The translations under genes were made by a program, and so were the position numbers. The notes below the pieces were generated by a model. It had not been told where the DNA came from. It made no database searches and worked only from the letters and a program-made list of their open reading frames with translations. From positions 1 to 60,725 of the forward strand of contig JBGPKK010000005.1 in NCBI GenBank assembly GCA_041485905.1: 60,725 nt of DNA, read 5' to 3'. The stretch comes from Vicinamibacteria bacterium (GTDB lineage Bacteria > Acidobacteriota > Vicinamibacteria > Vicinamibacterales > CAVVIG01). Positions 1 through 60,725 of the stretch are shown here, piece after piece (positions within the stretch are counted from its first letter, which is position 1; every line of letters begins with the position of its first letter).

Positions 1-1161
1 ACCGACGATGCGGGTCAGTATCGGTTGTCCGGGCTCGCGCCCGGTGCGTACTTCGTCATGGCCACGACACAAGAGAAGTGGACGGTGAACACCAGCGGCG
101 GCCGGACGACGATGGGCTATGCCCCGACGTACCTGCCAGGCACGACCAACGTTCCCGACGCGCGGCGAGTGAGCGTGGGAGTCGGGCAGCAAGTCGGCGG
201 CAACGACTTCGCGGTCATTCCCGCCCGCGCCGTGAAGGTCTCGGGCACGGCAGTCGATTCGCGCGGTCGTCCGCTGGCCGGTCAAATTGTGGCGCTCGCG
301 CAGCAATTCCGCAGCCCCGAGGGTGGCGGCGCCAATTTCGGCGCGGGCAACCGGCCCATCGCCGCCGACGGCACGTTTGCGATTGAGAACGTCCCGCCGG
401 GTGAGTACGTCGTGCGGACCTCGGCGCCTCTTGAGCGTGCGGCGAACGGCGCGCCGGGAACGCCGGAAATGGCGACGCTGCCGGTGGTCGTCACCAGCGC
501 CGATCTCGAGAACGTCAGCTTGATTACATCGCGCGGATGGTCGATGTCCGGACAGATCATCACCGACAGCGGCGCAGCTCCAAGCATGCCGAGCGCTCGC
601 GTGAGGATTACGGGACGGATGCTGGGCGGGAACAGCACGCCGGTGCAGGGGCGCGGGCAAGTTCGCGACGACTGGACGTTTACGGTGACGGACATCTTCG
701 GTCCGGCGCGGCTACCCGTCGATCTTCCTGATGAATGGACATTGAAGGTCGTGATGCGCGACGGCCGCGACATCACCGAGACGCCGATCGAGATGAAAAG
801 CGGCGAGGAGCTGTCCGGCGTTCAGATTGTGGTCAGCGACCGCGTGACGACGGTGACCGGCCAGCTTGTCGATGACAAAGGCGTGCCGCTTGCCGACGGC
901 ACGATCGTCGTGTTCGCGAGCGCGTCGGATAAGTGGGCCGAGGACTCGCGGTTCGTCAGATCGGCCCGTCCCGATCAGGAAGGGAAGTATCAAATCCGCG
1001 GCCTGGCGCCTGGTGACTATCTCGCCGTTGCGATCGACTATGTCCAGGATGGGATGTGGAACGATCCCGACTACCTGGAGTCTGTGCGCCGGTACGGGCA
1101 GAAGCTGACGTTGAAGGAAGGTGACTCGCGAGCGATTTCGTTAAAGCTCGTGACACCGTGA
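1..1161 (+). CDS. CarboxypepD_reg-like repeat protein, 5' end cut by window edge
   Basis: Frame 1 is open from nt 1 (TDDAGQYRLSGLAPGAYFV). Repeated G.Y.L.GLAPG.Y and NVPPGEYVV beta-sandwich motifs. Stop at 1159-1161. Confidence 0.75.
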   Translation, partial: TDDAGQYRLSGLAPGAYFVMATTQEKWTVNTSGGRTTMGYAPTYLPGTTNVPDARRVSVGVGQQVGGNDFAVIPARAVKVSGTAVDSRGRPLAGQIVALAQQFRSPEGGGANFGAGNRPIAADGTFAIENVPPGEYVVRTSAPLERAANGAPGTPEMATLPVVVTSADLENVSLITSRGWSMSGQIITDSGAAPSMPSARVRITGRMLGGNSTPVQGRGQVRDDWTFTVTDIFGPARLPVDLPDEWTLKVVMRDGRDITETPIEMKSGEELSGVQIVVSDRVTTVTGQLVDDKGVPLADGTIVVFASASDKWAEDSRFVRSARPDQEGKYQIRGLAPGDYLAVAIDYVQDGMWNDPDYLESVRRYGQKLTLKEGDSRAISLKLVTP

Positions 1162-1170
1162 GGGGGAAAC

Positions 1171-1230
1171 GCAGGGCTGAAGCCCTGCGCCACACAAGCC
1201 GCAGCGGTAAAGCGCTGCGCCACACAGGGC
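1171..1230. repeat. two tandem 30-nt hairpin units
   Basis: GCAGGGCTGAAGCCCTGCGCCACACAAGCC followed by GCAGCGGTAAAGCGCTGCGCCACACAGGGC. 24 of 30 positions are identical. One stem difference (pos 5 g->c with pos 14 c->g) keeps pairing. Confidence 0.8.
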
Positions 1231-1232
1231 AG

Positions 1233-2075
1233 ATGATCATGATTCGCGCGCTCGGACGGTGGATCCTCGGAGCCGCCGCCGTCGGCTTCGCGTATCTCGT
1301 GTACTCCTACCTGACGCTTCCCGATGTGCGGCCGCTGCGCACGGCGAATCCCGACACGACCGCGTTCATCGAGCTGCGTGCGCGCGAGGCGCTCGCAGAG
1401 GGGCGTCCTGTCCGTCGCGTGCAGCAGTGGGTGGGCTACGGCCGGATCTCGGCGGATCTGAAGCGCGCGGTGCTCGTCGCCGAGGACGATGCCTTCTGGC
1501 AGCACGAAGGCGTGGACTTCGAGCAGCTGCAGCAATCTCTGGAGCTCGATTGGGCGCGCGGCCGCTTCATGCGCGGCGGCAGCACCATCACGCAGCAGCT
1601 CGCCAAGAACCTGTACTTGTCGCCGTCGAAGAACCCGGTGCGGAAGCTGCGCGAGCTGGTCATCGCGAGGCGTCTCGAGGGCGAGCTTCAGAAGTCGCGC
1701 ATCCTCGAGCTGTATTTGAACGTCATCGAATGGGGCGATGGGATCTACGGCGCGGAAGCGGCGGCCCGCACGTATTTCCATACGAGCGCGGCGGCGCTCG
1801 GCCGCGCGGAATCGGCACTGCTCGCCGGCGCGATCGTCAACCCGCGCGAGCTCAACCCGTCTCACCCGACTGCCCGGCTCGTGCGGCGCCAGCAGCTGAT
1901 CCTGCGCCGCATGGGCGGAGTCGTCCCGCCGATCGAGAATCCGGTTGTCGTCGTGCCGCCGCCGGCCGATCAGACGCCGGTGGCGCCGTCGTCCGACGAT
2001 CCGCCGCCGATAGTCCCGCCTGTCAGCGCCGAGCCAGCGGTGCCGCCCGCCGATCCGCCGACCGAGCCCAGGTAG
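1233..2075 (+). CDS. mtgA: monofunctional peptidoglycan glycosyltransferase (GT51)
   Basis: EDDAFWQHEGVD and GGSTITQQLAKN motifs, N-terminal TM helix. Start moved to ATG 1233 (MIMIRALGRW). Pro-rich C-terminal tail. Confidence 0.9.
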   Translation: MIMIRALGRWILGAAAVGFAYLVYSYLTLPDVRPLRTANPDTTAFIELRAREALAEGRPVRRVQQWVGYGRISADLKRAVLVAEDDAFWQHEGVDFEQLQQSLELDWARGRFMRGGSTITQQLAKNLYLSPSKNPVRKLRELVIARRLEGELQKSRILELYLNVIEWGDGIYGAEAAARTYFHTSAAALGRAESALLAGAIVNPRELNPSHPTARLVRRQQLILRRMGGVVPPIENPVVVVPPPADQTPVAPSSDDPPPIVPPVSAEPAVPPADPPTEPR

Positions 2076-2090
2076 CGACGGCCTCGCGGC

Positions 2091-2771
2091 CTACTTACGG
2101 TAGAGATCGGGAAACTGCTTGCGAAGGTTCTCGACCTTCGGCGCATCGTTGATCACGATGTACGGGTGAGTGGGATGATGGGCGAGGAAGTCCTGGTGGT
2201 AATCCTCGGCCTGATAGAAAGCCTTGAGGGAGACGACCTCGGTGACGATGCGGCTGCGGAATGCCTTGGCCTGATTCAGCTGATCGATATACGCCTGCGC
2301 GACGCGTTTCTGCTCGTCATTCGCGGTGAAAATCGCCGAGCGATACTGCGGCCCGTCGTCGGGTCCCTGCCGGTTCAACTCGGTCGGATCGTGGGCGACT
2401 GAAAAGAAGACTTTGAGCAGCTGCCCGTAAGAGATCTGCGAGCGATCGTAGGTGATCTTTACAGATTCAGCATGGCCGGTTCGGCCCGTGCCGACCAGTT
2501 CGTAGTGCGCAGTCGTTGCCGCGCCGCCTGAATAGCCGGACGTGACGTTCTTGACGCCTCTGACATGTTCGAACACCGCCTCGACTCCCCAGAAGCAGCC
2601 GCCGGCAAGCACGGCGGTCCGCTCGGTGCTGAGCGTTGCCGCCGGTTCATCGACGCCGGGGTTGGGGAGAGATACAGCCGCGCTGACCTCGCCGCACGCG
2701 GCGGCGATCATTGCCAACAAGAGCGTCGCGCCGGCGAAGAATATGCGGTTGAGCTTGGCTGTCTTGTGCAT
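2091..2771 (-). CDS. msrA: peptide-methionine (S)-S-oxide reductase
   Basis: GGCFWGVEAVF and SGYSGG signature. Signal/lipobox-like N-terminus LLAMIAAACG from ATG 2771. Confidence 0.92.
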   Translation of the reverse strand: MHKTAKLNRIFFAGATLLLAMIAAACGEVSAAVSLPNPGVDEPAATLSTERTAVLAGGCFWGVEAVFEHVRGVKNVTSGYSGGAATTAHYELVGTGRTGHAESVKITYDRSQISYGQLLKVFFSVAHDPTELNRQGPDDGPQYRSAIFTANDEQKRVAQAYIDQLNQAKAFRSRIVTEVVSLKAFYQAEDYHQDFLAHHPTHPYIVINDAPKVENLRKQFPDLYRK

Positions 2772-2789
2772 GTTTTTACCGTGCTGAGC

Positions 2790-2818
2790 TTGACACTCAT
2801 CATACCCCTTCGTTATAT
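2790..2818 (+). promoter_or_regulatory. candidate sigma-70 promoter for the 2903 gene
   Basis: TTGACA (2790-2795), 17-nt spacer, TTATAT (2813-2818), about 85 nt upstream of the start codon. Confidence 0.4.
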
Positions 2819-2902
2819 TCACCACTCCCCGGCGCAAAACTTAATCAGACCGCAGGTCGTCTCGCCTGGCGATGGCAGCGCCGACGATCGTGTCGTCCAA
2901 GC

Positions 2903-3730
2903 GTGATGATCAACTACACCGATAGCCTCTCGTTATTGACCAGGGACATCGTTCGGCGGGTCCCGACTCTGTCCTTTATCGATCCCGCCGACCTCCTGGT
3001 GTTTGCGCGTGCCGGTCGATCGAACGCGGACGGCGCCTTTGCCACCTGCCACTGTCTGACGCTGCCGCCAAGCGAGCCGGGCTACTACTTCTGGCGCGAT
3101 CGGTCGACGGGCATGCTCACGCGCCGATCGGAGTGGTTCGTCACGAAGTCGCCGTCGGTGACGCTCGCGAACCGCCCCGTCAGCTACATGATCTCGTTTT
3201 CGGTGCCGCGCTTCTGCGATCAGTCGCTGGATCGGACGCGCAAGGAGCGCTTCTATCCTGGCGCCGAACCGTGGCTGGCGAAGCTCGACACGGTCATCCA
3301 CGAGCTCTATCACATCGATCCCGATCGCAGCGGCATCCGGCGGATCGAGCGGCAGGACGGGACGTACCTGGCCAACTGCCACGGCCACCAGTTCTTCGAG
3401 CAGGTGGCCGACATGGTGGCCACCTACATCGACAGCCGGCCGGACCCGGCGGTCTATGAATTTCTGCGGCACGACTTCGACGCGCTCGAGGCGCGATTCG
3501 GGGGCGTGGCCGCGACGACGTTCCGCACGTTCCCGTCGTTCCCCCAGCGATATATCGAGCGGGCGCCGTTACAGCCGGCCTGCGAGGCCGACGGCAGCGG
3601 CGTGCTGGTGGAACCGCTCCGACTGACCCAACAGCCGACCGGCTACACCGAGAACGACCTGCGCATCCGCCGGTTCTGGAAGAAGACTTCGCGGCGCCTG
3701 GCTGCGAAGAGCGAATTCCGCGCCGCGTAG
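2903..3730 (+). CDS. hypothetical protein with HExxH motif (possible metallopeptidase)
   Basis: No family recognised. Single IHELYHID (HExxH) plus a downstream CHGH. Start GTG 2903 or ATG 2906. Confidence 0.6.
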   Translation: MMINYTDSLSLLTRDIVRRVPTLSFIDPADLLVFARAGRSNADGAFATCHCLTLPPSEPGYYFWRDRSTGMLTRRSEWFVTKSPSVTLANRPVSYMISFSVPRFCDQSLDRTRKERFYPGAEPWLAKLDTVIHELYHIDPDRSGIRRIERQDGTYLANCHGHQFFEQVADMVATYIDSRPDPAVYEFLRHDFDALEARFGGVAATTFRTFPSFPQRYIERAPLQPACEADGSGVLVEPLRLTQQPTGYTENDLRIRRFWKKTSRRLAAKSEFRAA

Positions 3731-3964
3731 CGCGTTTCACTCGCTCGTCCTGATCCCACTCGCGCTTGGTCTCGCGTGCGCAGGCGAGAAGGTCATCGCT
3801 CCCGGGCAGCGCATCCATCGCGACGACTTCGAATACTCGAGACCACCGACCGCATCAAGTCTTCGGCCGGGGAGCTCCGCGCGCACGGGCTGTTTTATGT
3901 CGTCACGTTCCTGGTCGAGAATGGCGCCAGGCGCTACACGAACACGCGCGTCAGACTGTGCTGA

Positions 3965-4492
3965 CTAACCGACGCGGCGCGCTCCGACGAAGCGCTGCGA
4001 CCAGTACGTGGCGCTGAGACGCTCGACACGCACGACGCCGGTGGAGCTTGGCGCGTGAACGAACTCGTCGCCGCCCAACGCAATGCCCACATGCGACGGC
4101 CCCGGCGCGGCCGTGCTGAAGAAGATCAGGTCGCCGGGCGCAATCTCCGCCGGCTTCACCGGAGTTCCCTCCTCGAACTGAGACTTCACGTCGCGCGGCA
4201 GCGCGATGCCGTGCTGTTCGAACACGTACTGCGTGAAGCCGCTGCAGTCGAAGCCGCTCGGATCGTGGCCGCCGTTTCGGTACTGCGTGCCCCGCAGCGC
4301 CAGAGCCGTGCCGGTGAGCGCGTACGTGTCGAACCCAGGCTTGTTCAGCGCGCCTGGCGGGGCCGCGTTCCCGATCCGCGGCGGGACGGCCGCGCCCGGG
4401 GTCGGGAACGGACGTGGCACCGCGCCAGTCGAGGCGCAGCCGGTCGTCACGGCGGCGGCGGTGGCGACGAAAAGGGCGGCCGATCGAAACAT
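3965..4492 (-). CDS. NlpC/P60 (C40) peptidoglycan endopeptidase lipoprotein
   Basis: DCSGFTQYVF, GDLIFF and HVGIAL catalytic core. Lipoprotein signal MFRSAALFVATAAAVTTGC from ATG 4492. Confidence 0.88.
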   Translation of the reverse strand: MFRSAALFVATAAAVTTGCASTGAVPRPFPTPGAAVPPRIGNAAPPGALNKPGFDTYALTGTALALRGTQYRNGGHDPSGFDCSGFTQYVFEQHGIALPRDVKSQFEEGTPVKPAEIAPGDLIFFSTAAPGPSHVGIALGGDEFVHAPSSTGVVRVERLSATYWSQRFVGARRVG

Positions 4493-4520
4493 CACCCCTG
4501 TCGTATCGGCGGCAGAGCCG

Positions 4521-4558
4521 CCCTTCGGCAGGCTCAGGGCGTGCTGAGCTTGTCGAAG
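4521..4558. repeat. palindromic repeat unit (CTTCGxCAGGCTCAGG family)
   Basis: CCCTTCGGCAGGCTCAGGG CGTG CTGAGCTTGTCGAAG. The left arm matches the tamB in-frame units at 55616 and 55666. Confidence 0.75.
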
Positions 4559-4682
4559 CACGACCTTCCATACAGCCGCTAACCCACGCGATTTCAATGT
4601 GTTTACGGCGTCAGCGTCTTGACACCTCTACAACGGTCGGGCAATATTCAAAAGATGATCGGGCCAAAGGCCCGCCTGGACA

Positions 4683-5216
4683 ATGGAACAGACGCTGCTC
4701 CTTAACGCGACGTACGAGCCGCTCAAGGTCGTCCACTGGCAGAAGGCGGTGACGCTGTGGTGCCAGGGCAAGGTCGAGATCATCGAGGTCCACGACCGGG
4801 AGATCCGTGCCGTCTCGTTCAGCTTCAAGATGCCGTCGGTCATTCGCCTGCTCCGCTACATCAAGATCAAGCGGCGGTTCGATTACGTGCCGTTTTCGCG
4901 CGCGAACATCTACGCGCGCGACGATCACAAGTGTCAGTACTGCGGGGACCAGTACCCCACCACCGAGCTGACCTTCGATCATGTGGTGCCGGTCGCCCAC
5001 GGCGGCCGCAAGGACTGGGAGAACATCGTCACCGCGTGCGTCGGCTGCAATCGCAAGAAAGGTGGACGCACGCCGTCCGAAGCCCGCATGCATCTCCGGC
5101 GAATGCCCAGGAGGCCAGAATCGGCGCCCGCCCTGCGCATTACCATTGGTGTGCGCAGCGCGCCCGAGACCTGGCGCGACTATCTCTATTGGAACGTCGA
5201 ACTAGACGACACATAG
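4683..5216 (+). CDS. HNH endonuclease family protein
   Basis: CQYCG, FDHVVPVAHGG and VTACVGCNRKKG HNH/zinc motifs. Confidence 0.85.
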   Translation: MEQTLLLNATYEPLKVVHWQKAVTLWCQGKVEIIEVHDREIRAVSFSFKMPSVIRLLRYIKIKRRFDYVPFSRANIYARDDHKCQYCGDQYPTTELTFDHVVPVAHGGRKDWENIVTACVGCNRKKGGRTPSEARMHLRRMPRRPESAPALRITIGVRSAPETWRDYLYWNVELDDT

Positions 5217-5314
5217 TCGACAGTCGACGGTCGACAGTCTCAGTCGACAGTCGAGGGTCAACGGTCAAGCTGCGACTCGCGACCGGCGACCGACGACTGA
5301 TGACCGACGACTGC
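5216..5314. repeat. word-repeat imperfect hairpin (GTCGACAG words versus GACCGACGACTG words)
   Basis: GTCGACAGTCGACGGTCGACAGTCTCAGTCGACAG on the left. TGACCGACGACTG occurs twice on the right. The arms are partly complementary. Lies between the HNH stop and ATG 5322. Confidence 0.6.
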
Positions 5315-5321
5315 TCCCCCC

Positions 5322-6323
5322 ATGCCATCCCAACCACGCATTACGGCCGTTCGCCCCTTCTGGGCCATCGAGGGCGGCCGCATCAGGATTGAAGGTTCAG
5401 GCTTTCCTGTCGACGGCCCGCGTCTGCCGGAGGTGCGGATCGGGGGCCAGCCCGCCCGCGTCGTGTACGGGTCGCCGGGCGCCCTCGCCGTCGTGGTTCC
5501 GGCGCTCGCCGACGGCGGTCGGACCGAGATCCGCATCGACGGCGTGCCGGGTGAAACGGCGTACGTCGAAGTGGCCACGACGCTTGCGACCGGCCTGCAC
5601 CAGGTGGACAACCCGGTCTTCGATCGCGCGGGCAACCTGTATGTGACCTACAGCGGCACGCGCGGCCAGGAAGTGCTCGTATCGATTTTCTGCGTGCGGC
5701 CAAACGGGACCCGCGAAACGTTCTCGTCCGGCATCGTGAATCCCACGTCGATGGCGATCGATCCCGAGGATCGGCTGTACGTCTCGAGCCGGTTCGAGGG
5801 CACCGTGTACCGCGTCGAGTCGGACGGATCGTCTAAACCGTTTGCGACCGATCTTGGCGTCGCGTGCGGGCTGGCGTTCGCGCCGGATGGCACGTTGTTC
5901 GTGGGCGACCGCTCGGGCACGATCTTCCGCGTCGATCGCGAGGGGCACGCCACTCGGTTCGCGGCGCTGCCGCCGAGCGTGGCGGCCTTTCATCTGGCTC
6001 TCGCCCCGGACCTGGCGTTGCACGTCGCCGCACCGACGCTGTCGTCCTACGACACGATTTATCGGATCGATTCCAACGGCGTGATCACGGAGCCGTACGC
6101 CAGATTCGGACGGCCGCAGGGGCTGGCCTTCGACGCAAACGGCACGCTGTTCGTCGTCGAAGCGCTCGCCGGCACGAGCGGACTCTATCGTCTTCCCGCC
6201 GGCGGCGCGCCCGAGTTCGTGCTCGCGGGTCCCGGTCTCGTCGGCGTCGCCTTCGATCCGCGCGGCGGCCTCGTCGTGTGCTCCAACGAAACGGCGTATC
6301 GACTGCCCAAGTCTCAAGTGTGA
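5322..6323 (+). CDS. IPT/TIG domain plus NHL/SMP-30-like beta-propeller protein
   Basis: N-terminal ITAVRP..GGRIRIEGSGF module. Then repeated blades (GNLYVTY, DRLYVSS, PDGTLFVGD, ANGTLFVVE). Confidence 0.7.
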   Translation: MPSQPRITAVRPFWAIEGGRIRIEGSGFPVDGPRLPEVRIGGQPARVVYGSPGALAVVVPALADGGRTEIRIDGVPGETAYVEVATTLATGLHQVDNPVFDRAGNLYVTYSGTRGQEVLVSIFCVRPNGTRETFSSGIVNPTSMAIDPEDRLYVSSRFEGTVYRVESDGSSKPFATDLGVACGLAFAPDGTLFVGDRSGTIFRVDREGHATRFAALPPSVAAFHLALAPDLALHVAAPTLSSYDTIYRIDSNGVITEPYARFGRPQGLAFDANGTLFVVEALAGTSGLYRLPAGGAPEFVLAGPGLVGVAFDPRGGLVVCSNETAYRLPKSQV

Positions 6324-6366
6324 AGTCTGAAGTCTGAATCCGACTGACACTTCAGACTTCAGACTT
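6323..6366. terminator. bidirectional hairpin between convergent genes
   Basis: AAGTCTGAAGTCTGAA (6323-6338) pairs perfectly with TTCAGACTTCAGACTT (6351-6366), 12-nt loop. It overlaps both stop codons. No U tract. Confidence 0.65.
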
Positions 6367-7861
6367 GAGCCTTCTCTCTCAATCCGCTCCTGCGGAACCC
6401 GTACGAGTAATACACGACCAGCCCCACAACGAGCCACAGCCCAAACCTGATCCAGGTGATCCACGGCAGACCGAGCATCAGGTACAGACATGAAATCACG
6501 CCCAGCACCGGGATCACCGGCACCCATGGTGTCCTGAAGGCGCGCGGCCGGTCCGGATCGCGCTTCCGCAGCACGAGAATGCCGATACAGACGAGCACGA
6601 ACGCAAACAGTGTCCCGATGTTCGTCAGGTCCACCATCTCGTCGATGCTGGTGAACATCGCGCAAACGCCGACCGCGATCCCGGTGAGAATCGTGGTCAC
6701 GTGCGGCGTGCGAAATCTTGGATGGACTCTGGCGAAGCTCGGCGGAAGCAGGCCGTCGCGAGCCATCGAAAATAAAATCCTCGGCTGACCGAGCTGAAAC
6801 ACGAGGAGGACGGCTGTATGTGCCACGACCGAACCGAAGGCGACGATGCCGACAACGACATTGCTCCATCGTCCGATGTTGGCGTACTGCAGCGCCATCG
6901 TGAGCGGCTCGGCCTGTTCAGTCGCGAGCTTCTGCCGGAGGACGTCGTAAGGAATGATCCCGGTGAAGACGATGGCGACGACGATGTAGATGATCGTGCA
7001 GATGATGAGGGAACCGACGATACCGATCGGCAGATCGCGTGACGGGTTGCGCGTTTCCTCGGCGACCGTCGACACGGCATCGAACCCGATGTACGCAAAG
7101 AAGACGATGGCGGCGCCCGCCCGCACACCGGCCCACCCGTTCGGTGCGAACGGATGAAAGTTGCCGATCTTCGTGTAGTTCCACCCCACGATCACGAAGA
7201 ACCCCAGCACGATTAGCTTCAACACCACCATCATGCTGTTCATCGTCGCGCTTTCGCGGATGCCGATGACGAGCACGACCGTGATGAGCGCGACGATGCC
7301 GAAGGCCAGAATGTTGAAGACGATGGGCACGCCGAACACGTGCGGCGCACTTGCGAAGAGGCCGGGTATGTGCGTGGCCGTCCGATAGTCGGTCGACAGC
7401 CAGTCGGGAACGACAATCCCGACCCCCGAGACGAGCGTCTTGAAGTAATTCCCCCAACTGATCGCGACGGCGACGTTGCCGACCGCGTACTCGATGATCA
7501 AATCCCAGCCGATGATCCAGGCGACGAGCTCGCCCAGCGTCGCGTACGCATACGTGTACGCGCTCCCGGAGATCGGGACCATCGCCGCGAACTCCGCGTA
7601 GCAGAGCGCCGCGAACCCGCAGGCGATGCCCGTTACGACGAAAGACAGGATCAGGGCTGGCCCGGCGCCAGGCCGCGTCGGATCGCCCGCGGCTGCAGTG
7701 CCGATCGTCGCGAAGATGCCGGCGCCGACGATGGCGCCGATGCCGAGCATGACGACATCGAACGCGCCCAGCGTGCGTTTGAGCTGATGCTGCGGCGCCT
7801 GGCCTTCTGACAACAGGGCGTCCAGGCTTTTCGTACGGAACAATTGTCTCGGCATCGGCAC
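6359..7861 (-). CDS. APC-family amino acid permease
   Basis: Multi-TM hydrophobic profile. GAGIFATIG and FFAYIGFDAVSTVAEETRNPSRDLP motifs typical of cationic amino acid/APC permeases. Confidence 0.88.
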   Translation of the reverse strand: MPMPRQLFRTKSLDALLSEGQAPQHQLKRTLGAFDVVMLGIGAIVGAGIFATIGTAAAGDPTRPGAGPALILSFVVTGIACGFAALCYAEFAAMVPISGSAYTYAYATLGELVAWIIGWDLIIEYAVGNVAVAISWGNYFKTLVSGVGIVVPDWLSTDYRTATHIPGLFASAPHVFGVPIVFNILAFGIVALITVVLVIGIRESATMNSMMVVLKLIVLGFFVIVGWNYTKIGNFHPFAPNGWAGVRAGAAIVFFAYIGFDAVSTVAEETRNPSRDLPIGIVGSLIICTIIYIVVAIVFTGIIPYDVLRQKLATEQAEPLTMALQYANIGRWSNVVVGIVAFGSVVAHTAVLLVFQLGQPRILFSMARDGLLPPSFARVHPRFRTPHVTTILTGIAVGVCAMFTSIDEMVDLTNIGTLFAFVLVCIGILVLRKRDPDRPRAFRTPWVPVIPVLGVISCLYLMLGLPWITWIRFGLWLVVGLVVYYSYGFRRSGLREKAQV

Positions 7862-7908
7862 GTGGCGTCCGGCTCTGGCCGGACTTCGATATTGCGCGGA
7901 ACAATATC

Positions 7909-8514
7909 ATGAGGGGTAAGATGCGGCTGGCCATGTCGCCGATGCGCTCCCGGATCCTTGTGGCGGTGTCGTTGGGTCTCTTCGGGGCGGTTGCCGTTCG
8001 GGGGGAAACGCGTCAGATCGATCCGGACCGCTCGAAGGTGACCGTCTACGTCTATAAGTCGGGCCTCTTTTCCGCGTTCGCGGACAACCACATCATCCAG
8101 GCGCCGATCGCGAGCGGATCGTTTTCGGACAGCCAGCCGCTGGCCGTCGATGTGGTCGTGCACGCGGCCGATCTCAAGGTCCTCGATCCCGATCTCGCGG
8201 CGTCGAAACGCGCCGAGGTCCAGACCCGCATGCTCGGCGCAGAGGTGCTGCACACAGCGAGGTTTGCAGACGTCGCGTTCACGTCGACGACGATCGAAGC
8301 AGCGGGGAGCGATCGGTGGAGGATTGTCGGCCGGCTGACGATTCACGGGGCGACGCGGCCGGTCACCGTCGCGGCGGTCCGGCAGAACGGCAGCTACCGC
8401 GGATCGGTGGCGATCAAACAGCGGGACTTCGGTATCGAGCCGATCAGCATCGCGGGCGGCACGGTCAAGGTCAAGGACGAGATCAAGATTGAATTCGATA
8501 TCGTCGCGCGCTGA
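7909..8514 (+). CDS. YceI-family periplasmic protein
   Basis: Signal peptide, then YceI-like features (TIHGATRPVTV, KQRDFGI). Alternative start ATG 7921. Confidence 0.8.
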   Translation: MRGKMRLAMSPMRSRILVAVSLGLFGAVAVRGETRQIDPDRSKVTVYVYKSGLFSAFADNHIIQAPIASGSFSDSQPLAVDVVVHAADLKVLDPDLAASKRAEVQTRMLGAEVLHTARFADVAFTSTTIEAAGSDRWRIVGRLTIHGATRPVTVAAVRQNGSYRGSVAIKQRDFGIEPISIAGGTVKVKDEIKIEFDIVAR

Positions 8515-8539
8515 CGGTCGTTTTCATAAGGAGACGTCG

Positions 8540-9403
8540 ATGAAAAGACAACTCGGGTGGATTGTGGTGCCGGCACTCCTGTTGGTCGCGGCCGCCGCCG
8601 GCCGTTCTGTCGCCGCCGAGCAGCGACCGAACGCGCCCTCATCGCCTCGGATCTATGTCTTCGATTGCGGCGACATCAAGGGGCTCGATCCGGCGCTGTT
8701 CCGGTTCAAGAAGGAGGAGCTCGCCGCGACCGACTTCGTGGTGACTTGTTACCTGATCGCGCACCCCAAAGGCACCCTCATGTGGGATGTCGGCGTCATT
8801 CCGGACAGCGCCTTCAAGGCCGATGGTGCGCCGGTCACCGCGGGACGCTCGACGGTTGCCAAACCGCTCAAGGCGCAGCTGGCGGCGGTGGGCTACAGAC
8901 CCGCCGACATCACGTATCTCGCGCTCTCGCACTACCACTCGGATCACACCGCCAACGCGAATGATTTCGCGGGCGCCACCTGGATCGTGCAGAAGGCCGA
9001 GCGCGACGTCATGTTCGCCGACAACCCGCAGGGGATCATCAACCGCGAGCATTACAGCGCGCTGAAAGACAGCAAGACGATCGTGCTGAACAATGAGGAT
9101 CGCGACGTATTTGGAGACGGCACAGTGGTGCTCAAGTCCACACCGGGACACACGCCCGGCCATCAGGTTCTGTTCGTGAAGCTGGCGAAGACCGGATCGG
9201 TGCTGCTCGCCGGGGATCTCTATCACTACCCGGAGGAGCGCACGTTCAAGCGGTTCCCGACCTTCGAGTTCAACGTCGAGCAGTCGGCCGCCAGCCGAGC
9301 GAAGATGGACGAGCTCCTCAAGCAGACCGGCGCCGAGATGTGGATCGAGCACGACGCGGCGACCCACGCGAAGCTGAAGAAAGCTCCGGCGTTTTACGAT
9401 TGA
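8540..9403 (+). CDS. secreted MBL-fold hydrolase (AHL-lactonase-like)
   Basis: HYHSDH (HxHxDH) and TPGHTPGH motifs, signal peptide. AAGGAG at 8528-8533 precedes ATG 8540. Confidence 0.82.
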
Positions 9404-9860
9404 AACGGTACATCAGCGTCCCGACGATCGACTCCTGCATCGTTAACGGGCTGGTCAGCGTCGGTGCGGCGGTCAGCGCGGACACTGTGACCGGCGCCGA
9501 CGTGCCGGGGTGGCGGCCGGGCCCGCTTTCGCGAGTCCGAAGTCCAGCAGCTTCACGCCGCCCTTCGTGAGCATGACGTTGGCAGGCTTCAGATCGCGGT
9601 GGACGATGCCCGCGCGGTCGTGTCGGCCGACGTCCTACAGCGTGCAGATGTGCGGGTGGGCGAGCTTCGAGATGGTGCGGGCTTCGCGATCGAACCGATC
9701 GCGGAACTGCGGATCCGCGGCGAGGTTGCATTAAGGACCTTGATCGCGACCGTGCGCTCCAGTCGCGTGTCGGTGGCTTTGTAAACCTCGCCCATGCCGC
9801 CGGCGCCGAGCGCCCGACGATTTCGTACGGTCCGAGCCGGATACCGGTCGCGAGCGTCAC
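9404..9860 (-). pseudogene. decayed Ser/Thr protein kinase remnant
   Basis: Kinase motifs are split over three frames: [99 protein letters not shown]. In-frame TAG at 9635-9637. Subdomains V-VIa are missing. C-terminal half is absent. Confidence 0.75.
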
Positions 9861-9990
9861 CCCCGGATCCTGTCCATTTCGCCTGCGGATTATGGCTCTG
9901 GAGCTGAGCCGTTCGCGCGGCGGCGTGCTACGATCGTGGTTTCGGAAGTCGCGGGAATTCGCGACCAGAATCTCAAGCACCCTGACACCC

Positions 9991-12945
9991 ATGGCGCACG
10001 ACTGGATTGCGGTGCGCGGCGCGCGCGTCCACAACCTGAAAAACATCGACGTCGATATCCCGCGGCACAAGCTTGTGGTCATCACGGGCCTGTCCGGCTC
10101 GGGCAAATCGTCGCTGGCCTTCGACACGATTTACGCCGAGGGGCAGCGCCGGTACGTCGAGTCGCTCTCGGCGTACGCGCGCCAGTTCCTCGAACAAATG
10201 GAGAAGCCCGACGTCGATTCGATCGACGGGCTCTCCCCGGCGATTTCGATCGAGCAGAAGACGACTGGGTCCAACCCAAGGTCCACGGTTGGGACCGTCA
10301 CGGAAATCTACGATTACCTCCGGCTGCTGTTTGCGAACATCGGCGTCCCGCACTGTCCCAACTGCGGCAAAGCCATCACGTCCCAGTCGCTCGAGCGTAT
10401 CGTCGACATGGTGATGCTCTATCCGCAGGACGAGCGCATCAACGTGCTGGCGCCGCTCGTGCGCGGCCGGAAGGGGGAGTTCAAGAAGGAGCTCGCCGGA
10501 CTGCGCGCGCGCGGGTTCACCAAGGCGCGCATCGACGGTCAGTTCCGCGCGCTCGAGGAGGACATCAAGCTGGATCGCCGCCGCAATCACACGATCGAGG
10601 TTGTCGTCGATCGCGTGATCGTGCGGGGAGGGGTCGAGCGCCGCTTGACCGAATCGATCGACATGGCGTTGAACCTCGCCGAAGATATCGTGGTCATCAA
10701 CTCGTTCGACGGCGGGGACCGGCTCTTCTCGCGAAAACTGGCGTGCGTCGACTGCGGGATCAGTATGCCAGAGATGACGCCGCGCGCCTTCTCGTTCAAC
10801 TCGCCGCACGGCGCCTGCGCCGACTGCCAGGGCCTTGGCGCGACGATCGATTTCGATCCGCAGCGGGTCGTGCCGGACGAATCGCGATCGCTCGCGGACG
10901 GCGCGATCGCGCCGTGGAACAGGGGCGATCGCCGGTTCGTTCGCGACGCGCTGCAGGGGTTGAGCCGCAACTTCGGCATCGACCTCACGGTGGCCTTCGG
11001 CAAGCTGCCGCGCAAGGCGCGCGAAGTGCTGCTCTTCGGAAGCGGCACCAGCAAGGGCGCGTTCGAAGGACTGATCCCGAACCTGCGGCGGCGGTACGAG
11101 GAGGGCAGTTGGGCGGATCAGGAGGAGCTCGAGGGGTTCCGATCGCTGCGGCCCTGCCCGACGTGCCGCGGCGAACGTCTGAAAACGCAGAGCCTGTCGG
11201 TGAAGGTCAAAGGCCGCACGATCGCCGACCACGTGAACCTGCCGATTTCCGAAGCTCAGAAGGTTGTCGAGAGCCTGCAGTTGACCGATCGGGAAGCGAT
11301 CATTGCCGAGCGCCTGCTCAAAGAGATTCACGATCGGCTGCGGTTCCTGAACGACGTCGGCGTCGGGTATCTGACACTCGGCCGGAGCGCGGCTACGCTA
11401 TCGGGCGGCGAGGGGCAGCGGATCCGGCTGGCCACGCAAATCGGCGCGAACCTCACCGGCGTGCTGTACGTCCTCGACGAGCCGTCGATCGGACTGCATC
11501 AACGCGACAACCGCAAGTTGCTGGCGACGCTGTCGCGGCTCCGCGACCTTGGCAATACGGTCATCGTCGTCGAGCACGATGAAGAGACGATCCGCACGGC
11601 CGATTACGTGATCGATCTCGGTCCCGGCGCCGGGGAGCACGGCGGAGAGGTGATCTTTCAGGGCACGCCGAAGGCGCTAATGGAAAGCGCCACCGAAGCG
11701 GAAAGGGCCACGGAAAAGGGGTCGGGAGTCGTTTCCAGCGGTGACGCCGGGGACGAATTTGGCTCAAAAACAGGCCTGAAAGTGGGTAGAACGGCCGTGG
11801 AAAAGGGGTCGGGAGTCGTAGAAAAGGGGTCAGGAATCCCCTTTTCTTTGACTGGCGCCTATCTCATCGGCGCGCGCTCGATCGCCACGCCGACCGTGCG
11901 GCGGCCGCAGCTGCGGGGCGACATCGTCATTCGCGGCGCTCGGGCCAACAATCTGAAGAACATCGACGTCCGGATCCCCCTCGGCGTGCTGACGGCCGTG
12001 ACGGGGGTCAGCGGATCGGGCAAATCGACACTCGTCAACGACATCCTCTATGCGTCGCTGGCGCGGACGCTGTACAGGGCCGCCGCCGAGCCCGGCGCGC
12101 ACGATCGCATCGAGGGCGTCGAACTGGTCGACAAGGTCATCGAGATCGATCAGTCGCCGATCGGCCGGACGCCGCGGTCCAATCCGGCGACGTATACGGG
12201 CCTCTTCACCTTCATCCGCGATTTGTTCGCGATGATGCCCGACGCCAAAGCGCGCGGCTTCAGGCCGGGCCGCTTCTCGTTCAACGTGAAAGGGGGGCGC
12301 TGCGAAGCGTGCCAGGGCGACGGCGTGATGGCGATCGAAATGCACTTCCTGCCCGACGTCTACGTCACCTGCGAGCAGTGCAAGGGCCGCCGGTACAACA
12401 CGGAGACGCTCGAGATCAGATACCGCGGGAAATCGATCGCCGAGGTCCTCGATCTCACCGTCGATCAGGCGCTGCCGCTGCTCGAGAACTTCCCGGCGAT
12501 CGCCAACAAGCTGCGCACGCTGCAGGACGTCGGACTCGGCTACATCGAACTCGGACAGTCGGCGACGACGCTGTCGGGTGGAGAGGCGCAGCGGGTCAAG
12601 CTGTCGAAAGAGCTGTCGAAGCGCGGCACCGGCCGGACGTTGTACATCCTCGATGAGCCGACCACCGGCCTGCACTTCGAAGACACGCGCAAGCTGCTCG
12701 ACGTGCTGCACAAACTGGTCGACCAAGGCAATACGATTGTCGTCATCGAGCACAACCTCGACGTCATCAAGGCGGCCGACTACCTCATCGATCTCGGACC
12801 TGAAGGCGGCGCCGCCGGCGGACGGATCGTGGGTGAGGGGACCCCCGAAGAAGTCGCTCGTAACGAGCAGTCGGCGACGGGTCGATTCCTGGCCGGCCTC
12901 CTCGCCGACGAGGCGGGACGTCCGATACGTTCCGCTGCGGTCTGA
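9991..12945 (+). CDS. uvrA: excinuclease ABC subunit A
   Basis: Two ABC halves ([20 protein letters not shown]) and Cys zinc modules. Start set at ATG 9991 ([18 protein letters not shown]). Confidence 0.97.
11686..11846. repeat. in-frame repeat/hairpin insertion inside uvrA
   Basis: GGAAAAGGGGTCGGGAGTCGT at 11712-11732 and again at 11799-11819. Hairpin GAAAAGGGG-TCAGGAAT-CCCCTTTTC at 11821-11846. Encodes [23 protein letters not shown]. Confidence 0.8.
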
Positions 12946-13156
12946 CGAACGGCCGTGGTAATATCCCCACACCTTGGCGGTTGGACCTGTGGCGCGAACA
13001 CCACAGAGCCTCCTGCTCAAAGGGCGAATCGCCTGTGTTGAGCGCGACTAAGATACTGTTCAGCCTACACGTTACAACGAACGCCTCCCCACGGGGCCGT
13101 CGGGCACTTGTTTTGCTGAGCCACGGTACGCTCACCCCAAGTTGCCCGTGAGGCTC

Positions 13157-14071
13157 ATGGACCCACAGCGCACTCTACGTCGTCAGATTTCCTGCGTCGG
13201 AATCGGTCTTCACTCCGGCAACAAAGTCACGCTGTCATTGAAGCCTGCGCCGTCCGATTTCGGCATCAGGTTTCGCCGTACCGACATCGGCCATCACGAA
13301 GTGCCCGCGACCGTCCACAACCTGGCCGGTATTCAGCTGGCGACGGGGCTGGCGCGCGAGAAAGTGTCGGTCGAGACGGTCGAGCACCTCCTGGCGGCGC
13401 TCGTCAGCACGGGCGTCGACAACGTGATCGTCGAGCTCAACTCGCCGGAAGTGCCGATCATGGACGGCAGCGCGGCGCCGTTCATCTACCTCATTCACGA
13501 GGCGGGCGTGAAACGGCTGCAGACGCCGCGCAAGTACCTGAAGATCATCCGATCGATTTCCATCTCGCGCGGCGACAAGCGCATCGCGCTGTACCCGTCG
13601 GATCACTTCAAGGTCACCTACAGCGTCAGCTACGATCATCCGCTGCTGCGTCATCAGTCCCGCACGCTGCGCATTACTGAAGACTCGTTCGTCGAGGACA
13701 TCGCGCCGGCGAGAACGTTCACGTTCCTGAAGGACGTCGAGATGCTGCGGCAGAACGGCCTCGCGCTCGGCGGCTCGCTCGAGAACGCCATCGTGCTCGG
13801 CGAGACCGGCGTCCTCAACAACCCGCTGCGGTTCGAAGACGAGTTCGTCCGCCACAAGATCCTCGACGCGATTGGCGACCTCGCCCTCGTCGGCTATCCC
13901 GTCATCGGCCACCTCGTCGCTCACCGCGCCGGCCACGCGCTCCACACGGAGTTCGCCGCGAAGATTCTCGAAGAGACGCACGCGTGGCGGCTCGTCGAGG
14001 CCCCGTTCGAACCGGCTTCGCTGCCCGTGGGCTTGCCGGCAAAGCACGCGGTGCCGCGCCTCGCTCACTAG
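13157..14071 (+). CDS. lpxC: UDP-3-O-acyl-GlcNAc deacetylase
   Basis: MDPQRTLRRQISCVGIGLHSGNKV N-terminus, HKILDAIGDLAL, HRAGHALH. Start at ATG 13157. Confidence 0.95.
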   Translation: MDPQRTLRRQISCVGIGLHSGNKVTLSLKPAPSDFGIRFRRTDIGHHEVPATVHNLAGIQLATGLAREKVSVETVEHLLAALVSTGVDNVIVELNSPEVPIMDGSAAPFIYLIHEAGVKRLQTPRKYLKIIRSISISRGDKRIALYPSDHFKVTYSVSYDHPLLRHQSRTLRITEDSFVEDIAPARTFTFLKDVEMLRQNGLALGGSLENAIVLGETGVLNNPLRFEDEFVRHKILDAIGDLALVGYPVIGHLVAHRAGHALHTEFAAKILEETHAWRLVEAPFEPASLPVGLPAKHAVPRLAH

Positions 14072-14196
14072 CCCATCCGTTCGGCATTCCGCGTTTTTGT
14101 CACCATCCTCGGGTCGTCTCTGATATCGTGCACTTTTGTGCGCTCGTCTCGCGACTGAGCGGTGCAGCAAGCCTGCCTGGCTTGAGGAGGAAACGG

Positions 14197-14724
14197 ATGC
14201 GACGTGTACTCTTGTTGCTCGTGGTGGCGGCACTGGCGGTGCCGGCGGCGGTCCTGGCCCAGGCCAAACCTGATTTCTCGGGCACCTGGACGCTCGACAC
14301 AGCGAAAAGCGATCCTCCGCCGCAGCGTGGTGGTGGCGGCGGAGCGCCGGGCGGTGGCGGAGCCCCGGGCGGCGGCGCTGCTCGCGCCGGTGGTGGAGGC
14401 GGCGGGCGCGGGGGCGGCCCTGTGACGATCATGATGATGCCGACCGGTCTGATGATCGGCGACGTCACCTACAAGCTTGATGGCTCGGAGCAGACCGTTC
14501 AGCTGCAGGGCCGCGGAGGTCCCCAGCCGGCCAAGGTCAAGGCACGGTGGGACGACAGCGGCAAGAAGCTTCTCATCGAGACGGTTCGAGAGGCCAACGG
14601 CAACACGATCACGACGAAGGAAGAGCGCTCGCTGAGCGCCGACGGCAAAGAGATGACCGTCGAGACGACCAACGTCACCCCGAACGGTGAGCAGAAGCGG
14701 AAGACGGTCTTCACCAAAGGCTAG
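14197..14724 (+). CDS. secreted hypothetical protein with Gly-rich tract
   Basis: Signal peptide MRRVLLLLVVAALAVPAAVLAQA. GAGGAGGA precedes ATG 14197. About 35 aa of G/A/P low complexity. No family recognised. Confidence 0.65.
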   Translation: MRRVLLLLVVAALAVPAAVLAQAKPDFSGTWTLDTAKSDPPPQRGGGGGAPGGGGAPGGGAARAGGGGGGRGGGPVTIMMMPTGLMIGDVTYKLDGSEQTVQLQGRGGPQPAKVKARWDDSGKKLLIETVREANGNTITTKEERSLSADGKEMTVETTNVTPNGEQKRKTVFTKG

Positions 14725-14737
14725 ACTCGAACGGATC

Positions 14738-14761
14738 GGGGCACGGTTCCAGCCGTGCCCC
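14738..14761. terminator. GC hairpin between convergent genes
   Basis: GGGGCACGG TTCCAG CCGTGCCCC, perfect 9-bp stem, no U tract. Confidence 0.5.
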
Positions 14762-14785
14762 GCCCCGCGTACTGACGGCCGACGG

Positions 14786-16147
14786 TTATCTGACCCAGAG
14801 ATTCTTGATGGTGGTCATCGAGCCGCAGTGCTCGAACCAGTCGATCCCCTCGCTGACCAGGTCAAATTTCAGCGCGTATCGTCCCGGTTGCTTCGGCGCC
14901 GGAATCTCGATCGGCACGTCGAGCGCGCCTCCCGGGCCGAGCGTCTCGGGCAGCCACGCGCGCGCAAAATCCCGGTCGATCACCGTCCCTGCCTCGTCGC
15001 ACAGCTGCGCGCCGAGGCGCACGAGTCGACGGCCGTAGGTGGCCTGCGCGGGAAACGCGCGGGTGGACAGGTTGTGCACGCGCGTGCGCACGCGCAGCGC
15101 GCGACCCGCGCGGGTCATCAGCGGGACGCCTGGCACCAGCGTCCGCACATCAATGCGCGCCCGTGGCATCGCGCCGGGGATCGCGTTGCCGAGATCGTTG
15201 TCGTCCCAGATTTCGTGCCGGATCGATTCGAGCGGCGGCGATCCCGGCACGAACCGGCGCGAGTATCCGGTTTCCGGATGGTCGGTGATTTCCCAACACA
15301 GCCGATCGACGCCGATGTCGGCCGCCAGCTCGCGTGCGCGGTTCATTTCCTCGTCGCTGTCGTTCCAGACGAAGAGGATGTACCGCCAGTTCAGGAACGG
15401 AAGATCCCGGCCGGCCCGGCGCTTCTCCCCGGCCATCGTCCGGAGCGTCTGGATGGCGAGGTCGAAGCGGCCGCGCTGACGGTATTTGACGTAACTCTCC
15501 GGCGTCGCGCCGTCGATCGAGAACGTCACTTCATCGATGCCCGAGTGCACGAGGCGCCTCGCCTGCGCGTCGGTCAGCGCCAGGCCGTTCGTGCTCGTGT
15601 ACAGGTAGATGTGCGGAAAGCGGGACTTGATGTACTCGCACATCTCGACCGCCCGCTTGTGCAGGAACGCTTCACCGTAGTTGAAGAAATCGATGCGTCC
15701 CAGCGACGGACCGGCTTCGTCGATGACGCGGCGGAACAGGTCGAAGTCGAGCATGCCCGCCTGTCGCGTGCGCGTGATGCCGGTCTCGGGCGCGCAGCAG
15801 GCCTCCGCGCACGAGATATTGCACGCGGCGGTGCATTCGACGTAGAGACGCGACGGCAAGGCGCCGGCATCGACGGACCGGACAACCGGCGCGTCGTCTT
15901 TTTTCAGCGGCAGCTTGAGCGCGCAATCGCCGCAGAATTTCGACCCGCCCGCGTTCAGGTCGGTGCGGAGCGCCGAGATGGTCTGTCCCGTCCAGACGTC
16001 GTTCACCGACGCGGTCCGCATGTCGCCGAGCACACGGTGTCCGTAAGGGTCCGCGCAGCCGCAGACCATCCGGCCGTCGCACAACATGACCAGCGTCGTC
16101 CATGGCCACGAACACTGGAAGCGGGTTGACAGGTAATTCAGCGACAT
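14786..16147 (-). CDS. radical SAM enzyme with N-terminal SPASM/twitch-like Cys domain and C-terminal Ig-like domain
   Basis: Core ECTAACNISCAEACC, FFNYGEAFL, YTSTNG, SIDG. N-terminus C..LVMLCDGRMVCGC..LGDM..SVNDVW..LR..CGDC. C-terminus GRYALKFDLVSEGIDWF. Confidence 0.85.
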   Translation of the reverse strand: MSLNYLSTRFQCSWPWTTLVMLCDGRMVCGCADPYGHRVLGDMRTASVNDVWTGQTISALRTDLNAGGSKFCGDCALKLPLKKDDAPVVRSVDAGALPSRLYVECTAACNISCAEACCAPETGITRTRQAGMLDFDLFRRVIDEAGPSLGRIDFFNYGEAFLHKRAVEMCEYIKSRFPHIYLYTSTNGLALTDAQARRLVHSGIDEVTFSIDGATPESYVKYRQRGRFDLAIQTLRTMAGEKRRAGRDLPFLNWRYILFVWNDSDEEMNRARELAADIGVDRLCWEITDHPETGYSRRFVPGSPPLESIRHEIWDDNDLGNAIPGAMPRARIDVRTLVPGVPLMTRAGRALRVRTRVHNLSTRAFPAQATYGRRLVRLGAQLCDEAGTVIDRDFARAWLPETLGPGGALDVPIEIPAPKQPGRYALKFDLVSEGIDWFEHCGSMTTIKNLWVR

Positions 16148-16414
16148 CTACTTCTTCGACAGCCGTCGCATATACGCTTCGAGTTTGTCGTTCTCGTATT
16201 TGACCGTGTTGAGGAACAGGCTCTCGGCGAGGTACGTGCGCCGATCGGCCTCGTCCATTTGATCGATGAGATGTTGAATTTCCTTGACGAGGTCCTCGAA
16301 GGAGCGCTCGAGCTCGCGCTTGGCGGTCACTTCACGATAGAGCGTTTCCAGGACCGCCAGCAGATCGCCGTCGAGCGGGATCGCGGCGCCGGTCGTCGTT
16401 TTAATGGTGTGCAT
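16148..16414 (-). CDS. 88-aa helical hypothetical protein
   Basis: ATG 16414 lies 4 nt after the STAS stop. Its TAG (16148-16150) directly abuts the ATG of the radical SAM gene. No Cys. Charged heptad-like sequence. Confidence 0.65.
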   Translation of the reverse strand: MHTIKTTTGAAIPLDGDLLAVLETLYREVTAKRELERSFEDLVKEIQHLIDQMDEADRRTYLAESLFLNTVKYENDKLEAYMRRLSKK

Positions 16415-16418
16415 GGTG

Positions 16419-16760
16419 CTATACCCCGAAGCTCTTGACCGCGGCCGGCTCGTCGGCATGGATCTCGATGAAGTTCTGCGCGCCGGTCATCGTCAGCATC
16501 GTCTCCACACGCTTCTGGACGCCGGACAGCTTCAGATGTCCGCCCGCGTTGTGAACCTGACGGTAGAGGTCCATCAGACAGCCGATGGTCGCGCTATCCA
16601 CATAGGTGACCGGCGTGAGGTCGATCAGAATCTCGCGCTTGCCGCCGGCAACGAGCCCGCTGACGGCTGAAGAGAAATCCGAGAGGATCGGATACATCAG
16701 GCGTGTCTCGCCCACCCGGACGATCGAGACGCCGCCGGACTGTTCGGTTCTGACATTCAT
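16419..16760 (-). CDS. STAS-domain anti-sigma-factor antagonist
   Basis: ILIDLTPVTYVDSATIGCLMDL contains the conserved phosphorylatable Ser context. Alternative GTG start at 16823 overlaps the sigma stop. Confidence 0.82.
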   Translation of the reverse strand: MNVRTEQSGGVSIVRVGETRLMYPILSDFSSAVSGLVAGGKREILIDLTPVTYVDSATIGCLMDLYRQVHNAGGHLKLSGVQKRVETMLTMTGAQNFIEIHADEPAAVKSFGV

Positions 16761-16822
16761 CAAATGCTCCTCGGTCCGGTTGCCGCCTCCGAAGGCGGGA
16801 AGCCGGACATCATGTACTACCA

Positions 16823-17428
16823 CTACATACGGCTACCGTCACCGCCGAGCCGCTTCACATGCCGTGCAAGCTCGGTGCGCCCCCGGTTGATGCGCGACTT
16901 GACCGTGCCTTCCGGCAAACCGAGCGCGTCGGCGATTTCCTGGTAGGACATCTCCTGGATGTCCCGCATGAGCACGGCGGTCTTGAGCGTGTCGGGCAGC
17001 CTGGCGAGCGCGTGGCGCAGCAGCACGACGCGATCGCGCTGCTCGAGGACCGCGATCGGCCCGGGCTCGTGCGACGTCGGCGTCAGCTCGTTCGCGTCGA
17101 CGTCCCGATCGATGGTCTCGCGCTCCTTGCGGACGCTGCGGTAATGATCGATGCACAGATTGCGGCTGACACTGATCAGCCAGGTCTGAAAGTTGGCCCG
17201 CCGATCGAAGGTGCTGAGAGACTTGAAAATCTTCAGGAAGACGTCCTGGGTGAGGTCTTCCGCTTCGTCGTGCTTCCCGACGAACTTGTACGCGATGTTG
17301 AACACCTTCCGCCAGTACTGGCGAACGATGATCTCCCACGCGGTCTGGTCGCCGCGCAGGCATTGTTGGATGAGCGTCTCGAGGGCATCGCCCGCATAGG
17401 GTGGCGCGCCCAGTGAATCGGTCCACAT
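16823..17428 (-). CDS. ECF-type sigma-70 family sigma factor
   Basis: Region 2 (DLTQDVFLKIF, FQTWLISVSRNLCID) and region 4 (SYQEIADALGLPEGTVKSRINRGR). Start ATG 17428 or GTG 17455. Confidence 0.88.
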   Translation of the reverse strand: MWTDSLGAPPYAGDALETLIQQCLRGDQTAWEIIVRQYWRKVFNIAYKFVGKHDEAEDLTQDVFLKIFKSLSTFDRRANFQTWLISVSRNLCIDHYRSVRKERETIDRDVDANELTPTSHEPGPIAVLEQRDRVVLLRHALARLPDTLKTAVLMRDIQEMSYQEIADALGLPEGTVKSRINRGRTELARHVKRLGGDGSRM

Positions 17429-17456
17429 GAAGGATTGAGTAAAATAGCGTATCACG

Positions 17457-18710
17457 TTGCCTCAACCGACCGGCTTCTATCGACGCGCGAAGGATGAACT
17501 CGTCTGCGACGGCGTGCGGCTCGCCGACGTCGCTGCCGCCGAAGGCACGCCCTTGTACGTCTACAGCGCGGCGGTGCTGCGCGACCGCTACCAGGCCATC
17601 GATGCGGCGTTCGGCGAGTATCCGCACGCGCTGCATTACGCACTGAAGGCGAACTCGGCGCTGGCCCTCGCGCGCCTCGTGCAGAAGCTCGGCGGCGCGG
17701 CGGACGCGAACTCCATCTGGGAAATCGAGCTGGCCCGCAAGGCCGGCTTTGAGAATGCTGCGATTGTATTCACCGGGGTCGGCAAATCGGTCGACGAGCT
17801 TGAATGCGCCGTCTCGCTCGGGCTGAAGGCCATCAACGTCGAATCGGCGGGGGAGCTGGCGCGCGTCGAAGCCATAGCTGAGCGCCTCCATGTCGTGGCC
17901 CGTGTCGCGGTTCGAGTGAATCCGGACATCGATTCGGGAAGCCATCCCCACATTTCGACCGGCCTCAAGATCAACAAGTTCGGCGTGCCGCTCGACGATG
18001 CCCGGGAGTTGTTCTCGACGATCGGCGGGCGTCGCGCGTTGAAGCTGGTCGCCGTGCACGTCCACGTCGGCTCCCAGATCACGACCCTCGAGCCGCTGCG
18101 GCGCGCGGCCGCGATCGCCGCACGCATGTCCGAAGAGCTTCTCGACGCCGGCGTAAGCCTCGAATACGTCGATCTTGGCGGCGGGCTCGGGATTTCGTAC
18201 GACGGCCGTGAAGTCCCATCCGTCGAAGAGTACGTCGGTGCCCTCGTCGGCGAAGTGCGCGCGAGCGGCCTGCCGATTGTCGTCGAGCCAGGCCGGGCGA
18301 TTGCGGGTCCGGCTGGCGTCCTCGTGGCACGGGTCATCGATATCAAGCCGCGCGACGGGTCCAGCGACTTCGTCGTGATCGACGCCGGCATGACGGAGCT
18401 GATGCGGCCGGCGCTCTACGGCGCCTTTCATCGGATCGAACCGGTCGCGCCGCGTGACGCCGCCGAGCGTCAGTACGAGATCGTCGGGCCGGTCTGCGAG
18501 AGCAGCGACGTCGTTGGGCGCGATCGCCGGCTGCCGGCGCTCGAGGTCGGCGATCTGGTCGCCATCCGCGACGCCGGCGCGTACGGATCGGCCATGGCGT
18601 CCAACTACAACCGGCGGCCACTGCCGGCGGAAGTGCTCGTAGACGAAGGGAAATGGCGAGTAATCAGGCGTCGACAGACGTTGGACGACATGCTTTCCCT
18701 CGAGACCTAA
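17457..18710 (+). CDS. lysA: diaminopimelate decarboxylase
   Basis: GTPLYVYS, PLP-Lys context YALKANS, GGGLGI, EPGRAI, CESSD. TTG start at 17457 is uncertain. Confidence 0.93.
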   Translation: MPQPTGFYRRAKDELVCDGVRLADVAAAEGTPLYVYSAAVLRDRYQAIDAAFGEYPHALHYALKANSALALARLVQKLGGAADANSIWEIELARKAGFENAAIVFTGVGKSVDELECAVSLGLKAINVESAGELARVEAIAERLHVVARVAVRVNPDIDSGSHPHISTGLKINKFGVPLDDARELFSTIGGRRALKLVAVHVHVGSQITTLEPLRRAAAIAARMSEELLDAGVSLEYVDLGGGLGISYDGREVPSVEEYVGALVGEVRASGLPIVVEPGRAIAGPAGVLVARVIDIKPRDGSSDFVVIDAGMTELMRPALYGAFHRIEPVAPRDAAERQYEIVGPVCESSDVVGRDRRLPALEVGDLVAIRDAGAYGSAMASNYNRRPLPAEVLVDEGKWRVIRRRQTLDDMLSLET

Positions 18711-18712
18711 AC

Positions 18713-18788
18713 GGCCAGGTAGGCCAGGTAGGTAGGGGGCTGCTAGGGCGCACCCGACGTACCCGGCCGACCTGACCCACCTGACCAC
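18713..18788. repeat. word-repeat imperfect hairpin
   Basis: GGCCAGGTAGGCCAGGTAGG on the left, CCGACCTGACCCACCTGACC on the right (16 of 20 positions pair). Fills the lysA-tmk spacer. Confidence 0.6.
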
Positions 18789-18789
18789 T

Positions 18790-19383
18790 ATGACCGGACA
18801 CATCATCGCCTTCGAAGGCCTCGATCAGAGCGGCAAGCAGACGCAGGCGGAGCTGCTGCGCGACCGGCTGAAGCAGGAGGGCCGTAAGGCGCGGCTCGTG
18901 TCGTTTCCCGATTACGGCACGTCGATTGGCGAGGAGATCGCCCGCGCGCTGCAGGGCGAGCGCGACTACGGCCCTGACGTCATGCAGCTCCTGTACGTCG
19001 CGAACCGTTACGAACGGAAACCCGATCTGCAGCGGTGGATCGACGGCGGACTGATTCTCGTGTCCGACCGGTACGCCGCCTCGAGCATCGCGTACGGCGA
19101 GGCGCAAGGGCTCGATCCAGCGTGGCTGACTGAAATCCAGAAATTCCTGCCGCCCGCGTCGATCACCATCATGCTCGACATCGCGCCCGAGACGGCCGTC
19201 CAGCGCAAGGCGGTCGATCGCGATCGGTACGAGCGCGACCTCGCGATGCAGGCGCGCGTGCGAGAGAGCTATCGGCGCCAGGCCGCCACCGGCGGGTGGG
19301 TCGTCGTCAACGGCGAACGATCCAAAGAGGCGATCGCCCAGGACGTGATCAACGCGGTGACGCCACAACTCGCGCGGCTGTAA
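18790..19383 (+). CDS. tmk: dTMP kinase
   Basis: IAFEGLDQSGKQTQ P-loop, DRYAASSIAYG. Confidence 0.9.
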   Translation: MTGHIIAFEGLDQSGKQTQAELLRDRLKQEGRKARLVSFPDYGTSIGEEIARALQGERDYGPDVMQLLYVANRYERKPDLQRWIDGGLILVSDRYAASSIAYGEAQGLDPAWLTEIQKFLPPASITIMLDIAPETAVQRKAVDRDRYERDLAMQARVRESYRRQAATGGWVVVNGERSKEAIAQDVINAVTPQLARL

Positions 19384-20203
19384 TCGCACGAACCTCTGCG
19401 ACCCCCGCCTGTTTCAGTGCCCGCGCGCACGCGTCGAGCGTCGCCCCGGTTGTGCTCACATCGTCCACCAGTACGACGATCTGGCCGTCCAGTCCGCGCG
19501 CCGCCCGCGTGATTGCGAACGCATCCCGAACGTTTCTGTGCCGGCGTGCCGCAGGCAGACCAGCCTGCGTGGCCGTCGCCCGCAGACGACGGAGGGCGTG
19601 CCGCACCGGCGGTCCAAGATGGCGCGCGAGATCCGCCGCCTGATTGAAGCCCCGCTGTCGGCGCCGTGACCCGTGGAGGGGCACCGGCACGACGCACGCG
19701 GCGCCGTCGAGGACGTCGGTGCCGCGCTGTCGCATCAACACCGCCAGTTGGCGGGCGAGTGAGCGCCGGCCGTCGTACTTCAACGAGTGGACGATTGCCC
19801 GAAGCGCGCCGTCGTACGCGCCGATCGCCCGCGATCGGACGACGCTCGGATTCGTGCGGCGGCACCGTGCGCAGCGGACGACGATCGCGCGCCACGTCGG
19901 CAGTGGGTCACCGCAGCTCTCACACAGCGGCGGCGTGAGCGGAAGGATCGAGCGCCAGCATCCGGCGCAGACAGGGCCGTCCGTGGGATGTTCGAGCGGT
20001 TCGTCGCACGCCGCGCACGCGGGCGCGAGCACGATGGACAGGATCGCGTCGACGACACGACGAAGGGCGTGAAGAACTACTGTTGGGCGGCTGGAAGCTC
20101 CACGCGTTCGGCGTTCCCCCACAGGCGCTCGAGGCTGTAGAACAGACGCGTCTCCTGCCCGAAGATGTGCACGACGAAATCGAAGTAATCGAGGAGAATC
20201 CAA
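19349..20203 (-). CDS. comF: ComF-family phosphoribosyltransferase-domain protein
   Basis: CxxC pairs (CAACDEPL..CAGC, CESCG) and PRTase motif VVLVDDVSTTGATL. The only ATG (20203) overlaps rsfS by about 127 nt, so the true start is uncertain. Confidence 0.8.
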   Translation of the reverse strand: MDSPRLLRFRRAHLRAGDASVLQPRAPVGERRTRGASSRPTVVLHALRRVVDAILSIVLAPACAACDEPLEHPTDGPVCAGCWRSILPLTPPLCESCGDPLPTWRAIVVRCARCRRTNPSVVRSRAIGAYDGALRAIVHSLKYDGRRSLARQLAVLMRQRGTDVLDGAACVVPVPLHGSRRRQRGFNQAADLARHLGPPVRHALRRLRATATQAGLPAARRHRNVRDAFAITRAARGLDGQIVVLVDDVSTTGATLDACARALKQAGVAEVRAITAARVVASPR

Positions 20204-20460
20204 TCGGACCGTTCGTAGCCCTCGACGTGCGCCGGTTTGGCGCCGTCCGACGCCACTGCCTCCACGATCGAATCGGCAATCGCGCGAATCTGGCGCGCGT
20301 TGCCTCCCGAACAGATCAAAAAATAGTCCGCGAAGCCCGCCGCCTTCCGCAAGTCCAGCAACACGATGTCGGCAGCCTTCTTGTCCTCGGCGGCCGCGAT
20401 CGCGCGCGTAACGTCGTTGGGAATCCGACGGGCTTTCTGGCGTTTTTCAGTCTTGGCCAT
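20077..20460 (-). CDS. rsfS: ribosome silencing factor
   Basis: DYFLICSGGNARQIRAIAD and DWILLDYFDFVVHIF. Confidence 0.92.
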   Translation of the reverse strand: MAKTEKRQKARRIPNDVTRAIAAAEDKKAADIVLLDLRKAAGFADYFLICSGGNARQIRAIADSIVEAVASDGAKPAHVEGYERSDWILLDYFDFVVHIFGQETRLFYSLERLWGNAERVELPAAQQ

Positions 20461-20481
20461 GCAACCTGCCTGCCGGCTGAT

Positions 20482-21168
20482 TCATCCTCGTGTGTAGGAC
20501 GCGGCGACCAACGCCGAATCCTCGTAAAGTGCGTGCTGCTCAATGTGTTGCTGCACCGCCGGAGTGACCAATCCGGCGATCGACTCACGGTGCGCCCGCG
20601 CACGACGGATGGCAGTGGATGACACATCGGCGGTGTGCGCATCGATCAAAAAAATCAACGTTTCGTACGTGGCGTCCGGCTCCAGCCGGACCTGACCGTC
20701 CACTTCGCGCATCCGTTCCGCCAGCGCCGGCAATCGCACGGGCACTTCGCCGACGGGTGCGCCGGGCCGCGAAACCACCGCGAAATGCGCGAGATCCAGG
20801 AGGGCCGGATAGTTTTTCCATGTCGCGATCTCGACAAAGGCGTCCGCGCCGGTGATGAAGAACAACTCCGCGGCGCTGTACGCCTGGTCGTGAAATCGTT
20901 GGAGCGTGTCCGACGTGTACGACCGCGCGGCTTCGCGCAGCTCGAGATCCAGGACCCGCCAGCCTGGCCGGCCGGCGATGGCCAGCGCCACCATCGCGAA
21001 TCGGTGGTAGCTCGATGCGAGCGGCTGTGGCCGATGCGGAGGGATGTTGGACGGCAGAATCAGGATCTCGGCGAGACCGAGCGCTGCGTGCGCGGCAGCG
21101 CCGACGTCGAGGTGGCCGCAGTGCACAGGATCGAACGTGCCGCCCAGGATGCCGACGCGCCGCGTCAT
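20482..21168 (-). CDS. nadD: nicotinate-nucleotide adenylyltransferase
   Basis: [14 protein letters not shown] nucleotidyltransferase motif, VSSTAIR. Confidence 0.92.
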
Positions 21169-22388
21169 TCTTTACTGCTCGCGGGGCTCCGCCGCTCCTT
21201 CACCGCGCCGGCGACGCGACCATCGTTCGCGCCTCGTTCTTTCGCAAGCGCACGGGTGGCGGTGGCACGCGTTCGCCGGCGCCGCCTCGCCGCGTTGCTC
21301 TCCGGCCGGTGGCTCCGCGGGCCTGGCGTGGTGATCGGGATGTCTTCCTCGACGGGCACGAAGTCCACGGGAATCGGTGCTGCAGCCAAACGCTGCCACA
21401 TGGCTTCGAGGAGAGCCGGCAACCCTTCGCCGCTCGCGCCCGAGATGCGAAAGAAAGGAAGACCGAGATCGAGTGCGCGCCGCTCGACCGCGGCGGGTCG
21501 GGCCTCATCGTCGACGGCGTCCATCTTGTTGGCGGCGACGATCTGAGGTTTCGCCGCGAGCGCCGGTTGAAAGAGCTCGAGCTCTGTGCGGAGCGTGTCG
21601 AGGTCGGTGACCGGATCGCGGCCGGTCGCGCTCGACACGTCCACCAGGTGGACGAGCACCTTGGTGCGCTCCAGGTGGCGCAGGAACTGATGGCCCAGAC
21701 CCAGCCCGCGATGCGCGCCCTCGATCAGTCCCGGCACATCGGCTACGGCGAAACTGCGGTCGCTGCTCAGGCGCACGACGCCGAGATTCGGGGTCAGCGT
21801 CGTGAAGGGATAGTCGGCGATCTTCGGCCGCGCGGCGGAGATCCGCGAGATCAGCGTCGACTTGCCGGCGTTGGGGTAGCCGACCAGACCGACATCGGCG
21901 AGCAACTTCAACTCGAGGCGAAGATTTTTTTCTTCGCCGGGACCGCCGGGCTCTGTCCGCCGGGGGGCGCGGTTGGTCGACGAGGCAAAGCGCGCGTTTC
22001 CGCGACCGCCGTGACCCCCGTGGGCGACGAGCACGCGTTGGCCGTCGCGGGCGAGGTCGGCAAGCAGCCGCCACGGATGCTCGGGATCGTCGGTTCTCTC
22101 GTAGACCAGCGTGCCGATCGGCACCGGGAGCTCGAGGTCTGCGCCCATGTGGCCGGTGCAGTTCGATCCCATGCCGTGCTGGCCGCGCGCGCCCGCGAAT
22201 TCGGGATGAAACCGGTAATTGATAAGGGTGTTGGTATGGGGGCTGGCGACGACGACGATCGATCCGCCATTGCCGCCGTCGCCGCCGCTCGGGCCGCCGC
22301 GCGGGACGAACTTCTCGCGGCGAAACGCCAGGCAACCGTTTCCGCCGTCGCCGGCGACGATGTGGATGTCGACTTCGTCGACGAACAT
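21165..22388 (-). CDS. obg: GTPase Obg/CgtA
   Basis: [19 protein letters not shown] Obg fold. G1 [10 protein letters not shown]3 [10 protein letters not shown]4 NKMD. Basic C-terminal extension. Overlaps the nadD start by 4 nt. Confidence 0.96.
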
Positions 22389-22407
22389 CAGGACAGTCTG
22401 TTCGCGG

Positions 22408-22665
22408 TTACTCCAGCGGCAGGATGCTGATGATCCTGCCGTGCGCGCCGTGGTCCTCGAACTTCACACGGCCGTCGACCTTCGCGAAGATCGTGTCGTC
22501 TTTCCCGAGTCCCGCGTTGCGGCCGGGTCGGAACCGGCGTCCGCGCTGCCGCACGATGATCGTGCCGCCGGAGACGAAGTTCCCGTCGTGCGCTTTGACG
22601 CCCAGTCGCTGCGAGTTGGAATCGCGGCCGTTGCGTGAGCTGCCCTGTCCTTTTTTATGAGCCAT
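22408..22665 (-). CDS. rpmA: 50S ribosomal protein L27
   Basis: [24 protein letters not shown] from ATG 22665. Confidence 0.96.
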
Positions 22666-22680
22666 CTTTTCGATCCTGTC

Positions 22681-22746
22681 GAGGCTGGAGGCTGGGGACT
22701 GAGGCTGGGCTTTCCTAGCCCCCAGCCTCAAGCGTCCAGCCCCTAG
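22681..22746. repeat. GAGGCTGG word-repeat hairpin in the rplU-rpmA spacer
   Basis: GAGGCTGGAGGCTGGGGACTGAGGCTGGG ... CCCAGCCTC ... CCAGCCCCTAG. Shares the 17-mer GAGGCTGGAGGCTGGGG with 49345-49361. Overlaps the rplU stop. Confidence 0.8.
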
Positions 22747-23057
22747 AGAAGAATCTCTTTAATGCGCACGCGCGTGTACGTGGCGCGATGCCCTTTTGTG
22801 CGCCGCATGCCCTTCCGGCGCTTTTTCTTGAACACGCGGATCTTCGGCCCGCGGGTTTCGCCGTCGACGATGGCGACCACGCGGGCGTTGGCGACAAACG
22901 GTGCGCCGGCGACCAGGTCGCCGCCGTCCTTCTCGACCAGCAGCACTTGCTCGAACGTCAGCTCGGCGCCCGCCTCGCCCGCCGTTCCATCGAGGGTGGC
23001 GAATCCGCCCGGCGTGACCCGGACCTGACGGCCGCCCGCCTGAATGATTGCGTACAT
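22743..23057 (-). CDS. rplU: 50S ribosomal protein L21
   Basis: [14 protein letters not shown] from ATG 23057. Confidence 0.95.
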
Positions 23058-23082
23058 AATCGGCACCCGCGCAAAAGGATAA

Positions 23083-23136
23083 GTCTACAACTGAAGCGAC
23101 TCACTTGTAAAGGGAAGTGACTCAGTTGTAAAGGGT
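23083..23136 (-). promoter_or_regulatory. candidate rplU operon promoter with duplicated -35-containing 17-mer
   Basis: On the minus strand: TTTACA (23107-23112), 18 nt, TAGACT (23083-23088). Direct repeat GACTCA(C/G)TTGTAAAGGG at 23099-23115 and 23120-23136. Confidence 0.4.
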
Positions 23137-23181
23137 TAGGGCGGTAGGGGGTAGTATTCTCACATACAGAGGCACTTACGA

Positions 23182-23418
23182 ATGCGGAGTTCGCCCGGCA
23201 TCTGGATCGTGTTCGTTGCTCTTGGCGTGGCTCTGTGGCTATCCAGTGTTGGAATCTTCAGCCACCCGCTTTTTCGGATGGCCCTCGGGCTCGGCATAAT
23301 GATCTGGAGCGGTTACGCTCCTCGGTTCTTAGGACGGCGACCTGTAACCGCAAACGCTACAAAGCCCCCGGCAGCTAAAACCAGCCCGGCCACGACACGT
23401 ATGAACGCGGATCCTTGA
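23182..23418 (+). CDS. possible small 2-TM membrane protein
   Basis: The N-terminal 45 aa are hydrophobic (IWIVFVALGVALWLSSVGIF, ALGLGIMIW). The last roughly 105 nt overlap the convergent 131-aa gene, so the extent is doubtful. Confidence 0.3.
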   Translation: MRSSPGIWIVFVALGVALWLSSVGIFSHPLFRMALGLGIMIWSGYAPRFLGRRPVTANATKPPAAKTSPATTRMNADP

Positions 23419-23708
23419 GTGGACTCCCAGTCGAGGATCGCTCGCGCGCGCTCAACTCCGAAGAGTGGCGTCACCAGTCCCGCCACGAGCACAACCGCTC
23501 CAACCACACGAAGGGTCCTGGGCACACGAGAGTTTGGCGCGACCAGCATCAGCACGAGCCCGCCGGCAACTCGAACGGCGGCGATCACGTAGAGTCCGAC
23601 AGGCGTCACCACGTATCGCCCAATGGTGGTCAGACTATCGGGCGTGAAGATGCCCACCACGCCGACAACGATGGCGAAGAGAGCGACGAGCAACGCGGCA
23701 ATTCTCAT
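23313..23708 (-). CDS. hypothetical 4-TM membrane protein
   Basis: Four hydrophobic helices. No family recognised. Confidence 0.6.
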   Translation of the reverse strand: MRIAALLVALFAIVVGVVGIFTPDSLTTIGRYVVTPVGLYVIAAVRVAGGLVLMLVAPNSRVPRTLRVVGAVVLVAGLVTPLFGVERARAILDWESTQGSAFIRVVAGLVLAAGGFVAFAVTGRRPKNRGA

Positions 23709-23922
23709 GTCTTTCTACCTCCAGAACAGACCGACGATTTCGTCGATACTCCCTTGGCGTCGTCCCGGAACGGCGGACGTTGGGCTGGGAAGTCCGAGAG
23801 AACAGGAGCACCGTAAGAATCGCTCCAGTGGCCACGCTGACTGGATGCCAGCCGTGCTTGTGCACATTGAGGAAGAGGGTGACAAGCACGCGGCCCCATC
23901 AGTCGATACAGATAGGCTCGAA

Positions 23923-24135
23923 TCATCTGGATTCTCCATTCAAGCAGTTCCGACGATTTGCTGCGAACAGCGCCGCGCCGTAGGACACATACGGCCGGGC
24001 GGCAAAGCCTGTCAGCCACAGAAGCAGCAGGATAGCAGTCCACTTCAGTCCGAGCTCACGGGAAGACCAACCCAGGACGATGAGAACCCAAAAGATCGCG
24101 TGAGCGAGCAGTGCCGCGAGGGCGGGTGAGCCCAC
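23923..24135 (-). CDS. hypothetical small membrane protein (70 aa)
   Basis: GTG start. Two hydrophobic helices (AALLAHAIFWVLIVLGW, WTAILLLLWLTGFAA). Confidence 0.4.
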   Translation of the reverse strand: MGSPALAALLAHAIFWVLIVLGWSSRELGLKWTAILLLLWLTGFAARPYVSYGAALFAANRRNCLNGESR

Positions 24136-24139
24136 GTCG

Positions 24140-24217
24140 TTATGGTGACCGCAGCCGATGTAGGCCGAGCAGCAGGACGGCGACCGCCAGCAACACGAGC
24201 AGTTCCGGTAGTGTCAT
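24140..24217 (-). CDS. 25-aa single-TM mini-ORF
   Basis: Hand translation gives MTLPELLVLLAVAVLLLGLHRLRSP*. Its ATG overlaps the TGA of the upstream 87-aa ORF (ATGA). It is below the ORF-track length cutoff. Confidence 0.3.
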   Translation of the reverse strand: MTLPELLVLLAVAVLLLGLHRLRSP

Positions 24218-24477
24218 TGCGGCCCTTCGAGCTCAGGCAGGTTGCCGTCCCGATCTTCGGGGTCACGCTCCCCGGTTCGTTCTCCGATGATGATCTCGAT
24301 CGCCGCCCGGCGGTCGTCGCTCAGAATCTCGTGCATCATCGCCGCGGCGGCGGGTCCAGGCGTGACGTGCTTGCGGCGCAGCCGCCAGGCGCCGACGACC
24401 AACGCCACCATCAACAACAGATAGATGCCGCCGATGTAAGTTCCCACCACAAGTCCCCCGCGTGGCGCGCGCGCCAA
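24214..24477 (-). CDS. hypothetical membrane-anchored small protein (87 aa or shorter)
   Basis: One TM helix (IGGIYLLLMVALVVGAW) followed by an acidic tail. TTG/GTG start is uncertain. Confidence 0.45.
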   Translation of the reverse strand: MARAPRGGLVVGTYIGGIYLLLMVALVVGAWRLRRKHVTPGPAAAAMMHEILSDDRRAAIEIIIGERTGERDPEDRDGNLPELEGPQ

Positions 24478-24559
24478 CGCTGATCCAAGAGTGATCGTGT
24501 CGATGGTAGCGCGGGGAGGCCCAGTCTGGGCGTCGACGGAGGACCCGGCCAGGGAAGGT

Positions 24560-25423
24560 CTACTTCAGGAGAACGCGGGTGCCTTTGATCTTCTGGCTGC
24601 TGAGGATGCTCAGGAAGTTCGGCACGAGCCGATCCATGAGCTCGAAATACGAGGACAGCGCGGGCGTGTTCTGTTGGGCGGGGTACAGGATCTCTTCGCG
24701 ATAGCTCTCCGAGGCCACCGTCGCGCCGGTCCGGCCGTCGATGAAGACGAATTTCGGACGCAGCACGAACCCCTTGCGTTCCATGTACGTGCGCATGGGG
24801 CGCACGCTGCGCCGGCCGAACTGATCGTACACTTCCTGATCGCGCTGCACGAACCCCGCGCTCGATCGCGGCATAAACAGCACCGTGCCGGTGACGATGA
24901 GCGGGTTCTGGTATTCCTCGCCGATCATCTTCCAGTACGTCACGTTGGCGAAGAGCCGTTCGTACGGTTCGAGATCCTTCTCGTCTTTGATGCGCTGAGG
25001 CAGCGGCAAGGCCTGGCCGGACGTGGGGCTCGTGCCGGCGCCGGTCGCCGCGCCCGCTGACCCGGACGCGCCCGCGTCAACTGTTCCCGCCTCCGCGACG
25101 TTCGCCGTCTTGTTCTGATCCTGCGCGATGTCCATGAGCGGCATCACGTCGGCGTCAATGACCTTCAACGACGACTTGTTGCGGAGCTGACTGCGCAGCA
25201 GGCGGACGGTTTCCTGATTCGTGTCGAGGTCCTCGCTGCCGCCCGCCACGAAGCCGGCGATCAGGACGCGCTGGAATGCGGACACATCGAGCTTGGGCTG
25301 AATCGGCGTCTCGATGGGGATTTCAAACGTGTCGGGACCGCACGCGATCATCGTCGCTGCCCCGAGAGCGGCGAGCGCGCCGGCGAGCAGCCTACTGTTC
25401 TTTCGCCGAACCGGAGCGGTCAT
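24560..25423 (-). CDS. hypothetical lipoprotein
   Basis: Start ATG 25423 (MTAPVRRKNSRLLAGALAALGAATMIACG lipobox). Overlaps the 3' end of the TPR gene by 32 nt. No family recognised. Confidence 0.7.
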   Translation of the reverse strand: MTAPVRRKNSRLLAGALAALGAATMIACGPDTFEIPIETPIQPKLDVSAFQRVLIAGFVAGGSEDLDTNQETVRLLRSQLRNKSSLKVIDADVMPLMDIAQDQNKTANVAEAGTVDAGASGSAGAATGAGTSPTSGQALPLPQRIKDEKDLEPYERLFANVTYWKMIGEEYQNPLIVTGTVLFMPRSSAGFVQRDQEVYDQFGRRSVRPMRTYMERKGFVLRPKFVFIDGRTGATVASESYREEILYPAQQNTPALSSYFELMDRLVPNFLSILSSQKIKGTRVLLK

Positions 25424-25754
25424 TGATTTCCTTGAAGAGCTCGAAATTCTGTTTGATCTCGCTGTTGTTCGGGTCGAGCTCGAGCGCCTTCCCGTAGGCC
25501 TTGCGCGCCTTCTCCAACTGCCCTTCGTGCTCGTACGCGATCGCGAGGTCGTTGAACGCGGCGGCGTAGCTCGGATCGAGCTCCACGGCTTTTTCCCAGC
25601 GGTAGATGGCTTCCCGCCACAGACCGCGCTGGGCGACGTTGATGCCGAAGGCGACCTGGGCTTTCGCGTCCGCCCGCGCGTCGGCGAACGCCGGAGAGCC
25701 CGACAGCGTCGCCCCGGCGACAACGACGGCGAAGATCGCCAAACGTGCCTTCAT
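25392..25754 (-). CDS. small secreted TPR-repeat protein
   Basis: Signal peptide MKARLAIFAVVVAGATLSG from ATG 25754. TPR repeats (AAFNDLAIAYEHEGQLEKARKAYGKALELDPNN). Confidence 0.8.
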   Translation of the reverse strand: MKARLAIFAVVVAGATLSGSPAFADARADAKAQVAFGINVAQRGLWREAIYRWEKAVELDPSYAAAFNDLAIAYEHEGQLEKARKAYGKALELDPNNSEIKQNFELFKEINDRSGSAKEQ

Positions 25755-25923
25755 GTTCGGAATGTGTCCAATATAGTCATTCGCGTTGCGAGCACGCAAG
25801 GCATTTGACACCGTTCTCGCGGCTCGACAGAGCAAGCGATGTGCCACGCCTCAGCTCGAAAATCCTGCATGTTTCTCGCGATCCGATCCCGGCCATTTAC
25901 CAAATCGGTCTACAATGGGTGTC

Positions 25924-25973
25924 AGGAGGTCGGGCCCGCATGCACGTGCGGTGGCCGCGACCTCCTCTTTTTT
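25924..25973 (+). terminator. canonical intrinsic terminator-like hairpin with U tract
   Basis: AGGAGGTCG (25924-25932) pairs with CGACCTCCT (25958-25966). Inner stem CCGCA/TGCGG. Followed by CTTTTTT. Lies 29 nt upstream of the dprA ATG, with no annotated + strand gene upstream. Confidence 0.55.
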
Positions 25974-26001
25974 GAGTCGCGCCGGCCGCGGAGGCGCGCT
26001 C

Positions 26002-27075
26002 ATGACTGAGGGTCCGACACGCGACGCCACGCCTTTTATCGAGTTCATTGCGCTCTCCCTGCTCCCGATTCCAGTCTGGCGGGACGTCGGCGAACGGCTT
26101 CGGGCCGGTGACGCGCCCGCGGCGGCACTGGGTCGAGTGCTTGCGGAGCGGTGGCCGCTCGATCACCACAAGCGTGGGGACCTGATGTCCCGGGCGGCGG
26201 CGGCGCTCGAACAAGGGATGGACCGTGGGCTCACGCCGATCGTGTGGAGCGACACGGCGTATCCGCCGTCGCTTGCGGCGATCATCGATCCGCCGCCGGT
26301 CCTGTGGACGCGGGGATCGCCGGCGGCGCTGCAGCAGCCGGCCGTGGCGATCGTGGGATCGCGGGCGGCGTCGCCCTACGCGCTCGACGTAGCCGACCGT
26401 CTCGCCGCGGATCTCGCCGCGCGCGGCCTGACGATCGTGAGCGGGCTGGCGCGGGGCGTCGATTCCGCCGCGCATCGCGGCGCCCTGTCGGCCGGAGGAT
26501 CCACCATCGCCGTGCTCGGATGCGGCGCCGACATCGTCTATCCGCCGGAGCACGCGAGGCTGGCGCGCGAGATCGAGCCGCAGGGATTGATCGTGAGCGA
26601 GCTGGTGCCTGGCACGATCCCGTTCCCGCGCTTTTTTCCGCAGCGCAATCGGATTATCAGCGGCTTGTCGCGCGCCGTCGTCATTGTCGAAGCGGGGGAG
26701 CGCAGCGGATCCCTGATTACCGCGCGATGCGCCCTCGAGCAGGGCCGCGACGTGCTGGCGGTGCCGGGCAACGTGCTGAGCGAACGTAACCGAGGCGGCC
26801 ACGCGCTGCTGCGCGACGGTGCAAAGCTTGTGGAGACCGCGGACGATATCTTGGAGGAGCTCAACGGGGTCGGGAGCCGTCCGCATGCTGAGGGAAGGCT
26901 TCCGCCGCCAGCGGACCCGCTGCTGGCGTTGTTGCCGCCGGGAGAAGCGTGCGATCTCGACGGGATTTCGGACCGATCGGGTCTGAGTCCCTCGCGCCTT
27001 CTACCGCGTTTATTCGAACTGGAACTGCAGGGTCTGGTCCGGCGGGCGGGCGCCGGCCGGTTCATCCGGGTTTGA
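26002..27075 (+). CDS. dprA: DNA-processing protein DprA/Smf
   Basis: IVGSRAASPYA, SGLARGVDSAAHRGAL, GCGADIVYPPEH, FPQRNRIISGLS. Start ATG 26002. Confidence 0.93.
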   Translation: MTEGPTRDATPFIEFIALSLLPIPVWRDVGERLRAGDAPAAALGRVLAERWPLDHHKRGDLMSRAAAALEQGMDRGLTPIVWSDTAYPPSLAAIIDPPPVLWTRGSPAALQQPAVAIVGSRAASPYALDVADRLAADLAARGLTIVSGLARGVDSAAHRGALSAGGSTIAVLGCGADIVYPPEHARLAREIEPQGLIVSELVPGTIPFPRFFPQRNRIISGLSRAVVIVEAGERSGSLITARCALEQGRDVLAVPGNVLSERNRGGHALLRDGAKLVETADDILEELNGVGSRPHAEGRLPPPADPLLALLPPGEACDLDGISDRSGLSPSRLLPRLFELELQGLVRRAGAGRFIRV

Positions 27076-27104
27076 CAGACCGTGTTAGGGTGAGAAGAGA
27101 AGGT

Positions 27105-29570
27105 ATGGCAAAGGCACTGGTCGTGGTCGAATCGCCGGCGAAGGCGAGGACCATCAATAAATACCTCGGGAGCGGCTACACCGTCATCGCGTCGATGGGG
27201 CACATCCGCGATCTGCCCAAGAGCAAGCTGGGTGTCGACGTCGACAACGATTTCGCCGAGCACTACGAAGCGCTCGCATCCAGAAAGAACGTGATCAAGG
27301 AGCTGAAGGACGCGGCCAGGGGCGCCACCGACATCTACGTCGCGACCGACCCCGACCGCGAAGGCGAGGCGATCGGCTGGCACTTGTCGCAGGAGCTGGC
27401 CGGCAAGGGCCGCAAGATCCATCGCCTGATGTTCAACGAGATCACGAAGAAGGCGATCCAGGAGGCGATCAAGCACCCGGGCGTCATCGACGACAAGATG
27501 GTGGCCGCGCAGCGGGCGCGCCGCGTCCTCGATCGCCTGGTGGGCTACAAAATCAGCCCGCTGCTCTGGGACAAGGTCCGTCGCGGTCTCAGTGCCGGAC
27601 GCGTGCAGTCGGTCGCGCTCAAGCTGGTGGCCGATCGCGAGCGCGAGATCATCAAGTTCGTGCCCGAGGAATACTGGAATCTCTTCGCGCGGCTGGCCGG
27701 CCCGCAGCCGCCGGAGTTCGACGCGAAGCTGTTCAAAAAAGCCGGCGACACGATTCGGCTCGCCAACGAGGAGCAGTCCAAGGCCGTCTTGTCGGATCTC
27801 GAGCGCGCGACGTGGGACGTGTCGTCGGTCATCACCAAAGAGCGCAAGCGGCATTCGCCTCCGCCGTTCATCACGAGCAAGCTGCAGCAGACGGCGCGGT
27901 TCCCGGTCAAGAAGACCATGATGCTCGCGCAGCAGTTGTACGAGGGAGCGATCGAGATTCCCGGGCTCGCCGGCGGCCTCATCACCTACATGCGCACCGA
28001 TTCGGTGCGGGTCGCCGACGAAGCGCTCGTCGCCGTCCGCACGCACATCACGAAGACGTTCGGCGACGCCTACCTCCCCGAGAAGGCGGTCTACTACAAG
28101 TCGAAAGCCGATGCGCAGGACGCGCACGAGGCAATCCGCCCGACGTCGCTCGACCACGATCCGGAGAGCGTGAAGCAGTATCTCACCGCGGACCAGTTCT
28201 CGCTCTACCGGTTGATCTGGAACCGCTTCGTCGCGTCGCAGATGAATCCCGCAACGTTCGACGAGACGATAGTGGACATCACGGCGGGCGACTATCTGTT
28301 CCGGGTGAAAGGCACCGTGCCGAAGTTCGCCGGCTGGATGGCGACGTACGGGTTGACACCCGGTGAGCCGGAAGAGAAGGAGCAGACGACCGGCGTTGAA
28401 CCCCGGGCCCGGGAGTCTACGCCCGACCTCGACGGCGAAGACGAAGCCGGGGTGACGGGTGTGCTGCCGCCCCTGGCCGAAGGCGACCGTCTCACGCTCG
28501 CGGCGCTCCGCCCCGAACAGAAATTCACCCAACCGCCCCCCCGGTTCTCCGAGGCGACGCTCGTCAAAGAGCTCGAAGAGAACGGCATCGGCCGCCCGAG
28601 CACCTACGCGTCGATCATTGCCGTGCTGCAGGATCGCGAGTACGTCAACAAGATCGAAGGACGCTTCAAGCCGAGCGCCCTCGGCCTGATCATCGTCGAT
28701 CTGCTGATCAAGAGCTTCGACGACATCCTCGACGTTGAATACACGCGCAACCTCGAGGACGATCTCGACAAAATCGAGAGCGGCAAGACCGACTACGTCC
28801 GGACGCTGGCGGAGTTCTACAAGAAATTCAAGAAGGATCTGGCGCGCGCCGGCAAGGAGATGCAGAACCTCAAGGAGGGCATCAAGACCGACGAGCTCTG
28901 CGATCGGTGCGGATCGCCGATGGTGATCAAGGTCGGCAAGTTCGGCCCGTTCATCGCGTGCAGCGCGTATCCGGAGTGCACCAACACCCGGGAGCTCGAG
29001 AAGAGCGAGCCGGAGTCCGAGGGCGGTGAAGAGGAAATCGAGCCGTGCGAGAACTGCGGAAAGCCGATGGTCCTCAAGCGCGGACGCTTCGGCCAGTTCC
29101 TCGCGTGCACCGGCTATCCCGAGTGCAAGACGACGCGAAAGATCATCGAGACCAAGGGCGGGCTGAAGGCGGCCAAGCCGGATCAGATCCTGGACGAGAA
29201 GTGCCCGCGCTGCGGGGCGAACCTGGTCGTCAAGCAGGGGCGCTTCGGCGAATTCACCGCGTGCACGAAGTATCCCGAGTGCCGGTACATCAAGCACAAG
29301 ACGACCGGCGTCAAGTGTCCGAAGGACGCGGACAAGGGCGGCGAGGTCGTCGAGCGCAAATCGAAGCGCGGGAAGATCTTCTTCGGCTGCTCGAACTATC
29401 CGGACTGCGACTTCGTGCTGTGGAACCGTCCCATCGAAGAAAAGTGTCCGACGTGCGGCGCGAGCTTCCTCGTCGAGAAGACCACCAAGAAACACGGCCG
29501 TCAGATCCTCTGCAACAACGAGGAATGCGACTACGCACGCAGCGAGGAGCTGGTCGAAACATCGGCCTGA
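27105..29570 (+). CDS. topA: DNA topoisomerase I
   Basis: Toprim MAKALVVVESPAKARTINKYLG, DPDREGEAIGWH, ITYMRTDS, C-terminal CxxC zinc ribbons. Confidence 0.97.
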   Translation: MAKALVVVESPAKARTINKYLGSGYTVIASMGHIRDLPKSKLGVDVDNDFAEHYEALASRKNVIKELKDAARGATDIYVATDPDREGEAIGWHLSQELAGKGRKIHRLMFNEITKKAIQEAIKHPGVIDDKMVAAQRARRVLDRLVGYKISPLLWDKVRRGLSAGRVQSVALKLVADREREIIKFVPEEYWNLFARLAGPQPPEFDAKLFKKAGDTIRLANEEQSKAVLSDLERATWDVSSVITKERKRHSPPPFITSKLQQTARFPVKKTMMLAQQLYEGAIEIPGLAGGLITYMRTDSVRVADEALVAVRTHITKTFGDAYLPEKAVYYKSKADAQDAHEAIRPTSLDHDPESVKQYLTADQFSLYRLIWNRFVASQMNPATFDETIVDITAGDYLFRVKGTVPKFAGWMATYGLTPGEPEEKEQTTGVEPRARESTPDLDGEDEAGVTGVLPPLAEGDRLTLAALRPEQKFTQPPPRFSEATLVKELEENGIGRPSTYASIIAVLQDREYVNKIEGRFKPSALGLIIVDLLIKSFDDILDVEYTRNLEDDLDKIESGKTDYVRTLAEFYKKFKKDLARAGKEMQNLKEGIKTDELCDRCGSPMVIKVGKFGPFIACSAYPECTNTRELEKSEPESEGGEEEIEPCENCGKPMVLKRGRFGQFLACTGYPECKTTRKIIETKGGLKAAKPDQILDEKCPRCGANLVVKQGRFGEFTACTKYPECRYIKHKTTGVKCPKDADKGGEVVERKSKRGKIFFGCSNYPDCDFVLWNRPIEEKCPTCGASFLVEKTTKKHGRQILCNNEECDYARSEELVETSA

Positions 29571-29571
29571 G

Positions 29572-31008
29572 ATGATCACGATCGTCGGTGGTGGCCTTGC
29601 CGGATCCGAGGCCGCGTGGCAGGCGGCTTCGCGCGGCGTCGCCGTGAGATTGTTCGAGATGCGGCCGGCGCGACCGACCGCGGTGCACAAGACGGACCGC
29701 CTCGCCGAGCTGGTCTGCAGCAACTCCTTCCGCGGCGACAAGCTCGATAACGCCGTCGGCCTCCTCAAAGAGGAAATGCGACGGCTTGGCTCGCTGGTGA
29801 TGCGCGCGGCCGAGGCGAGCCGGGTGCCGGCCGGCGCGGCCCTGGCGGTGGACCGTGAACGGTTCGCCGAGATTGTCACCGGCGAGCTGGCCGCCCATCC
29901 GCTCATCACGATCGTGCGCGAAGAAGCGACGGCGATTCCGGATTCGAGCGAGCGCGAACCGGTGATCATCGCGACGGGTCCTCTCACGTCCGATGCGTTA
30001 TCCGCCGGGCTGGTGTCGCTGGTCGGGCAGGATCATCTCTATTTCTACGACGCGATCAGCCCCATCGTGCTCGCCGAGTCGATCGATAGGAGCAAGGTGT
30101 TTCGCGCGTCACGATGGGATCGAAACGTCCGCGGGGTCCGGCTAGAGCCGGGCACTACCGCTGAGCAAACGAGCGCCGGTTGTGTCCGGCTTCAGCCGGA
30201 CCTCGGATGTGGCGTCGACGATGGAGCCGGCGACTATCTGAATTGTCCGTTCACCTCGGAAGAGTACCAGCGCTTCTACGATGCGCTCGTTCACGCGGAA
30301 TCGGCGACCGTGCACGACTTCGACAAGGAGCGGTTCTTCGAAGGGTGTCTGCCCATCGAAGTGATGGCCCACCGCGGACGCGACACGCTGCGCTTCGGGC
30401 CGATGAAACCGGTCGGCCTGGTCGATCCGCGGACGGGCCGTCCTCCGTACGCCGCCGTGCAGCTGCGTCAGGACAATCTCGCCGGCGATCATTACAGCCT
30501 CGTGGGATTTCAGACGCAGCTGAAGTGGAGCGAGCAGGCCCGGGTGCTGCGTTTGGTTCCCGGCCTCGAGCAGGCGGAGTTCATCCGCTTCGGGATGGTG
30601 CACCGCAACACCTACGTCAACGGTCCCGACGTCCTGAGCGAGACGTGGCAGGTACGCCGGCGGCCGACGTTGTTCTTCGCGGGACAGATGTCAGGCGTGG
30701 AAGGCTACGTCGAGTCGGCGGCGTCGGGTCTGCTGGCCGGGTTGAACGCGGCGGCGCTGGTCAACGGCGAGCCCGTGTCCGCCCCGCCGCGCACGACAGC
30801 CATGGGCGCGCTGTCGTATTACGTCTCGCACGCCGATCCGCGGCATTACGAGCCGTCCAACATCACATTTGGAATCATGCCGCCGCTCGAGCCTGCGCCG
30901 CGCGGGAAGGTGGAACGCAAGCTCGCGATCTCCAAGCGCGCGCTGGCGGATCTGGCGCGGTGGATGGCCGATGTCGGACTGGGTCTTCAGCCCGCGGCGA
31001 ATCGATGA
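29572..31008 (+). CDS. trmFO: methylenetetrahydrofolate-tRNA-(uracil-5)-methyltransferase
   Basis: IVGGGLAGSEAAW FAD motif, LVCSNSFR, DYLNCPF, FFAGQMSGVEGYVES. Confidence 0.95.
   Translation: MITIVGGGLAGSEAAWQAASRGVAVRLFEMRPARPTAVHKTDRLAELVCSNSFRGDKLDNAVGLLKEEMRRLGSLVMRAAEASRVPAGAALAVDRERFAEIVTGELAAHPLITIVREEATAIPDSSEREPVIIATGPLTSDALSAGLVSLVGQDHLYFYDAISPIVLAESIDRSKVFRASRWDRNVRGVRLEPGTTAEQTSAGCVRLQPDLGCGVDDGAGDYLNCPFTSEEYQRFYDALVHAESATVHDFDKERFFEGCLPIEVMAHRGRDTLRFGPMKPVGLVDPRTGRPPYAAVQLRQDNLAGDHYSLVGFQTQLKWSEQARVLRLVPGLEQAEFIRFGMVHRNTYVNGPDVLSETWQVRRRPTLFFAGQMSGVEGYVESAASGLLAGLNAAALVNGEPVSAPPRTTAMGALSYYVSHADPRHYEPSNITFGIMPPLEPAPRGKVERKLAISKRALADLARWMADVGLGLQPAANR
30136..30201. repeat. two in-frame hairpin units inside trmFO
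   Basis: GTCCGGC TAGA GCCGGGC (30136-30153) and GTCCGGC TTCA GCCGGAC (30184-30201), within an extra roughly 33-aa segment between RWDR and GDYLNCP. Confidence 0.75.
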
Positions 31009-31943
31009 CCGAACATCTGAAAGCGTTTCTCCAGTACTTGCGGTTCAATCGCAACGTGTCGGTACACACGGTCCGCGCGTACGAGAGCGATCTGTCGCAG
31101 TTTCTCGATCACACCGCCGCCGATCGAGGCATGAACCGCACCGCGCTGCGGGGGTCCCATCTCGATCGCGCGGCCATCCGCGGCTTCCTCGCCCACGTGC
31201 ACGAGCTGGGACGCTCGCGCGCCACGGCGGCCCGCAAGCTGGCCGCGACGCGCACGTTCCTGCGGTATCTGCGCCGCGAAGGGGTCCTCGATTCCGATCC
31301 CGGCGGTCTGATCGGCACGCCCAAACGCGAGGTGCGGATGCCGGCGCATCTCTCGGAGGCCGAGATGGTCGCCCTTATCGCGGCGGCGGCCGGCGACCGG
31401 CCGCTCGGCCGACGCGACCGCGCGATTCTCGAGCTCTTCTACGCGTCGGGACTGCGGCTCAGCGAGCTGGTCGGGCTGGATCTCGACGATGTGAATCTGA
31501 GCGCGAGGATGGTGCGGGTGACCGGGAAGGGCGGCAAGCCGCGGCTCGTTCCGTTCAATACGAGCACGGCGACGGCGATTCGCGCGTACCTAAAGGATCG
31601 CGAGCTCCTTGTCGCGGCTGTCGTACGCAGCGTACGAAGGAGAGAGGCGCGAGAGCCGTTGTTCGTGAACTATCGCGGCACGCGATTGACCGTGCGCAGC
31701 GTGGACCGGCTGGTGCGCCGTTACGTGGCGGCCACCAGCACGCGCATGGGGATCAGCCCGCACGCGCTGCGGCATTCGTTCGCGACGCACCTGCTGCAGC
31801 GCGGCGCCGACCTGCGCTCGATTCAGGAACTGCTGGGCCACGCAAGCCTCAGCACGACGCAGCGGTATACGCACGTCAACGCCGCGCAATTGCTGGAGGT
31901 CTACAACAGGACGCATCCGAGAGCGCGCGGCGGGGAGCGGTGA
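31005..31943 (+). CDS. xerC: tyrosine recombinase XerC/XerD family
   Basis: HALRHSFATHLL and LLGHASLSTTQRYTHV. ATG 31005 overlaps the trmFO stop (ATGA). Confidence 0.92.
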   Translation: MTEHLKAFLQYLRFNRNVSVHTVRAYESDLSQFLDHTAADRGMNRTALRGSHLDRAAIRGFLAHVHELGRSRATAARKLAATRTFLRYLRREGVLDSDPGGLIGTPKREVRMPAHLSEAEMVALIAAAAGDRPLGRRDRAILELFYASGLRLSELVGLDLDDVNLSARMVRVTGKGGKPRLVPFNTSTATAIRAYLKDRELLVAAVVRSVRRREAREPLFVNYRGTRLTVRSVDRLVRRYVAATSTRMGISPHALRHSFATHLLQRGADLRSIQELLGHASLSTTQRYTHVNAAQLLEVYNRTHPRARGGER

Positions 31944-31975
31944 AATTTACAATTCCCAATTGTGAATTGTAAATT
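31944..31975. terminator. AT-rich bidirectional hairpin
   Basis: AATTTACAATTC (31944-31955) pairs perfectly with GAATTGTAAATT (31964-31975), 8-nt loop. Lies between the xerC stop and the stop of the convergent regulator. Confidence 0.6.
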
Positions 31976-31977
31976 CT

Positions 31978-33384
<1,407 letters not shown>

Positions 33385-33400
33385 ATCTCTTGTCCTCTCG

Positions 33401-34567
33401 CTACTTGAACCATCCGGCGGCGCTCGTAATCGGCATCGTGATCCGGAACCGCGTCCCGGTCTCGGGCGTGCTGCTCACGTCGATGCGTCCGTCGTGCGCG
33501 TCGACGATCTTGCTCACGATCGCCAGGCCCAGCCCCGATCCCTGCGGCTTGGTGGTGAAGAACGGATTGAAGATGCGATCGGTCAGCTCCGGCGGGACGC
33601 CCGGCCCGTTGTCGGCGACCTCCACCACGACGGTCGGCGTCGGCGGCTGCGCGAATGCCGGGTCGTCGATCGCCGCGATCGACGCCGTAATCGCAATCTT
33701 CCCGCGGCCGTCGAGCGCCTCGAACGCGTTCGTCAGCAGGTTGGTGAACACCTGACAGAGCCGGTGACGATCGCCGTCGATCGCGGGGAGATCGGGCGCC
33801 AGGTTCAGCGTCACGCAAATATCGCCTCGCGGCGCCTTCGTCTCGGCCAGCGTAATCGACTGGTGCAGCACGTCGCTCAGTTCCGTGCGCTCGACCTCGA
33901 GCCGGATGGGCCGCACGAACTCCAGCATCTCGACGACGATCGCGTTGGCCAGCTTCGCCTCGCTGATGATGTCGGCCAGCAGCGATTGCGCGTCTTTGGA
34001 ATCCGGCACCTGGCGCCGCAGCAACCCGGCCATCACCTCGATGCCGGCGAGCGGATTCTTCAGCTCGTGCGCGATACCGGCCGCCATTTCTCCGAGCGAC
34101 GCCAGGCGATCGCGCAGCCGTTCGCGCTCCTCGAGCTGTTCGACCTGCGTGAGGTCCTTGAAGAACATCGCGGCGCCGATGGCGTCGCCATGATCGTCGC
34201 GAACCTGACAGAGCGTGTAGCCAATCACTCGATCGATGTCCTTCAACCGCAGTTCGGCGCGGTTCGGCAAATGGCTCAACTCGAAGGCCCCCGCCAGGGC
34301 CCGGACCGCGTCGGGGCGATCGCGCAACACCTCGGTGAACGGCCGCCCGATGTCGTCGGCGTGCCGCGTGAGCGCGAAGATCCGGTACGCCTCGTCGTTC
34401 ATCAGCGCGACCGAGCCGTCGCGCCGGATGCCAATCACCGCGTTGCGCAGGCTGTCCACGATGTGCCGGAAAAACCGATCGTCGGGCACACCCGGGCGTG
34501 GCGCCACCTGACGCCGTACGGTCGACCGGCCGGCGCGCCGGGCGCGTGAATCGGATGGCTTGGGCAT
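33401..34567 (-). CDS. PAS sensor histidine kinase (NtrB-like, cytoplasmic)
   Basis: H-box AHELKNPL, N-box NLLTNAFEA, DNGPGV, GSGLGLAI. No TM segment seen. Confidence 0.9.
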   Translation of the reverse strand: MPKPSDSRARRAGRSTVRRQVAPRPGVPDDRFFRHIVDSLRNAVIGIRRDGSVALMNDEAYRIFALTRHADDIGRPFTEVLRDRPDAVRALAGAFELSHLPNRAELRLKDIDRVIGYTLCQVRDDHGDAIGAAMFFKDLTQVEQLEERERLRDRLASLGEMAAGIAHELKNPLAGIEVMAGLLRRQVPDSKDAQSLLADIISEAKLANAIVVEMLEFVRPIRLEVERTELSDVLHQSITLAETKAPRGDICVTLNLAPDLPAIDGDRHRLCQVFTNLLTNAFEALDGRGKIAITASIAAIDDPAFAQPPTPTVVVEVADNGPGVPPELTDRIFNPFFTTKPQGSGLGLAIVSKIVDAHDGRIDVSSTPETGTRFRITMPITSAAGWFK

Positions 34568-34696
34568 GACCGGCTTGTCGACCGCGGCTCAGCTCGCCAC
34601 GTCGGAGGGGCAAACCGTATGCCGCGATGGAGGAGTGACCTGACGCGAAAAGATACGCGTATTCAGAGGTTTACGAGCGCGGTCCACTATTCAGTA

Positions 34697-34724
34697 TAAC
34701 AAAAGTGTAATCGAATAACACTTC
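34697..34724 (-). terminator. weak terminator after the ABC-F gene
   Basis: Minus-strand AAGTGT/ACACTT 6-bp stem (34703-34708 and 34718-34723) followed by TTTGTT. Confidence 0.35.
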
Positions 34725-34734
34725 TGGCGCGCTG

Positions 34735-36773
<2,039 letters not shown>

Positions 36774-36777
<4 letters not shown>

Positions 36778-37370
36778 TCACCAAGGGCTTTGGCGGCGGC
36801 GGCGAGCACCTGCGGGACGCGGAACGGCTTGGTCAGGTAGCCGGCGACGCCGAGATTCACCGCTTCGATGGCGCTCGATTCGGTGGAGTAGCCGGTGATG
36901 ATCAGGACCGGCAAGTCGGCTTTGTACCGCCTGGCCTCGCGGATCACGGCCAGGCCGTCCATGCCCGGCATCCTGAGGTCGGCGATGAGCAGATCGTAGG
37001 GATTCAGCCGCATGCGCTCGAGCGCCGAGCGTCCGTCGGCGGCGACGTCCACGTCGTATTCGGCCAGCGCGAGCGTCTTGGCCAGCAGATCGCGGATGCT
37101 CGCCTCATCGTCGACGACAAGGACGCGCGGCCGCCCGGTGCCCGCGGCTGGTGTTCGCGCCGCGGCCGGCGCGGCCGCCGTCGCCGCGCGCGCGCCGCCC
37201 CGCGCCCGCTGACTGTCGAGCCAGGCATCGATGTCGCGCTTCCTGAAGCGCCACTGACGGCCGACGCGCACCGCCGGAATCTTGCCCGCGTTGATCAGCC
37301 GGTACACCGTGCGCAGGTTCACCTGCAGATATTCCAGAACTTCTTCCGTCGTGAGGAACGTTTCGTCCAT
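36774..37370 (-). CDS. response regulator with N-terminal excisionase/MerR-type HTH and C-terminal receiver
   Basis: LTTEEVLEYLQVNLRTVYRLINAGKIPAVRVGRQWRF, then an Ala/Arg linker, then REC (VLVVDDE, DLRMPGMDG, GYLTKPF). Confidence 0.85.
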
Positions 37371-37380
37371 GATGTTAACT

Positions 37381-39552
37381 TCAACCCACGCTGGCCGCCG
37401 ACGCCGCCTGGACCTGCTCGGTCACGCCCCGCCCGGTCGGCAGTTCGACGGTAAAGACCGCCCCGCCCTCTGGATGATTGGTTGCGACGATCTCTCCGCC
37501 GTGATCCTGCACGATGCCGTAGCTGATCGCCAGACCCAGACCCGTGCCCTTGCCGACTTCCTTCGTTGTGTAGAACGGTTCGAAGATCCGCGGCAGCACG
37601 TCCGGGGGAATGCCGACTCCCGTGTCCCGTACCGAGACGACGATCCGATCCCCGGGCGAAGCCGTCACGTTGATCTCAATGCGTCCGCCGCGTCCGGCCG
37701 CCACGATCGCGTGCTCCGCATTCACCATGATGTTGAGAAACACCTGATAAAGAAGCAGCGGATCGCTCATCACGCGCGGCAGCTTCTCATCATAGTGTCG
37801 CACGACTTCGATGTCGGTGGCGCGGCAGGCCGCCGCTCTCATCGCCACGATCCGCTGCAGGAGGGCGGTGATGCTGATGGCGCGCCGGACCCGGCGGCGG
37901 GACCCTGAGAAAGCGAGCAGGTTCCGGACGATTTTCGCGGCGCGGTCCGCTTCGCGGTACACCGTCTGGACGTCGCGCCGCAGGTGCTTGGGGAAGGCGC
38001 CCGTCACCCGCAGCAGCTCCAGATGGCCGAGCACCGCCTGGAGCGGATTGTTGAGCTCGTGCGCGATACCGGCCACGAATTCGCCGAGCGCGGCCAGCTT
38101 TTCAGACTGCACCAGCCGCCGCTCGAGCACCTGGCGTTCGGCCTGCAGCTTGGCCTGCGGCGTCACGTCGCGCGCCACCAGCACGCTGCCCATGGGCTTG
38201 CGCTCCTGGTTGCGCAGCGCCGTGACGGTGACGGAGAAGGGGCCCTTCAGCACCGGATCGACCACCTCGATTGTCCCCGCCGGTTCGCCCTCCGGCTGCA
38301 GATCGGCGGAGACTTGCTCGGCGAGCCACGATCGCAGCTCCGGACCGATGAATTCCTCCAGGGGACGGTTCACCAGCTGCTGCCGTGTGAGCCCGAAGCG
38401 GCTCGCAAACGCGTGATTGACGTGGACGATGCGGCCCTGGGGATCCCAGACGGCGACCAGGTGCGCGATCGAATCGAAGGTGTTTTCCAGCTCGCGCCGC
38501 GAGGTCAGGACCTCGTCGATCAGCTGCATGTTCTCGATTGCGCTCGACAGCTGACGGCCGAGCTCGTCGGCCCGATCAAGGAGCGCGAATTCGCCGCCCG
38601 TTTCAACGCGGACGCCTTCGAAGATCAGCGTGCCCAGCGCCCGGCGCCAGCCGCGCAGCGGCACTGTCACGGTCGCGCTCGCGTCGCTCTCCGGGTGAAT
38701 CTCGGCGCGCGCGCGGCGCATCTTGGACGCGGCGGGCGACAGCGGGTCGTCTGCGTGCACGCGTGCGTTGCTGCCGGCATCCTTGACGTCGGAGGACGCT
38801 CGCAAGACAAGATGACGCGCCCGCCGGTCGTGCACCCACACGGCCGTGCGATCGGCGCCGAGCAGCCGGTTCGCGCCGTCACAGAAGGTTTCGAGCCCCG
38901 CCGACAGGTTCAACGTCTCCCCGAGAATTCCCGCGAATTTGTCGACCATGTCGCGCAGGTTGCGCTGCAGCGCATCGTTCTGGCGCAGGCGGAAGAGCTC
39001 GAGCGCCGTGACGAAGCCGTCGGCGATCTCGGAGAGGTCGGCGCCGGCGTCCGACAGTGGGCGGTCGAGGCCGACCGCCAGCAGCCCGAGCGGCTCGGGA
39101 CCAGGCTTGAGCGGCACGAGGAGCGCAGAGCGGACGCCAAGGCGGGCGGACAACTCGGGTATCTGCCGCCGAGCGTCGGACACCATGGTGGGCGTCGACT
39201 GAGATAGCGCGGCCGAAATCAGGGCGGCCTCTGGGGACGCGGCGGCCCACGGTTCGGTCGGCAGCGTCTCGATGGCGTACCCGGAGGTGGCCTGCATCGC
39301 GCCCGTGCGGGTGTTGTGCTCGAAGAGCAGCGCGCAGGTGCCGCCGGTGACCGACAGCGCGTGCCGGTGAAGATGCGGGAGGACTTCGTTCAGATTCGTC
39401 GCATGGGCGAGAAGCGTCGCGAGCCCTCGAGGCCCGGTCGACACGCCGCCGCGATCGTTCGGCGTGGAGGGGCGTGGCTGACGCTTGCGCCCGCTGGTCT
39501 GAGTCTTTCGAGCCATGGATGCAGGCGCTGAAGTACGAGGGAGGCGCACCAA
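37381..39552 (-). CDS. GAF-GAF-PAS sensor histidine kinase
   Basis: H-box AHELNNPL, NIMVNAEHA, DTGVGI, GTGLGLAI. Long N-terminal GAF-like regions. Alternative start ATG 39516. Confidence 0.88.
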   Translation of the reverse strand: MVRLPRTSAPASMARKTQTSGRKRQPRPSTPNDRGGVSTGPRGLATLLAHATNLNEVLPHLHRHALSVTGGTCALLFEHNTRTGAMQATSGYAIETLPTEPWAAASPEAALISAALSQSTPTMVSDARRQIPELSARLGVRSALLVPLKPGPEPLGLLAVGLDRPLSDAGADLSEIADGFVTALELFRLRQNDALQRNLRDMVDKFAGILGETLNLSAGLETFCDGANRLLGADRTAVWVHDRRARHLVLRASSDVKDAGSNARVHADDPLSPAASKMRRARAEIHPESDASATVTVPLRGWRRALGTLIFEGVRVETGGEFALLDRADELGRQLSSAIENMQLIDEVLTSRRELENTFDSIAHLVAVWDPQGRIVHVNHAFASRFGLTRQQLVNRPLEEFIGPELRSWLAEQVSADLQPEGEPAGTIEVVDPVLKGPFSVTVTALRNQERKPMGSVLVARDVTPQAKLQAERQVLERRLVQSEKLAALGEFVAGIAHELNNPLQAVLGHLELLRVTGAFPKHLRRDVQTVYREADRAAKIVRNLLAFSGSRRRVRRAISITALLQRIVAMRAAACRATDIEVVRHYDEKLPRVMSDPLLLYQVFLNIMVNAEHAIVAAGRGGRIEINVTASPGDRIVVSVRDTGVGIPPDVLPRIFEPFYTTKEVGKGTGLGLAISYGIVQDHGGEIVATNHPEGGAVFTVELPTGRGVTEQVQAASAASVG

Positions 39553-39615
39553 GCGCCATATTGTACGTCATTGGCTCTGGCCGCCGGCCTCCACCGCTTG
39601 TAAATGGCTGGGAAA

Positions 39616-39644
39616 TGTGCACTTACAGCGTGCAACGCTATAAT
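39616..39644 (+). promoter_or_regulatory. candidate promoter for the ECF sigma operon
   Basis: Perfect TATAAT (39639-39644) with a weak -35 TGTGCA 17 nt upstream. Confidence 0.3.
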
Positions 39645-39727
39645 CCTTGTCCATGGCGAAGGCAGCCCGGCCGGCGGCGGCCCATCACCGTCTAAGTACG
39701 CGAGAGGAAGGGCTTTCCGCGCTCCGC

Positions 39728-40315
39728 ATGCCGTGGACGGACGAAGAGCTCGTCGCCCAATCGATCGGCGGCGATGCCGACAGCTTCAACGAGCTCATCC
39801 ACCGATGGGAACGTCCCATCTATGTCCTCGCCTATCGCCAAATCGGGCGCGAGGAGGATGCGCGCGACGTGTGTCAGGAGACGTTTCTCCGGGCCTATCG
39901 CGCGCTGGGCGGGTTTCGGGGACAGTCGAAGTTCTCGTCGTGGCTGTACCGGATCGCCCTCAACTTGTGCCGCGACTGGATGCGGCGCGAGCGGCGGACG
40001 CCCATCGTGCAGGCGCCGGAGGACGTGGACGTGCTGGATCTGATCGCGGCGCGCGGGCCGTCGGAATCGATGGAGGATCTGGTCGCGCGTCACGATCTGA
40101 CGCGGGCCGTCGAGCGGGCGATGGCGCTCCTGCCGGAAGAACAGCGCACGGCGATCGTCTTGAAGGAATATCACGGGCTGACGTTCCAGGAAATCGCGGA
40201 TCTGATCGGGTGTCCGTTGAGCACGGTCAAAACACGCCTCTATCAGGGACTGACGGTTTTGCGGCGTGAGCTGGCGCGCACGGGGCTGATGGAAAAGAAG
40301 AATCTGACCAAATAG
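39728..40315 (+). CDS. ECF sigma factor (RpoE-like)
   Basis: DVCQETFLRAY, FSSWLYRIALNLCRD, FQEIADLIGCPLSTVKTRLYQG. Start ATG 39728. Confidence 0.9.
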   Translation: MPWTDEELVAQSIGGDADSFNELIHRWERPIYVLAYRQIGREEDARDVCQETFLRAYRALGGFRGQSKFSSWLYRIALNLCRDWMRRERRTPIVQAPEDVDVLDLIAARGPSESMEDLVARHDLTRAVERAMALLPEEQRTAIVLKEYHGLTFQEIADLIGCPLSTVKTRLYQGLTVLRRELARTGLMEKKNLTK

Positions 40316-40323
40316 GTGATCGC

Positions 40324-41193
40324 ATGGCCGACATTCTTTGTGGGTACACCGCCGATCGGGACGAGACACTGATTGCGTACGTGTACGGCGAGATCGAGCC
40401 GGCACAGCGCGCGGCGTTCGATGCGCACATCGGCACGTGCGACCGTTGTCGGAAGGAGCTGGCCGACCTGCGCGGCGTGCGCGGGCGTCTCCAGGAGTGG
40501 ACCGCGCCGGCGATCGGATCGATCGCACGCGATGTCGCCCCTGTGGGCGGTATGGGCGGTGTCGGCCCCGGTCGGCCGCCCGCCCCGAGCGTCGGGCGCG
40601 CGGGCATCTGGGTGACGCTTGGCCAGGTTCCGGCGTGGGCGCAGGTGGCCGCTGCGTTACTCGTCCTCGGCGTATCGGCCGGCGTGGCCAATCTCGACGT
40701 CCGCTACGACCGGAGCGGTCTCAGCATTCACACCGGGTGGTCGCGAACGCCGGCGCGAGTCGAGTCGTCGGGTCCAGGCGGCGTGGCCGGGATTCAGACG
40801 GCCGACGCGAAGTCTGCGGCGACGCCCTGGCGCACCGATCTCAACGCGCTCGAACGCCGGTTGCGCACGGAGTTCCACGGGTCGGCTCCCTCTGGCGGCG
40901 CGGCGCTGATGGTGCGCGACGCCGGCAGCGCTCCCTCAATCGAGCCACAACTGCTTCGACGCGTGCGCGCCCTCGTCGACGACAGCGAGCGCAAGCAGCA
41001 AACCGAGCTGGCGCTGCGGATCGCCGAAGTCGTGCGCGAGTTCGACACGAAGCGGAAGACCGATCTGGCGAATATCGACTGGAACTTCAAAGCCATGCAG
41101 AGCAATACGAGCATGCGGGTGGCAACTGGGCAGCAATTGATGAGGGATTACATCGACGGCACGGTGGTCCCGATCATTTCCCGGCAAAAGTAG
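40324..41193 (+). CDS. zf-HC2 anti-sigma factor, single-pass membrane protein
   Basis: N-terminal HIGTCDRCRKEL zinc motif, one TM helix (WAQVAAALLVLGVSAGV), and position directly after the ECF sigma. Confidence 0.8.
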   Translation: MADILCGYTADRDETLIAYVYGEIEPAQRAAFDAHIGTCDRCRKELADLRGVRGRLQEWTAPAIGSIARDVAPVGGMGGVGPGRPPAPSVGRAGIWVTLGQVPAWAQVAAALLVLGVSAGVANLDVRYDRSGLSIHTGWSRTPARVESSGPGGVAGIQTADAKSAATPWRTDLNALERRLRTEFHGSAPSGGAALMVRDAGSAPSIEPQLLRRVRALVDDSERKQQTELALRIAEVVREFDTKRKTDLANIDWNFKAMQSNTSMRVATGQQLMRDYIDGTVVPIISRQK

Positions 41194-41213
41194 AAGGCAA
41201 CGAGAGCACTGTC

Positions 41214-42113
41214 ATGGGCGAACGGCAAGGGCTGAAGTCGGTAGCAGGGAGGTTGGGCGTGAGCGGCAGAGGTTCGGCGGTCATCGCGAGTCTGGCGCTC
41301 GTCGTGGCGGTTTCGCCGCTGGGGGCGCAGCAGGCGTCGGAGCAGTCGCGCGCCGTGGCGCGGCGGCAGAGCCAGCTGCTGCGGGAGCAGGCCGAGTCGC
41401 GCTATCAGATTGGCGTCATGGAACGGGTGCTCGAAGACGCCGTGGAACACGGCGCCAGCCTCTGGCGGGACCGGCTGCAGGTGGTCCTGCCGGCGCAGAC
41501 GCTGCTCCTCGACAACGCCCGCGTGATGGGGTACCGCCTCGAAGGGTACGGAATATTCTTCAACGTGGAAGTGCCCTCGCTCGAGACGACTATGACGTGG
41601 GCGGTGAGGACACTTGACCAGAACGATCTCGGACTGGACAACGCGCTCAAAGCGGTGAAGGCGCACATCCAGGCATCCGGCGACGCGAATCTCGAGCAGG
41701 CGTGGAGGCGCCTCGAGCTCCAGGTCGCTCCGCTCGGGAGTCCGAGCGGGACGCCGACCGGCACAGCCGCTGTTTCCGCTCTCACGTTGTCGGGATCGGC
41801 CGCGGCGGCGTCTGACGCGGCGCCGGAGCCGGCCGACCCGATTCTGAGCAATCCCGAAGAAGTCTTTCGCGCGGAAGTGGTGCAGTCGCTGATCGACAGC
41901 ATGCTCGATCACAGCGCCGCACTCGGCATCGGGAGTGACGAGTGGCTCACGATCGGCGCGCGCCGCAACGAGGTGCGCCCCAGAATCGGGCCGCTCGACA
42001 ACAAAGCGCCGACCTTCGTCATCCGCGTGCGCGGAGCCGACCTCACCGCCTTCCGCGCCGGAAAACTGTCGCGCGACGAGGCGATCAAGCACGTCGAGGT
42101 GAGAGTGTTCTAG
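41214..42113 (+). CDS. secreted hypothetical protein
   Basis: In-frame ATG 41214 inside a longer ORF. Signal-like AVIASLALVVAVSPLGAQQ. No family recognised. Confidence 0.6.
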   Translation: MGERQGLKSVAGRLGVSGRGSAVIASLALVVAVSPLGAQQASEQSRAVARRQSQLLREQAESRYQIGVMERVLEDAVEHGASLWRDRLQVVLPAQTLLLDNARVMGYRLEGYGIFFNVEVPSLETTMTWAVRTLDQNDLGLDNALKAVKAHIQASGDANLEQAWRRLELQVAPLGSPSGTPTGTAAVSALTLSGSAAAASDAAPEPADPILSNPEEVFRAEVVQSLIDSMLDHSAALGIGSDEWLTIGARRNEVRPRIGPLDNKAPTFVIRVRGADLTAFRAGKLSRDEAIKHVEVRVF

Positions 42114-42122
42114 AATACGCGC

Positions 42123-42605
42123 ATGCGCGCGTGCGGCGGGTTGATCCTCCTCTCATTCATCGTCTGCGCCGGCTGCGATACACCCGTCGATCTCGTCTCG
42201 GGCCTGCAGGTCCAGAACGTCTCCACCGGTTGGTTCGACGCCGGCATCGTCAACGGCCAGAACAAGCTCGTCCCTTCCATTGCGTTCACGCTGAAGAACG
42301 TCTCCGATCAACATCTGATCGCGTTGCAGGTCAACGCGATATTCAGGCGCGTCACCGAAAAAACCGAATGGAGCACCAGGTTCCTCACGGTGACCCGATC
42401 GCCGGGGCTGGCGCCCGGCGCGACGACCGAGCCGCTGATCATCCGCTCGCCGCTCGGCTATACCGGCAGCGACCAAACGCGCGAGGATATGCTGGGGAAC
42501 AGCCACTTCGTCGACGCCGAGGTCGAGCTATTCGCCAAGTACGGGTCGGTTCAGTGGAAACGGATCGGCGCGTATCCGGTCGCACGCACGCTCATCACCA
42601 AATGA
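42123..42605 (+). CDS. hypothetical lipoprotein
   Basis: Lipobox LLSFIVCAGC. Beta-rich sequence. Confidence 0.65.
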   Translation: MRACGGLILLSFIVCAGCDTPVDLVSGLQVQNVSTGWFDAGIVNGQNKLVPSIAFTLKNVSDQHLIALQVNAIFRRVTEKTEWSTRFLTVTRSPGLAPGATTEPLIIRSPLGYTGSDQTREDMLGNSHFVDAEVELFAKYGSVQWKRIGAYPVARTLITK

Positions 42606-42615
42606 ACAGATCCTC

Positions 42616-44010
42616 GTGACGCTCCCTTCACCCACCTCGCTCGACCGGCGCCTCGGGCCGCTCGACGCGTCGGCGATCGTCATCTCCAATGTCATCGGCG
42701 TCGGCATCTTCACCACGCCCGGCGTCGTCGCCGAGATGCTGCCGAGCAGCGCGGCGATGCTGACGGTCTGGGCGATCGGCGGCGCGCTGGCGTTCGCCGG
42801 CGCGCTGGCGTACGCAGAGCTCGCCGCGTGGCGGCCGCAGGCGGGCGGCGAATACGTGTACCTGCGCGAGAGCTTCGGCGGGCTCGCTGCGTTCCTGACC
42901 GGCTGGACGTCGTTTGTCGCCGGCTTCAGCGGCGCGATTGCCTTCGGCGCGGTCGCCGTGGCCGGGTACCTCGATCGTTTCGTGCCGGGAGCCGGGAATG
43001 CCACGGTCATCGCGGGGTGGAGTGTCGGGCCGTTCGGCGTGGTCGTGTCGACGCGCGCGCTGGTCGCAGTCGCGATCATCGTGGCGTTGGCGCTCATCCA
43101 GGCTCGCGGTGTCAAACCGGGGCGGGTGCTGCAGAACTCGCTGACGACCGTCACCGTCGGCGCGCTGGTCGCCTTCGTGATTGCGGGCTTCATCGTGGCG
43201 CCCGCGCCTCAGGCGGCCGCCCTCGTCAGTCGGCCCGTGCCCGCGGCGGCGTGGCTCATAGCGCTCGTGCCCGTCATGTTCAGTTACACGGGTTGGAACG
43301 CGGCAGTGTACGTCGCCGAGGAAGTGCGCAACCCGACGCGGAACGTGCCGTTTGCGCTCGCGCTGGGCACCGCCGCTGTCATTGCGCTGTACATGTCGTT
43401 GAACGCGCTGTACCTCCGGGTGGTGCCGCGTGAAGAGCTGGTGGGCGCGATCGGCGTGGGCGAACTGGCGGCCGGCCGATTGTTCGGATCGGCGGCGGCG
43501 GCGATGTTCGCCGCGCTCGCGATTCTGATCATCCTGAGCAGCCTGAGCGCCTGGACGCTTGCTGGTCCGCGTATCTACTTCGCCATGGCGCGCGACGGCG
43601 TGTTCTTCTCCTCGGCAGCTCGCGTGCACCCGCACTACCGCACGCCGGCGATCGCGATTCTCGCGCAGACGATCTGGAGCGCGCTGCTGGTCCTGTCTGG
43701 CACCTTCGAGCAGTTGCTGACCTACACCGGGTTTTCCGTGATTCTGTTTTCCGCGCTCGCCGTCCTCTCGCTGTTCTTCATGAGGATCCGCGGAAAAGAC
43801 ACCGACACGTTTCGCGCGTGGGGATATCCGTGGGCGCCGGCGATTTTCTGTCTCGTGAGCTTTGCGATTGTGATCAACACGATCGTCAACGCGCCGGGTC
43901 CGGCGTTTGCCGGTCTGGGCGTGATGGCGGCCGGCGTGCCGATCTACTGGTGGACGAAGGGACGCAACGGCCGGCTCGGCGCAGCGAAGCCCTCAGCCCT
44001 CACGCCTTAG
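42616..44010 (+). CDS. APC-family amino acid permease
   Basis: Twelve hydrophobic segments, GVGIFTTPG, YTGWNAAVYVAEEVRNPTRNVP. GTG start. Confidence 0.88.
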   Translation: MTLPSPTSLDRRLGPLDASAIVISNVIGVGIFTTPGVVAEMLPSSAAMLTVWAIGGALAFAGALAYAELAAWRPQAGGEYVYLRESFGGLAAFLTGWTSFVAGFSGAIAFGAVAVAGYLDRFVPGAGNATVIAGWSVGPFGVVVSTRALVAVAIIVALALIQARGVKPGRVLQNSLTTVTVGALVAFVIAGFIVAPAPQAAALVSRPVPAAAWLIALVPVMFSYTGWNAAVYVAEEVRNPTRNVPFALALGTAAVIALYMSLNALYLRVVPREELVGAIGVGELAAGRLFGSAAAAMFAALAILIILSSLSAWTLAGPRIYFAMARDGVFFSSAARVHPHYRTPAIAILAQTIWSALLVLSGTFEQLLTYTGFSVILFSALAVLSLFFMRIRGKDTDTFRAWGYPWAPAIFCLVSFAIVINTIVNAPGPAFAGLGVMAAGVPIYWWTKGRNGRLGAAKPSALTP

Positions 44011-44374
44011 CCGTCGAGAGCAGCGCCCAGAGCGTCACGAGCGCCAGCAGGCCATCGCTCGCCGCAAATAATAGAAATGATCGGGGCGAGTGCCGGACGA
44101 CGTGATCGAGCGCGAACGCCGCTGCGCCCGCTCCTTTCAGCCACGGTCCCATCACCCACAGATACCCGCGTCCCCGATCGGGGTCGCGAAACGGAATGAG
44201 ATAGCCCGCTGCAATCGCAAGCAGGAAGATCCCGTTCAAATCGGCGTGAATCGGAGGATCGGGAAGCGGCACGTCGAATAGGCGCGCGAGCAGCGGTCGT
44301 GCCAGCACCATCGCTGCGCCGACGGCAGCGTCGTAGACGCCGGACACGGCGGCGATGACGCGAAGCCTGTTCAT
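44000..44374 (-). CDS. hypothetical membrane protein
   Basis: Four hydrophobic helices. No family recognised. Confidence 0.6.
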   Translation of the reverse strand: MNRLRVIAAVSGVYDAAVGAAMVLARPLLARLFDVPLPDPPIHADLNGIFLLAIAAGYLIPFRDPDRGRGYLWVMGPWLKGAGAAAFALDHVVRHSPRSFLLFAASDGLLALVTLWALLSTAKA

Positions 44375-44377
44375 TGG

Positions 44378-44448
44378 AAATGCACGATGCCGAATGCAGA
44401 ATGCTGAATCAGTTCAGCGGTCACATTGTGCATCATGCATTTTGCATT
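44378..44448. repeat. AT-rich AATGCA word-repeat hairpin
   Basis: Inner perfect hairpin GCTGAA TCAG TTCAGC (44403-44418). The outer arms pair at 18 of 24 positions. Overlaps the stop of the PEGA gene. Confidence 0.65.
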
Positions 44449-45298
44449 ACGGGATCTTCCTCATCTCCCCGTGATAGGTGATCGTCTCGTCGGGCTCGAT
44501 CCGAACGTCGAAGGTCAGCGCTTCGTACTTCTGCGCGCGGATTTCAACGCGGTGCGGGCCCGAGTCGAGATGCAGCCGCTGAAACACGCCATCGAAATCG
44601 TCGACGACCCCGACGTAATAGCCGTCGACGTACACCGATGCTTCCCGCGGTTTCACCTTGATCCGAATCGCGCCCTCGAGGTCTCCGCGCTGCACCGGAT
44701 AGTACGAGGAGCCGCCATACCCGGGATAACCACCGTACCCGGAATATCCGCCAAAGGGATCGAACGGATCGTAGTAGCCGCCATAGTACCCACCGTAGTA
44801 CCCGCCCAGGCCGAGGCCGCCGTATCCCCACGGATAGAATCCGTAGCCGCCCGGGACGATGATCACGCCGCCGCCGCCAGTTCGCACGGGCACGGATCCG
44901 CGAGGCACCGCGGTGCCGACGATCGGCTGCTGACCGTCACGCGGCCGCCGGCGAACCGCCCCCGAGTCTCCGCTTGCCGTCGCGGTCGCGGTCTCGGTAC
45001 CCGAACTGCGCCCGACCGCCGATCCGCCGCTCGAACCTGGTTCTGAACCGCCGGTCGCCCGCGATCCGCCGTCTCGGGGAACCGCCGTGCCACTGGGCGT
45101 GCCACGTTCAGTTCGGCCACCGCCAGAAGACACCGGGGGAGGCGCAGACGGAGCGGGTGCAGGCGCAGACTGAGCGGGTGCGGGCGCCGGTGCCGACGAG
45201 CCGCCGGCGCGTTCGCCGCGATCCTGCGCTGTTGCAGAGTCCGGCGCGATAAGGAGGGCCACAGCCACGCCCAACGCTGCCGAAAGAAGTGGTTTCAT
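44447..45298 (-). CDS. secreted PEGA-domain protein with Gly/Tyr-rich region
   Basis: Signal peptide from ATG 45298. GGYYGGYYGGYYDPFDPFGGYSGYGGYPGYGG tract. C-terminal PEGA-like IRIKVKPREASVYVDGYYVG. Confidence 0.8.
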   Translation of the reverse strand: MKPLLSAALGVAVALLIAPDSATAQDRGERAGGSSAPAPAPAQSAPAPAPSAPPPVSSGGGRTERGTPSGTAVPRDGGSRATGGSEPGSSGGSAVGRSSGTETATATASGDSGAVRRRPRDGQQPIVGTAVPRGSVPVRTGGGGVIIVPGGYGFYPWGYGGLGLGGYYGGYYGGYYDPFDPFGGYSGYGGYPGYGGSSYYPVQRGDLEGAIRIKVKPREASVYVDGYYVGVVDDFDGVFQRLHLDSGPHRVEIRAQKYEALTFDVRIEPDETITYHGEMRKIP

Positions 45299-45427
45299 AA
45301 GAGCCTCCCGAGCAACTCGACTGCCAATTGAGACCTCGGTGATCACCTTATTATGCCGCCAAACCGGGAATCCAGCGCGCTCACCCACACGTGTGTCCCC
45401 CGCCGAGTGCACGCGCGTCCCGTTTTC

Positions 45428-45456
45428 TTGACACCTCGATCCGCGGCCGATAGAGT
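45428..45456 (+). promoter_or_regulatory. candidate sigma-70 promoter of hslVU
   Basis: TTGACA (45428-45433), 17 nt, TAGAGT (45451-45456). The ATG at 45469 implies a very short leader. Confidence 0.5.
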
Positions 45457-45468
45457 CAGAAAAAGTCG

Positions 45469-45996
45469 ATGATTCACAGCACAACGATACTGGCGGTGCG
45501 CCACCGCGACCGCGCCGTCATGGCCGGCGACGGCCAGGTCACCTTCGGGCAAACCGTCGTAAAGCAGAACGCCCGCAAGATTCGACGGCTGTACAACGAC
45601 AAGATCCTCGCGGGATTTGCCGGGTCGGCCGCCGATTCCTTCGCGCTGTTTTCGCGCTTCGAGTCCAAGCTGGAGCAGTACCGCGGCAACATCGAGCGAT
45701 CCGCGGTGGAGCTCGCCAAGGACTGGCGCACCGATCGCGTCCTGCGTCGCCTCGAAGCGATGCTCATCGTCCTGGACAAGACCACGACGTTTCTGCTGTC
45801 GGGCAATGGCGATCTCATCGAGCCCGACGATGGGATTGTGGCGATTGGATCGGGCGGCCCGTACGCGCTGGCGGCTGCCAAGGCGCTGGCCAACAACACC
45901 GACCTCGACGCCCGCGCCATCGCCGAGAAGGCGATGACGATCGCCGGAGAGATCTGCATTTACACCAACGCGATCCTGTCTCTGGAAGAATTGTAA
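45469..45996 (+). CDS. hslV: ATP-dependent protease subunit HslV
   Basis: [12 protein letters not shown] (Thr nucleophile after Met), [10 protein letters not shown]. Confidence 0.96.
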
Positions 45997-45998
45997 GA

Positions 45999-47384
<1,386 letters not shown>

Positions 47385-47416
47385 GGTGGTGGAGAGCTTC
47401 AACCTGCGGGCTCGTC

Positions 47417-48661
47417 ATGTCCGCTGTGCTGCTGATCGCGTGCGGAAAAAAGGGACCACCGCTTCCGCCGCTCGTGAAGGTGCCCGCGCCGCCCTCAGAC
47501 TTCAGCGTGGAGCGCCGTGGCGCCGACGTCCGGCTGCAGTTCACGGTGCCGGCGGCCAACGCCGACGGCACGAGGCCGGCCAACATCGAGCGCGTCGACG
47601 TCTACGGCTTCACCGGGCCCTTTACCGCCACCGACGATCAATTGATGAAGCTTGGGACCAGGCTGGCCAGCCTGCCGGTCAAGGCGCCCCGCAATCCCGA
47701 CGCGACGACCGAGGCCGACGAGCCGCCGGAGGAACCGGAGCTTGGGAAGGAAGGGCTCGACCAGGGCGCCGTCGCCGAGCTCGAGGACCCGCTGACGCCG
47801 GCCGCGTTCCAGCCGATCGAGCTGCCCAAAGATCGACGCAAGACGCCCGCCGCCGGCGCCGTGGCCGCGGCGCCTATCCTCGTCGGCCCGCCAGCCTCCG
47901 TGCCGTGGCGAATCTACATGTTGTTCGGCCTCAACAAAAGCGGTCGCAAAGGGCCGTCCTCGAAACGGCTGATTGTCCCGCTTGTGCCCGCGCCTTCCGC
48001 GCCGCCGTCACCGCAGATCGCGTACGACGAGAACACCATCACCGTCACGTGGACGCCCTCACCGTCGGCCGCGCTCGTCCAGCCGCCGGCCACCGGCGAT
48101 CTCCTTCCGGCGCGGTTCATCGGGATGGAGACGCCGACGTACGGCTATTACGTCTACGACGTCTCACCGCCGGGAGCCGCCGAGACCGCGAAGACCACAA
48201 CGCCGGCGCTTGCCGCCGAGAAGCGGCTGACGAACGAGCCGCTCTCCGGGGCGCGATACGCCGACGCTCGAATGACATGGGGCGCGACGCGCTGTTACAC
48301 GGTGCGCACGCTCGAGACGATCACCGGGTTGAAGCTCGAGAGCGACGCGCCTCCACCGGTGTGCGTCACGCTCAAGGACACGTTTGCGCCGGTCGCCCCC
48401 AAGAGCGTGAGCGCGGTCGCATCCGAAGGCGCCATCAGCCTGATCTGGGATCCGAACAACGAAAAGGACCTGGCGGGGTACGTGGTGCTTCGCGGCACGA
48501 GTCCCGACAAGCTCGACCCGATCACGCCCGCGCCCATCCCGGACACAACCTTTACCGATACCGTCCGGGCGGGCGTGGCGTACCAGTACGCGGTCCAGGC
48601 CGTCGACAAAGCCGGCAACATCAGCCGGCGATCGACTACGGTTGCGGCCACCGCGCGGTAG
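47417..48661 (+). CDS. lipoprotein with Fn3-like domains
   Basis: Lipobox [14 protein letters not shown] from ATG 47417. Fn3-like segments ([34 protein letters not shown]). Confidence 0.72.
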
Positions 48662-48689
48662 TCTACAATCTGCCATTTCAGGAGCCTGT

Positions 48690-49343
48690 ATGAAGCTATT
48701 CGTCGACACCGGCAGTATCAAGGACATCGAGGCGATTGCCTCGCTCGGCATCCTCGACGGCGTGACGACCAATCCGTCGCTGCTGGCGAAAGAGCCGGGC
48801 GACTTCCGCCAGAACCTCAAGAAGATCTGCGACATCGTGAAGGGCCCGGTCAGCGGCGAGGTGACGGCGACCGACTTCGCGGGCATGATGCGCGAGGGTC
48901 ACGACATTGCGACGATCGACGATCACATGGTCGTGAAAGTGCCGCTCACGCGCGATGGCATCAAGGCCTGCAAGGCGCTCTCGGACGAACGGATCCGCGT
49001 CAACGTGACGCTGTGTTTTTCACCGGCCCAGGCGCTGCTCGCGGCCAAAGCGGGCGCGACGTTCGTGAGCCCCTTCGTCGGCCGTCTCGACGACATCGCC
49101 ACCAACGGGATGGACCTGATCCGGGAGATCCTTCAGATCTACGGCAACTACGACTTCACGACCGAAGTGCTCGTCGCCAGTTGCCGGCATCCCATGCACG
49201 TCGTCGAAGCCGCGCGGCTGGGCGCACACATCGCCACGTGTCCGCCGTCGGTCATTGAAGCGCTGTTCAACCATCCCCTGACCACGATCGGCCTGGCGAA
49301 GTTCCTGCAGGATTGGGAAAAGGCGCAAGCGGTGAAAGCATGA
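48690..49343 (+). CDS. tal: transaldolase / fructose-6-phosphate aldolase (short class)
   Basis: [30 protein letters not shown]. 217 aa. AGGAG precedes ATG 48690. Confidence 0.92.
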
Positions 49344-49420
49344 GGAGGCTGGAGGCTGGGGGCTGGGGTCTAGAGACGCCCGCTGTTCTACCAGCCTCCA
49401 GGCCCTAGCCTCTAGCCTCC
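49342..49420. repeat. GGAGGCTG word-repeat hairpin
   Basis: GAGGAGGCTGGAGGCTGGGGGCTGGGG ... CCAGCCTCCAGGCCCTAGCCTCTAGCCTCC. Contains the 17-mer shared with 22681-22697. Confidence 0.8.
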
Positions 49421-49422
49421 AT

Positions 49423-50964
49423 ATGGATCCCAATCACATGCTGGAAGACCTGGAGCGCCGTGCGGAGCTGGGCGGCGGCGAGGCGCGCCTTGAGAAACAA
49501 CACGCCGCCGGGAAGCTCACCGCGCGCGAGCGCATCGATCTGCTGTTCGATCCGGCGACCTTCGAAGAAGTCGACAAGCTGGTCACCCACCGCTGCCGCG
49601 ACTTCGGCATGGACGAACAGATCGTGCCCGGTGACGGCGTGGTTGCCGGCCACGGCCTGATCGACGGCCGCCAGGTGTTTGCCTTCGCGCAGGACTTCAC
49701 CGTCTTCGGCGGATCGCTGTCGGAAACCAACGCGGCGAAGATCGTGAAGATCATGGATCTGGCGATGAAGCTGGGATCGCCGATCGTCGGGCTGAACGAT
49801 TCGGGCGGCGCGCGGATTCAGGAAGGCGTCTTCTCGCTCGGCGGCTACGCCGACATTTTCCTGCGCAACACGCTGGCGTCGGGGGTCGTGCCGCAGATTT
49901 CCGCCATCATGGGCCCGTGCGCCGGCGGTGCGGTCTACTCGCCTGCGATCACCGACTTCACGCTCATGGTGAAGAATACCAGCTACATGTTCGTGACCGG
50001 ACCCGACGTCATCAGGACCGTCACCAACGAGGAGGTGACCAAGGAGCAGCTCGGCGGCGCCATGACCCACAATCAGGAGAGCGGCGTCGCGCACTTCGCC
50101 GCCGCCGACGATCGCGAGTGCCTGCTGCTGATCCGTGAGCTGCTCGGATATCTGCCCAGCAACAACCTCGACGATCCGCCGCGACGCGCGAGCGACGATT
50201 CGCCGGAGCGGGAAGACCCGTCGCTCGACGCCCTTGTGCCCGCGGCGCCCAATCAGCCGTACGACATGCTCGACGTCATCCACGCCATCGTCGACGCCGC
50301 CAACTTCCTCGAAGTGCATCAGCATTACGCGAAGAACATGATCGTCGGGTTCGCGCGGCTCGACGGCCGCCCGATTGGCGTGGTCGCCAACCAGCCGGCG
50401 GTGCTCGCCGGCACGCTCGATATCGATGCGTCGATCAAAGCCGCCCGCTTCGTGCGCTTCTGCGACGCGTTCAACATCCCGCTCGTGACGTTCGTTGACG
50501 TGCCCGGCTTTCTCCCGGGCACGGTGCAGGAATACGGCGGGATCATCAAGCACGGAGCGAAGCTGCTCTTCGCCTTCGCCGAAGCCACGGTGCCGAAGGT
50601 GACCGTGATTACGCGCAAGGCGTACGGCGGCGCGTACTGCGTGATGTCGAGCAAGCACATCCGCACTGATTTCAATTACGCGTGGCCGACCGCCGAGATC
50701 GCGGTGATGGGACCGGAAGGCGCCGTGAACATTCTCTACAGGCGCGAGATCGACAACGCGGCCGACCCCTCGCGCGTGCGCGCCGAGAAGGTCGACGAGT
50801 TCCGTGAGAAGTTCGCGAACCCCTACATCGCCGCCTCGCGCGGGTTTCTCGACGAGGTCATTCACCCCCGCGAAACGCGCCGCAAGCTGATCACTGCCCT
50901 GCGCAACCTCGAGAACAAGCGCGACAAGAACCCACCCAAGAAGCACGGAAACATTCCGCTTTAG
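49423..50964 (+). CDS. pccB: acyl-CoA carboxylase carboxyltransferase (beta) subunit
   Basis: 513 aa with the two-domain carboxyltransferase pattern ([19 protein letters not shown]). Substrate specificity is not determinable by eye. Confidence 0.9.
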
Positions 50965-50972
50965 AGAATTGG

Positions 50973-51009
50973 GTCATCGGGTATTCGAGTAATGTCATTG
51001 GGTAGTCGA
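50973..51009. repeat. direct repeat, two copies with 21-nt period
   Basis: GTCATCGGGTATTCGA (50973-50988) and GTCATTGGGTAGTCGA (50994-51009), 14 of 16 identical. Lies at the left edge of the AT-richer islet. Confidence 0.6.
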
Positions 51010-51371
51010 AAAGCGCCATCCTGAGAACTCGCCCTGTCAACGCGCGTACGTCGGAAGATGGCCACTCCGGTGCATGCACGTGATCCAAAACGGTTCGGTC
51101 GTACGTTGGACGGGTCAGCAAGGCAATCGCCGTAAAAAGAATCAATTGAGGCGCACGAATGAGACCCTTGACTCGTGTAATAGCGCCCAGCCCGATCAGC
51201 ACATTCCAGCGAAGTGCAAGGAGATTGTTTTAGCCGCAATCTTGGACGAGCCAGAGGAATCCGAGGTGGCGAGGATCATCAGCGCAATCGCGGATACTAA
51301 TCACGCGCGCCGTCGGCTCCAGTTGATGTTAGGCAACGTACCGCGACATATAAATAGGTGTATACTCTACC

Positions 51372-51722
51372 ATGATCGAGAAGCCGCTCGCCTGGCTCGG
51401 ATCGTCGCTCCAGGACGTGCGCGCGTTTCCGGCCGAAGCCAGACGAGCCGCCGGATACCAACTGGGGCGGGTGCAGCAAGGCCTCATGCCCGATGATTGG
51501 AAGCCGATGACGACGGTCGGCGCCGGTGTGTACGAGATCCGGATACACACCCAGCTCGAACACCGCGTGTTTTATGTCGCGAAGTACGAAGACGCCGTCT
51601 ACGTCATCCATGCGTTCGAGAAGCGCACGCCCCAGACCAAAGAGGCCGACGTCGCCTTGGCGCGCAAGCGCCTCGCCGATTTCCTCCGTCTCGGAGGGCA
51701 GAAGAAGAAGGAGGCTCGGTGA
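51372..51722 (+). CDS. higB: RelE/ParE-superfamily toxin (Gp49/HigB-like)
   Basis: VYEIRIHTQLEHRVFYV and AVYVIHAFEKRTPQT. Toxin-first gene order. Confidence 0.78.
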   Translation: MIEKPLAWLGSSLQDVRAFPAEARRAAGYQLGRVQQGLMPDDWKPMTTVGAGVYEIRIHTQLEHRVFYVAKYEDAVYVIHAFEKRTPQTKEADVALARKRLADFLRLGGQKKKEAR

Positions 51723-52018
51723 CAGTCAAAGTTCGACGCTCCACTGGTAACGTATTTCGCGACCTCGGATTCTCCAAGGATGAGGCTGAGAATCTCAAGA
51801 TCCGGACAGATCTGATGATCCGGCTCAGCAAGGTGATTGAGACCCGGCGGCTCACACAAGCTCAGGCTGCAAGCCTGTTTGGAGTGACCCAGCCAAGAGT
51901 CAGCGACCTTGTCCGAGGAAAGATCGACCGCTTCAGCATCGATACGCTGGTCGCTATGCTTGGCCACGCCGGTGTCCGAGTTCAGGTCGTCGTCGGTCGC
52001 AGATCGAAAGTTGCCTAA
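51719..52018 (+). CDS. higA: XRE-family HTH antitoxin (HigA-like)
   Basis: LTQAQAASLFGVTQPRVSDLVRGK HTH. GTG 51719 overlaps the toxin stop (GTGA). AAGGAGG lies upstream. Confidence 0.75.
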   Translation: MTVKVRRSTGNVFRDLGFSKDEAENLKIRTDLMIRLSKVIETRRLTQAQAASLFGVTQPRVSDLVRGKIDRFSIDTLVAMLGHAGVRVQVVVGRRSKVA

Positions 52019-52153
52019 CTATTAGTAGACCGCGAGTCCACGGGTAAACCCGAGCTCGTCGAGCCGTCGTCCACTCTCGTAATCCGCAGAAGCGCGTGAT
52101 CCGCTTCGCAGACTGCAATTTCTGCGATTCCGAAGTGTCTCTACGTTTGAAAA

Positions 52154-53761
52154 ATGGCTATTAGTCGCCGCGAGCTCACGCAAGTCTTCAGCGGAGCGAG
52201 ATTCCACGAAGTAGAATTGTCTGTTTCCGTGAAGAAGATCCTCATCGCCAACCGCGGCGAGATCGCCGTGCGCATTATCCGCGCGTGCCGCGAGATGGGC
52301 GTGTCGCCGGTCGCCGTGTACTCGGAGTGCGACCGCACGGCGCTCCACGTCCGCTACGCCGATGAGGCGTATCCCATCGGGCCGAGCGCGCCGCGCGAGA
52401 GCTACCTGCGCGCGGACCGAATCCTCGACGCCGCGCGGCGTGCGGGCGCCGACGCCGTCCATCCCGGCTACGGATTTCTGGCCGAGAACGACCGATTCGC
52501 TGCGGCCGTTCGCGACGCCGGCCTGACGTTCATCGGCCCGGCGCCGGAAGCCATCGCGCTGATGGGCAACAAGACGGCCGCGCGCGCCGCCGCCAGGCGG
52601 GCGGGTGTTCCGGTCGTCCCGGGCACCGAGGAGCCGCTTGCCGCAACGATGGGTGACGCCGACCTTGCGCGGACTGCGGACGAAGTCGGCTATCCACTGC
52701 TGGTCAAGGCCGTCTCTGGCGGCGGCGGCAAGGGGATGCGGACGGTCACCGAGCGCGCCGAGCTGGCCACCTCCGTCGCCGCCGCACGATCCGAAGCCGG
52801 CACGGCGTTCGGCGATGCCGCGGTGTATTTCGAGCGGCGTCTGACACGGCCCCGGCACGTCGAGGTGCAGGTGCTCGGCGACCAGTTCGGCACCGTCGTG
52901 CCGTTTGTCGAGCGCGAATGCTCGATTCAGCGCCGCCATCAGAAGGTCGTCGAGGAGACGCCGTCGCTCGCTGTCTCGCCCTCGCTACGGCAGGCGCTGA
53001 CGTCGGCCGCCGCGGCCGTTGCGCGATCGGTCGGCTACACGAGTGCCGGCACCGTCGAGTTCCTGCTGGACGAGGATGGCCGTTTTTATTTCCTCGAGAT
53101 GAACACGCGACTGCAGGTCGAGCACCCGATCACTGAACTGGTGACCGGCGTCGATCTCGTGCACTGGCAGATCCGAATCGCGCGCGGCGAACGCCTCGAC
53201 ATCGATCCGGAAGCGGTGCTCGTGCCCAAGGGTCATGCGATTGAATGCCGCGTCTATTCGGAAGATCCGGACAACAACTTTCTGCCCTCGCCCGGACGCA
53301 TCCTGCAGCTTCGCGCGCCGGCGGGTCCGGGGATTCGCGACGACAGCGGCGCCAGCGCCGGCTTTGAGGTGCCCATCTTCTACGACCCGATGATCTCGAA
53401 GCTGGCCGCCTGGGCCGAGGATCGCCCCCAGGCGCTCGCGCGCATGCGCCGCGCGCTCGACGAGTATCTGGTCACGGGGATTAAGACCACACTGCCGTTC
53501 TTCAGTTGGCTGCTGAGTGAGCCGGCGTTCGTCGAAGGCCGATTTCACACCACATATCTCGACGAACAGCTGGCGGCGCGCAACGGCCGACCCTTCACCG
53601 AGCCGCCGCCGGAAGCCGAGGAGATTGCGACGATCGCCGCCGCAATCCACAGGACGATGGCCGGGACGCCCTCTGCGACGCCGGGCCGGCCGACGACCGA
53701 TCGATGGAAGGGGCAGGCGCGTCTGGATGGTTTGCGCCCCGATATCGCCAGTGTGAAATGA
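52154..53761 (+). CDS. accC: biotin carboxylase subunit of an acyl-CoA carboxylase
   Basis: KILIANRGEIAVRIIRA, GYPLLVKAVSGGGGKGMR, EMNTRLQVEHP. The true start may be GTG 52229. There is no BCCP domain in this ORF. Confidence 0.93.
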   Translation: MAISRRELTQVFSGARFHEVELSVSVKKILIANRGEIAVRIIRACREMGVSPVAVYSECDRTALHVRYADEAYPIGPSAPRESYLRADRILDAARRAGADAVHPGYGFLAENDRFAAAVRDAGLTFIGPAPEAIALMGNKTAARAAARRAGVPVVPGTEEPLAATMGDADLARTADEVGYPLLVKAVSGGGGKGMRTVTERAELATSVAAARSEAGTAFGDAAVYFERRLTRPRHVEVQVLGDQFGTVVPFVERECSIQRRHQKVVEETPSLAVSPSLRQALTSAAAAVARSVGYTSAGTVEFLLDEDGRFYFLEMNTRLQVEHPITELVTGVDLVHWQIRIARGERLDIDPEAVLVPKGHAIECRVYSEDPDNNFLPSPGRILQLRAPAGPGIRDDSGASAGFEVPIFYDPMISKLAAWAEDRPQALARMRRALDEYLVTGIKTTLPFFSWLLSEPAFVEGRFHTTYLDEQLAARNGRPFTEPPPEAEEIATIAAAIHRTMAGTPSATPGRPTTDRWKGQARLDGLRPDIASVK

Positions 53762-53762
53762 C

Positions 53763-54281
53763 ATGCAGCACGAGGTGGACATCGGCGGACGCGTCCGCAC
53801 AGTCATCGTCACGCGCTCGGGCGACGGTTTTGCAGTCGAGGTGGACGGCCGCACCAGAACCGTTGACGCCACGCGCATCGATGCGCACACGCTGTCACTC
53901 TTGGTGGGCGAGGTGTGGCCGGATCACGATACAGGCGGCAAAAGCTACGAGGTTGCCCTCTCGCAGGCGGGGCCGGCGCAGCTGATGGTACACGTCGGCA
54001 GGTACGCGTTTCCTGTCAGACTGAGTGGCCGGCGGCGGAAAGACGAGGCAGGACCTGCCGGCGAAGGACCGCAGCGGATCGTGGCGCCGATGCCCGGCAA
54101 AGTGATCCGCATCCTCGTCCGATCAGGGGAGGCCGTGGGTGCACGCCAGCCGCTCGTCGTCGTCGAAGCGATGAAGATGGAAAACGAGCTGCGGGCCGCG
54201 CGCGAGGGGACCGTCGCCGCGATATATGTGACGGAAGGCGCGTCGGTCGATGCCGGCGCGCCGCTGATTGACATCTTGTGA
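53763..54281 (+). CDS. biotin carboxyl carrier (biotinyl-domain) protein
   Basis: C-terminal APMPGKV and VVVEAMKMENEL biotinylation motif. Confidence 0.88.
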   Translation: MQHEVDIGGRVRTVIVTRSGDGFAVEVDGRTRTVDATRIDAHTLSLLVGEVWPDHDTGGKSYEVALSQAGPAQLMVHVGRYAFPVRLSGRRRKDEAGPAGEGPQRIVAPMPGKVIRILVRSGEAVGARQPLVVVEAMKMENELRAAREGTVAAIYVTEGASVDAGAPLIDIL

Positions 54282-57200
54282 ACCTGTACACCTGGCTTCG
54301 ACACCACGCGGCGTACCGCTACGTCAGGATCACGCTGGGCGTGGCGGCGGCGATTCTCGCCGTCTTTCTCGTCACGTTGATCACCGTTGATCTGGGACGC
54401 GTCTCGGTGCCGTTCCTGGAAACGGATGCCAGCGGCAGCTTTAGGTTTTGCGCGAGATGCAGGATCAACCTGCAGCAGTACGCGGAGACACTGGGCAGGA
54501 ACACGTGGAAGCGCCCGATCCACATCGGGCGGCTGAGCGTCCGCTTGCTGACCGGCCACATCCTCGTCGAGAATTTCTCAATCGAAGGGCTGCGGCCGAC
54601 GGACCGTCCCTTCTTTACAGCCAACCGCCTCGAGGTGACCCTCGACTGGACGACCCTGATGCGGCGCGAGGTCACCATTACCTCTGTTGACATGACCGAC
54701 TGGCAGATGCTGGCGGAGAAGTGGGAAAACCGGAACAGCTTTCCGAAATTCACCAACGACGACCAGCAGCAGGATCAGGGGCCGAAGCGCTTTACGACGA
54801 CGCTCAAGTATCTGCGGGCGTGGCGGGGCCAGTTCGCGTACGAGGACCACGAAGCGCCCTGGAGCATCGTCGCTCGCAATCTCGAGATCAACATCGGCAA
54901 TCTCCCCTCGTACCACGGCACGGCCACGTTCAGCGGCGGTACCGTCGCGATTCAGAATGACGTGCCGTTCGGCGCCAGCATGAAGGCGCGGTTCACCCTT
55001 GACGGCGGCCGCGTGCACCTCGAGCGCGTCGACTTCGAGACCGACGGCGCGAAAACCACCGCGACCGGCGACGTCGATCTCGGACACTGGCCCGAGCAGC
55101 GCTATCAGTTCAAGTCGCGTGTGCAGTTTCCACGCATGCGTCAGATTTTCTTCAAGGACGAACGCTGGGAGCTGGCCGGAGACGGTGACTTCACCGGCAC
55201 GTTCCATCTGTTCAAAGGCGGACACGATCTCGCCGGGACGTTCGCCAGCGCGACGATCGGCGTCAACGAGTACCGGTTTCCCGAGCTGTATGGCTCGCTG
55301 CACTGGACGCGGACGGCGCTCGACATCACCAACGCGGGGGCGAAGCTGTTCGGCGGCGACGGGCGATTCACCTATTCGATGCAGCCGCTCGGCTCCATGG
55401 TTCGGCCGACTGCGCGGTTCGAGGCTAGCTTCGACGGTGTGGACGTGCCATCGTTCACCGACTTCGAGCAGCTCAAAGGTCTTCGCTTCGCTGGCACCGC
55501 GGCGGCCGACCATGTGGTGCTCGAATGGCCCCTGGGCCGGTTCGACCAACATCGAGGCAGCGGACACCTCTTCGTCACGCCCCCGGCCGGGACCCAGCCG
55601 ATGACCGCCGCGCGTCCTTCGACAGGCTCAGGACGCCCTGAGGCTCTCGAAGGGCGCGCCGCCGACCCTTCGACAAGCTCAGGGTCGTCCCGAGCCCAGT
55701 CGAGGGACGATCGCAGCCGCGCGCTTCGCGAGTGGGGGCCGTTCGCGCCGATTCCGCTGCCGCGCCATCTTCCCGTCGCCGGCGAGCTGACCTATCGCTT
55801 CGATCCCGGGCAGGTGTACATCGAGCCGAGCCGGTTCGCGACCGAGCACACCGACGTCACGTTTCAGGGATCGACCGCCTGGGGCGACCGATCGCTGCTG
55901 GCGTTTCACGTCACGAGCAGCGACTGGCAGGAAAGCGACCAGGTGCTGGCTGGGCTGATGACCGATTTCGGCGCGGCGACCAGTCCCGTCACCTTCGGCG
56001 GCCGTGGCGAGTTCGACGGGACGATGACCGGTCCGTTCCGGAAGCCCCGCGTGGAAGGCGAGTTCAGCGGCGAGGACTTGCGCGGATTCGATACCGTGTG
56101 GGGCGCCGGCGAGGCACACATTCTGGTCGACAACGGCTACGTGCGCGTCACCGACGGGATCGTCAAACAGAACGATTCCGACATGCGATTCGATGGGCTG
56201 TTCTCGCTCGGGTTCCCGCGAGACGATGGCGGCGAGGAGATCAACGCGCGTATTCGCGTGGTGCGTCGCGACGTCGATTCGCTGCGACATGCGTTCGGGA
56301 TCGACGACTACCCGGTGTCGGGCCTGCTCTCAGGCGAATTCCACCTCACGGGCGAATACCTGCGTCCGGTCGGTTTTGGCGGGATGACGCTCGAGAAACT
56401 GGTGGCGTACGGCGAGCCCTTTGATGCGGCAACCGCCTCGTTGCGGTTCGACGGCTTGGGCGTGCGGCTCGACGACCTGAGGGTGGACAAGGCCGGCGGC
56501 ACGATCACCGGGGCAGCGTTCATCGGATGGGACGCGACTTATTCCTTCAACGTCGACGGCCGGCGCATCCCTGTCGAGAAGATTTCCAAGCTCGCCTACG
56601 CCCGGGCGCGGCTGTCGGGGATCGCGGAATTGTCGGCCAGCGGTAGCGGCACGTTCGACCAGCCCCGCAACGACTACAAGTTCCGCGTGAACGATCTGTT
56701 CATCGGCGAAGAAGGCGTCGGTCAGGTGACCGGCTCGCTCGTGCTTCGAGGAGCGGCGCTCGGCGGAGAGATCGACGCGGCGTCGCCCCGCCTGGCGATT
56801 ACCGCGACCGGTCAGGTCGCCATGACCGCGCGGGCCGAGTCGGACATCACGGTCCGGTTTCACGACATGTCGCTCGATCCCTACGTCCGGCCGTTCGTGC
56901 CGCGCCTGTCCCCATTCACCACGGCGGTCGCGAGCGGATCGATGCGCATCGCCGGACGTCTGACCGACATCGACCACCTGGTGGTCGACGGCAGGATTGA
57001 CAGCCTGGACATGCGGTTGTTCGACTACGCGTTGAAGAACGCGGCGCCCATCCGGATTTCGCTCGACGATCGGGTGGTCACGCTCGAGGGCCTCGAGTTA
57101 ATCGGCGAGGACACACGGCTGCGCGTGGCCGGCACCATCGGGCTGGGCGACGAGCGGATCGCCCTGCAGGCGCAGGGCGACGCGAACCTCGGCATCCTGC

Positions 57201-58510
57201 AGGCCTTCTTTCGCAGCGACCTCCGCGGATCGGGCCACGCCGAGCTGACGGCGGCGATCAGCGGTCCGCTTCGCGAGCCGGTGTTTTCCGGCCGCGCCAC
57301 GATCACCGATGGACGCATCCGCCACTTTTCCCTGCCGCACTCCCTCGACGCGATCAACGGCGTCATCCAGTTCGATGCCAACGGCATCCGTCTCGACGAG
57401 CTGACGGCGACCATGGGCGGGGGCCCTGTGCAGTTCGGTGGCCGGATCGGCTTCGAGGGCTACGGGCCGGGCGAGTTGAACGTCACGGTGCGCGGCAGCG
57501 ACGTGCAACTGCGATATCCCGAAGGGGTGCGATCGGTGATCGACGCCGATCTCGCCGTTCGCGGGAATTTCAAAGCGCCGACGATCGGCGGCACGGTCAC
57601 CGTGAAAAGCGCCGTGTACACGAAGCGGATTGACGCCCCGGAAACACTCCTGGATTTCGCGTTCCGCCGCTCTGCGGACGTGAGTGCCGGCGCGGTCGAC
57701 GTGCCGACGGCCGCGGCGACGATCCCGCTGAGATTCGACCTGCGGATCGTGGTGCCGTCGACGCTGCGCATCGACAACAACCTCGCCCGCGGCGTCGCCA
57801 GCGCGGATCTCACGCTGCGGGGGACCTACGATCGGCCGGTCTGGTTTGGCCACGCGCAGGTGGAGCGCGGCGAGCTGACGTATAAAGGCAAACGGTATCG
57901 CGTGACGAGAGGGACGATCGATTTCACCAACCCGACGCGCGTGGAACCGTTCTTCGACATCGAGGCCGAAACCAACGTGCGCGTCGCCGGCCAGAATTAT
58001 CGCCTCACCGCGGGTGTGACCGGGGCGACAGAGAAGAAGCTCGTGCCCTCGCTCAGCTCCGATCCGCCGCTGCCGGCGGCCGACATCCTCGCGCTGCTCT
58101 TCAGCGATGTTCGCCGGACCGGGGATGTCGAGCTGCGCACGTTGAACCCGACCCAGCGGCAAGCGGATCTGATCTCGGCCAACGCCGCGGAGACCATCGC
58201 CAAGCCGATCGCGGATGCCGGCAAGGTCGTGCAGCGGGCCGTCGGCGTCGACACGTTTCAGCTCACGCCGTTCCTGACCGATGTGAACAGCACGCAGGCC
58301 TCGCGGCTCAATCCCACGGCGCGGCTGACCATCGGCAAGCGCATCTCGGACCGCGTCTATCTGACGTTCTCGCGAAGCCTGGCCTCGTCGATCAACGATC
58401 AGATCATCCTGCTGGAATACGACGCCAACGAGCGGATGTCGTGGATGCTGTCGCGCAACGAGGATCAGCAGACCTACGCGCTTGAGTTCCGCGTGAGGCA
58501 TGCGTTCTGA
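54278..58510 (+). CDS. tamB: translocation and assembly module protein TamB (AsmA-like)
   Basis: N-terminal TM anchor, 1410-aa beta-rich body, DUF490-like C-terminus (LLEYDANERMSWMLSRNEDQQTYALEFRVRHAF). Confidence 0.85.
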   Translation: MNLYTWLRHHAAYRYVRITLGVAAAILAVFLVTLITVDLGRVSVPFLETDASGSFRFCARCRINLQQYAETLGRNTWKRPIHIGRLSVRLLTGHILVENFSIEGLRPTDRPFFTANRLEVTLDWTTLMRREVTITSVDMTDWQMLAEKWENRNSFPKFTNDDQQQDQGPKRFTTTLKYLRAWRGQFAYEDHEAPWSIVARNLEINIGNLPSYHGTATFSGGTVAIQNDVPFGASMKARFTLDGGRVHLERVDFETDGAKTTATGDVDLGHWPEQRYQFKSRVQFPRMRQIFFKDERWELAGDGDFTGTFHLFKGGHDLAGTFASATIGVNEYRFPELYGSLHWTRTALDITNAGAKLFGGDGRFTYSMQPLGSMVRPTARFEASFDGVDVPSFTDFEQLKGLRFAGTAAADHVVLEWPLGRFDQHRGSGHLFVTPPAGTQPMTAARPSTGSGRPEALEGRAADPSTSSGSSRAQSRDDRSRALREWGPFAPIPLPRHLPVAGELTYRFDPGQVYIEPSRFATEHTDVTFQGSTAWGDRSLLAFHVTSSDWQESDQVLAGLMTDFGAATSPVTFGGRGEFDGTMTGPFRKPRVEGEFSGEDLRGFDTVWGAGEAHILVDNGYVRVTDGIVKQNDSDMRFDGLFSLGFPRDDGGEEINARIRVVRRDVDSLRHAFGIDDYPVSGLLSGEFHLTGEYLRPVGFGGMTLEKLVAYGEPFDAATASLRFDGLGVRLDDLRVDKAGGTITGAAFIGWDATYSFNVDGRRIPVEKISKLAYARARLSGIAELSASGSGTFDQPRNDYKFRVNDLFIGEEGVGQVTGSLVLRGAALGGEIDAASPRLAITATGQVAMTARAESDITVRFHDMSLDPYVRPFVPRLSPFTTAVASGSMRIAGRLTDIDHLVVDGRIDSLDMRLFDYALKNAAPIRISLDDRVVTLEGLELIGEDTRLRVAGTIGLGDERIALQAQGDANLGILQAFFRSDLRGSGHAELTAAISGPLREPVFSGRATITDGRIRHFSLPHSLDAINGVIQFDANGIRLDELTATMGGGPVQFGGRIGFEGYGPGELNVTVRGSDVQLRYPEGVRSVIDADLAVRGNFKAPTIGGTVTVKSAVYTKRIDAPETLLDFAFRRSADVSAGAVDVPTAAATIPLRFDLRIVVPSTLRIDNNLARGVASADLTLRGTYDRPVWFGHAQVERGELTYKGKRYRVTRGTIDFTNPTRVEPFFDIEAETNVRVAGQNYRLTAGVTGATEKKLVPSLSSDPPLPAADILALLFSDVRRTGDVELRTLNPTQRQADLISANAAETIAKPIADAGKVVQRAVGVDTFQLTPFLTDVNSTQASRLNPTARLTIGKRISDRVYLTFSRSLASSINDQIILLEYDANERMSWMLSRNEDQQTYALEFRVRHAF
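55616..55706. repeat. two in-frame palindromic units inside tamB
   Basis: CCTTCGACAGGCTCAGG ACGC CCTGAGGCTCTCGAAGG (55616-55654) and CCCTTCGACAAGCTCAGGG TCGT CCCGAGCCCAGTCGAGGG (55666-55706). They encode PSTGSG...PSTSSG. Confidence 0.8.
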
Positions 58511-60725
58511 TGCGAGGTGCTTCGATTCAGACGACGCGAAGGTTTCCGAGGTACCCGGAATACGTCTGCCACAGAGGCACAAAGTCACGGAGACGTGAGC
58601 GGCGGCCGACGCTTCGTCGGCGCCCCGTCGCTCTGGCGATATTCCTCTGCGCCCTCTGCGCGCTCGACGCGCAGGCGGCCGTCGACGACTACCTCGGCAA
58701 GCCGATCGCCTCCGTCCGTCTCGTCGTCGAAGGACGCGAGACGACGGACGTGGCGATCGCGCGGGTGATCGAAACCCGCGTCGGCGAGCCGCTCGCGATG
58801 CCGGCGGTCCGCGAGACCATCACGCATCTGTACAGTCTGGGCCGCTTCGACGATGTGCGGGTTGATGCCTCGTCTGTCGACGCCGTCCACGTCGCGCTTC
58901 GCTACGAGCTCAGTCCCATTCATCCGGTGACGAGCATCAGGTTCGCCGGCGGGCTCACCACTCCCGGTATCGACACCGGACAGTTGCGCAGAGCGGTCGT
59001 CGATCGCTTTGGCACGTCGCCGCCGGTCGCGCGCGCCGCCGATGCCGCGCAGGTGGTCAGCGAGGTCTTGCGTGAACGCGGGTACCTGTCGGCCGACGTC
59101 AAGCCGCGTATCGACATCGCCCACGACCCGGATCGGGCGACGCTGGTCTTCACGATTGCGCCCGGCCCGCGCACGTCCATCGGCGCCATCGACATCGTGG
59201 GCACGCCGACCGTGCCGCGTCAGGCTCTGCTCGATCGTCTCGGGCTCGGGCCTGGGGTTCCGTACCAGCGCGACGCGCTCAACGCCCGCATCGACAAATA
59301 CATCGCGGAGCGCCGCAAGGCCGGGTACTACGAAGCAAAGGTGACGGCGACCCCCGCGTTCGCCGACGGTGGGCGCGTGGCGAATCTGACGCTCACCCTG
59401 ATGCCCGGACCGCACGTCCGCGTGGCGTTTGCCGGCGATCGGCTGCCGTCCGACAAGCGCGACGAGCTGGTTCAGATTGAGCGCGAAGGATCGATCGACG
59501 AGGATCTGCTCGAGGATTCGACGAATCGCATCGAGGACTCTCTGCGCGCGCAGGGCTACCGTGACGCGAAAGCGCCGCATGCGCGCCAGGAGTCGGGCGG
59601 CGAGCTGCTGATCACCTTTACGGTCGCGCGCGGACTGCAGTACCGCGTCGATCGCGTGCAGATTTCCGGCAACCCGTCGGTCCCGTTGTCGGATTTCGAA
59701 GCGGCGCTGCGGCTGCACGACGGCGATCCGTTTGCCGAGTCGAAGCTCGACGCCGATCGGTCGACCATCCAGGAGGTGTACCGTCGCCGCGGGTTCGCCG
59801 CTGCGAAGACGCAGGCGGCCGAGGAGCCCCAGCCAGCCGCGGCGGGCGCGGCGTTCATCCCGCTCGATGTGCGCATCGTTGTCAACGAAGGGCCGCGAAC
59901 CGTGGTGACTGCTGTGCGCATTCAGGGCAACGCCTCGGTCCTGGAGGCGATCTTGAGGGACGGTCTGGGCCTGCAGCCCGGGCGGCCGTACCTCGACACG
60001 CAGCTGGTGACGGATCGCGACCTGATTCGCCAGCAATACCTCAATCGGGGATACGCCAACGCGACGGTCGACGCGAGACCGAATTTCAGCGCAGACCGCA
60101 GCCGCGCCGAGCCGCTGTTCACCGTCGACGAGGGTCCGCAGATATTCGTCGACCACGTGTTGATCGTCGGCAACGTGCGGACGAGCACAGAGACCATCGA
60201 TCGCGAACTGCAAATCAAGCCGGGCGACGTGCTGAGCGAGGCCGCCACGATCGAGAGCCGCCGCCGGCTGCTGACGCTGGGCCTCTTCCGCCGGGTGCAG
60301 ATCACGGTGCTCGGCCACGGCGACGACGCGAAGCGCGATCTGATCGTGACCGTCGAGGACGCGCCGGCGACGACCGTCGTGCTCGGCGGCGGCATGGAGG
60401 CCGGGCTGCGAGTTGTCCGGACGACTGAGGCGGGCAGCGCGGCGTCGGAGCGGCTCGAGTTCGCGCCGCGCGGATCGTTCGAGATCGCGCGCCGGAATCT
60501 GTTCGGGAAGAACCGCTCGGTGAGTCTCTTCACCAGCGTCAGCGTGCATCTGCAGCCTTCGCAGAACTCGGAGGTGTTTACCGATACGGGCAGCACGAGG
60601 AGCGACGCGTTTGCCTTCCCCGAATATCGCGTACTCGGGACGTATCGCGAACCAAAGCTCTTCAACACTGGCGCCGACGCCTTCATCACCGGCACCTTCG
60701 TGCAGCAGGTCCGCTCGAGCTTCAA
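58510..60725 (+). CDS. bamA: BamA/TamA-family (Omp85) outer-membrane protein, 3' end cut by window edge
   Basis: Hand-translated; absent from the ORF track because the frame stays open to the window end. ATG 58510 overlaps the tamB stop (TGATG). Signal ALAIFLCALCALDAQA. Repeated POTRA-like units (IRFAGG, IDIVGT, VQISGN, VRIQGN, VLIVGN). Confidence 0.8.
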   Translation, partial: MRGASIQTTRRFPRYPEYVCHRGTKSRRRERRPTLRRRPVALAIFLCALCALDAQAAVDDYLGKPIASVRLVVEGRETTDVAIARVIETRVGEPLAMPAVRETITHLYSLGRFDDVRVDASSVDAVHVALRYELSPIHPVTSIRFAGGLTTPGIDTGQLRRAVVDRFGTSPPVARAADAAQVVSEVLRERGYLSADVKPRIDIAHDPDRATLVFTIAPGPRTSIGAIDIVGTPTVPRQALLDRLGLGPGVPYQRDALNARIDKYIAERRKAGYYEAKVTATPAFADGGRVANLTLTLMPGPHVRVAFAGDRLPSDKRDELVQIEREGSIDEDLLEDSTNRIEDSLRAQGYRDAKAPHARQESGGELLITFTVARGLQYRVDRVQISGNPSVPLSDFEAALRLHDGDPFAESKLDADRSTIQEVYRRRGFAAAKTQAAEEPQPAAAGAAFIPLDVRIVVNEGPRTVVTAVRIQGNASVLEAILRDGLGLQPGRPYLDTQLVTDRDLIRQQYLNRGYANATVDARPNFSADRSRAEPLFTVDEGPQIFVDHVLIVGNVRTSTETIDRELQIKPGDVLSEAATIESRRRLLTLGLFRRVQITVLGHGDDAKRDLIVTVEDAPATTVVLGGGMEAGLRVVRTTEAGSAASERLEFAPRGSFEIARRNLFGKNRSVSLFTSVSVHLQPSQNSEVFTDTGSTRSDAFAFPEYRVLGTYREPKLFNTGADAFITGTFVQQVRSSF

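Follow-up and report, generated by a model that had tools for sequence, protein, structure and literature searches.

A probable REP/TIR-like palindromic repeat carried in frame in the inter-domain linker of a bacterial UvrA protein

The uvrA gene described here raises the question of what an additional segment of about 50 codons between its two ATP-binding domains is, and how it was acquired. The window (the whole 60.7 kb stretch of DNA analyzed) carries the uvrA coding sequence at 9991-12945 on the forward strand, as an open reading frame with the Pfam domains UvrA_inter, UvrA_DNA-bind, and ABC_tran. The frame can be extended upstream to 9892, and the start in relatives corresponds to MAHDW (9991). 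Alignment to solved UvrA structures by phmmer (2r6f/3ux8) places a 51-codon insertion at 11686-11838 on the forward strand, after ATP-binding domain I, which ends in ..GTPKALME, and before domain II, which starts with PFSLTGAYL. Query residues 1-95 align with residues 506-600 of the Geobacillus UvrA chain (2r6f) and query residues 147-250 with residues 602-705; because these blocks leave one chain residue, the 51 residues replace a single residue. An earlier note on this DNA had counted about 50 extra residues before SLTGAYL in an AT-richer, in-frame segment, and the alignment bears this out: the reading frame is preserved across 11686-11838, and GC content is 0.52-0.60 over 11700-11850 compared with 0.63-0.74 in flanking sequence. 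The UvrA interaction and DNA-binding domains and the two ABC ATPase halves are intact on either side of the insert (Pfam; flanks align to 2r6f). An AlphaFold model of full UvrA from a 62-sequence alignment had a mean pLDDT of 44 and shows the insert as coil (pLDDT 22-24), but the quality of the model overall is too low for any use.

Repeats can misassemble, and one contig from metagenome run X2 breaks at 11702-11715, which would fit an assembly artefact or chimera. However, Logan contigs of independent sediment metagenomes extend over 11463-12045 (run X1) and 11463-12034 (run X3), and two overlapping contigs from run X2 cover the insert. The whole insert is therefore spanned in three independent runs with no differences, and an independent assembly (L001), with a 93%-identical UvrA, has the same insert architecture. 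These results indicate that the segment is real DNA; an artefact has next to no probability, and we regard it as already refuted. Empty-site alleles (joints skipping the insert) were also sought in four runs, and the only hits were cross-matches between the two ABC halves.

The insert consists largely of repeats. The 21-nt direct repeat described in the earlier note (GGAAAAGGGGTCGGGAGTCGT) is exact at 11712-11732 and 11799-11819; there is no further match with up to three mismatches in the 60.7 kb window, and two matches occurred in 0 of 100 shuffles. At 90% identity the repeated stretch is 30 nt long (11703-11732 and 11790-11819, spacing 87 nt), and a third, degenerate tandem copy is present at 11817-11837. 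The perfect 9-bp hairpin reported at 11821-11846 (GAAAAGGGG-TCAGGAAT-CCCCTTTTC) was likewise found exactly, at this one place in the window (expected 0.00). All parts of the segment are given on the forward strand. Arm copy 1 (11713-11736; GAAAAGGGGTCGGGAGTCGTTTCC) matches the family consensus at 23 of 24 positions, contains the same 20-mer as the dispersed repeat described below, and reads EKGSGVVS in frame 1. It is followed by a spacer, or loop, of 21 residues (11737-11799), the last 10 nt of which belong to the 30-nt direct repeat. Arm copy 2 (11800-11819) lies within that repeat and duplicates the first 20 nt of arm copy 1 exactly. Arm copy 3 with a 9-nt remnant of the right arm (11821-11846) forms the hairpin and reads EKGSGIPFS. 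The window copy is thus rearranged, with three left arms and a right arm reduced to 9 nt. Its spacer is similar to those of other UvrA inserts (P0064, SSSGPGEAGTGGLQ; P0092, ..ETGLKV..).

The repeat unit of the insert represents one arm of a palindromic element that is found dispersed in genomes; the arm consensus is GAAAAGGGGTCGGGAGTCGTTTTC or, written as a pattern, GAAAMGGGGWCRGG. A search for further copies of the 21-mer had been proposed in the earlier note. In an exact 20-mer scan of reference genomes, in which all counts are among the matches listed, the arm was present in more than 117 stretches from at least about 60 genomes, with up to seven stretches per genome. Hosts among these matches are Planctomycetota, Acidobacteriota/Vicinamibacterales, Nitrospirota, Proteobacteria, Verrucomicrobia, and Binatia. 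At least 56 of the listed occurrences are arm-loop-arm palindromes (48-156 nt), about half, and at least 57 are solo arms. Dispersed copies are mostly intergenic, their flanks tend to inverted repeats rather than direct repeats, and all six frames of the arm are free of stop codons. Three Vicinamibacterales genomes (L059, L066, and L106) have arm copies away from uvrA. An Rfam search of 11400-12100 at a permissive threshold returned only noise, a full-text literature search for GGGGTCGGGAGTCG returned no paper, and the term "TIRYT" was found solely in PMC3733652 and PMC6006769.

In genomes other than that of the window, the arms also bracket a gene for a Y1 (IS200-like, RAYT-like) transposase of about 225 aa, in at least 15 loci. 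Among the matches listed, a forward arm lies 49-97 nt upstream of the start in 15 of 15 full-length Y1 genes, and an inverted arm lies 1-145 nt (mostly 1-7 nt) after the stop in 12 of the 15. In genomes of Planctomycetota and Nitrospira/Nitrospirales, the arm serves as terminal inverted repeats of Y1 genes; as a dispersed sequence it is found in many more phyla. The transposase scores 48-50 bits against Pfam Y1_Tnp (PF01797; cut-off 23) and 71 bits against NCBIfam REP_Tyr_transpos (NF047646), which is below the cut-off of 80. It follows the pattern MPRRxR..YHVLNR..NHWH..YVERN. Most copies have YVERNA as the Y-motif and L008 has YVERNP (class 2 is Y---NP), and Pfam calls neither a DnaA_C nor an HTH domain on the protein.

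Comparison with 120 close UvrA relatives (81-93% identity) shows that the linker can be empty, hold a remnant, or hold a short or a long palindrome, and these states are patchy on the tree. Many of these relatives have an empty linker of 20-22 aa, so the segment is absent from them as it is from the solved structures, which favors the proposal of the earlier note. The combination it had set against a mobile repeat (no other copies, with the segment conserved in distant UvrA orthologues) was not found. Among filled linkers, L004 has a perfect palindrome with 24-bp arms, L002 and L003 have 14-bp arms 56-128 nt apart, and L005, L127, and L128 have short hairpins; remnant states include ETAPFS, EKTSDPFS, and EKGSGAPGPRSES. 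The arms of the window and L001 have no differences (overall nucleotide identity 92.3%), and arms are identical at 21-22 of 22 positions among the window, L004, and L006, whereas identity at third codon positions of the flanks is only about 65%. Arm changes occur in pairs, as in GAAACG..CGTTTC (L004) compared with GAAAAG..CTTTTC, and GGGGACGGG..CCCGTCCCC (L002/L003) compared with GGGGTCGGG..CCCGACCCC. No target-site signature was seen, and filled and empty sites (L004/L125 and L127/L126) differ without direct duplication. In L004 and L127, two arms that were inserted separately may enclose native linker residues, which is suggestive only. Across 183 kb from members of this UvrA clade, such hairpins occur exclusively in the uvrA linker, and the 60 kb window contains neither a transposase gene nor a further intact element.

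In-frame copies are also present in other genes. Those flanked by or inside Pfam domains are in Lhr (twice), amidase, CN_hydrolase, Fe-S oxidoreductase, glycosyltransferase, RACo, and integrase genes; copies in Lhr, DprA, glycosyltransferase, and RACo lie between domains. The window's own genome shows, within the 60.7 kb, the uvrA copy and a decayed second in-frame copy in the dprA inter-domain linker (NGVGSRPHAEGRLPPPA; 26861-26913, forward strand; 0.02 matches expected per window). In this copy the left arm TCAACGGGGTCGGGAGCCGT matches at 17 of 20 positions and the right arm is a relic (GGAAGGCTTCCGCCGCCAGCG), and DprA relatives have clearer copies of the element in the same linker. Because the reading frames differ between uvrA (EKGSGVV/TTPDPFS) and dprA (KGVGSRF/KRLPTPF), the common feature is the DNA rather than the peptide. 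A match in an HtrA-like protease (L056, ETGSGVV) was rejected as an insertion. It lies at the start of the trypsin-like domain (Trypsin_2 163-307) and is followed by ..LTNNHV..; this region holds the family's native G-S-G motif, and the match is therefore treated as probable chance. Thirteen long open reading frames spanning arms (L024, L062, L112, L048, L041, L059, L120, L010, L065, L099, L097, L023, and L064) lack Pfam support on one or both sides and were not counted as coding.

Taken together, these sequence comparisons suggest that the insert is probably (probability about 0.78) a small palindromic repeat of non-autonomous type, built as arm, loop, and inverted arm, whose copy here is in frame, translated, and was rearranged secondarily. 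The proposal of the earlier note, a small palindromic mobile repeat in a permissive linker, is supported by the dispersed arm, the inverted pairs, the bracketing of Y1 genes, and the relatives with empty linkers. By analogy with IS200/IS605 and REP/REPIN, a Y1 transposase would move copies in trans as single-stranded hairpins. Copies arriving in coding regions would persist only at sites that tolerate their length and frame, namely flexible linkers between domains, of which the UvrA domain I-II junction is one, and would remain there as additional linker, later decaying or rearranging by slippage. The window copy may have undergone a partial 87-nt duplication, gained a 21-nt tandem copy, and lost most of its right arm. 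As the window holds no other intact copy, mobility in its own genome can only be presumed, and the window copies could be old relics or arrivals by recombination. On the assumption of neutrality, any effects of the insert on UvrA function are most likely small, and the palindrome gives rise to the RNA hairpin as a by-product.

Several other histories of the segment can be considered. Direct repeats with 87-nt and 21-nt periods lie within it, and linker length is hypervariable among relatives, as would be expected if slippage or tandem duplication of a native low-complexity linker had produced it with no mobile element. This local origin is very improbable, since the duplicated unit is identical to a repeat that is found scattered over several phyla and around a transposase gene, and perfect inverted repeats occupy the same place in other lineages; slippage explains how the element was rearranged but not where it came from. 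A single ancient insertion in the clade ancestor is possible, if doubtful. Vertical descent or uvrA recombination, together with decay and precise deletions, would then account for the patchiness, and no recent transposition would have taken place here. Confinement of such hairpins to the uvrA linker in the clade sequence, the remnant states, and the likeness of spacers on distant branches (KTGLKV in the window, ETGLKV in P0092) are consistent with this history. Against it, the perfect 24-bp palindrome of L004 stands beside an empty-site sister (L125), the arms fit the cross-phylum consensus despite about 35% synonymous divergence in the flanks, and Vicinamibacterales genomes have copies elsewhere.

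It is also conceivable, but unlikely, that the element has been domesticated and its hairpin retained for a function, whether to terminate or attenuate transcription within the gene, to make translation pause between the ABC halves, or to provide a useful longer tether in the protein. The region folds better than shuffled sequences (z = -2.95), and GGGG..CCCC followed by TTTTCTTT was flagged as terminator-like. Arm conservation far beyond that of synonymous sites across the clade could reflect selection on nucleic-acid structure, and the paired arm changes in L004 and L002/L003 and the repeated occupation of one linker point the same way. Nevertheless, paired changes are expected anyway for transposon variants whose enzyme needs the hairpin, the linker is empty or holds a decayed remnant in many close relatives, the long right arm is gone from the window copy, and the same element is found in unrelated genes and mostly in intergenic sequence. 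As to an intrinsic terminator, the terminator-like site at 11826-11840 with CTTTTCTTTG is one of two in the region, compared with 2.1 in shuffles; such sites are no commoner than chance, and this reading was not favored.

Insertion of a non-autonomous repeat remains our preferred reading, and it offers a clean, checkable case of a palindromic repeat of single-strand-transposon type within an essential repair protein that is not broken by it. For annotation, linker peptides of the forms EKGSGVV...TTPDPFS, KGVGSRF...KRLPTPF, and EKGxxPFS in Acidobacteria, Planctomycetes, and Nitrospira proteins should be read as translated repeat DNA, not as protein motifs. That several phyla carry a near-identical arm suggests that a little-described Y1 transposase system is widely shared among environmental bacteria. 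Bias of other REP families toward repair genes has been noted, unexplained, by Di Nocera et al. (PMC3733652), and occupation of the UvrA, DprA, and Lhr linkers adds independent cases to this old observation. DNA-related proteins account for 4 of about 9 in-frame cases here, a small and partly ascertained sample from which no repair-gene enrichment is claimed. There is a slight chance that the family is non-random, recurring within this acidobacterial clade in UvrA, DprA, and Lhr linkers through targeted or recurrent insertion in repair genes or through selection on hairpin or peptide; arms kept nucleotide-perfect beside synonymous sites with about 35% divergence would fit this. If so, the unexplained bias would be extended, and a single-strand transposon might, for example, tune enzymes that process its own hairpin intermediates.

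Among known systems, DDE-type MITEs are also short and non-autonomous and have terminal inverted repeats in common with an autonomous unit; in contrast to these, the family here showed no direct target-site duplication and is linked to a Y1 enzyme acting on single strands rather than to a DDE transposase. The Rickettsia palindromic elements (RPE) named as precedent in the earlier note are palindromic repeats found in frame at tolerated sites in open reading frames and read as an extra peptide, and this part of the comparison holds. RPE-1, which spans 100-150 bp and is confined to Rickettsia, has no known linked transposase. The sequences are unrelated; the arms here are 24 nt, the host is acidobacterial, no Rfam match was found, and a RAYT-like (TIRYT) transposase is linked. 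The family is REP/TIR-like, not RPE.

REP/REPIN-RAYT systems share short palindromic units that are often paired head to head, linkage to a single Y1 transposase, and in-frame copies that encode 7-50 aa in DNA-repair genes including uvrA. As in REPIN doublets, at least 56 inverted doublets were found; the 24-bp arms of L004 are perfect, while the window retains only a 9-bp stem. REPs inside uvrA and other repair genes, for example in Opitutus terrae and Thioalkalivibrio, are reported by Di Nocera, De Gregorio and Rocco (2013; PMC3733652), so the present case is clear but fairly ordinary. The inserts of canonical O. terrae UvrA (Oter_3168) are at residues 224-239 and 440-462, not in the domain I-II linker. 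The sequence family also differs, with arms that start with GAAAAGGGG and have neither the GTAG nor the CGTC head of the super-families in that paper, and the NCBIfam RAYT score is below cut-off.

The TIRtron arrangement, in which TIRs with a GGGGWSAS core surround TIRYT genes, is described in the same paper (PMC3733652), and subclass 2.1 TnpA-REP of Quentin et al. (2018; PMC6006769) corresponds to the TIRtron/TIRYT type. The family described here resembles it in having a Y1/HUH gene between inverted repeats at fixed short distances, repeats also dispersed as singles, dimers, and clusters, hosts that include Acidobacteria and Planctomycetes, and a GGGG[AT][CG] core; GGGGTCAG (window 11826-11833) and GGGGACAG (L003) fit GGGGWSAS exactly. 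It differs in that its main arm variant (GGGGTCGG) is one base off this core, at position 7, in its protein of about 225 aa with neither DnaA_C nor HTH called by Pfam, and in its near-identical 20-mer across many phyla and its in-frame copies, which are undescribed in the available text of both papers. The element is a further member of the already known REP/TIR type of repeat.

The window encodes uvrA on the forward strand at 9991-12945 (ORF call and Pfam domains), and the gene retains the UvrA interaction domain, the DNA-binding domain, and the ABC ATPase parts in Pfam. Its reading frame is open for a further 33 codons upstream (9892-9990) of the start common to relatives (MAHDW..), and this longer start is probably not used. 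In alignment with the solved Geobacillus UvrA (2r6f/3ux8), chain positions 506-600 correspond to the residues preceding the extra segment and positions 602-705 to the residues following it; therefore, 51 residues (window 11686-11838) replace one in the solved protein, in agreement with the in-frame insert of about 50 residues proposed in the earlier note. The segment directly precedes PFSLTGAYL in the translation. The direct repeat and hairpin reported there are also present. The 21-mer GGAAAAGGGGTCGGGAGTCGT is exact on the forward strand at 11712-11732 and 11799-11819; no third site was found in the window with up to three mismatches allowed, and 0 shuffled sequences reached two matches. Extended to 30 nt, the two copies are 90% identical and spaced 87 nt apart, and comparison within the window placed a degenerate third copy in tandem at 11817-11837 (forward strand). 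The 9-bp hairpin GAAAAGGGG-8 nt-CCCCTTTTC (11821-11846, forward strand) occurs once in the window. The segment is AT-richer, as had been described (GC 0.52-0.60 vs. 0.63-0.74 in its surroundings), and the region folds more strongly than shuffled sequence (z = -2.95).

Downstream of uvrA in the window is lpxC (13142-14071), which also lies 3' of uvrA in the related loci L001-L006 and L125-L128 wherever downstream genes were called and annotated; in L007 and L126 the contig stops within the gene after uvrA, which has no Pfam entry. Several loci also share genes upstream (amino-acid permease, SGL/NHL-repeat protein, HNH), less constantly than lpxC. The ORF list also holds a forward-strand frame at 13984-14724 that opens with a signal-peptide-like stretch (MRRVLLLLVVAALAVPAAVLAQ) and continues as a long run rich in Gly, Pro, and Ala (GGGGGAPGGGGAPGGG..GGGGGGRGGG).

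An assembly artefact was ruled out by the agreement of independent sediment metagenome contigs and another assembly. Contigs from runs X1 (11463-12045) and X3 (11463-12034) have 0 differences from the window, and two overlapping contigs from run X2 together span the segment. L001, a locus from a separate assembly with a 93% identical UvrA, has the same segment architecture. In run X4, depth across 11400-12150 was 0 over most of the insert and 5-6 on 11712-11737 and 11790-11815, which indicates that the arm (the repeat's unit of about 24 nt) occurs alone on other contigs of that metagenome.

The same linker was surveyed in the 120 UvrA proteins most similar to that of the window (81-93% identity; all named sources are Acidobacteriota MAGs). 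Between FQGTP and SLTGAYL it ranges from 20 to 70 residues. The short form of 20-22 aa (e.g., RELMESETSLTGAYL) lacks the segment, so the predicted absence from close orthologues was found. Long linkers carry recurring peptides (EKG[ST]GVV.., EKGPYPFS, ..TPVPFS, ..TTPDPVS), which the relatives' DNA shows to be translations of inverted repeats, GAAAAGGGG giving EKG and CCCTTTTC giving PFS. The linker of L004 contains an in-frame perfect palindrome with 24-bp arms, GAAACGGGGTCGGGAGTCGTTTCG...CGAAACGACTCCCGACCCCGTTTC; L002 and L003 have 14-bp arms, GAAAAGGGGACGGG...CCCGTCCCCTTTTC, with gaps of 56 and 128 nt, respectively; short hairpins like GAAAAGGGGCCGTACCCCTTTTC occur once or twice in L005, L127, and L128. 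Changes among palindrome variants are paired between the arms (A to C with T to G; T to A with A to T), indicating that inverted-repeat character is retained. Close relatives differ in presence or absence of the element, and in a neighbour-joining protein tree computed with the linker left out, empty and occupied linkers are interleaved. P0068, with the perfect palindrome, is beside the empty P0055, and P0102 is beside the empty P0090. Some relatives have remnants (ETAPFS, EKTSDPFS, EKGSGAPGPRSES).

The arm is also dispersed far outside uvrA. An exact-match scan with GAAAMGGGGTCGGGAGTCGT using one genome per species found at least 117 stretches, from about 60 genomes among the matches listed. 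Hosts among these matches are Planctomycetota (Pirellulaceae, Gemmataceae, Isosphaeraceae, Phycisphaerae), Acidobacteriota (including three Vicinamibacterales MAGs), Nitrospira, Delta-, Beta-, and Alphaproteobacteria, Verrucomicrobia, and Binatia, and several listed genomes have 4-7 stretches each, some on megabase contigs. In genomic context the arm reads GAAAAGGGGTCGGGAGTCGTTT[TC]. Among the matches listed, 57 are solo arms and 56 are paired with an inverted arm no more than 170 nt away, forming palindromes of 48-156 nt with length modes of 48 and 83-86 nt. Full palindromes are often extended outward by copy-specific, likewise inverted bases (L037, L049, L088, L112, L048, L096, L118; e.g., CTGCGCT|GAAAAGG..CCTTTTC|AGCGCAG); a direct target-site duplication would leave the reverse pattern.

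At 15 of the listed loci, a gene of about 225 aa starts 49-97 nt downstream of an arm, and in 12 of the 15 an inverted arm follows 1-145 nt past the stop, mostly at 1-7 nt. The encoded protein (MPRRxR..GGxxYHVLNRxVGR..YCLMPNHWHLLLWP..GTGPVYQGRFKSFP..YVERNALRA) is a Y1/HUH transposase by its match to Pfam Y1_Tnp (48-50 bits, cut-off 23). It scores 71 bits, under the cut-off of 80, with the NCBI REP-associated tyrosine transposase model. The family is very large (E <= 1e-20 in 7993 of 8000 candidates scored), and its named matches are mostly Nitrospira, with one Terriglobia (Acidobacteriota) MAG. In two Nitrospira MAGs, an intact transposase gene is adjoined by a truncated second copy; in L110 (minus strand, ORFs at 698 and 992) this is cut short by its own repeat's arm, and in L122 it runs out into unrelated sequence (..RWIIQVKGVGSRFLTV..).

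The arm is stop-free in all six frames (EKGSGVVF, KRGRESF, KGVGSRF, ENDSRPLF, KTTPDPF, KRLPTPF), and about 8-9 of 122 arm sites could be shown to be in-frame copies in real proteins. Most are flanked on both sides by Pfam domains; in an amidase (L014) and a CN_hydrolase (L053) the element is inside a single domain match, and in an FtsK-like protein (L068) just one flank carries a domain. A glycosyltransferase has a copy between its two halves (L079), RACo has one between Fer2 and the linker domain (L118), and in-frame copies also occur in an Fe-S flavoprotein (L085) and an integrase (L022). A polyketide synthase N-terminus carries a full element in L037 and half in L101. The repair helicase Lhr has copies in two phyla at two different positions: a full element between DEAD and Helicase_C (L066 3376-3437, Vicinamibacterales MAG) and an in-frame copy in a Gemmataceae MAG (L100 2829-2849). 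The window itself contains a decayed second copy in dprA (CDS about 25999-27075) at 26861-26913, reading NGVGSRPHAEGRLPPPA. Its TCAACGGGGTCGGGAGCCGT (26861-26880) matches the arm at 17 of 20 positions, where chance would give 0.02 matches of this quality per window, and the copy lies exactly between DNA_processg_A (ends at residue 279) and DprA_WH (starts at residue 295). Relatives have fresher copies in this linker (GVGSRFPQEGSGPRLPTP, ..KRLPTPF; L129 903-1007, L130 3013-3141), and the dprA DNA of L129 retains arms, ..GGGGAGTCGTTTTCC..CACGACTCCCGACCCCC. The frames used are 1 and 2 in uvrA, 3 and 3 in dprA, and 3 and 2 in Lhr, so the common entity is DNA and not a protein motif.

The window uvrA copy is not an intact element. 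Its first left arm (11713-11736, forward strand) matches the consensus at 23 of 24 positions and is followed by a 63-nt spacer; the second left arm, with 10 nt of its own flank, duplicates 11703-11732; the third (11821-11837, forward strand) is degenerate. Of the right arm, CCCCTTTTC alone is left. The spacer resembles those of P0064 and P0092 (SSGxxG.., TGLK). In the simplest reading, the original state would have been an arm-spacer-arm element as in those proteins, and two later events, a partial duplication of 87 nt and a tandem one of 21 nt, may have remodelled it and overwritten the inner right arm. Tandem duplications that take in the arm's outer part together with a few bases of flank (e.g., GGCAAGAAAAGGGGTCGGA GGCAAGAAAAGGGGTCGGGAGTCG) are frequent among dispersed copies (L016, L039, L044, L097, L102, L105, L118) and of the same kind as at window 11796-11837, which suggests recurrent slippage or re-cleavage at the arm's outer end.

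Window and L001 uvrA DNA are 92.3% identical; the 161-nt segment has 14 differences, none of them in an arm. When the window is compared with L004 and L006, the flanks are only about 65% identical at third codon positions, yet the arm is identical at 21-22 of 22 positions. Possible causes are recent and independent acquisition from a conserved pool, gene conversion, and a constraint acting on the arm. In 183 kb of UvrA-clade sequence, every hairpin of the element type falls in the uvrA linker, which argues against a large active pool there.

The uvrA arm is identical to the dispersed repeat, pairs palindromically, and is linked to a Y1 transposase gene, so the proposal of a mobile palindromic repeat in a permissive linker stands. 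By analogy with IS200/IS605 and REP/RAYT systems, the element may have moved as single-stranded hairpin DNA with the Y1 enzyme acting in trans; insertions in coding regions would be kept only in tolerant linkers and at lengths divisible by three, and the insert would be near-neutral for UvrA.

The correct family is not the Rickettsia palindromic elements invoked in the earlier note but repeats of the REP/TIR type, associated with a RAYT-like transposase. No Rfam family matched the uvrA segment, and a full-text literature search with the arm sequence found no paper. TIRtrons are RAYT-like "TIRYT" genes with flanking inverted repeats, many sharing a GGGGWSAS core, moderate repetition, and dimers or clusters, and Acidobacteria are prominent hosts (Di Nocera, De Gregorio and Rocco, 2013; PMC3733652). 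TIRYT has been equated with subclass 2.1 of TnpA-REP (Quentin et al., 2018; PMC6006769). The arm-Y1 gene-inverted arm layout here is the same as in TIRtrons. The main arm GGGGTCGG is one base off the core; GGGGTCAG (window 11826-11833) and GGGGACAG (L003) match it. REP/TIR-type repeats inside uvrA are already known: genes for replication and repair contain many of the intragenic REPs, with uvrA of Thioalkalivibrio and of Opitutus terrae among them, and insertions have been argued to be possibly neutral in flexible linkers (PMC3733652). The Lhr, UvrA, and DprA cases echo this published, unexplained repair-gene bias in a sample too small to test it. In O. terrae, the inserts in the canonical UvrA (Oter_3168) are at residues 224-239 and 440-462 (PMC3733652 supplement), away from the junction occupied in the window. 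Beyond what was found in PMC3733652 and PMC6006769, the present results add a near-identical arm in several phyla, repeated occupation of the UvrA domain junction, and parallel cases in DprA and Lhr.

Follow-up and report, generated by a model that had tools for sequence, protein, structure and literature searches.

A putative kinase-free STAS partner switch beside an ECF sigma factor in Vicinamibacterales

Which genes of a closely packed cluster in a Vicinamibacterales (Acidobacteriota) chromosome belong together, and what might regulate the ECF sigma factor that it encodes? The window analyzed here is a 60,725-nt stretch of this chromosome. An initial annotation described a four-gene operon coding for an ECF sigma factor, a STAS protein, an 88-aa protein (named p88 herein), and a radical SAM enzyme. 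It suggested p88 as a noncanonical anti-sigma factor or partner-switch component, with the radical SAM enzyme as its modifier or as the regulated output. All four open reading frames are present on the minus strand at the coordinates given then, and the features of the locus are:

17432 to 17459, minus strand: promoter-like motif CAACGTGATACGCTATTTTACTCAATCC, directly 5' of the sigma start and conserved in the alignment
16823 to 17428, minus strand: ECF-type sigma factor of 201 aa, counted from the conserved ATG, with sigma-2 and sigma-4 domains only
16419 to 16760, minus strand: STAS protein of the anti-sigma-factor antagonist type, single domain, 113 aa
16148 to 16414, minus strand: p88, 88-aa unannotated protein, directly 3' of the STAS gene
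14786 to 16147, minus strand: radical SAM enzyme, 453 aa, with PF04055 and SPASM PF13186 matches
14738 to 14761, no strand assigned: GC-rich hairpin with a 10-bp stem and a 6-nt loop, between the radical SAM stop and a convergent gene ending at 14724

The sigma stop codon (TAG, 16825–16823) is followed by a gap of 62 nt, as first read, and GGAG precedes the STAS ATG at 16760. This ATG is preferred over an alternative start at GTG 16823, since a length of 113 aa is kept in nearly all relatives. The STAS stop (TAG, 16421–16419) is followed by CACC (4 nt) and the p88 start, ATG 16414; p88 is 87–89 aa long in most relatives. Its own stop (TAG, 16150–16148) abuts the radical SAM ATG at 16147, so that both of these junctions agree with the earlier description. 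A proposed sigma start at GTG 17455 was rejected because ATG 17428 is conserved as the start in an alignment of 29 upstream regions, with a conserved noncoding motif ahead of it. This motif, CAACGTGATACGCTATTTTACTCAATCC, contains a TATTTT box at 17446–17441, 12 nt ahead of the sigma ATG, and overlaps the start codon of the divergent lysA gene (TTG 17457). It can alternatively be read as ECF-like GCAAC-N17-TCAAT. The pattern CAAC-N16-18-TCAA[ACT] has four matches in the window, one upstream of sigma, where conserved flanks were seen, and others at 42309 (plus strand), 36184 (minus strand), and 22618 (minus strand). A sigma-70 consensus scan flagged nothing at the motif. To judge by its bases, the element resembles a housekeeping -10 box no less than an ECF promoter, so autoregulation of the sigma gene would be no more than a possibility. 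At the 3' end, the hairpin region has a fold energy of -31.4 kcal/mol over a 66-nt stretch (z-score only -1.5). The hairpin has no T-run and was not flagged by the terminator scan; it likely marks the end of the transcription unit.

The first gene codes for an ECF sigma factor (sigma-70 group 4) by domain make-up and by scores above threshold. The protein matches Sigma70_r2 (PF04542, 71.7 bits), r4_2 (PF08281, 63.3 bits), and Sigma70_ECF (PF07638, 35.6 bits) in Pfam and TIGR02937 in NCBIfam (115.7 bits, cutoff 42.9). It reaches no NCBIfam equivalog cutoff, the best match being sigma_PG0214 (111.8 versus 130). An adjacent anti-sigma gene with an ASD or zf-HC2 domain is typical of ECF sigma factors, but not universal. 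Pfam searches and the open reading frame list gave no recognizable anti-sigma factor of either kind beside this gene, whose neighbors are the divergent lysA, the STAS gene, and p88. The window contains a second ECF sigma gene (39647–40315), which an HxxxCxxC anti-sigma gene adjoins.

The STAS protein scores 56.2 bits against PF01740 (cutoff 22.6) and passes TIGR00377 marginally (53.9 bits, cutoff 53.45). In STAS proteins of the RsbV/SpoIIAA type, the phosphorylatable serine belongs to a DS(x)G motif located where helix 2 begins. The motif here is VDSATIG, with D55, S56, and G60 invariant in 45 STAS-p88 pairs that include distant lineages, and Asp55-Ser56 aligns with the phospho-serine position of RsbV/SpoIIAA. 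A single domain above cutoff and a conserved, putatively phosphorylatable serine assign the protein, on sequence grounds, to the RsbV/SpoIIAA type. Both the ECF sigma and the STAS antagonist calls of the initial annotation are thus upheld by Pfam and NCBIfam scores. An RsbW/SpoIIAB-type kinase had no match in 93 loci by tblastn with RsbW and SpoIIAB queries, a search of limited sensitivity, and within the window these queries matched only histidine-kinase ATPase domains (33.4–33.6 kb and 37.5–37.7 kb). The initial annotation had noted that the operon is devoid of an RsbW-type kinase or a zf-HC2 anti-sigma gene, and tblastn recovered no such kinase in the window or in the fetched loci.

The third gene, p88, has no family match in Pfam, NCBIfam, PHROG, PADLOC, or the PDB. 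Matches to Pfam and NCBIfam at E ≤ 0.1 were noise only, the best PDB profile match had an E value of 0.19, and the best Foldseek match against the PDB had an E value of 1.2 and a TM score below 0.5. By searches of Pfam, NCBIfam, and the PDB, p88 stands outside every described family. Its AlphaFold2 model (pLDDT 87) consists of a beta-hairpin (residues 3–13) and helices at 18–36, 39–51, and 55–87. As modeled, p88 would be small, compact, and mostly helical, like soluble anti-sigma factors. The family has conserved LDGD and ESLFLNxVxYEN motifs and members in at least 556 GTDB species. Clustering at 90% identity gives more than 8000 p88 clusters, and 277 representatives stand for the family at 50% identity.

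Several known identities for p88 were tried and rejected. An RsbW/SpoIIAB kinase has a GHKL domain (HATPase_c_2) of ~140 aa, compared with 88 aa here, and p88 has no HATPase match and an hhalign probability of 0.3% to SpoIIAB. FlgM was rejected by the lack of a PF04316 match and an hhalign probability of 0.06%, NepR by the lack of a NepR family match in Pfam, and a class I anti-sigma domain by the lack of an ASD or zf-HC2 match and of an HxxxCxxC motif. A RiPP precursor for a radical SAM maturase was rejected because 42 of 80 species representatives, and all of the distant lineages, have p88 but lack the enzyme.

Gene neighborhoods in related and distant genomes were used to identify the conserved unit. 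STAS and p88 are neighbors in every locus examined; in 68 of 74 species representatives the gap between the STAS stop and p88 is 1–5 nt, and in some loci the two genes overlap. An ECF sigma gene adjoins the pair in all informative Vicinamibacterales species representatives (76/76), and in 56 of 71 the sigma stop and the STAS start overlap, by 1 or 4 nt. By these overlaps, translational coupling of the trio is the rule in Vicinamibacterales. The same order in dozens of species indicates that the arrangement is not due to chance. A wider neighborhood (L21, L27, obg, nadD, rsfS, tmk, lysA, lpxC, and uvrA) is syntenic across the order, and the trio is intact despite broken upstream synteny in loci L094 and L095. 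In five other loci (L087 and L090–L093), STAS-p88 occurs without an adjacent sigma gene. The pair lies beside a gene for a GT87-like membrane glycosyltransferase in L087, is followed by an HDOD hybrid histidine kinase gene in L090 and L091, and follows GAF-HD-GYP, Crp-like, and GGDEF genes in L092 and L093 (41% GC). Identity of p88 across these distant sigma-less lineages is 40%–47%. This distribution suggests that STAS-p88 is the universal core and that sigma-STAS-p88 is the unit in Vicinamibacterales. We propose that STAS-p88 is an older two-protein signaling module that Vicinamibacterales may have wired to an ECF sigma factor. Since at least four distant lineages have the pair with no sigma gene next to it, p88 may act primarily on something other than a sigma factor.

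In three relatives (L029, L068, and L074), p88 is followed on its own strand by a gene for a HAMP-SpoIIE/PP2C phosphatase (PF07228, E 5e-48); none is present in the window. Phospho-STAS phosphatases canonically belong to the SpoIIE/PP2C class, which classically provides the input to STAS partner switches. The suggestion that p88 is a noncanonical partner-switch component gains support from this gene and from the STAS-p88 pairs of distant lineages. STAS and p88 are under purifying selection (uncorrected pN/pS about 0.24–0.26, with pS already near saturation). Mean pairwise distances are 0.21 for p88, 0.23 for sigma, and 0.35 for LysA, and p88 is as slow as LpxC. An anti-sigma factor usually changes faster than the sigma factor it controls; p88 does not, which counts against an anti-sigma role. 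Relative to the LysA/LpxC background, sigma and STAS distances show excess covariation (partial r 0.34, a value reached in 0 of 500 permutations), and residual covariation of p88 with sigma or with STAS is absent (partial r about 0).

The fourth gene codes for a member of the radical SAM superfamily (PF04055, 38.5 bits, cutoff 29.5, residues 104–239). Its SPASM match is N-terminal (PF13186, 30.1 bits, cutoff 21.5, residues 12–75), and the C-terminal auxiliary Cys cluster domain of SPASM/twitch enzymes is not found. The layout is an N-terminal twitch/SPASM-like Cys cluster domain (~10–76), a core (~100–290), and a C-terminal Ig/NBR1-FW-like beta-sandwich (~330–452), which matches the FW domains of NBR1 and ILRUN and a CARDB domain. 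Every NCBIfam match is far under cutoff, and NF033640 (N-terminal twitch radical SAM) reaches only 25 bits versus 170. The canonical CX3CX2C motif is absent and the sequence reads C105-TAA-C109-NIS-C113-AEA-C117-C118, in which Cys105, 109, 113, and 118 are invariant among 36 radical SAM sequences. Among solved structures, BtrN is the nearest relative (E 9e-6), and both combine a radical SAM core with a Cys-rich auxiliary-cluster domain. The order is permuted, with the twitch domain C-terminal in BtrN and N-terminal here, and the C105-X3-C109-X3-C113-X3-C117-C118 cluster and the extra C-terminal NBR1-FW/Ig-like domain further set this enzyme apart from BtrN and from twitch/SPASM enzymes. Profile searches in Pfam and NCBIfam thus confirmed the domain calls for sigma, STAS, and radical SAM and left p88 without a family.

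We give very little credence to the four genes as one functional unit, in which the enzyme would modify p88, STAS, or sigma or be a dedicated sigma output. Of 80 species representatives, 31 have an intact radical SAM gene, 42 have none, and 4 have a decayed one; decay was seen in loci L001/L008, L024, L030, and L040. Peptides encoded next door are frequent substrates of SPASM/twitch radical SAM enzymes, and in the window, as in about 15 relatives, the stop of p88 touches or runs into the start of the radical SAM gene (spacing -4 to +4 nt). The quartet is syntenic in those 31 representatives, so a lack of synteny can be set aside as an objection to the initial annotation. The quartet nevertheless fails as the conserved unit, since the enzyme gene is missing in 42 representatives and broken in 4, and p88 and the trio persist unchanged where it is absent. 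In some relatives, the gene is displaced by 0.6–3.6 kb behind its own promoter-like TAnnnT box, in several, long hairpin repeats cut it off from p88, and other cargo takes the same slot. The model and the conservation of p88 point to a highly conserved folded protein rather than a leader-core peptide. The enzyme cannot be an obligatory modifier of p88, since p88 lives without it in most lineages, and nothing marks it as the defining output. By its distribution, the radical SAM gene appears to be facultative cargo in a variable 3' slot, outside the switch, and we propose that it is co-expressed with the operon. Scarcely any credence can be given to the opposite extreme, a gene order that is a neutral relic of chromosomal synteny (lysA ... 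lpxC-uvrA) with no functional link. Synteny of the whole neighborhood across the order would fit such a relic, but STAS-p88 recurs in four unrelated contexts, and the trio keeps its stop/start overlaps and outlasts rearrangement of the upstream flank.

We propose instead that sigma-STAS-p88 is a partner switch without an RsbW-type kinase and that the radical SAM gene is optional cargo, a reading that we judge evenly balanced between right and wrong. By analogy with known systems, p88 is proposed as a kinase-less STAS partner and is probably an anti-sigma factor. It would hold sigma inactive, doing the job of RsbW, NepR, or FlgM. Unphosphorylated STAS would bind p88, and sigma would be freed; a kinase encoded at another site would block this binding by phosphorylating STAS Ser56. 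A PP2C phosphatase would reverse the phosphorylation; some lineages encode one in cis, and this genome would presumably supply it in trans.

RsbV-RsbW-SigB and SpoIIAA-SpoIIAB-SigF, with the phosphatases RsbU, RsbP, and SpoIIE, share with this locus a single-domain STAS protein with an Asp-Ser site, encoded immediately 5' of its presumed partner and near sigma, and, in three relatives, a SpoIIE/PP2C gene in the same operon. The order rsbV-rsbW or spoIIAA-spoIIAB places the STAS gene before the partner gene, so the STAS-then-p88 order counts for a partner switch. Unlike RsbW/SpoIIAB, p88 has 88 aa, lacks a GHKL ATPase/kinase domain, and does not resemble SpoIIAB; unlike at the SigB and SigF loci, sigma is ECF-type rather than sigma-B/F-type, its gene comes first, and no kinase gene was found nearby. 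A precedent for the p88 role, STAS switching onto a small non-kinase anti-sigma factor, is the HptB-HsbR-HsbA-FlgM/HsbD system of Pseudomonas aeruginosa, in which HsbA binds FlgM when dephosphorylated and, as HsbA-P, works through a diguanylate cyclase (PMC5085249). The latter link parallels the GGDEF gene beside STAS-p88 in L092 and L093. In Pseudomonas, the kinase/phosphatase HsbR is encoded beside HsbA and the sigma factor is FliA, whereas the present locus has no such neighbor, an ECF sigma factor, and a p88 unrelated to FlgM.

EcfG-NepR-PhyR of Alphaproteobacteria (ECF15) likewise combines an ECF sigma factor, a small soluble helical anti-sigma factor, and a phosphorylation-dependent anti-anti-sigma factor. 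PhyR is a sigma mimic fused to a receiver domain, with an Asp phosphorylated by histidine kinases, whereas here the corresponding parts would be STAS and Ser. Sigma mimicry by PhyR is the one ECF partner switch tabulated in a 2022 review of noncanonical ECF sigma factors (PMC8999054), and STAS is mentioned neither in that review nor in the 2021 ECF reclassification (main text). The Bordetella btr locus contains an ECF sigma factor (BtrS), a STAS protein, and a PP2C phosphatase (PMC7498569). It also has an RsbW-like kinase (BtrW) and a separate anti-sigma factor (BtrA), with nothing like p88, and BtrUWV control secretion, not BtrS itself. In Actinoplanes missouriensis, a STAS domain physically tied to the sigma factor SsdA is the surface for the inhibitor SipA (PMC10733313). 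SsdA is sigma-B/F-type with a fused STAS domain and SipA has an RsbW-like domain, whereas here sigma and STAS are separate proteins that are translationally coupled and co-vary.

It is possible, though we consider it unlikely, that STAS-p88 is an independent signaling pair whose target is a c-di-GMP enzyme, a kinase, or an envelope or glycosyltransferase process, with sigma merely an operon mate, as driver or by historical accident. The sigma-less pairs beside GAF-HD-GYP/Crp/GGDEF, HDOD hybrid kinase, and GT87-like genes fit such a target, and the 40%–47% identity of p88 across lineages suggests one more conserved than a lineage-specific ECF sigma. Strict adjacency of the trio (76/76), its stop/start overlaps, and its persistence after loss of upstream synteny argue otherwise. 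The lack of residual covariation between p88 and sigma favors a separate target, but sigma and STAS do co-vary, and no other anti-sigma candidate lies near sigma. STAS proteins with non-sigma outputs are documented in HsbA-HsbD (PMC5085249) and BtrV (PMC7498569). A further alternative, which seems quite improbable, is that STAS itself associates with sigma, like a detached SsdA sigma-STAS fusion, and that p88 inhibits sigma indirectly via STAS, as SipA does. Free STAS proteins are not known to bind ECF sigma factors, and the sigma-less pairs show that STAS does not require sigma. The stop/start overlap in most relatives would favor stoichiometric co-synthesis of the two, and STAS rather than p88 co-varies with sigma beyond background. 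The precedent, SipA acting through the SsdA STAS domain (PMC10733313), involves a sigma-B/F-type factor and an inhibitor with an RsbW-like domain, which p88 lacks.

More tentatively than the partner switch itself, p88 may be the founder of a new family of kinase-less switch proteins and anti-sigma factors. Together with STAS, it might form a portable module that puts an ECF sigma factor under Ser-phosphorylation/PP2C switching. It would be a second independent ECF partner-switch design after NepR-PhyR, fixed in Vicinamibacterales, an order with p88 in at least 556 GTDB species, and reused elsewhere for c-di-GMP or two-component outputs.

To our knowledge, other STAS partner switches go together with RsbW-type kinases and sigma-B/F-type sigma factors, and by analogy with these, sigma-STAS-p88 looks like a new kinase-free version of the circuit. 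For annotation, the radical SAM gene should not be counted in the sigma-STAS-p88 system. If confirmed, a kinase-free module of STAS and an 88-aa protein acting on an ECF sigma factor would make the STAS switch more modular than the textbook scheme. It would also give a function to the large, unannotated p88 family. Vicinamibacterales are widely represented in soil and sediment metagenomes and are poorly cultured, and the switch, if true, would be a first handle on signal transduction in this order.

The four window proteins, together with LysA and LpxC, were compared with 80 loci from GTDB species representatives and with further contigs (related loci carry L handles, each with its own coordinates). 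The comparison revealed a conserved trio of genes that code for an ECF sigma factor, an anti-sigma-factor antagonist-type (STAS) protein, and an 88-aa protein (p88). The three are contiguous in every locus with enough flank (76/76) and remain intact in two loci, L094 and L095, that have lost upstream synteny. In 56 of 71 loci the sigma stop and the STAS start share 1 or 4 nt, and in 68 of 74 the p88 gene begins 1–5 nt past the end of STAS. A radical SAM gene that follows p88 in the window is intact in only 31 of the 80 loci, partial in 4, absent from 42, and undetermined in 3. All four genes are found in L081, a Luteitalea sp. MAG. The initial annotation had proposed a four-gene system with p88 as a non-canonical switch component; the four-gene unit was not upheld, and the proposal for p88, itself plausible, has gained support.

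The four minus-strand ORFs and all three of their junctions were confirmed by reading the strand sequence of the window, and the layout is as follows.

14738-14761: 10-bp GC hairpin, separating the radical SAM stop from a convergent gene
14786-16147, minus strand: radical SAM gene (453 aa)
16148-16414, minus strand: p88 gene; stop TAG 16150-16148 abuts the radical SAM ATG 16147 with no gap
16419-16760, minus strand: STAS gene, with GGAG before ATG 16760; stop TAG 16421-16419, then CACC, then the p88 ATG 16414
16823-17428, minus strand: sigma gene; stop TAG 16825-16823, then 62 nt to the STAS start
17429-17456: 28-nt interval between the sigma ATG 17428 and the lysA TTG 17457, which lie on opposite strands
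17459-17432: conserved non-coding motif CAACGTGATACGCTATTTTACTCAATCC, in the sigma-lysA interval

Alignment of 29 upstream regions identified the motif and moved the sigma start from the GTG at 17455 to the conserved ATG. Lengths of 113 aa for STAS and 87–89 aa for p88 in most relatives support ATG 16760 and ATG 16414 as their starts, and the alternative STAS start at GTG 16823 was set aside. Housekeeping genes flank the locus, with uvrA and lpxC on one side and lysA, tmk, rsfS, nadD, obg, L27, and L21 on the other. Homologs of the locus are annotated as Vicinamibacterales or Acidobacteriota, and a search for RNA runs returned only DNA metagenome unitigs as matches to this sequence. By eye, the protein of the convergent ORF (14197-14724, plus strand) begins with a hydrophobic stretch that resembles a signal peptide; it also contains long runs of Gly, Ala, and Pro (GGGGGAPGGGGAPGGG...GGGGGGRGGG). 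A Pfam search gave no match for it, and in relatives the ORF is replaced by different genes. The window's uvrA (9892-12945, plus strand) codes for 1017 aa, compared with 938–955 aa in relatives; an in-frame insertion at 11703-11853, built of 21–30-nt repeat units (GAAAAGGGGTCGGGAGTCGT) and a 16-nt inverted repeat, codes for EKGSGVV repeats.

Because the lysA and sigma starts are only 28 nt apart, their divergent promoters must overlap the neighboring coding regions. The upstream motif can be read as a TATTTT box or as an ECF-like GCAAC-N17-TCAAT element. The TATTTT box lies 12 nt 5' of the sigma ATG, so the sigma mRNA would be nearly leaderless, and it has no Shine-Dalgarno sequence. A search found no second full copy of the motif; a looser pattern, CAAC-N16-18-TCAA[ACT], has three other matches in the window (42309, plus strand; 36184 and 22618, minus strand).

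The position 3' of p88 is variable. Where the radical SAM gene is missing, lpxC often lies within 250 nt of p88, and in other relatives this slot holds unrelated genes.

Genes found 3' of p88 in related loci
L029 6367-7482, L068 6367-8598, and L074 6291-8228: HAMP-SpoIIE (PP2C) membrane phosphatase, same strand, directly 3' of p88 in place of the radical SAM gene
L089: PMT_2/TPR glycosyltransferase and DUF411
L086: TonB-dependent receptor
L016: M19 dipeptidase
L036: metallo-beta-lactamase-fold protein
L037 910-2142: DDE-family transposase, immediately 3' of p88

This slot looks like a hot spot for insertions. In three loci (L048, L056, and L075) the radical SAM gene lies 0.6–3.6 kb away behind its own housekeeping-like TAnnnT box, not the sigma-upstream motif. 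Truncated or frameshifted remnants with 163–411 of 453 alignable residues occur in L001/L008 (about 10878-11660 in L001), L024, L030, and L040; they point to recurrent loss, although misassembly of long-read MAGs may account for some of them. The radical SAM gene thus appears to be co-expressed cargo and probably no component of the switch. Its spacer from p88 carries repeats in seven loci.

Repeats in the p88-radical SAM spacer
L005 6149-6312
L010 6268-6368
L026 6268-6382
L030 6268-6419
L044 6268-6367
L045 6268-6359
L070 6268-6424

Tandem 7–8-nt units are followed by their reverse complements, e.g., (GTGCTGG)n ... (CCAGCAC)n, an arrangement that would fold into long hairpins. Such repeats could be an intergenic element specific to the lineage, or else an attenuator or stabilizer between the trio and the cargo gene. 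The cargo protein has a twitch/SPASM-like N-terminal domain (conserved Cys12, 23, 29, 31, 72, and 75) and an NBR1-FW/Ig-like beta-sandwich at its C-terminus. Its core (residues 105–118) lacks the canonical CX3CX2C and has a five-Cys motif, C105-X3-C109-X3-C113-X3-C117-C118, with four invariant Cys; this X3/X3/X3/X0 spacing is unusual within the superfamily. The nearest solved relative, BtrN, has its auxiliary domain at the opposite end, and every NCBIfam match is far under cutoff. The AlphaFold model is poor (pLDDT 64), with interpretable matches from the C-terminal beta-sandwich only.

The sigma factor is of ECF type, with sigma-2 and sigma-4 domains (TIGR02937, 115.7 bits versus a cutoff of 42.9). 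The single-domain STAS protein falls just over the cutoff of the anti-sigma-antagonist model (TIGR00377, 53.9 versus 53.45 bits); 45 STAS-p88 pairs, distant ones among them, all share its Asp55-Ser56 at the phospho-serine position of RsbV/SpoIIAA. The p88 family is genuine and abundant: clustering at 90% identity gives >8000 clusters and at 50% identity only 277 representatives, and members occur in at least 556 GTDB species. It has no family in Pfam, NCBIfam, PHROGs, or PADLOC. The AlphaFold2 model (pLDDT 87) predicts a beta-hairpin (3–13) and helices at 18–36, 39–51, and 55–87, and invariant residues are concentrated in LDGD and ESLFLNxVxYEN. Searches against the PDB yielded nothing significant (best E 0.19 by profile, 1.2 by Foldseek), and hhalign was negative for FlgM and SpoIIAB. 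A weak AbrB/VapB-type likeness of the N-terminal hairpin (E 0.4, PDB profile search) was judged to be noise, and the JGI names "phage gp29-like protein" and "M32 carboxypeptidase" were unsupported in every profile search. Mean pairwise distances are 0.21 for p88 and LpxC, 0.23 for sigma, 0.25 for STAS, and 0.35 for LysA; the uncorrected pN/pS of p88 is about 0.24.

Divergent p88 members (40%–55% identity) were traced to contigs, each time with a STAS gene (113–115 aa) directly 5'. The two genes are separated by 1 nt in L087 and about 55 nt in L090/L091, and overlap by 4 nt in L092/L093. No sigma was found within about 6–8 kb of these five pairs by tblastn with the window's sigma as query, a search that a divergent ECF sigma could escape. 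The pair of L087, from a MAG labelled Acidobacteriota, has a GT87-like membrane protein 5'; overlapping ORFs 5' of this pair (7219-7570) repeat one peptide, indicating direct DNA repeats roughly 90–100 nt apart in a non-coding gap. In L090/L091 (63%–66% GC), the pair is followed by a gene for an HDOD hybrid histidine kinase that includes a receiver domain. L092/L093 (41% GC) have GAF-HD-GYP, Crp-like, and GGDEF genes 5' and a GT2 glycosyltransferase 3'; the GGDEF context echoes Pseudomonas HsbA, a STAS protein that acts on a diguanylate cyclase when phosphorylated (PMC5085249).

The evidence best supports reading the trio as a partner switch gated by phosphorylation: p88, with STAS as its partner, would take the position and role of RsbW without a kinase domain; we infer every protein contact and the phosphorylation. 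In rsbV-rsbW and spoIIAA-spoIIAB the STAS gene likewise comes first and its partner second. No other anti-sigma adjoins the sigma, and the canonical class of phospho-STAS phosphatase stands in the same operon of three relatives; both points also favor a partner switch. No RsbW/SpoIIAB-like or PP2C gene was detectable in the window, nor any RsbW-like gene in 93 loci. A precedent is HsbA, which switches onto FlgM, a small non-kinase anti-sigma (PMC5085249). Elsewhere in the window, an apparently canonical pair of an ECF sigma and a zinc anti-sigma makes a useful contrast with STAS-p88.

39647-40315, plus strand: second ECF-type sigma (222 aa)
39647-41193, plus strand: this sigma and, 9 nt on, a 289-aa HxxxCxxC protein (AHIGTCDRCRKEL; by eye)

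The main rival is that p88 has a target other than the sigma, which is favored by the sigma-less STAS-p88 pairs and by the unusual conservation of p88. A third option has STAS associated with the sigma, with p88 acting via STAS. SsdA/SipA is a cue for such an association (PMC10733313), and sigma and STAS distances co-vary (partial r 0.34); mirror-tree analysis gave no signal for p88, a short protein with few variable sites, with either of them.

An ECF sigma also occurs with BtrU/W/V in the Bordetella btr locus, but there an RsbW-like kinase is present, the anti-sigma is a separate protein, and the sigma is not under the control of the switch (PMC7498569). STAS is not mentioned in the main text of the 2021 ECF reclassification or in a 2022 review of non-canonical ECF sigmas, where EcfG/NepR/PhyR is the sole partner switch tabulated (PMC8999054). 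We therefore rate the trio as a putative partner switch centered on a small protein from a new, unannotated family, not as a categorically new system. Recurrence of the pair without a detected sigma suggests a portable two-gene module, probably older than the trio; its occurrence outside Acidobacteriota is not claimed. Vicinamibacterales would then have coupled this STAS-p88 module to an ECF sigma.

Follow-up and report, generated by a model that had tools for sequence, protein, structure and literature searches.

Textbooks and the RadicalSAM.org resource define radical SAM enzymes by a CX3CX2C motif, and their SPASM and twitch domains are held to be C-terminal; the second cluster of a full SPASM domain has the signature CX2CX5CX3C plus one further cysteine. 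The founding twitch radical SAM enzyme is BtrN, a 2-deoxy-scyllo-inosamine dehydrogenase (PDB 4M7T/4M7S), and BlsE (PDB 7VOB) is a cytosylglucuronate decarboxylase. Both act on sugar-type small molecules. Reviews describe SPASM and twitch domains as C-terminal (PMC9012708, PMC9477430); in one of them a twitch domain is said to bind one auxiliary cluster, that of BtrN to have four cysteine ligands, and auxiliary clusters are proposed as electron acceptors in two-electron oxidations (PMC9012708). The motif variants listed in the account of RadicalSAM.org alter the first interval only (CXnCX2C; PMC9477430).

The window, a 60,725-nucleotide stretch of a Vicinamibacteria genome, contained at 14786..16147 (minus strand) an open reading frame of 453 aa plus a stop codon, as given in a preliminary description of this DNA. 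Among 8000 candidates, 3432 homologues were found at E≤0.001, the best 120 of them being 81–96% identical. ESM Atlas matches were to unnamed radical SAM clusters only, mostly from Acidobacteriota, and a search for longer fused forms gave none at E≤1e-20, which is weak evidence. The family is large and belongs mainly to Acidobacteriota. The gene was present in a single copy in its own genome, and full-length identity across 80 orthologues from Vicinamibacterales genomes was 72–93%, indicating strong purifying selection (the contig scan for loci retained close orthologues of this identity only, and distant gene contexts were taken from a genome search). Residue conservation was scored in a diverse set of 53 relatives and in 99 alignment rows of orthologues. 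The product is a real and well-conserved iron-sulfur enzyme of the radical SAM type, as yet uncharacterised, from soil Acidobacteria, which are abundant and little cultured.

The N-terminal domain (residues 12–75; 15923..16114, minus strand) was assigned as a twitch, or truncated SPASM, domain from its Pfam match, conserved cysteines, alignment with BtrN and predicted model. SPASM PF13186 matched residues 12–75 over profile positions 1–66 of 67 with 30.1 bits (cut-off 21.5), and matched 49 of the 53 diverse relatives. In the model the domain (pLDDT 85–98) formed a hairpin and helices, and was joined to the first core strand by a linker (residues 76–99; 15851..15922, minus strand) that was mostly coil, with a short strand at 79–80, and whose columns were poorly conserved. 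Profile searches placed SPASM (12–75) ahead of Radical_SAM (104–239), which bears out the order proposed in the preliminary description. Of 17 further relatives scanned singly, 16 shared this arrangement and one gave no Radical_SAM match. Instead of forming a C-terminal extension of the core, as SPASM and twitch domains are expected to do, this domain lay ahead of it. Open-access PMC and bioRxiv texts gave no description of an N-terminal SPASM or twitch domain in radical SAM enzymes, though subscription journals may still hold one.

C29, C72 and C75 were invariant in the diverse relatives and C12 was present in 52, all four being kept in 98–99 of the 99 orthologue rows. One auxiliary [4Fe-4S] cluster may therefore be ligated by C12, C29 (or C31), C72 and C75. 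Between C72-x2-C75 and the core no second-cluster cysteine was conserved, so that twitch is a better name than SPASM; a SPASM domain with two auxiliary clusters was rejected on the same ground.

The radical SAM core (residues 100–320; 15188..15850, minus strand), a partial TIM barrel, was delimited by PF04055, VIA-align and Foldseek. PF04055 matched residues 104–239 with 38.5 bits (cut-off 29.5) and was found in 50 of the 53 diverse relatives, a frequency that, with that of SPASM, speaks against a chance occurrence of these features. Model residues ~95–320 aligned with SuiB, NifB, DesII, BlsE and viperin at VIA-align Z scores of 14–15. As modelled, the core is a normal radical SAM barrel. Its cysteine-rich loop (C105–C118; 15794..15835, minus strand), delimited by cysteine conservation in relatives, carried the string CTAACNISCAEACC with C105, C109, C113, C117 and C118, and CX3CX2C was absent from this region; both points had been made before. 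As a motif of the family, the Cx3Cx3Cx3CC spacing given for these residues did not survive an alignment of homologues, which also revealed no conserved CX3CX2C that had been overlooked. C109 and C113 were found in all 53 diverse relatives and C118 in 52, against 2 for C105 and 5 for C117; C109, C113 and C118 were kept in 98–99 of the 99 orthologue rows. The second and third of them were spaced by x4 in 98 of these rows and in 38 of the 53 diverse relatives, and x2, x3 and x5 also occurred within the family. Since only C109, C113 and C118 were conserved family-wide among the five clustered cysteines, the conserved triad reads as CX3CX4C (C109-x3-C113-x4-C118), two residues longer than the textbook motif and standing near the barrel start in place of it. 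C105 and C117 are clade-specific additions, and a five-cysteine site common to the family was accordingly rejected. The triad probably binds the [4Fe-4S] cluster that cleaves SAM; C117 could serve instead of C118 in the protein's own clade. No mention of a CX3CX4C motif was found in open-access PMC and bioRxiv, which leaves room for one in subscription journals.

The residue ahead of the third cysteine was non-aromatic, unlike that in CNRTCWYC of BtrN, and SAM binding may therefore differ from that of BtrN. In the SAM-binding region G158, N187 and G213 were invariant among the 53 diverse relatives, and E159, T186 and G188 were at least 90% conserved. We take G158 and E159 to belong to the glycine-rich YGE motif, residues 186–188 to be TNG, and G213 to belong to SIDG.

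The C-terminal domain (residues 326–453; 14789..15172, minus strand) was identified as an Ig-like (NBR1/FW-like) beta-sandwich by a domain model, Foldseek and VIA-align. The whole-protein model (pLDDT 94.1, pTM 0.89) had a beta-sandwich at residues 330–452, and a model of the domain alone reached pLDDT 91.0. An Ig-like sandwich had been anticipated here, with a length of roughly 150 aa; it proved to be about 128 residues long. Its top Foldseek match was the NBR1 FW domain 4ole (E 1.5e-5, TM 0.61–0.65), and VIA-align gave Z 10.2 for the ILRUN FW domain 6vhi (rmsd 2.7, 106 residues) and 9.0 for 4ole. Glycosidase Ig domains scored Z about 9, these and CARDB domains lying within one Z unit of the FW matches, so the suggested resemblance to the Ig domains of glycan-modifying enzymes holds about equally for FW domains. 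PF16158 (N_BRCA1_IG) scored below its cut-off of 28, with 17.3 bits for the domain alone and 14.9 bits for the whole protein; residues 341–446 matched repeats of protein P0247, which itself scored 133 bits on PF16158, a transitive similarity. Sandwiches of this FW/Ig-like type occur on other enzymes of the same genome, and one also sits on an M6 peptidase. Bacterial FW domains are described as tending towards the C-terminus (PMC3357945).

By sequence the best solved relative was BtrN (E 8.9e-6, core residues 97–226). Its twitch domain aligned weakly to residues 10–75, cysteine on cysteine at C12, C72 and C75 (three of four sites), the fourth ligand falling on C31 and not on the invariant C29 in the HMMER alignment. 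The four twitch cysteines thereby correspond, at the level of sequence, to the fully cysteine-ligated auxiliary cluster site of BtrN. The two proteins differ in that BtrN has its twitch domain at the C-terminus, has no Ig-like domain, and has CX3CX2C with an aromatic residue, whereas the present protein has CX3CX4C without one. Foldseek ranked BlsE (7vob) first (E 1.2e-10, rmsd 2.9 over 190 columns; VIA-align Z 14.5; sequence E 2.2e-4), but its core alone aligned and its domain order and cysteine motif were different; NCBIfam rSAM_BlsE gave 21.2 bits, its cut-off being 400.

Calling this architecture unusual was fair, but a twitch domain ahead of the core is already catalogued in an uncharacterised sister family, NF033640 (N_Twi_rSAM). 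Residues 11–76 aligned to positions 4–70 of the 398 in its profile, which supports the identity of the N-terminal domain, and 33 of the 53 relatives matched the profile at E≤1e-5. The protein itself scored 25.3 bits where 170 are required and is not a member; BLASTP to a true member gave only 25 bits, all within the twitch domain. True members occurred in 3 of 301 genomes of the phylum, and none over the cut-off in the protein's own genome. Three of them (L121–L123) had canonical CX3CX2C motifs (CNLRCIMC, CNFKCRSC and CNQKCRMC), unlike CX3CX4C, and had no Ig-like C-terminus as judged from sequence inspection only. The family with twitch, core and Ig domains in this order thus breaks both rules, that of the CX3CX2C motif and that of the C-terminal SPASM/twitch domain. 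It offers a natural test of how far the cluster loop can be stretched and of whether an auxiliary cluster can work when placed at the opposite terminus; a motif search that insists on CX3CX2C would overlook it.

On balance, we favour a three-domain radical SAM enzyme with an N-terminal twitch domain, a CX3CX4C motif and a BtrN-type oxidative mechanism as the more probable reading. The cluster held by C109, C113 and C118 would bind SAM and cleave it reductively to a 5'-deoxyadenosyl radical, which would take a hydrogen atom from the substrate. The N-terminal twitch domain, with its auxiliary cluster fully ligated, would pack on the barrel and accept the electron of the substrate radical, the net outcome being a two-electron oxidation of BtrN type, e.g. 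a dehydrogenation or cross-link; the C-terminal sandwich would assist in binding a partner or a large substrate. Our best guess at the substrate, a tentative one, is a sugar or a cell-envelope glycan or lipid-linked compound rather than a peptide. The enzyme may catalyse a novel reaction in soil Acidobacteria.

An unlikely alternative, though the strongest of those considered, is a protein-modifying maturase, in which the FW-like sandwich would recruit a folded protein encoded elsewhere for radical modification, in the manner of anSME-type enzymes and other SPASM/twitch maturases. Among NCBIfam models, the core matched two families of putative protein maturases best, TIGR04317 (86.1 bits) and TIGR04311 (75.6 bits), each matching all 53 relatives, and the FW domain of eukaryotic Nbr1 is reported to bind protein cargo (PMC9233695); the sandwich shared with the M6 peptidase points the same way. 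These scores, however, covered the core only and fell far under the cut-offs of 380 and 400. The nearest TIGR04317-like proteins had CX3CX2C and a C-terminal multi-cysteine SPASM domain, unlike the present protein, and 151 genomes held no TIGR04317 member over the cut-off. No candidate target was linked to the gene in the contexts examined, and the sandwich fits glycosidase Ig domains as well as FW domains.

Rather doubtful, too, is a broader proposal, that of a large undescribed SPASM/twitch branch with an N-terminal auxiliary domain, a CX3CX4C loop without an aromatic residue, and an FW sandwich targeting a folded protein or envelope polymer for a radical modification not yet known. In such a branch C105 and C117, which change together, might act next to the cluster as a pair that responds to redox state.

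It is quite improbable that the protein is an inactive pseudo-radical-SAM protein, its stretched motif being unable to hold a SAM-cleaving cluster and its role being that of an iron-sulfur protein or scaffold only. The lack of a canonical CX3CX2C, the third cysteine without a preceding aromatic residue and a weak match to TIGR04347, a pseudo-SAM family (28.8 bits, cut-off 525), are in keeping with such a role, but the near-complete retention of the three cysteines and the retention of their x4 spacing in most relatives, together with the conserved glycine-rich, TNG and SIDG motifs, argue against it, and the relatives with x2, x3 or x5 suggest a tolerant loop rather than decay. ThiC, whose motif is likewise non-canonical, is described as an active enzyme (PMC4389238).

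Upstream of the radical SAM gene, an 88-aa helical protein without a Pfam family, recognised from a reading of the sequence, was encoded at 16148..16414 (minus strand), its stop codon abutting the radical SAM start codon, and the two genes stood side by side in 71 of the 80 Vicinamibacterales loci. In four of five genomes of the same order in which no radical SAM orthologue was found, the 88-aa gene was kept beside genes for a STAS protein and a sigma factor, these four loci reading lpxC, 88-aa gene, STAS, sigma, lysA and having no radical SAM gene among them. The order Vicinamibacterales is polymorphic for the presence of the radical SAM gene at a single locus. None of 18 loci of other Acidobacteriota families, with orthologues ~45% identical, had the sigma, STAS or 88-aa genes. 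The persistence of these three genes in genomes without the radical SAM gene indicated that they are a separate module. A RiPP-type maturase acting on the translationally coupled 88-aa protein, as the abutting codons and the frequent pairing might suggest, is hardly credible given these distributions and a Pfam scan of the radical SAM protein that found no RRE/PqqD-like or other peptide-recognition domain.

Neighbourhoods varied between families and consisted mostly of unrelated housekeeping genes; the substrate is not encoded beside the radical SAM gene. A polysaccharide deacetylase gene overlapped the radical SAM start in three genomes of one family (f44), and the neighbouring deacetylases had no Ig-like domain. 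One genome of another family (f25) had a GT1 glycosyltransferase, a SIS/CBS protein and inositol-1-phosphate synthase as neighbours, and lpxC was convergent within the window. Relatedness to BtrN and BlsE, the deacetylase, GT1 and lpxC neighbours and the lack of a linked precursor were counted towards a sugar or envelope substrate. A promoter scan gave no promoter-like site, and the four terminator-like sites (2.1 expected by chance) were not informative.

A paralogue of 546 aa (L112:148-1788) contained three domains homologous to those of the present protein with the termini swapped, i.e. Ig, core and twitch. Residues 103–331 (core) aligned to 187–397 of the paralogue (E 1e-16), residues 327–443 (Ig) to 48–159 (E 2e-8) and residues 12–77 (twitch) to 468–532 (E 4e-4). 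Its motif was the canonical CPLKCIQC, in contrast to CX3CX4C. A simple circular permutation was rejected, as the cyclic order of the domains differs between the two proteins. The pair provides a clean case for the study of domain rearrangement. The paralogue was rare, being (nearly) full-length in 4 of 401 Acidobacteriota genomes, and all four of these also carried the protein with the N-terminal twitch domain.

The radical SAM enzyme (453 aa) was encoded on the minus strand at 14786..16147 of the window. A 480-aa plus-strand frame overlapping it was a shadow frame in GC-rich DNA (GC about 0.65); homologues were found for the minus-strand frame only. In Pfam searches, SPASM (PF13186) matched residues 12–75 (30.1 bits, cut-off 21.5) and Radical_SAM (PF04055) residues 104–239 (38.5 bits, cut-off 29.5), indicating that the auxiliary-cluster module was N-terminal to the core. 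A preliminary description of the sequence had placed the SPASM/twitch module there and proposed a profile search of the domain order, which confirmed SPASM followed by Radical_SAM along the enzyme. Together with a C-terminal Ig-like domain, these gave a three-domain build, and the AlphaFold model of the whole chain was confident (pLDDT 94.1, pTM 0.89).

A homologue search with the enzyme returned 3432 proteins at E ≤ 0.001 among 8000 candidates examined. The best 120 were 81–96% identical, the named ones being labelled Acidobacteriota or Vicinamibacterales. Among 50%-identity representatives, 17834 matched at E ≤ 0.001 and 306 at E ≤ 1e-30. The enzyme is a real member of an uncharacterised family and is under strong purifying selection. 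With the query protein P0122, 64 of 401 Acidobacteriota genomes matched at E ≤ 1e-20, and about 44 of these 64 (a hand count from the table, genome G000 included) had strong, mostly full-length matches, including 23 of 34 Vicinamibacterales genomes. The distribution of the gene in the phylum is patchy.

The Pfam match covered positions 1–66 of the 67 in the SPASM profile, nearly the whole of it. A full SPASM motif includes a half that binds a second auxiliary cluster. In the alignment of relatives, no further conserved Cys was found in the N-terminal domain beyond C72-x2-C75, and the second-cluster half is absent from the enzyme. The domain was therefore assigned as a twitch domain, described in PMC9012708 as a truncated SPASM domain with one auxiliary cluster. 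The top solved-structure match of the enzyme by phmmer was BtrN (E 8.9e-6). Residues 10–75 aligned weakly (4.2–4.5 bits) with the C-terminal twitch domain of BtrN, placing C12, C31, C72 and C75 on Cys 169, 187, 232 and 235 of the BtrN chain, which we take to be its auxiliary-cluster ligands. Four Cys ligands are given for that cluster in PMC9012708. Since C29 was invariant in the family and C31 was not, the second ligand in the enzyme may be either C29 or C31. A hairpin-plus-helix pattern was seen at residues 14–65 of the whole-chain model.

From 150 listed representatives, 53 whose sequences spanned the N-terminal domain and the core or more were aligned, fragments being excluded. C29, C72, C75, C109 and C113 were invariant, and C12 and C118 were present in 52/53, whereas Cys occurred at position 105 in 2/53 and at 117 in 5/53, so that C109-x3-C113-x4-C118 was the conserved triad. 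Its second and third Cys were separated by x4 in 38 of the 53 rows, x2 in eight, x3 in four, and x5 and x6 in one each; one row lacked Cys in the aligned third-Cys column. This row and the x6 row both contained an internal CPxC and so were really canonical, and one x4 row (CNLNCPGCYC) was ambiguous. The core cluster region of the enzyme contained CTAACNISCAEACC and no CX3CX2C, as had been described. The preliminary observation and its interpretation were thus upheld, with the motif corrected from Cx3Cx3Cx3CC to a family-wide CX3CX4C.

A set of orthologues comprised 99 rows (the enzyme, 80 loci of Vicinamibacterales and 18 of other families) after removal of six duplicate loci. The x4 interval was found in 98/99 rows, as were C12, C72, C75 and C118; C29, C31, C109 and C113 were found in all 99, C23 in 90, C117 in 86 and C105 in 85. 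Cys at position 105/106 and C117 (15794-15835, minus strand) co-varied, both being present in 85 rows, neither in 8 rows and only one of the two in 6 rows. As C105 and C117 were frequent in orthologues but rare in the diverse relatives, the five-Cys run was a clade feature over the family-wide CX3CX4C. Alignment of homologues, proposed earlier as a check of Cys conservation, thus retained C109, C113 and C118 and showed C105 and C117 to be clade-limited. The latter two could form a disulfide or serve as spare ligands near the cluster. Further sites conserved in the 53 relatives were G158 and E159 (YGE, where GGE is usual), T186-N187-G188 and G213 (SIDG); in other radical SAM enzymes, SAM is bound by these regions.

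Residues about 95–320 aligned to radical SAM barrels of SuiB (Z 15.3), DesII and NifB (both 15.0), BlsE (14.5), viperin (14.3) and anSME (13.1), and BlsE was the Foldseek top match of the enzyme (E 1.2e-10). The best NCBIfam models were TIGR04317, at 86.1 bits (cut-off 380), and TIGR04311, at 75.6 bits (cut-off 400); both matched the core only.

The C-terminal domain modelled alone reached a pLDDT of 91.0. Its best Foldseek match was the FW domain of NBR1 (4ole; E 1.5e-5, TM 0.61–0.65), and its best VIA-align match the FW domain of ILRUN (6vhi; Z 10.2, rmsd 2.7 over 106 residues), effectively tied with Ig domains of dextranase, CARDB and GH2 (Z 9.8–9.0) and with NBR1 (Z 9.0). The Ig-like assignment of the preliminary description was thereby supported. 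Pfam N_BRCA1_IG was sub-threshold (17.3 bits, cut-off 28); residues 341–446 matched repeats in the M6-peptidase protein P0247, which scored 133 bits on N_BRCA1_IG. In the genome of the window, the sandwich also occurred at the C-terminus of a 389-aa class I SAM methyltransferase (L082:1234-2403, minus strand, contig C75) and at the N-terminus of an 803-aa sulfatase-family protein (L120:3155-5566, plus strand, contig C11). The FW/Ig-like sandwich is a mobile accessory domain; FW domains in bacteria are already known (PMC3357945).

An N-terminal twitch domain also defines NF033640 ('N_Twi_rSAM'), so this domain order was already catalogued for a sister family. Enzyme residues 11–76 scored 25.3 bits against positions 4–70 of that profile, below its cut-off of 170, and BLASTP of one member with the enzyme aligned the twitch domain only (25 bits). 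Of 301 Acidobacteriota genomes sampled, 3 contained true members, and three inspected members had canonical CX3CX2C motifs, unlike the CX3CX4C of the enzyme. Judged from sequence, the CX3CX4C family with an Ig-like tail is distinct from NF033640. In the consulted part of the RadicalSAM.org paper (PMC9477430), SPASM and twitch domains are described as C-terminal and motif variants are in the first interval only (CX4- to CX11-CX2C). Nothing was found in open-access PMC papers and bioRxiv on an N-terminal SPASM/twitch arrangement or x4 Cys spacing in radical SAM proteins.

A 546-aa paralogue with the order Ig, core, twitch (L112:148-1788, plus strand) adjoined the orthologue in genome G010. Its core was homologous to that of the enzyme (E 1e-16), its residues 48–159 matched the Ig domain (327–443, E 2e-8) and 468–532 the twitch domain (12–77, E 4e-4), whereas its motif was the canonical CPLKCIQC. 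Among 401 genomes sampled, four had it at full or almost full length, and all four also carried the twitch-core-Ig family; a fifth had a weaker match. A simple circular permutation was rejected, as the cyclic domain order differs; the two proteins are related by domain shuffling.

Upstream of the enzyme gene, and packed head to tail with it, were genes for a sigma factor of ECF type, a STAS protein and a helical protein of 88 aa (no Pfam family), these three at 16148-17455 (minus strand). The STAS and 88-aa genes were 4 bases apart, and the stop codon of the latter abutted the ATG of the enzyme. No anti-sigma kinase was linked to this unit. Among 80 orthologous Vicinamibacterales loci, some ending at contig ends, the 88-aa gene was a neighbour in 71, STAS, sigma and lysA in 70 each, tmk in 66, lpxC in 45 and uvrA in 43. 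No sigma, STAS or 88-aa gene lay less than about 6 kb from the orthologue at any of the 18 loci of other Acidobacteriota families (orthologues of 30–59% identity). The 88-aa gene was present in four of five Vicinamibacterales genomes where P0122 found no orthologue, these loci reading lpxC, 88-aa gene, STAS, sigma, lysA with no gene between. Because the linkage is absent at distant orthologues and kept without the enzyme, and neighbours vary elsewhere, it is not functional evidence. In three genomes of family f44, a polysaccharide deacetylase gene overlapped the start of the enzyme gene, with DUF2851 and PCMT genes near; one f25 genome had genes for a GT1 glycosyltransferase, a SIS/CBS protein and inositol-1-phosphate synthase, and two f49 genomes had an MglA-like GTPase and a Roadblock protein. 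The f49 GTPase genes (L102:7318-7908, minus; L101:2014-2604, plus) directly abutted the orthologue, and a Roadblock/LC7 gene (L101:1523-2011, plus) lay beside the GTPase gene. Remaining neighbours in other families were unrelated genes.

In the mechanism we propose, the C109/C113/C118 cluster would cleave SAM to a 5′-deoxyadenosyl radical, which would take a hydrogen atom off the substrate. The electron of the resulting substrate radical would then pass to the auxiliary cluster with its full set of Cys ligands, giving net oxidation, by analogy with the role proposed for BtrN, PqqE and SuiB (PMC9012708). The Ig-like domain would serve to bind either a partner or a large substrate. As substrate, a sugar or a molecule of the envelope is tentatively favoured, a reading that is possible rather than probable; it is based on the closest solved relatives (BtrN and BlsE) and on the neighbouring deacetylase, GT1 and lpxC genes. 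A protein target encoded at a distance has almost the same likelihood.

Between lpxC and the enzyme gene, and convergent with the latter, lay a small-protein gene (13984-14724, plus strand, likely start near 14197). Its product begins like a signal peptide, contains a long run rich in Gly, Pro and Ala and matched no Pfam family, and similar sequence occurred in only 8 of the 80 orthologous loci. In two MAG records with Bifidobacterium or Bifidobacteriaceae in their titles (L043, CAZOAZ010000036.1; L063, CAZCEL010000007.1), the locus was of the Vicinamibacterales type and fully syntenic (uvrA, lpxC, radical SAM, 88-aa gene, STAS, sigma, lysA, tmk), and their taxon labels are probably wrong. A repeated 'EKGSGVV' stretch was seen in the UvrA translation at 11686-11846 (plus strand) of the window.

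What the first reader, a model, noticed from the sequence alone, without database searches (positions are those of the whole stretch)
55616..55706. Dispersed palindromic repeat family present in frame in tamB and in intergenic DNA at 4521-4558
Two adjacent imperfect palindromes inside tamB share the left arm CCTTCGACA(G/A)GCTCAGG. They encode PSTGSG...PSTSSG. A third copy, CCCTTCGGCAGGCTCAGGG-CGTG-CTGAGCTTGTCGAAG, lies 29 nt upstream of the NlpC/P60 gene start, in non-coding DNA. The left arms of the 4521 copy and tamB unit 1 are near-identical (16 of 17). The same element therefore occurs both between genes and inside an ORF, which is direct evidence for a mobile or recombining REP/MITE-like unit tolerated in coding sequence.
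Basis: seen in the sequence. Interest (0 to 1): 0.62.

Follow-up and report, generated by a model that had tools for sequence, protein, structure and literature searches.

The report
Mobile hairpin repeats inserted in tamB
Two copies of a small mobile DNA hairpin repeat sit in frame in a floppy surface loop of the membrane-assembly gene tamB of a soil Acidobacterium; the same repeat interrupts about ten other working genes, and in related bacteria it flanks a tiny GIY-YIG nuclease gene that probably drives it.

Summary
tamB (54278-58510, +) holds two imperfect palindromes in frame, at 55613-55654 (42 nt) and 55667-55711 (45 nt). A third copy lies at 4521-4562, upstream of the NlpC/P60 gene.

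They belong to a real family: 82 hairpin modules at 48 loci in this 5.1-Mb Vicinamibacterales genome, against 10 in a reversed-sequence control. Each module is a variable, co-varying stem around a conserved 13-nt loop, TTCGACARGCTCA. Elements are head-to-head doublets of 42 or 45 nt.

All tamB orthologues examined lack the inserts, including two genomes of the same genus. Unit 1 is 41/42 identical to a copy nested inside another element on contig C12. Filled and empty sites differ between congeneric genomes. At least ten doublet loci lie in frame in real genes (valyl-tRNA synthetase, a UvrA paralogue twice, RNase E/G and others), and 10 of 11 units use the frame that gives Pro-Ser-Thr-Ser-Ser-Gly.

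The genome's Y1 (RAYT-like) transposase genes are flanked by other repeats. In relatives this hairpin flanks a small single-domain GIY-YIG nuclease gene of the Ssn type, which is absent from this assembly.

Verdict: a genuine mobile hairpin repeat tolerated in coding DNA. It is a new variant of known kinds (intragenic REP/RPE, Ssn hairpin systems) and of moderate interest.

The parts
54278..58510 (+). tamB host gene (1410 aa), intact reading frame
   Evidence: Translation has no stop. Pfam TamB, E 1e-48. 54 orthologous loci were found.
55613..55654 (+). Unit 1: 42-nt type-A hairpin doublet CGTCC-TTCGACAGGCTCA-GGACG-CCC-TGAGGCTCTCGAA-GGG, read as RPSTGSGRPEALEG
   Evidence: 41/42 identical to C12:6479(-), which is nested in another element. 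DNA fold -19.4 kcal/mol, z -5.7. Absent from orthologues.
55618..55630 (+). Conserved 13-nt loop of the first module of unit 1 (TTCGACAGGCTCA)
   Evidence: Exact loop match. Flanking stem CGTCC/GGACG.
55639..55651 (-). Loop of the inverted second module of unit 1 (variant TTCGAGAGCCTCA on the minus strand)
   Evidence: Module scan. The same variant occurs in copies on C12, C59, C60 and C80.
55655..55666 (+). Host sequence between the two units (RAAD, conserved in orthologues)
   Evidence: RAAD aligns with orthologues. DNA alignment.
55667..55711 (+). Unit 2: 45-nt type-B hairpin doublet CCTTCGACAAGCTCAGGGTCGTCCCGAGCCCAGTCGAGGGACGAT, read as PSTSSGSSRAQSRDD
   Evidence: The extra 45 nt lie between codons that align on both sides with L001. 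43/45 identical to C8:11101 and 42/45 to C87:13405. DNA fold -13.9 kcal/mol, z -3.2.
4521..4562 (-). Intergenic 42-nt type-A doublet between the divergent NlpC/P60 and HNH genes
   Evidence: 36/42 identical to unit 1. The two small stems co-vary: CGCCC/GGGCG and CGTGCT/AGCACG.
3965..4492 (-). NlpC/P60 gene whose start lies about 29 nt from the intergenic copy
   Evidence: Pfam NLPC_P60, E 2e-29. ATG at 4492 followed by a signal-peptide-like N-terminus.

Best explanation
The tamB segment consists of two independent in-frame insertions of a small mobile DNA hairpin repeat. One is a 42-nt 'type A' doublet and the other a 45-nt 'type B' doublet.

Anatomy (shown). The basic module is a short stem of variable, co-varying sequence that closes a conserved 13-nt loop, TTCGACARGCTCA. 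An element is two such modules head to head, sharing the middle stem strand.

Why it is tolerated (partly shown, partly inferred). Unit lengths are multiples of three and most frames lack stop codons, so a copy that lands in a gene does not break the frame. Copies survive where they fall in a permissive surface loop and in the frame that gives a hydrophilic Pro/Ser/Thr/Gly-rich peptide. In TamB the 29 added residues form a disordered loop between beta strands.

How it moves (inferred). The modules are the recognition hairpins of a small single-domain GIY-YIG nuclease of the Ssn/UPF0213 type, whose gene they flank in related genomes. By analogy with SsnA, the enzyme acts on the hairpin in single-stranded DNA, and host repair or replication completes the copying. 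Insertion occurs at short preferred targets: after GAC for type B and at CG for type A. This genome's assembly has no such nuclease gene. Its copies are therefore orphans of a lost gene, or the gene is unassembled.

Shown: family, anatomy, absence from orthologues, polymorphism, nesting, host genes, frame bias, and the link to the nuclease gene in relatives. Inferred: the enzyme's role and the insertion chemistry.
For: Family and anatomy
- 82 modules against 10 in the control, at 48 loci.
- The loop occurs 15 times against 1.
- Both small stems co-vary. Stem 2: 92% of cells paired, 13 cells changed on both sides, 0 of 500 shuffles reach this, and slid controls give 37-54% paired. Stem 1: 86% paired, 5 double changes.

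Insertion into tamB
- All aligned orthologues lack the segment.
- G001 and G002 (same genus), G021 and G022 also lack it.

Mobility
- Unit 1 is 41/42 identical to a copy that interrupts a type-B element on C12 exactly where the consensus is broken.
- G001 against G000 shows clean 42-nt and 45-nt presence/absence within conserved flanks.
- The UvrA-paralogue inserts are 45 nt each and absent from G001 and G002.

Tolerance
- An AlphaFold2 model of TamB residues 300-640 has mean pLDDT 85. Only residues 448-485, the insert, fall below 50.
- Ten doublet loci lie in genes. Seven of the eight other host proteins have Pfam domains on both sides of the insert.
- 10 of 11 units use the same frame.

Nuclease link
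- In G021 (202 loop copies) a 92-aa GIY-YIG gene has one inverted module about 15 nt upstream and four tandem modules at its stop.
- In G022 two doublets follow the gene.
- In G296, 2 of only 3 genome-wide loop matches lie 65 nt upstream of its two copies of the gene.
- Generalised modules lie within 200 nt upstream of 9 of the 12 closest homologues and 0 of 22 more distant ones. None occurs elsewhere in those loci.
- Published precedent: Ssn nucleases flanked by hairpin repeats that they cut as single-stranded DNA (PMC11893778).
Against: - No small GIY-YIG gene or remnant exists in this assembly. The Pfam scan finds only UvrC, the protein search finds nothing and the best tblastn E-value is 0.25. 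Yet a 41/42 copy pair suggests fairly recent activity.
- The modules do not match the published SRM search pattern: 0 hits in any module locus.
- Here the loop is conserved and the stem varies. In the Neisseria NTS the loop sequence is dispensable.
- Across 401 genomes of the phylum, high loop counts and presence of a homologue correlate only moderately. By my count, 7 of 13 enriched genomes have one, against about 25% overall.
- No GIY-YIG enzyme has been shown to transpose DNA.
- The target-site rules rest on only 3 to 5 events each.
- Unit 1's right arm resembles the ancestral tamB sequence. A 27-nt net change cannot be separated from a 42-nt insertion plus a 15-nt shorter ancestral loop.
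Confidence: 0.7

Rival explanations
1. The repeats are REP/REPIN elements mobilised by a RAYT or IS200-like Y1 tyrosine transposase, as the first reader proposed to check.
For: The genome has three PF01797 (Y1 transposase) genes. The elements are palindromic doublets, as REPINs are.
Against: - The RAYT-like gene at C13:46636-47175 is flanked on both sides by another family, GGCGGACC...CTACGTACG...CCGGACCC.
- The C150 gene is flanked by the GGAAAAGGGGTCGGGAGTCG repeat that is also found inside the window's uvrA.
- The IS200-like gene has none of these modules nearby.
- The elements carry no GTAG tag.
- G022 has 33 loop copies and no Y1 gene, and G001 has 8 copies and none.
Confidence: 0.05
2. 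The family spreads without a dedicated enzyme. Hairpin-prone repeats would be copied by template switching, replication slippage or gene conversion between dispersed copies. The adjacency to GIY-YIG genes would only reflect repeats piling up in the same permissive spots.
For: - No nuclease gene is present in this genome, yet near-identical copies exist.
- Several genomes rich in the loop lack a homologue.
- Unit 1's right arm resembles the ancestral tamB sequence.
- Elements often insert into one another.
Against: - Units have discrete, recurring lengths (42 and 45 nt) and recurring junctions.
- The link to the nuclease gene is specific to one clade (9 of 12 against 0 of 22). Modules lie only next to the gene and nowhere else in about 84 kb of the same loci.
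- The loop is conserved across phyla, which implies recognition by a conserved partner.
Confidence: 0.17
3. The segment is a selected feature of this TamB, or of its mRNA: a functional linker peptide, or a regulatory or stabilising RNA hairpin.
For: - The 101-nt region folds very stably (-39 kcal/mol, z -7.5).
- The reading frame is kept.
Against: - It is absent from all orthologues, including same-genus genomes.
- The same sequence interrupts unrelated genes and intergenic DNA.
- The peptide is predicted to be disordered.
Confidence: 0.04
4. Chance similarity of GC-rich palindromes, or an assembly artefact of the metagenome-assembled genome.
For: The genome is 65% G+C, a draft of 305 contigs, with 2.4% estimated contamination.
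Against: - Shuffle and reversed-sequence controls rule out chance.
- Copies lie on more than 35 contigs, all in frame where genic.
- The same family occurs in independent genomes.
Confidence: 0.01

Closest known systems
Ssn nucleases with their NTS/SRM hairpin repeats (SsnA of Neisseria meningitidis; Chenal et al., Nat Commun 2025, PMC11893778)
   Same: - Short hairpin repeats are dispersed in tens to hundreds of copies, often clustered.
- They flank a roughly 90-aa single-domain GIY-YIG gene on both sides in inverted orientation (G021).
- Distribution is patchy and lineage-specific.
- No transposase is associated.
   Different: - The published SRM pattern does not match.
- Here the 13-nt loop is conserved and the stems vary, whereas in the NTS the stem and a 5' tag matter and the loop is dispensable.
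- About one third of doublet loci are intragenic, against 2% for the NTS.
- The window's genome lacks the nuclease gene.
- Membership of the partner in CDD cd10448 could not be tested. Its closest solved structures are UPF0213 proteins 1zg2 and 1ywl.
Intragenic REPs and Rickettsia palindromic elements (Ogata et al. 2000, recalled from memory; Di Nocera, De Gregorio & Rocco 2013, PMC3733652)
   Same: - Small palindromic repeats are inserted in frame in known genes, including uvrA with double insertions.
- They are absent from orthologues and add short peptides.
- CGTC-type REPs also lack a transposase.
   Different: - There is no GTAG or CGTC tag, no 4-5-nt loop and no CCA tail.
- The sequence family, the unit lengths (42/45 nt) and the phylum (Acidobacteriota) differ.
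- There is a strong bias to one reading frame.
REPIN-RAYT systems (Bertels & Rainey 2011, PMC3116915)
   Same: Inverted doublets of a hairpin unit behave as non-autonomous mobile DNA, presumably served in trans by a single-copy gene.
   Different: The RAYT-like genes of this genome are bound to other repeat families. The candidate partner is a GIY-YIG nuclease, not an HUH/Y1 enzyme.

Membership tests
REP/REPIN-RAYT | A RAYT (Y1 transposase) gene flanked by the same repeats | tested here: not met
   The three PF01797 genes are flanked by other repeat families or by none.
REP/REPIN-RAYT | Conserved GTAG-type tag next to a short conserved hairpin | tested here: not met
   The alignment of 22 copies shows no GTAG. 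The conserved part is the 13-nt loop.
Ssn / SRM hairpin system | Hairpin repeats flank a small single-domain GIY-YIG gene | tested here: met
   Met in relatives: G021, G022 and G296, and in 9 of the 12 closest homologues. Not met in the window's own genome, which has no such gene.
Ssn / SRM hairpin system | Repeat matches the published SRM pattern HGTCWY N0-2 YYVSBRH N0-5 WNVSBRG N0-2 RNCYNB | tested here: not met
   No hit in tamB, in the 4521 copy or in any of the 48 module loci. Genome-wide there are 42 hits against 31 in the reversed control.
Ssn / SRM hairpin system | Partner protein belongs to CDD cd10448 (GIY-YIG_unchar_3) | not testable with these tools
   Pfam GIY-YIG matches at 57-60 bits. 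The nearest solved structures are UPF0213 proteins. There is no NCBIfam hit. CDD is not available here.
Ssn / SRM hairpin system | The nuclease cuts the hairpin only as single-stranded DNA | not testable with these tools
   This needs biochemistry.
CGTC-tagged REPs (Di Nocera 2013) | CGTC tag, 8-9-bp stem, 4-5-nt loop, CCA-like tail | tested here: not met
   Stems are 5-8 bp around a 12-13-nt loop, with no tail. CGTC occurs only as part of some stems.
Intragenic palindromic elements (RPE-like behaviour) | In-frame insertion in a functional gene, absent from orthologues | tested here: met
   tamB. UvrA paralogue, twice. Seven further host genes carry Pfam domains on both sides of the insert.
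MITE | Terminal inverted repeats with a target-site duplication and a related autonomous IS | tested here: inconclusive
   The whole element is a palindrome. Junctions show 2-4-nt repeats (CG; (C)GAC) in 3 to 5 events each. No DDE-type parent was sought systematically.

The most novel reading that the evidence does not exclude
The 42- and 45-nt doublets are the gene-less form of a mobile element class driven by a GIY-YIG single-strand nuclease. No transposition mechanism is known for that enzyme type.

The element would be adapted to life inside genes. Its unit lengths are multiples of three, most frames are stop-free, and one frame gives a harmless hydrophilic linker. That would explain why a third of its loci sit in working, even essential, genes.

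The 13-nt loop would be the nuclease's recognition site. It is conserved from Acidobacteriota to Alpha- and Betaproteobacteria while the stems drift, so the family would be ancient and pan-bacterial.
Probability: 0.3. Interest if true: 0.7.

Novelty: new variant of a known kind. Interest (0 to 1): 0.5.

Why it matters
- It gives a clean, well-controlled case of selfish DNA that writes extra peptide loops into essential proteins (TamB, valyl-tRNA synthetase, UvrA, RNase E/G) without breaking them. This is a source of protein length variation.
- It is also a trap for annotation and alignment of genomes assembled from metagenomes.
- It extends the recently described pairing of tiny GIY-YIG single-strand nucleases with hairpin repeats to a hairpin built differently: conserved loop, free stem.
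- The defined 42/45-nt units and the filled/empty sites make the open question, how such repeats are copied without a transposase, directly testable.

Tried and rejected
- Rfam scan of 55400-55900 at E up to 10 gave only chance microRNA-like hits.
- RAYT link rejected: the Y1 genes carry other repeats.
- Search for the nuclease in the window's own genome by Pfam, protein search and permissive tblastn found nothing.
- The published SRM pattern gave no match.
- The HNH gene next to the 4521 copy is single-copy, and no other module lies near an HNH gene, so I treat the adjacency as coincidence.
- The GIY-YIG gene on a Sphingobium chromid that carries the same loop hairpin is flanked by a canonical CGTCAC-type hairpin, not by this module. 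It gave no support.
- Comparing the valyl-tRNA synthetase with Thermus ValRS shows a longer region at the insert, but the two are too distant to delimit it.
- A full-text literature search for the 13-mers found nothing relevant. The supplements of the Ssn paper are not held.
- I considered that unit 1's right arm derives from ancestral tamB sequence. I rejected this as the main reading because the C12 copy shares that arm.
Full report
**What is there.** The window is contig C5 of a 5.08-Mb draft genome of 305 contigs and 64.7% G+C. Its TamB relatives come from Vicinamibacterales/Acidobacteriota assemblies. The ORF 54278-58510 (+) encodes a 1410-aa TamB (Pfam TamB, E 1e-48) and is followed by a POTRA protein.

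They are read in frame as ...ARPSTGSGRPEALEGRAADPSTSSGSSRAQSRDD.... A third copy at 4521-4558 lies about 29 nt upstream of the ATG (4492) of a minus-strand NlpC/P60 gene, and 120 nt from a divergent HNH endonuclease gene.

**More than chance.**
- The 15-nt core with up to 3 mismatches hits the window 10 times against 2.0 expected. None of 100 shuffles reaches 10.
- The 13-mer TTCGACARGCTCA occurs 15 times in the genome against 1 for the reversed control.
- A scan for the loop closed by a stem of at least 4-5 bp finds 82 modules at 48 loci, against 10 in the reversed genome.

**Anatomy.** I aligned 22 copies. Two subtypes appear: type A with centre GGGCGYCCC, and type B with centre GGGTCGTCCC and flanks CGACCC...GGGACGAC.

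The invariant parts are TTCGAC..GCTCA and its imperfect complement GAGC..GTCGA. The sequences around them vary but stay complementary.
- Stem 2 (columns 24-31 with 44-51): 91.6% of cells paired, 4 pairs and 13 cells changed on both sides, 0 of 500 shuffles as high, slid controls 37-54% paired.
- Stem 1 (columns 3-8 with 22-27): 86% paired, 3 pairs changed on both sides.

The unit is therefore a hairpin with a free, co-varying stem and a conserved 12-13-nt loop. An element is two such hairpins head to head that share the middle strand. Because the two loops are complementary, a whole doublet can also fold as one long hairpin. Unit 1 folds at -19.4 kcal/mol (z -5.7), and the 101-nt pair of units at -39 kcal/mol (z -7.5).

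**It is an insertion.**
- 54 orthologous tamB loci were fetched. None of the aligned ones has the segment. They read ...MTASLDAARAADxxHxxHEWGPFAP..., and the closest (L001, 81% identical) is 72 nt shorter.
- Two genomes of the same genus (G001, G002) and two of the same family (G021, G022) also lack it.
- Codon-level comparison with L001 places exactly 45 extra nt (55667-55711) after the conserved RAAD.
- The upstream 42-nt unit (55613-55654) is defined by a copy on C12 that is 41/42 identical. With a 42-nt unit, the ancestral loop would have been 15 nt shorter than in L001 (42 + 45 - 15 = 72). That is plausible because this loop varies in length among orthologues, but it is an inference.

**It is, or recently was, mobile.**
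1. The C12 copy of unit 1 sits inside a type-B element and splits its consensus GGGTCGTCC|CGAGC cleanly.
2. Orthologous sites in the congener G001 differ from this genome by clean indels in well-conserved flanks. These are a 42-nt doublet (L101 against C15), a 45-nt unit nested in a shared element (L107 against C50) and a single module (L105 against C28).
3. Unit 2 is 43/45 identical to C8:11101 and 42/45 to C87:13405.
4. The loop is patchy among relatives: 202 copies in G021, 33 in G022 and in G036, and 0-3 in most. In a 401-genome sample of the phylum most genomes are at background, with bursts in G062 (30) and G213 (24).

Junctions recur. Type-B inserts follow ..GAC and end in CGAC, CGAT or CGGC. 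Type-A inserts sit at a CG and begin or end with CG. There are only 3 to 5 events of each, so this is tentative.

**Many copies are inside genes.** Of about 30 loci with two or more modules, at least ten lie in long ORFs with coding composition on both sides. Pfam confirms seven of the eight host proteins other than TamB:
- a Ser/Thr kinase with PD40 repeats
- a spermidine-synthase-like membrane protein
- a class-I (valyl-type) tRNA synthetase
- RNase E/G
- a UvrA paralogue, hit twice
- an AMP-binding/acyltransferase enzyme
- a DUF1592-family protein

The two UvrA inserts are 45 nt each. Both are absent from G002, and the second is also absent from G001, whose contig does not reach the first site.

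Ten of eleven genic units are read in the same frame, P-S-T-(S/G)-S-G followed by R-P-E-x-x-E-G or S-S-R-A-x-S-R-D. Only C8 uses another frame (PFDKLKVVPSPVEG). With three frames equally likely, that has a probability of about 1e-4 (my calculation). Selection for a hydrophilic, flexible peptide is the simplest reason.

An AlphaFold2 model of TamB residues 300-640, built with 44 sequences, has mean pLDDT 85 and is beta-rich. Only residues 448-485, the insert, fall below 50, and they lie between two strands.

UvrA-paralogue site 2 is also filled in G021 by a more decayed 45-nt copy, but is empty in G001, G002 and G022. Site 1 is filled in G022 by an unrelated repeat. These look like permissive loops that are hit repeatedly. 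Recurrent insertion and precise loss cannot be told apart here.

- One of the three Y1 genes is IS200-like and has no modules nearby.
- The RAYT-like gene at C13:46636-47175 is flanked on both sides by a different family (GGCGGACC..CTACGTACG..).
- The C150 gene is flanked by the GGAAAAGGGGTCGGGAGTCG repeat that also sits inside the window's uvrA.

- G021: a 92-aa single-domain GIY-YIG gene has an inverted module (stem GCTCATCC/GGATGAGC) about 15 nt upstream and four tandem modules starting at its stop codon.
- G022: two doublets follow the gene.
- G296: two of the genome's three exact loop matches lie 65 nt upstream of its two gene copies.
- Pattern CCYGAGC-N(1-30)-GYCGARGG and its complement: relaxing the module to this pattern finds modules within 200 nt upstream of 9 of the 12 closest homologues. 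It finds none near 22 more distant homologues and none elsewhere in any of these loci.

This is the arrangement published for Ssn nucleases and their hairpin repeats, which SsnA cuts as single-stranded DNA (PMC11893778).

There are real differences.
- The published SRM pattern hits no module locus.
- Here the loop is conserved, not the stem.
- NTS repeats are only 2% intragenic.
- The window's genome has no such gene or remnant.
- Subfamily assignment (cd10448) could not be tested. The closest solved structures are UPF0213 proteins.

The enzyme link is therefore a well-supported association, not a demonstrated mechanism.

**Breadth.** A 46-nt consensus doublet finds the same CCC-TTCGACARGCTCA-GGG hairpin in plasmids and chromids of Sphingobium, Sphingomonas, Novosphingobium, Rhizorhabdus, Nitratireductor, Sinorhizobium, Comamonas and Polaromonas, with up to 28 places per record. 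An intergenic example was read in Sphingobium. The loop is thus conserved across phyla.

I found no paper that prints the 13-mer. In-frame palindromic repeats in genes, including double hits in uvrA, are already described (PMC3733652). Rickettsia RPEs are a further example that I recall from memory.

**Verdict.** The element is a new variant of known kinds and not a new kind of thing. Interest is moderate.

**Limits.**
- The genome is a draft assembled from a metagenome.
- Gene calls rest on my ORF and GC3 test plus Pfam.
- The target-site rules rest on few events.

Noticed in passing
L057 (genome contig C13:46500-47280): A RAYT-like Y1 transposase gene is bracketed on both sides by another composite repeat: GGCGGACCTCATAAGGTCCGCC, then CTACGTACCGTACGTAGG, then CCGGACCCTnTTGGGTCCGG arrays. 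It looks like a classical REP-RAYT unit of a different family in the same genome.
   Followed up: partly
L059 (G022:C228:20300-22200): The small GIY-YIG gene and its two hairpin doublets are enclosed by long inverted arrays of a 7-8-nt repeat: GGATTTGA upstream and TCAAATCC downstream.
   Followed up: no
L061, L065, L070, L071 (upstream of the GIY-YIG gene): The closest GIY-YIG homologues sit just downstream of a tRNA 3' end. The order is: a long hairpin that starts in the ..CCACCA end, then TGAGC..GTCGAA modules, then a conserved GACGATGGCATCGTC hairpin just before the gene.
   Followed up: no
L110 (G021) and L112 (G022), UvrA paralogue; own genome C24:32656-33192: The same codon position of a UvrA paralogue holds a 45-nt unit in this genome and in G021 but is empty in G001, G002 and G022. 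A second site holds this family here and an unrelated 78-nt repeat in G022. These look like recurrently hit permissive loops.
   Followed up: partly
own genome contigs C7:23921-23933 and C21:36178-36190: Two Ser/Thr kinase genes share a 26-nt stretch, CCCTTCGACAGGCTCAGGGCAGGCGG, read as PSTGSGQA just before the ..VME(L/Y)(V/L)EG.. motif. They may be remnants of single modules inside the kinase domain.
   Followed up: no
window 4683-5216: A single-copy 177-aa HNH endonuclease gene (Pfam HNH_5) lies 120 nt from the intergenic repeat copy. No other module is near an HNH gene, so this is probably coincidence.
   Followed up: partly
window 11686-11846: uvrA of this window carries an insert made of a different repeat (GGAAAAGGGGTCGGGAGTCG). 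The same repeat flanks a 249-aa Y1-transposase-like gene on contig C150.
   Followed up: partly
L100 (Sphingobium chromid AP027340.1, about 257 kb): A frameshifted small GIY-YIG gene is bracketed by canonical CGTCAC-CCCGGG-type hairpins. The same replicon also carries many TTCGACARGCTCA-loop hairpins, so two hairpin families coexist there.
   Followed up: no
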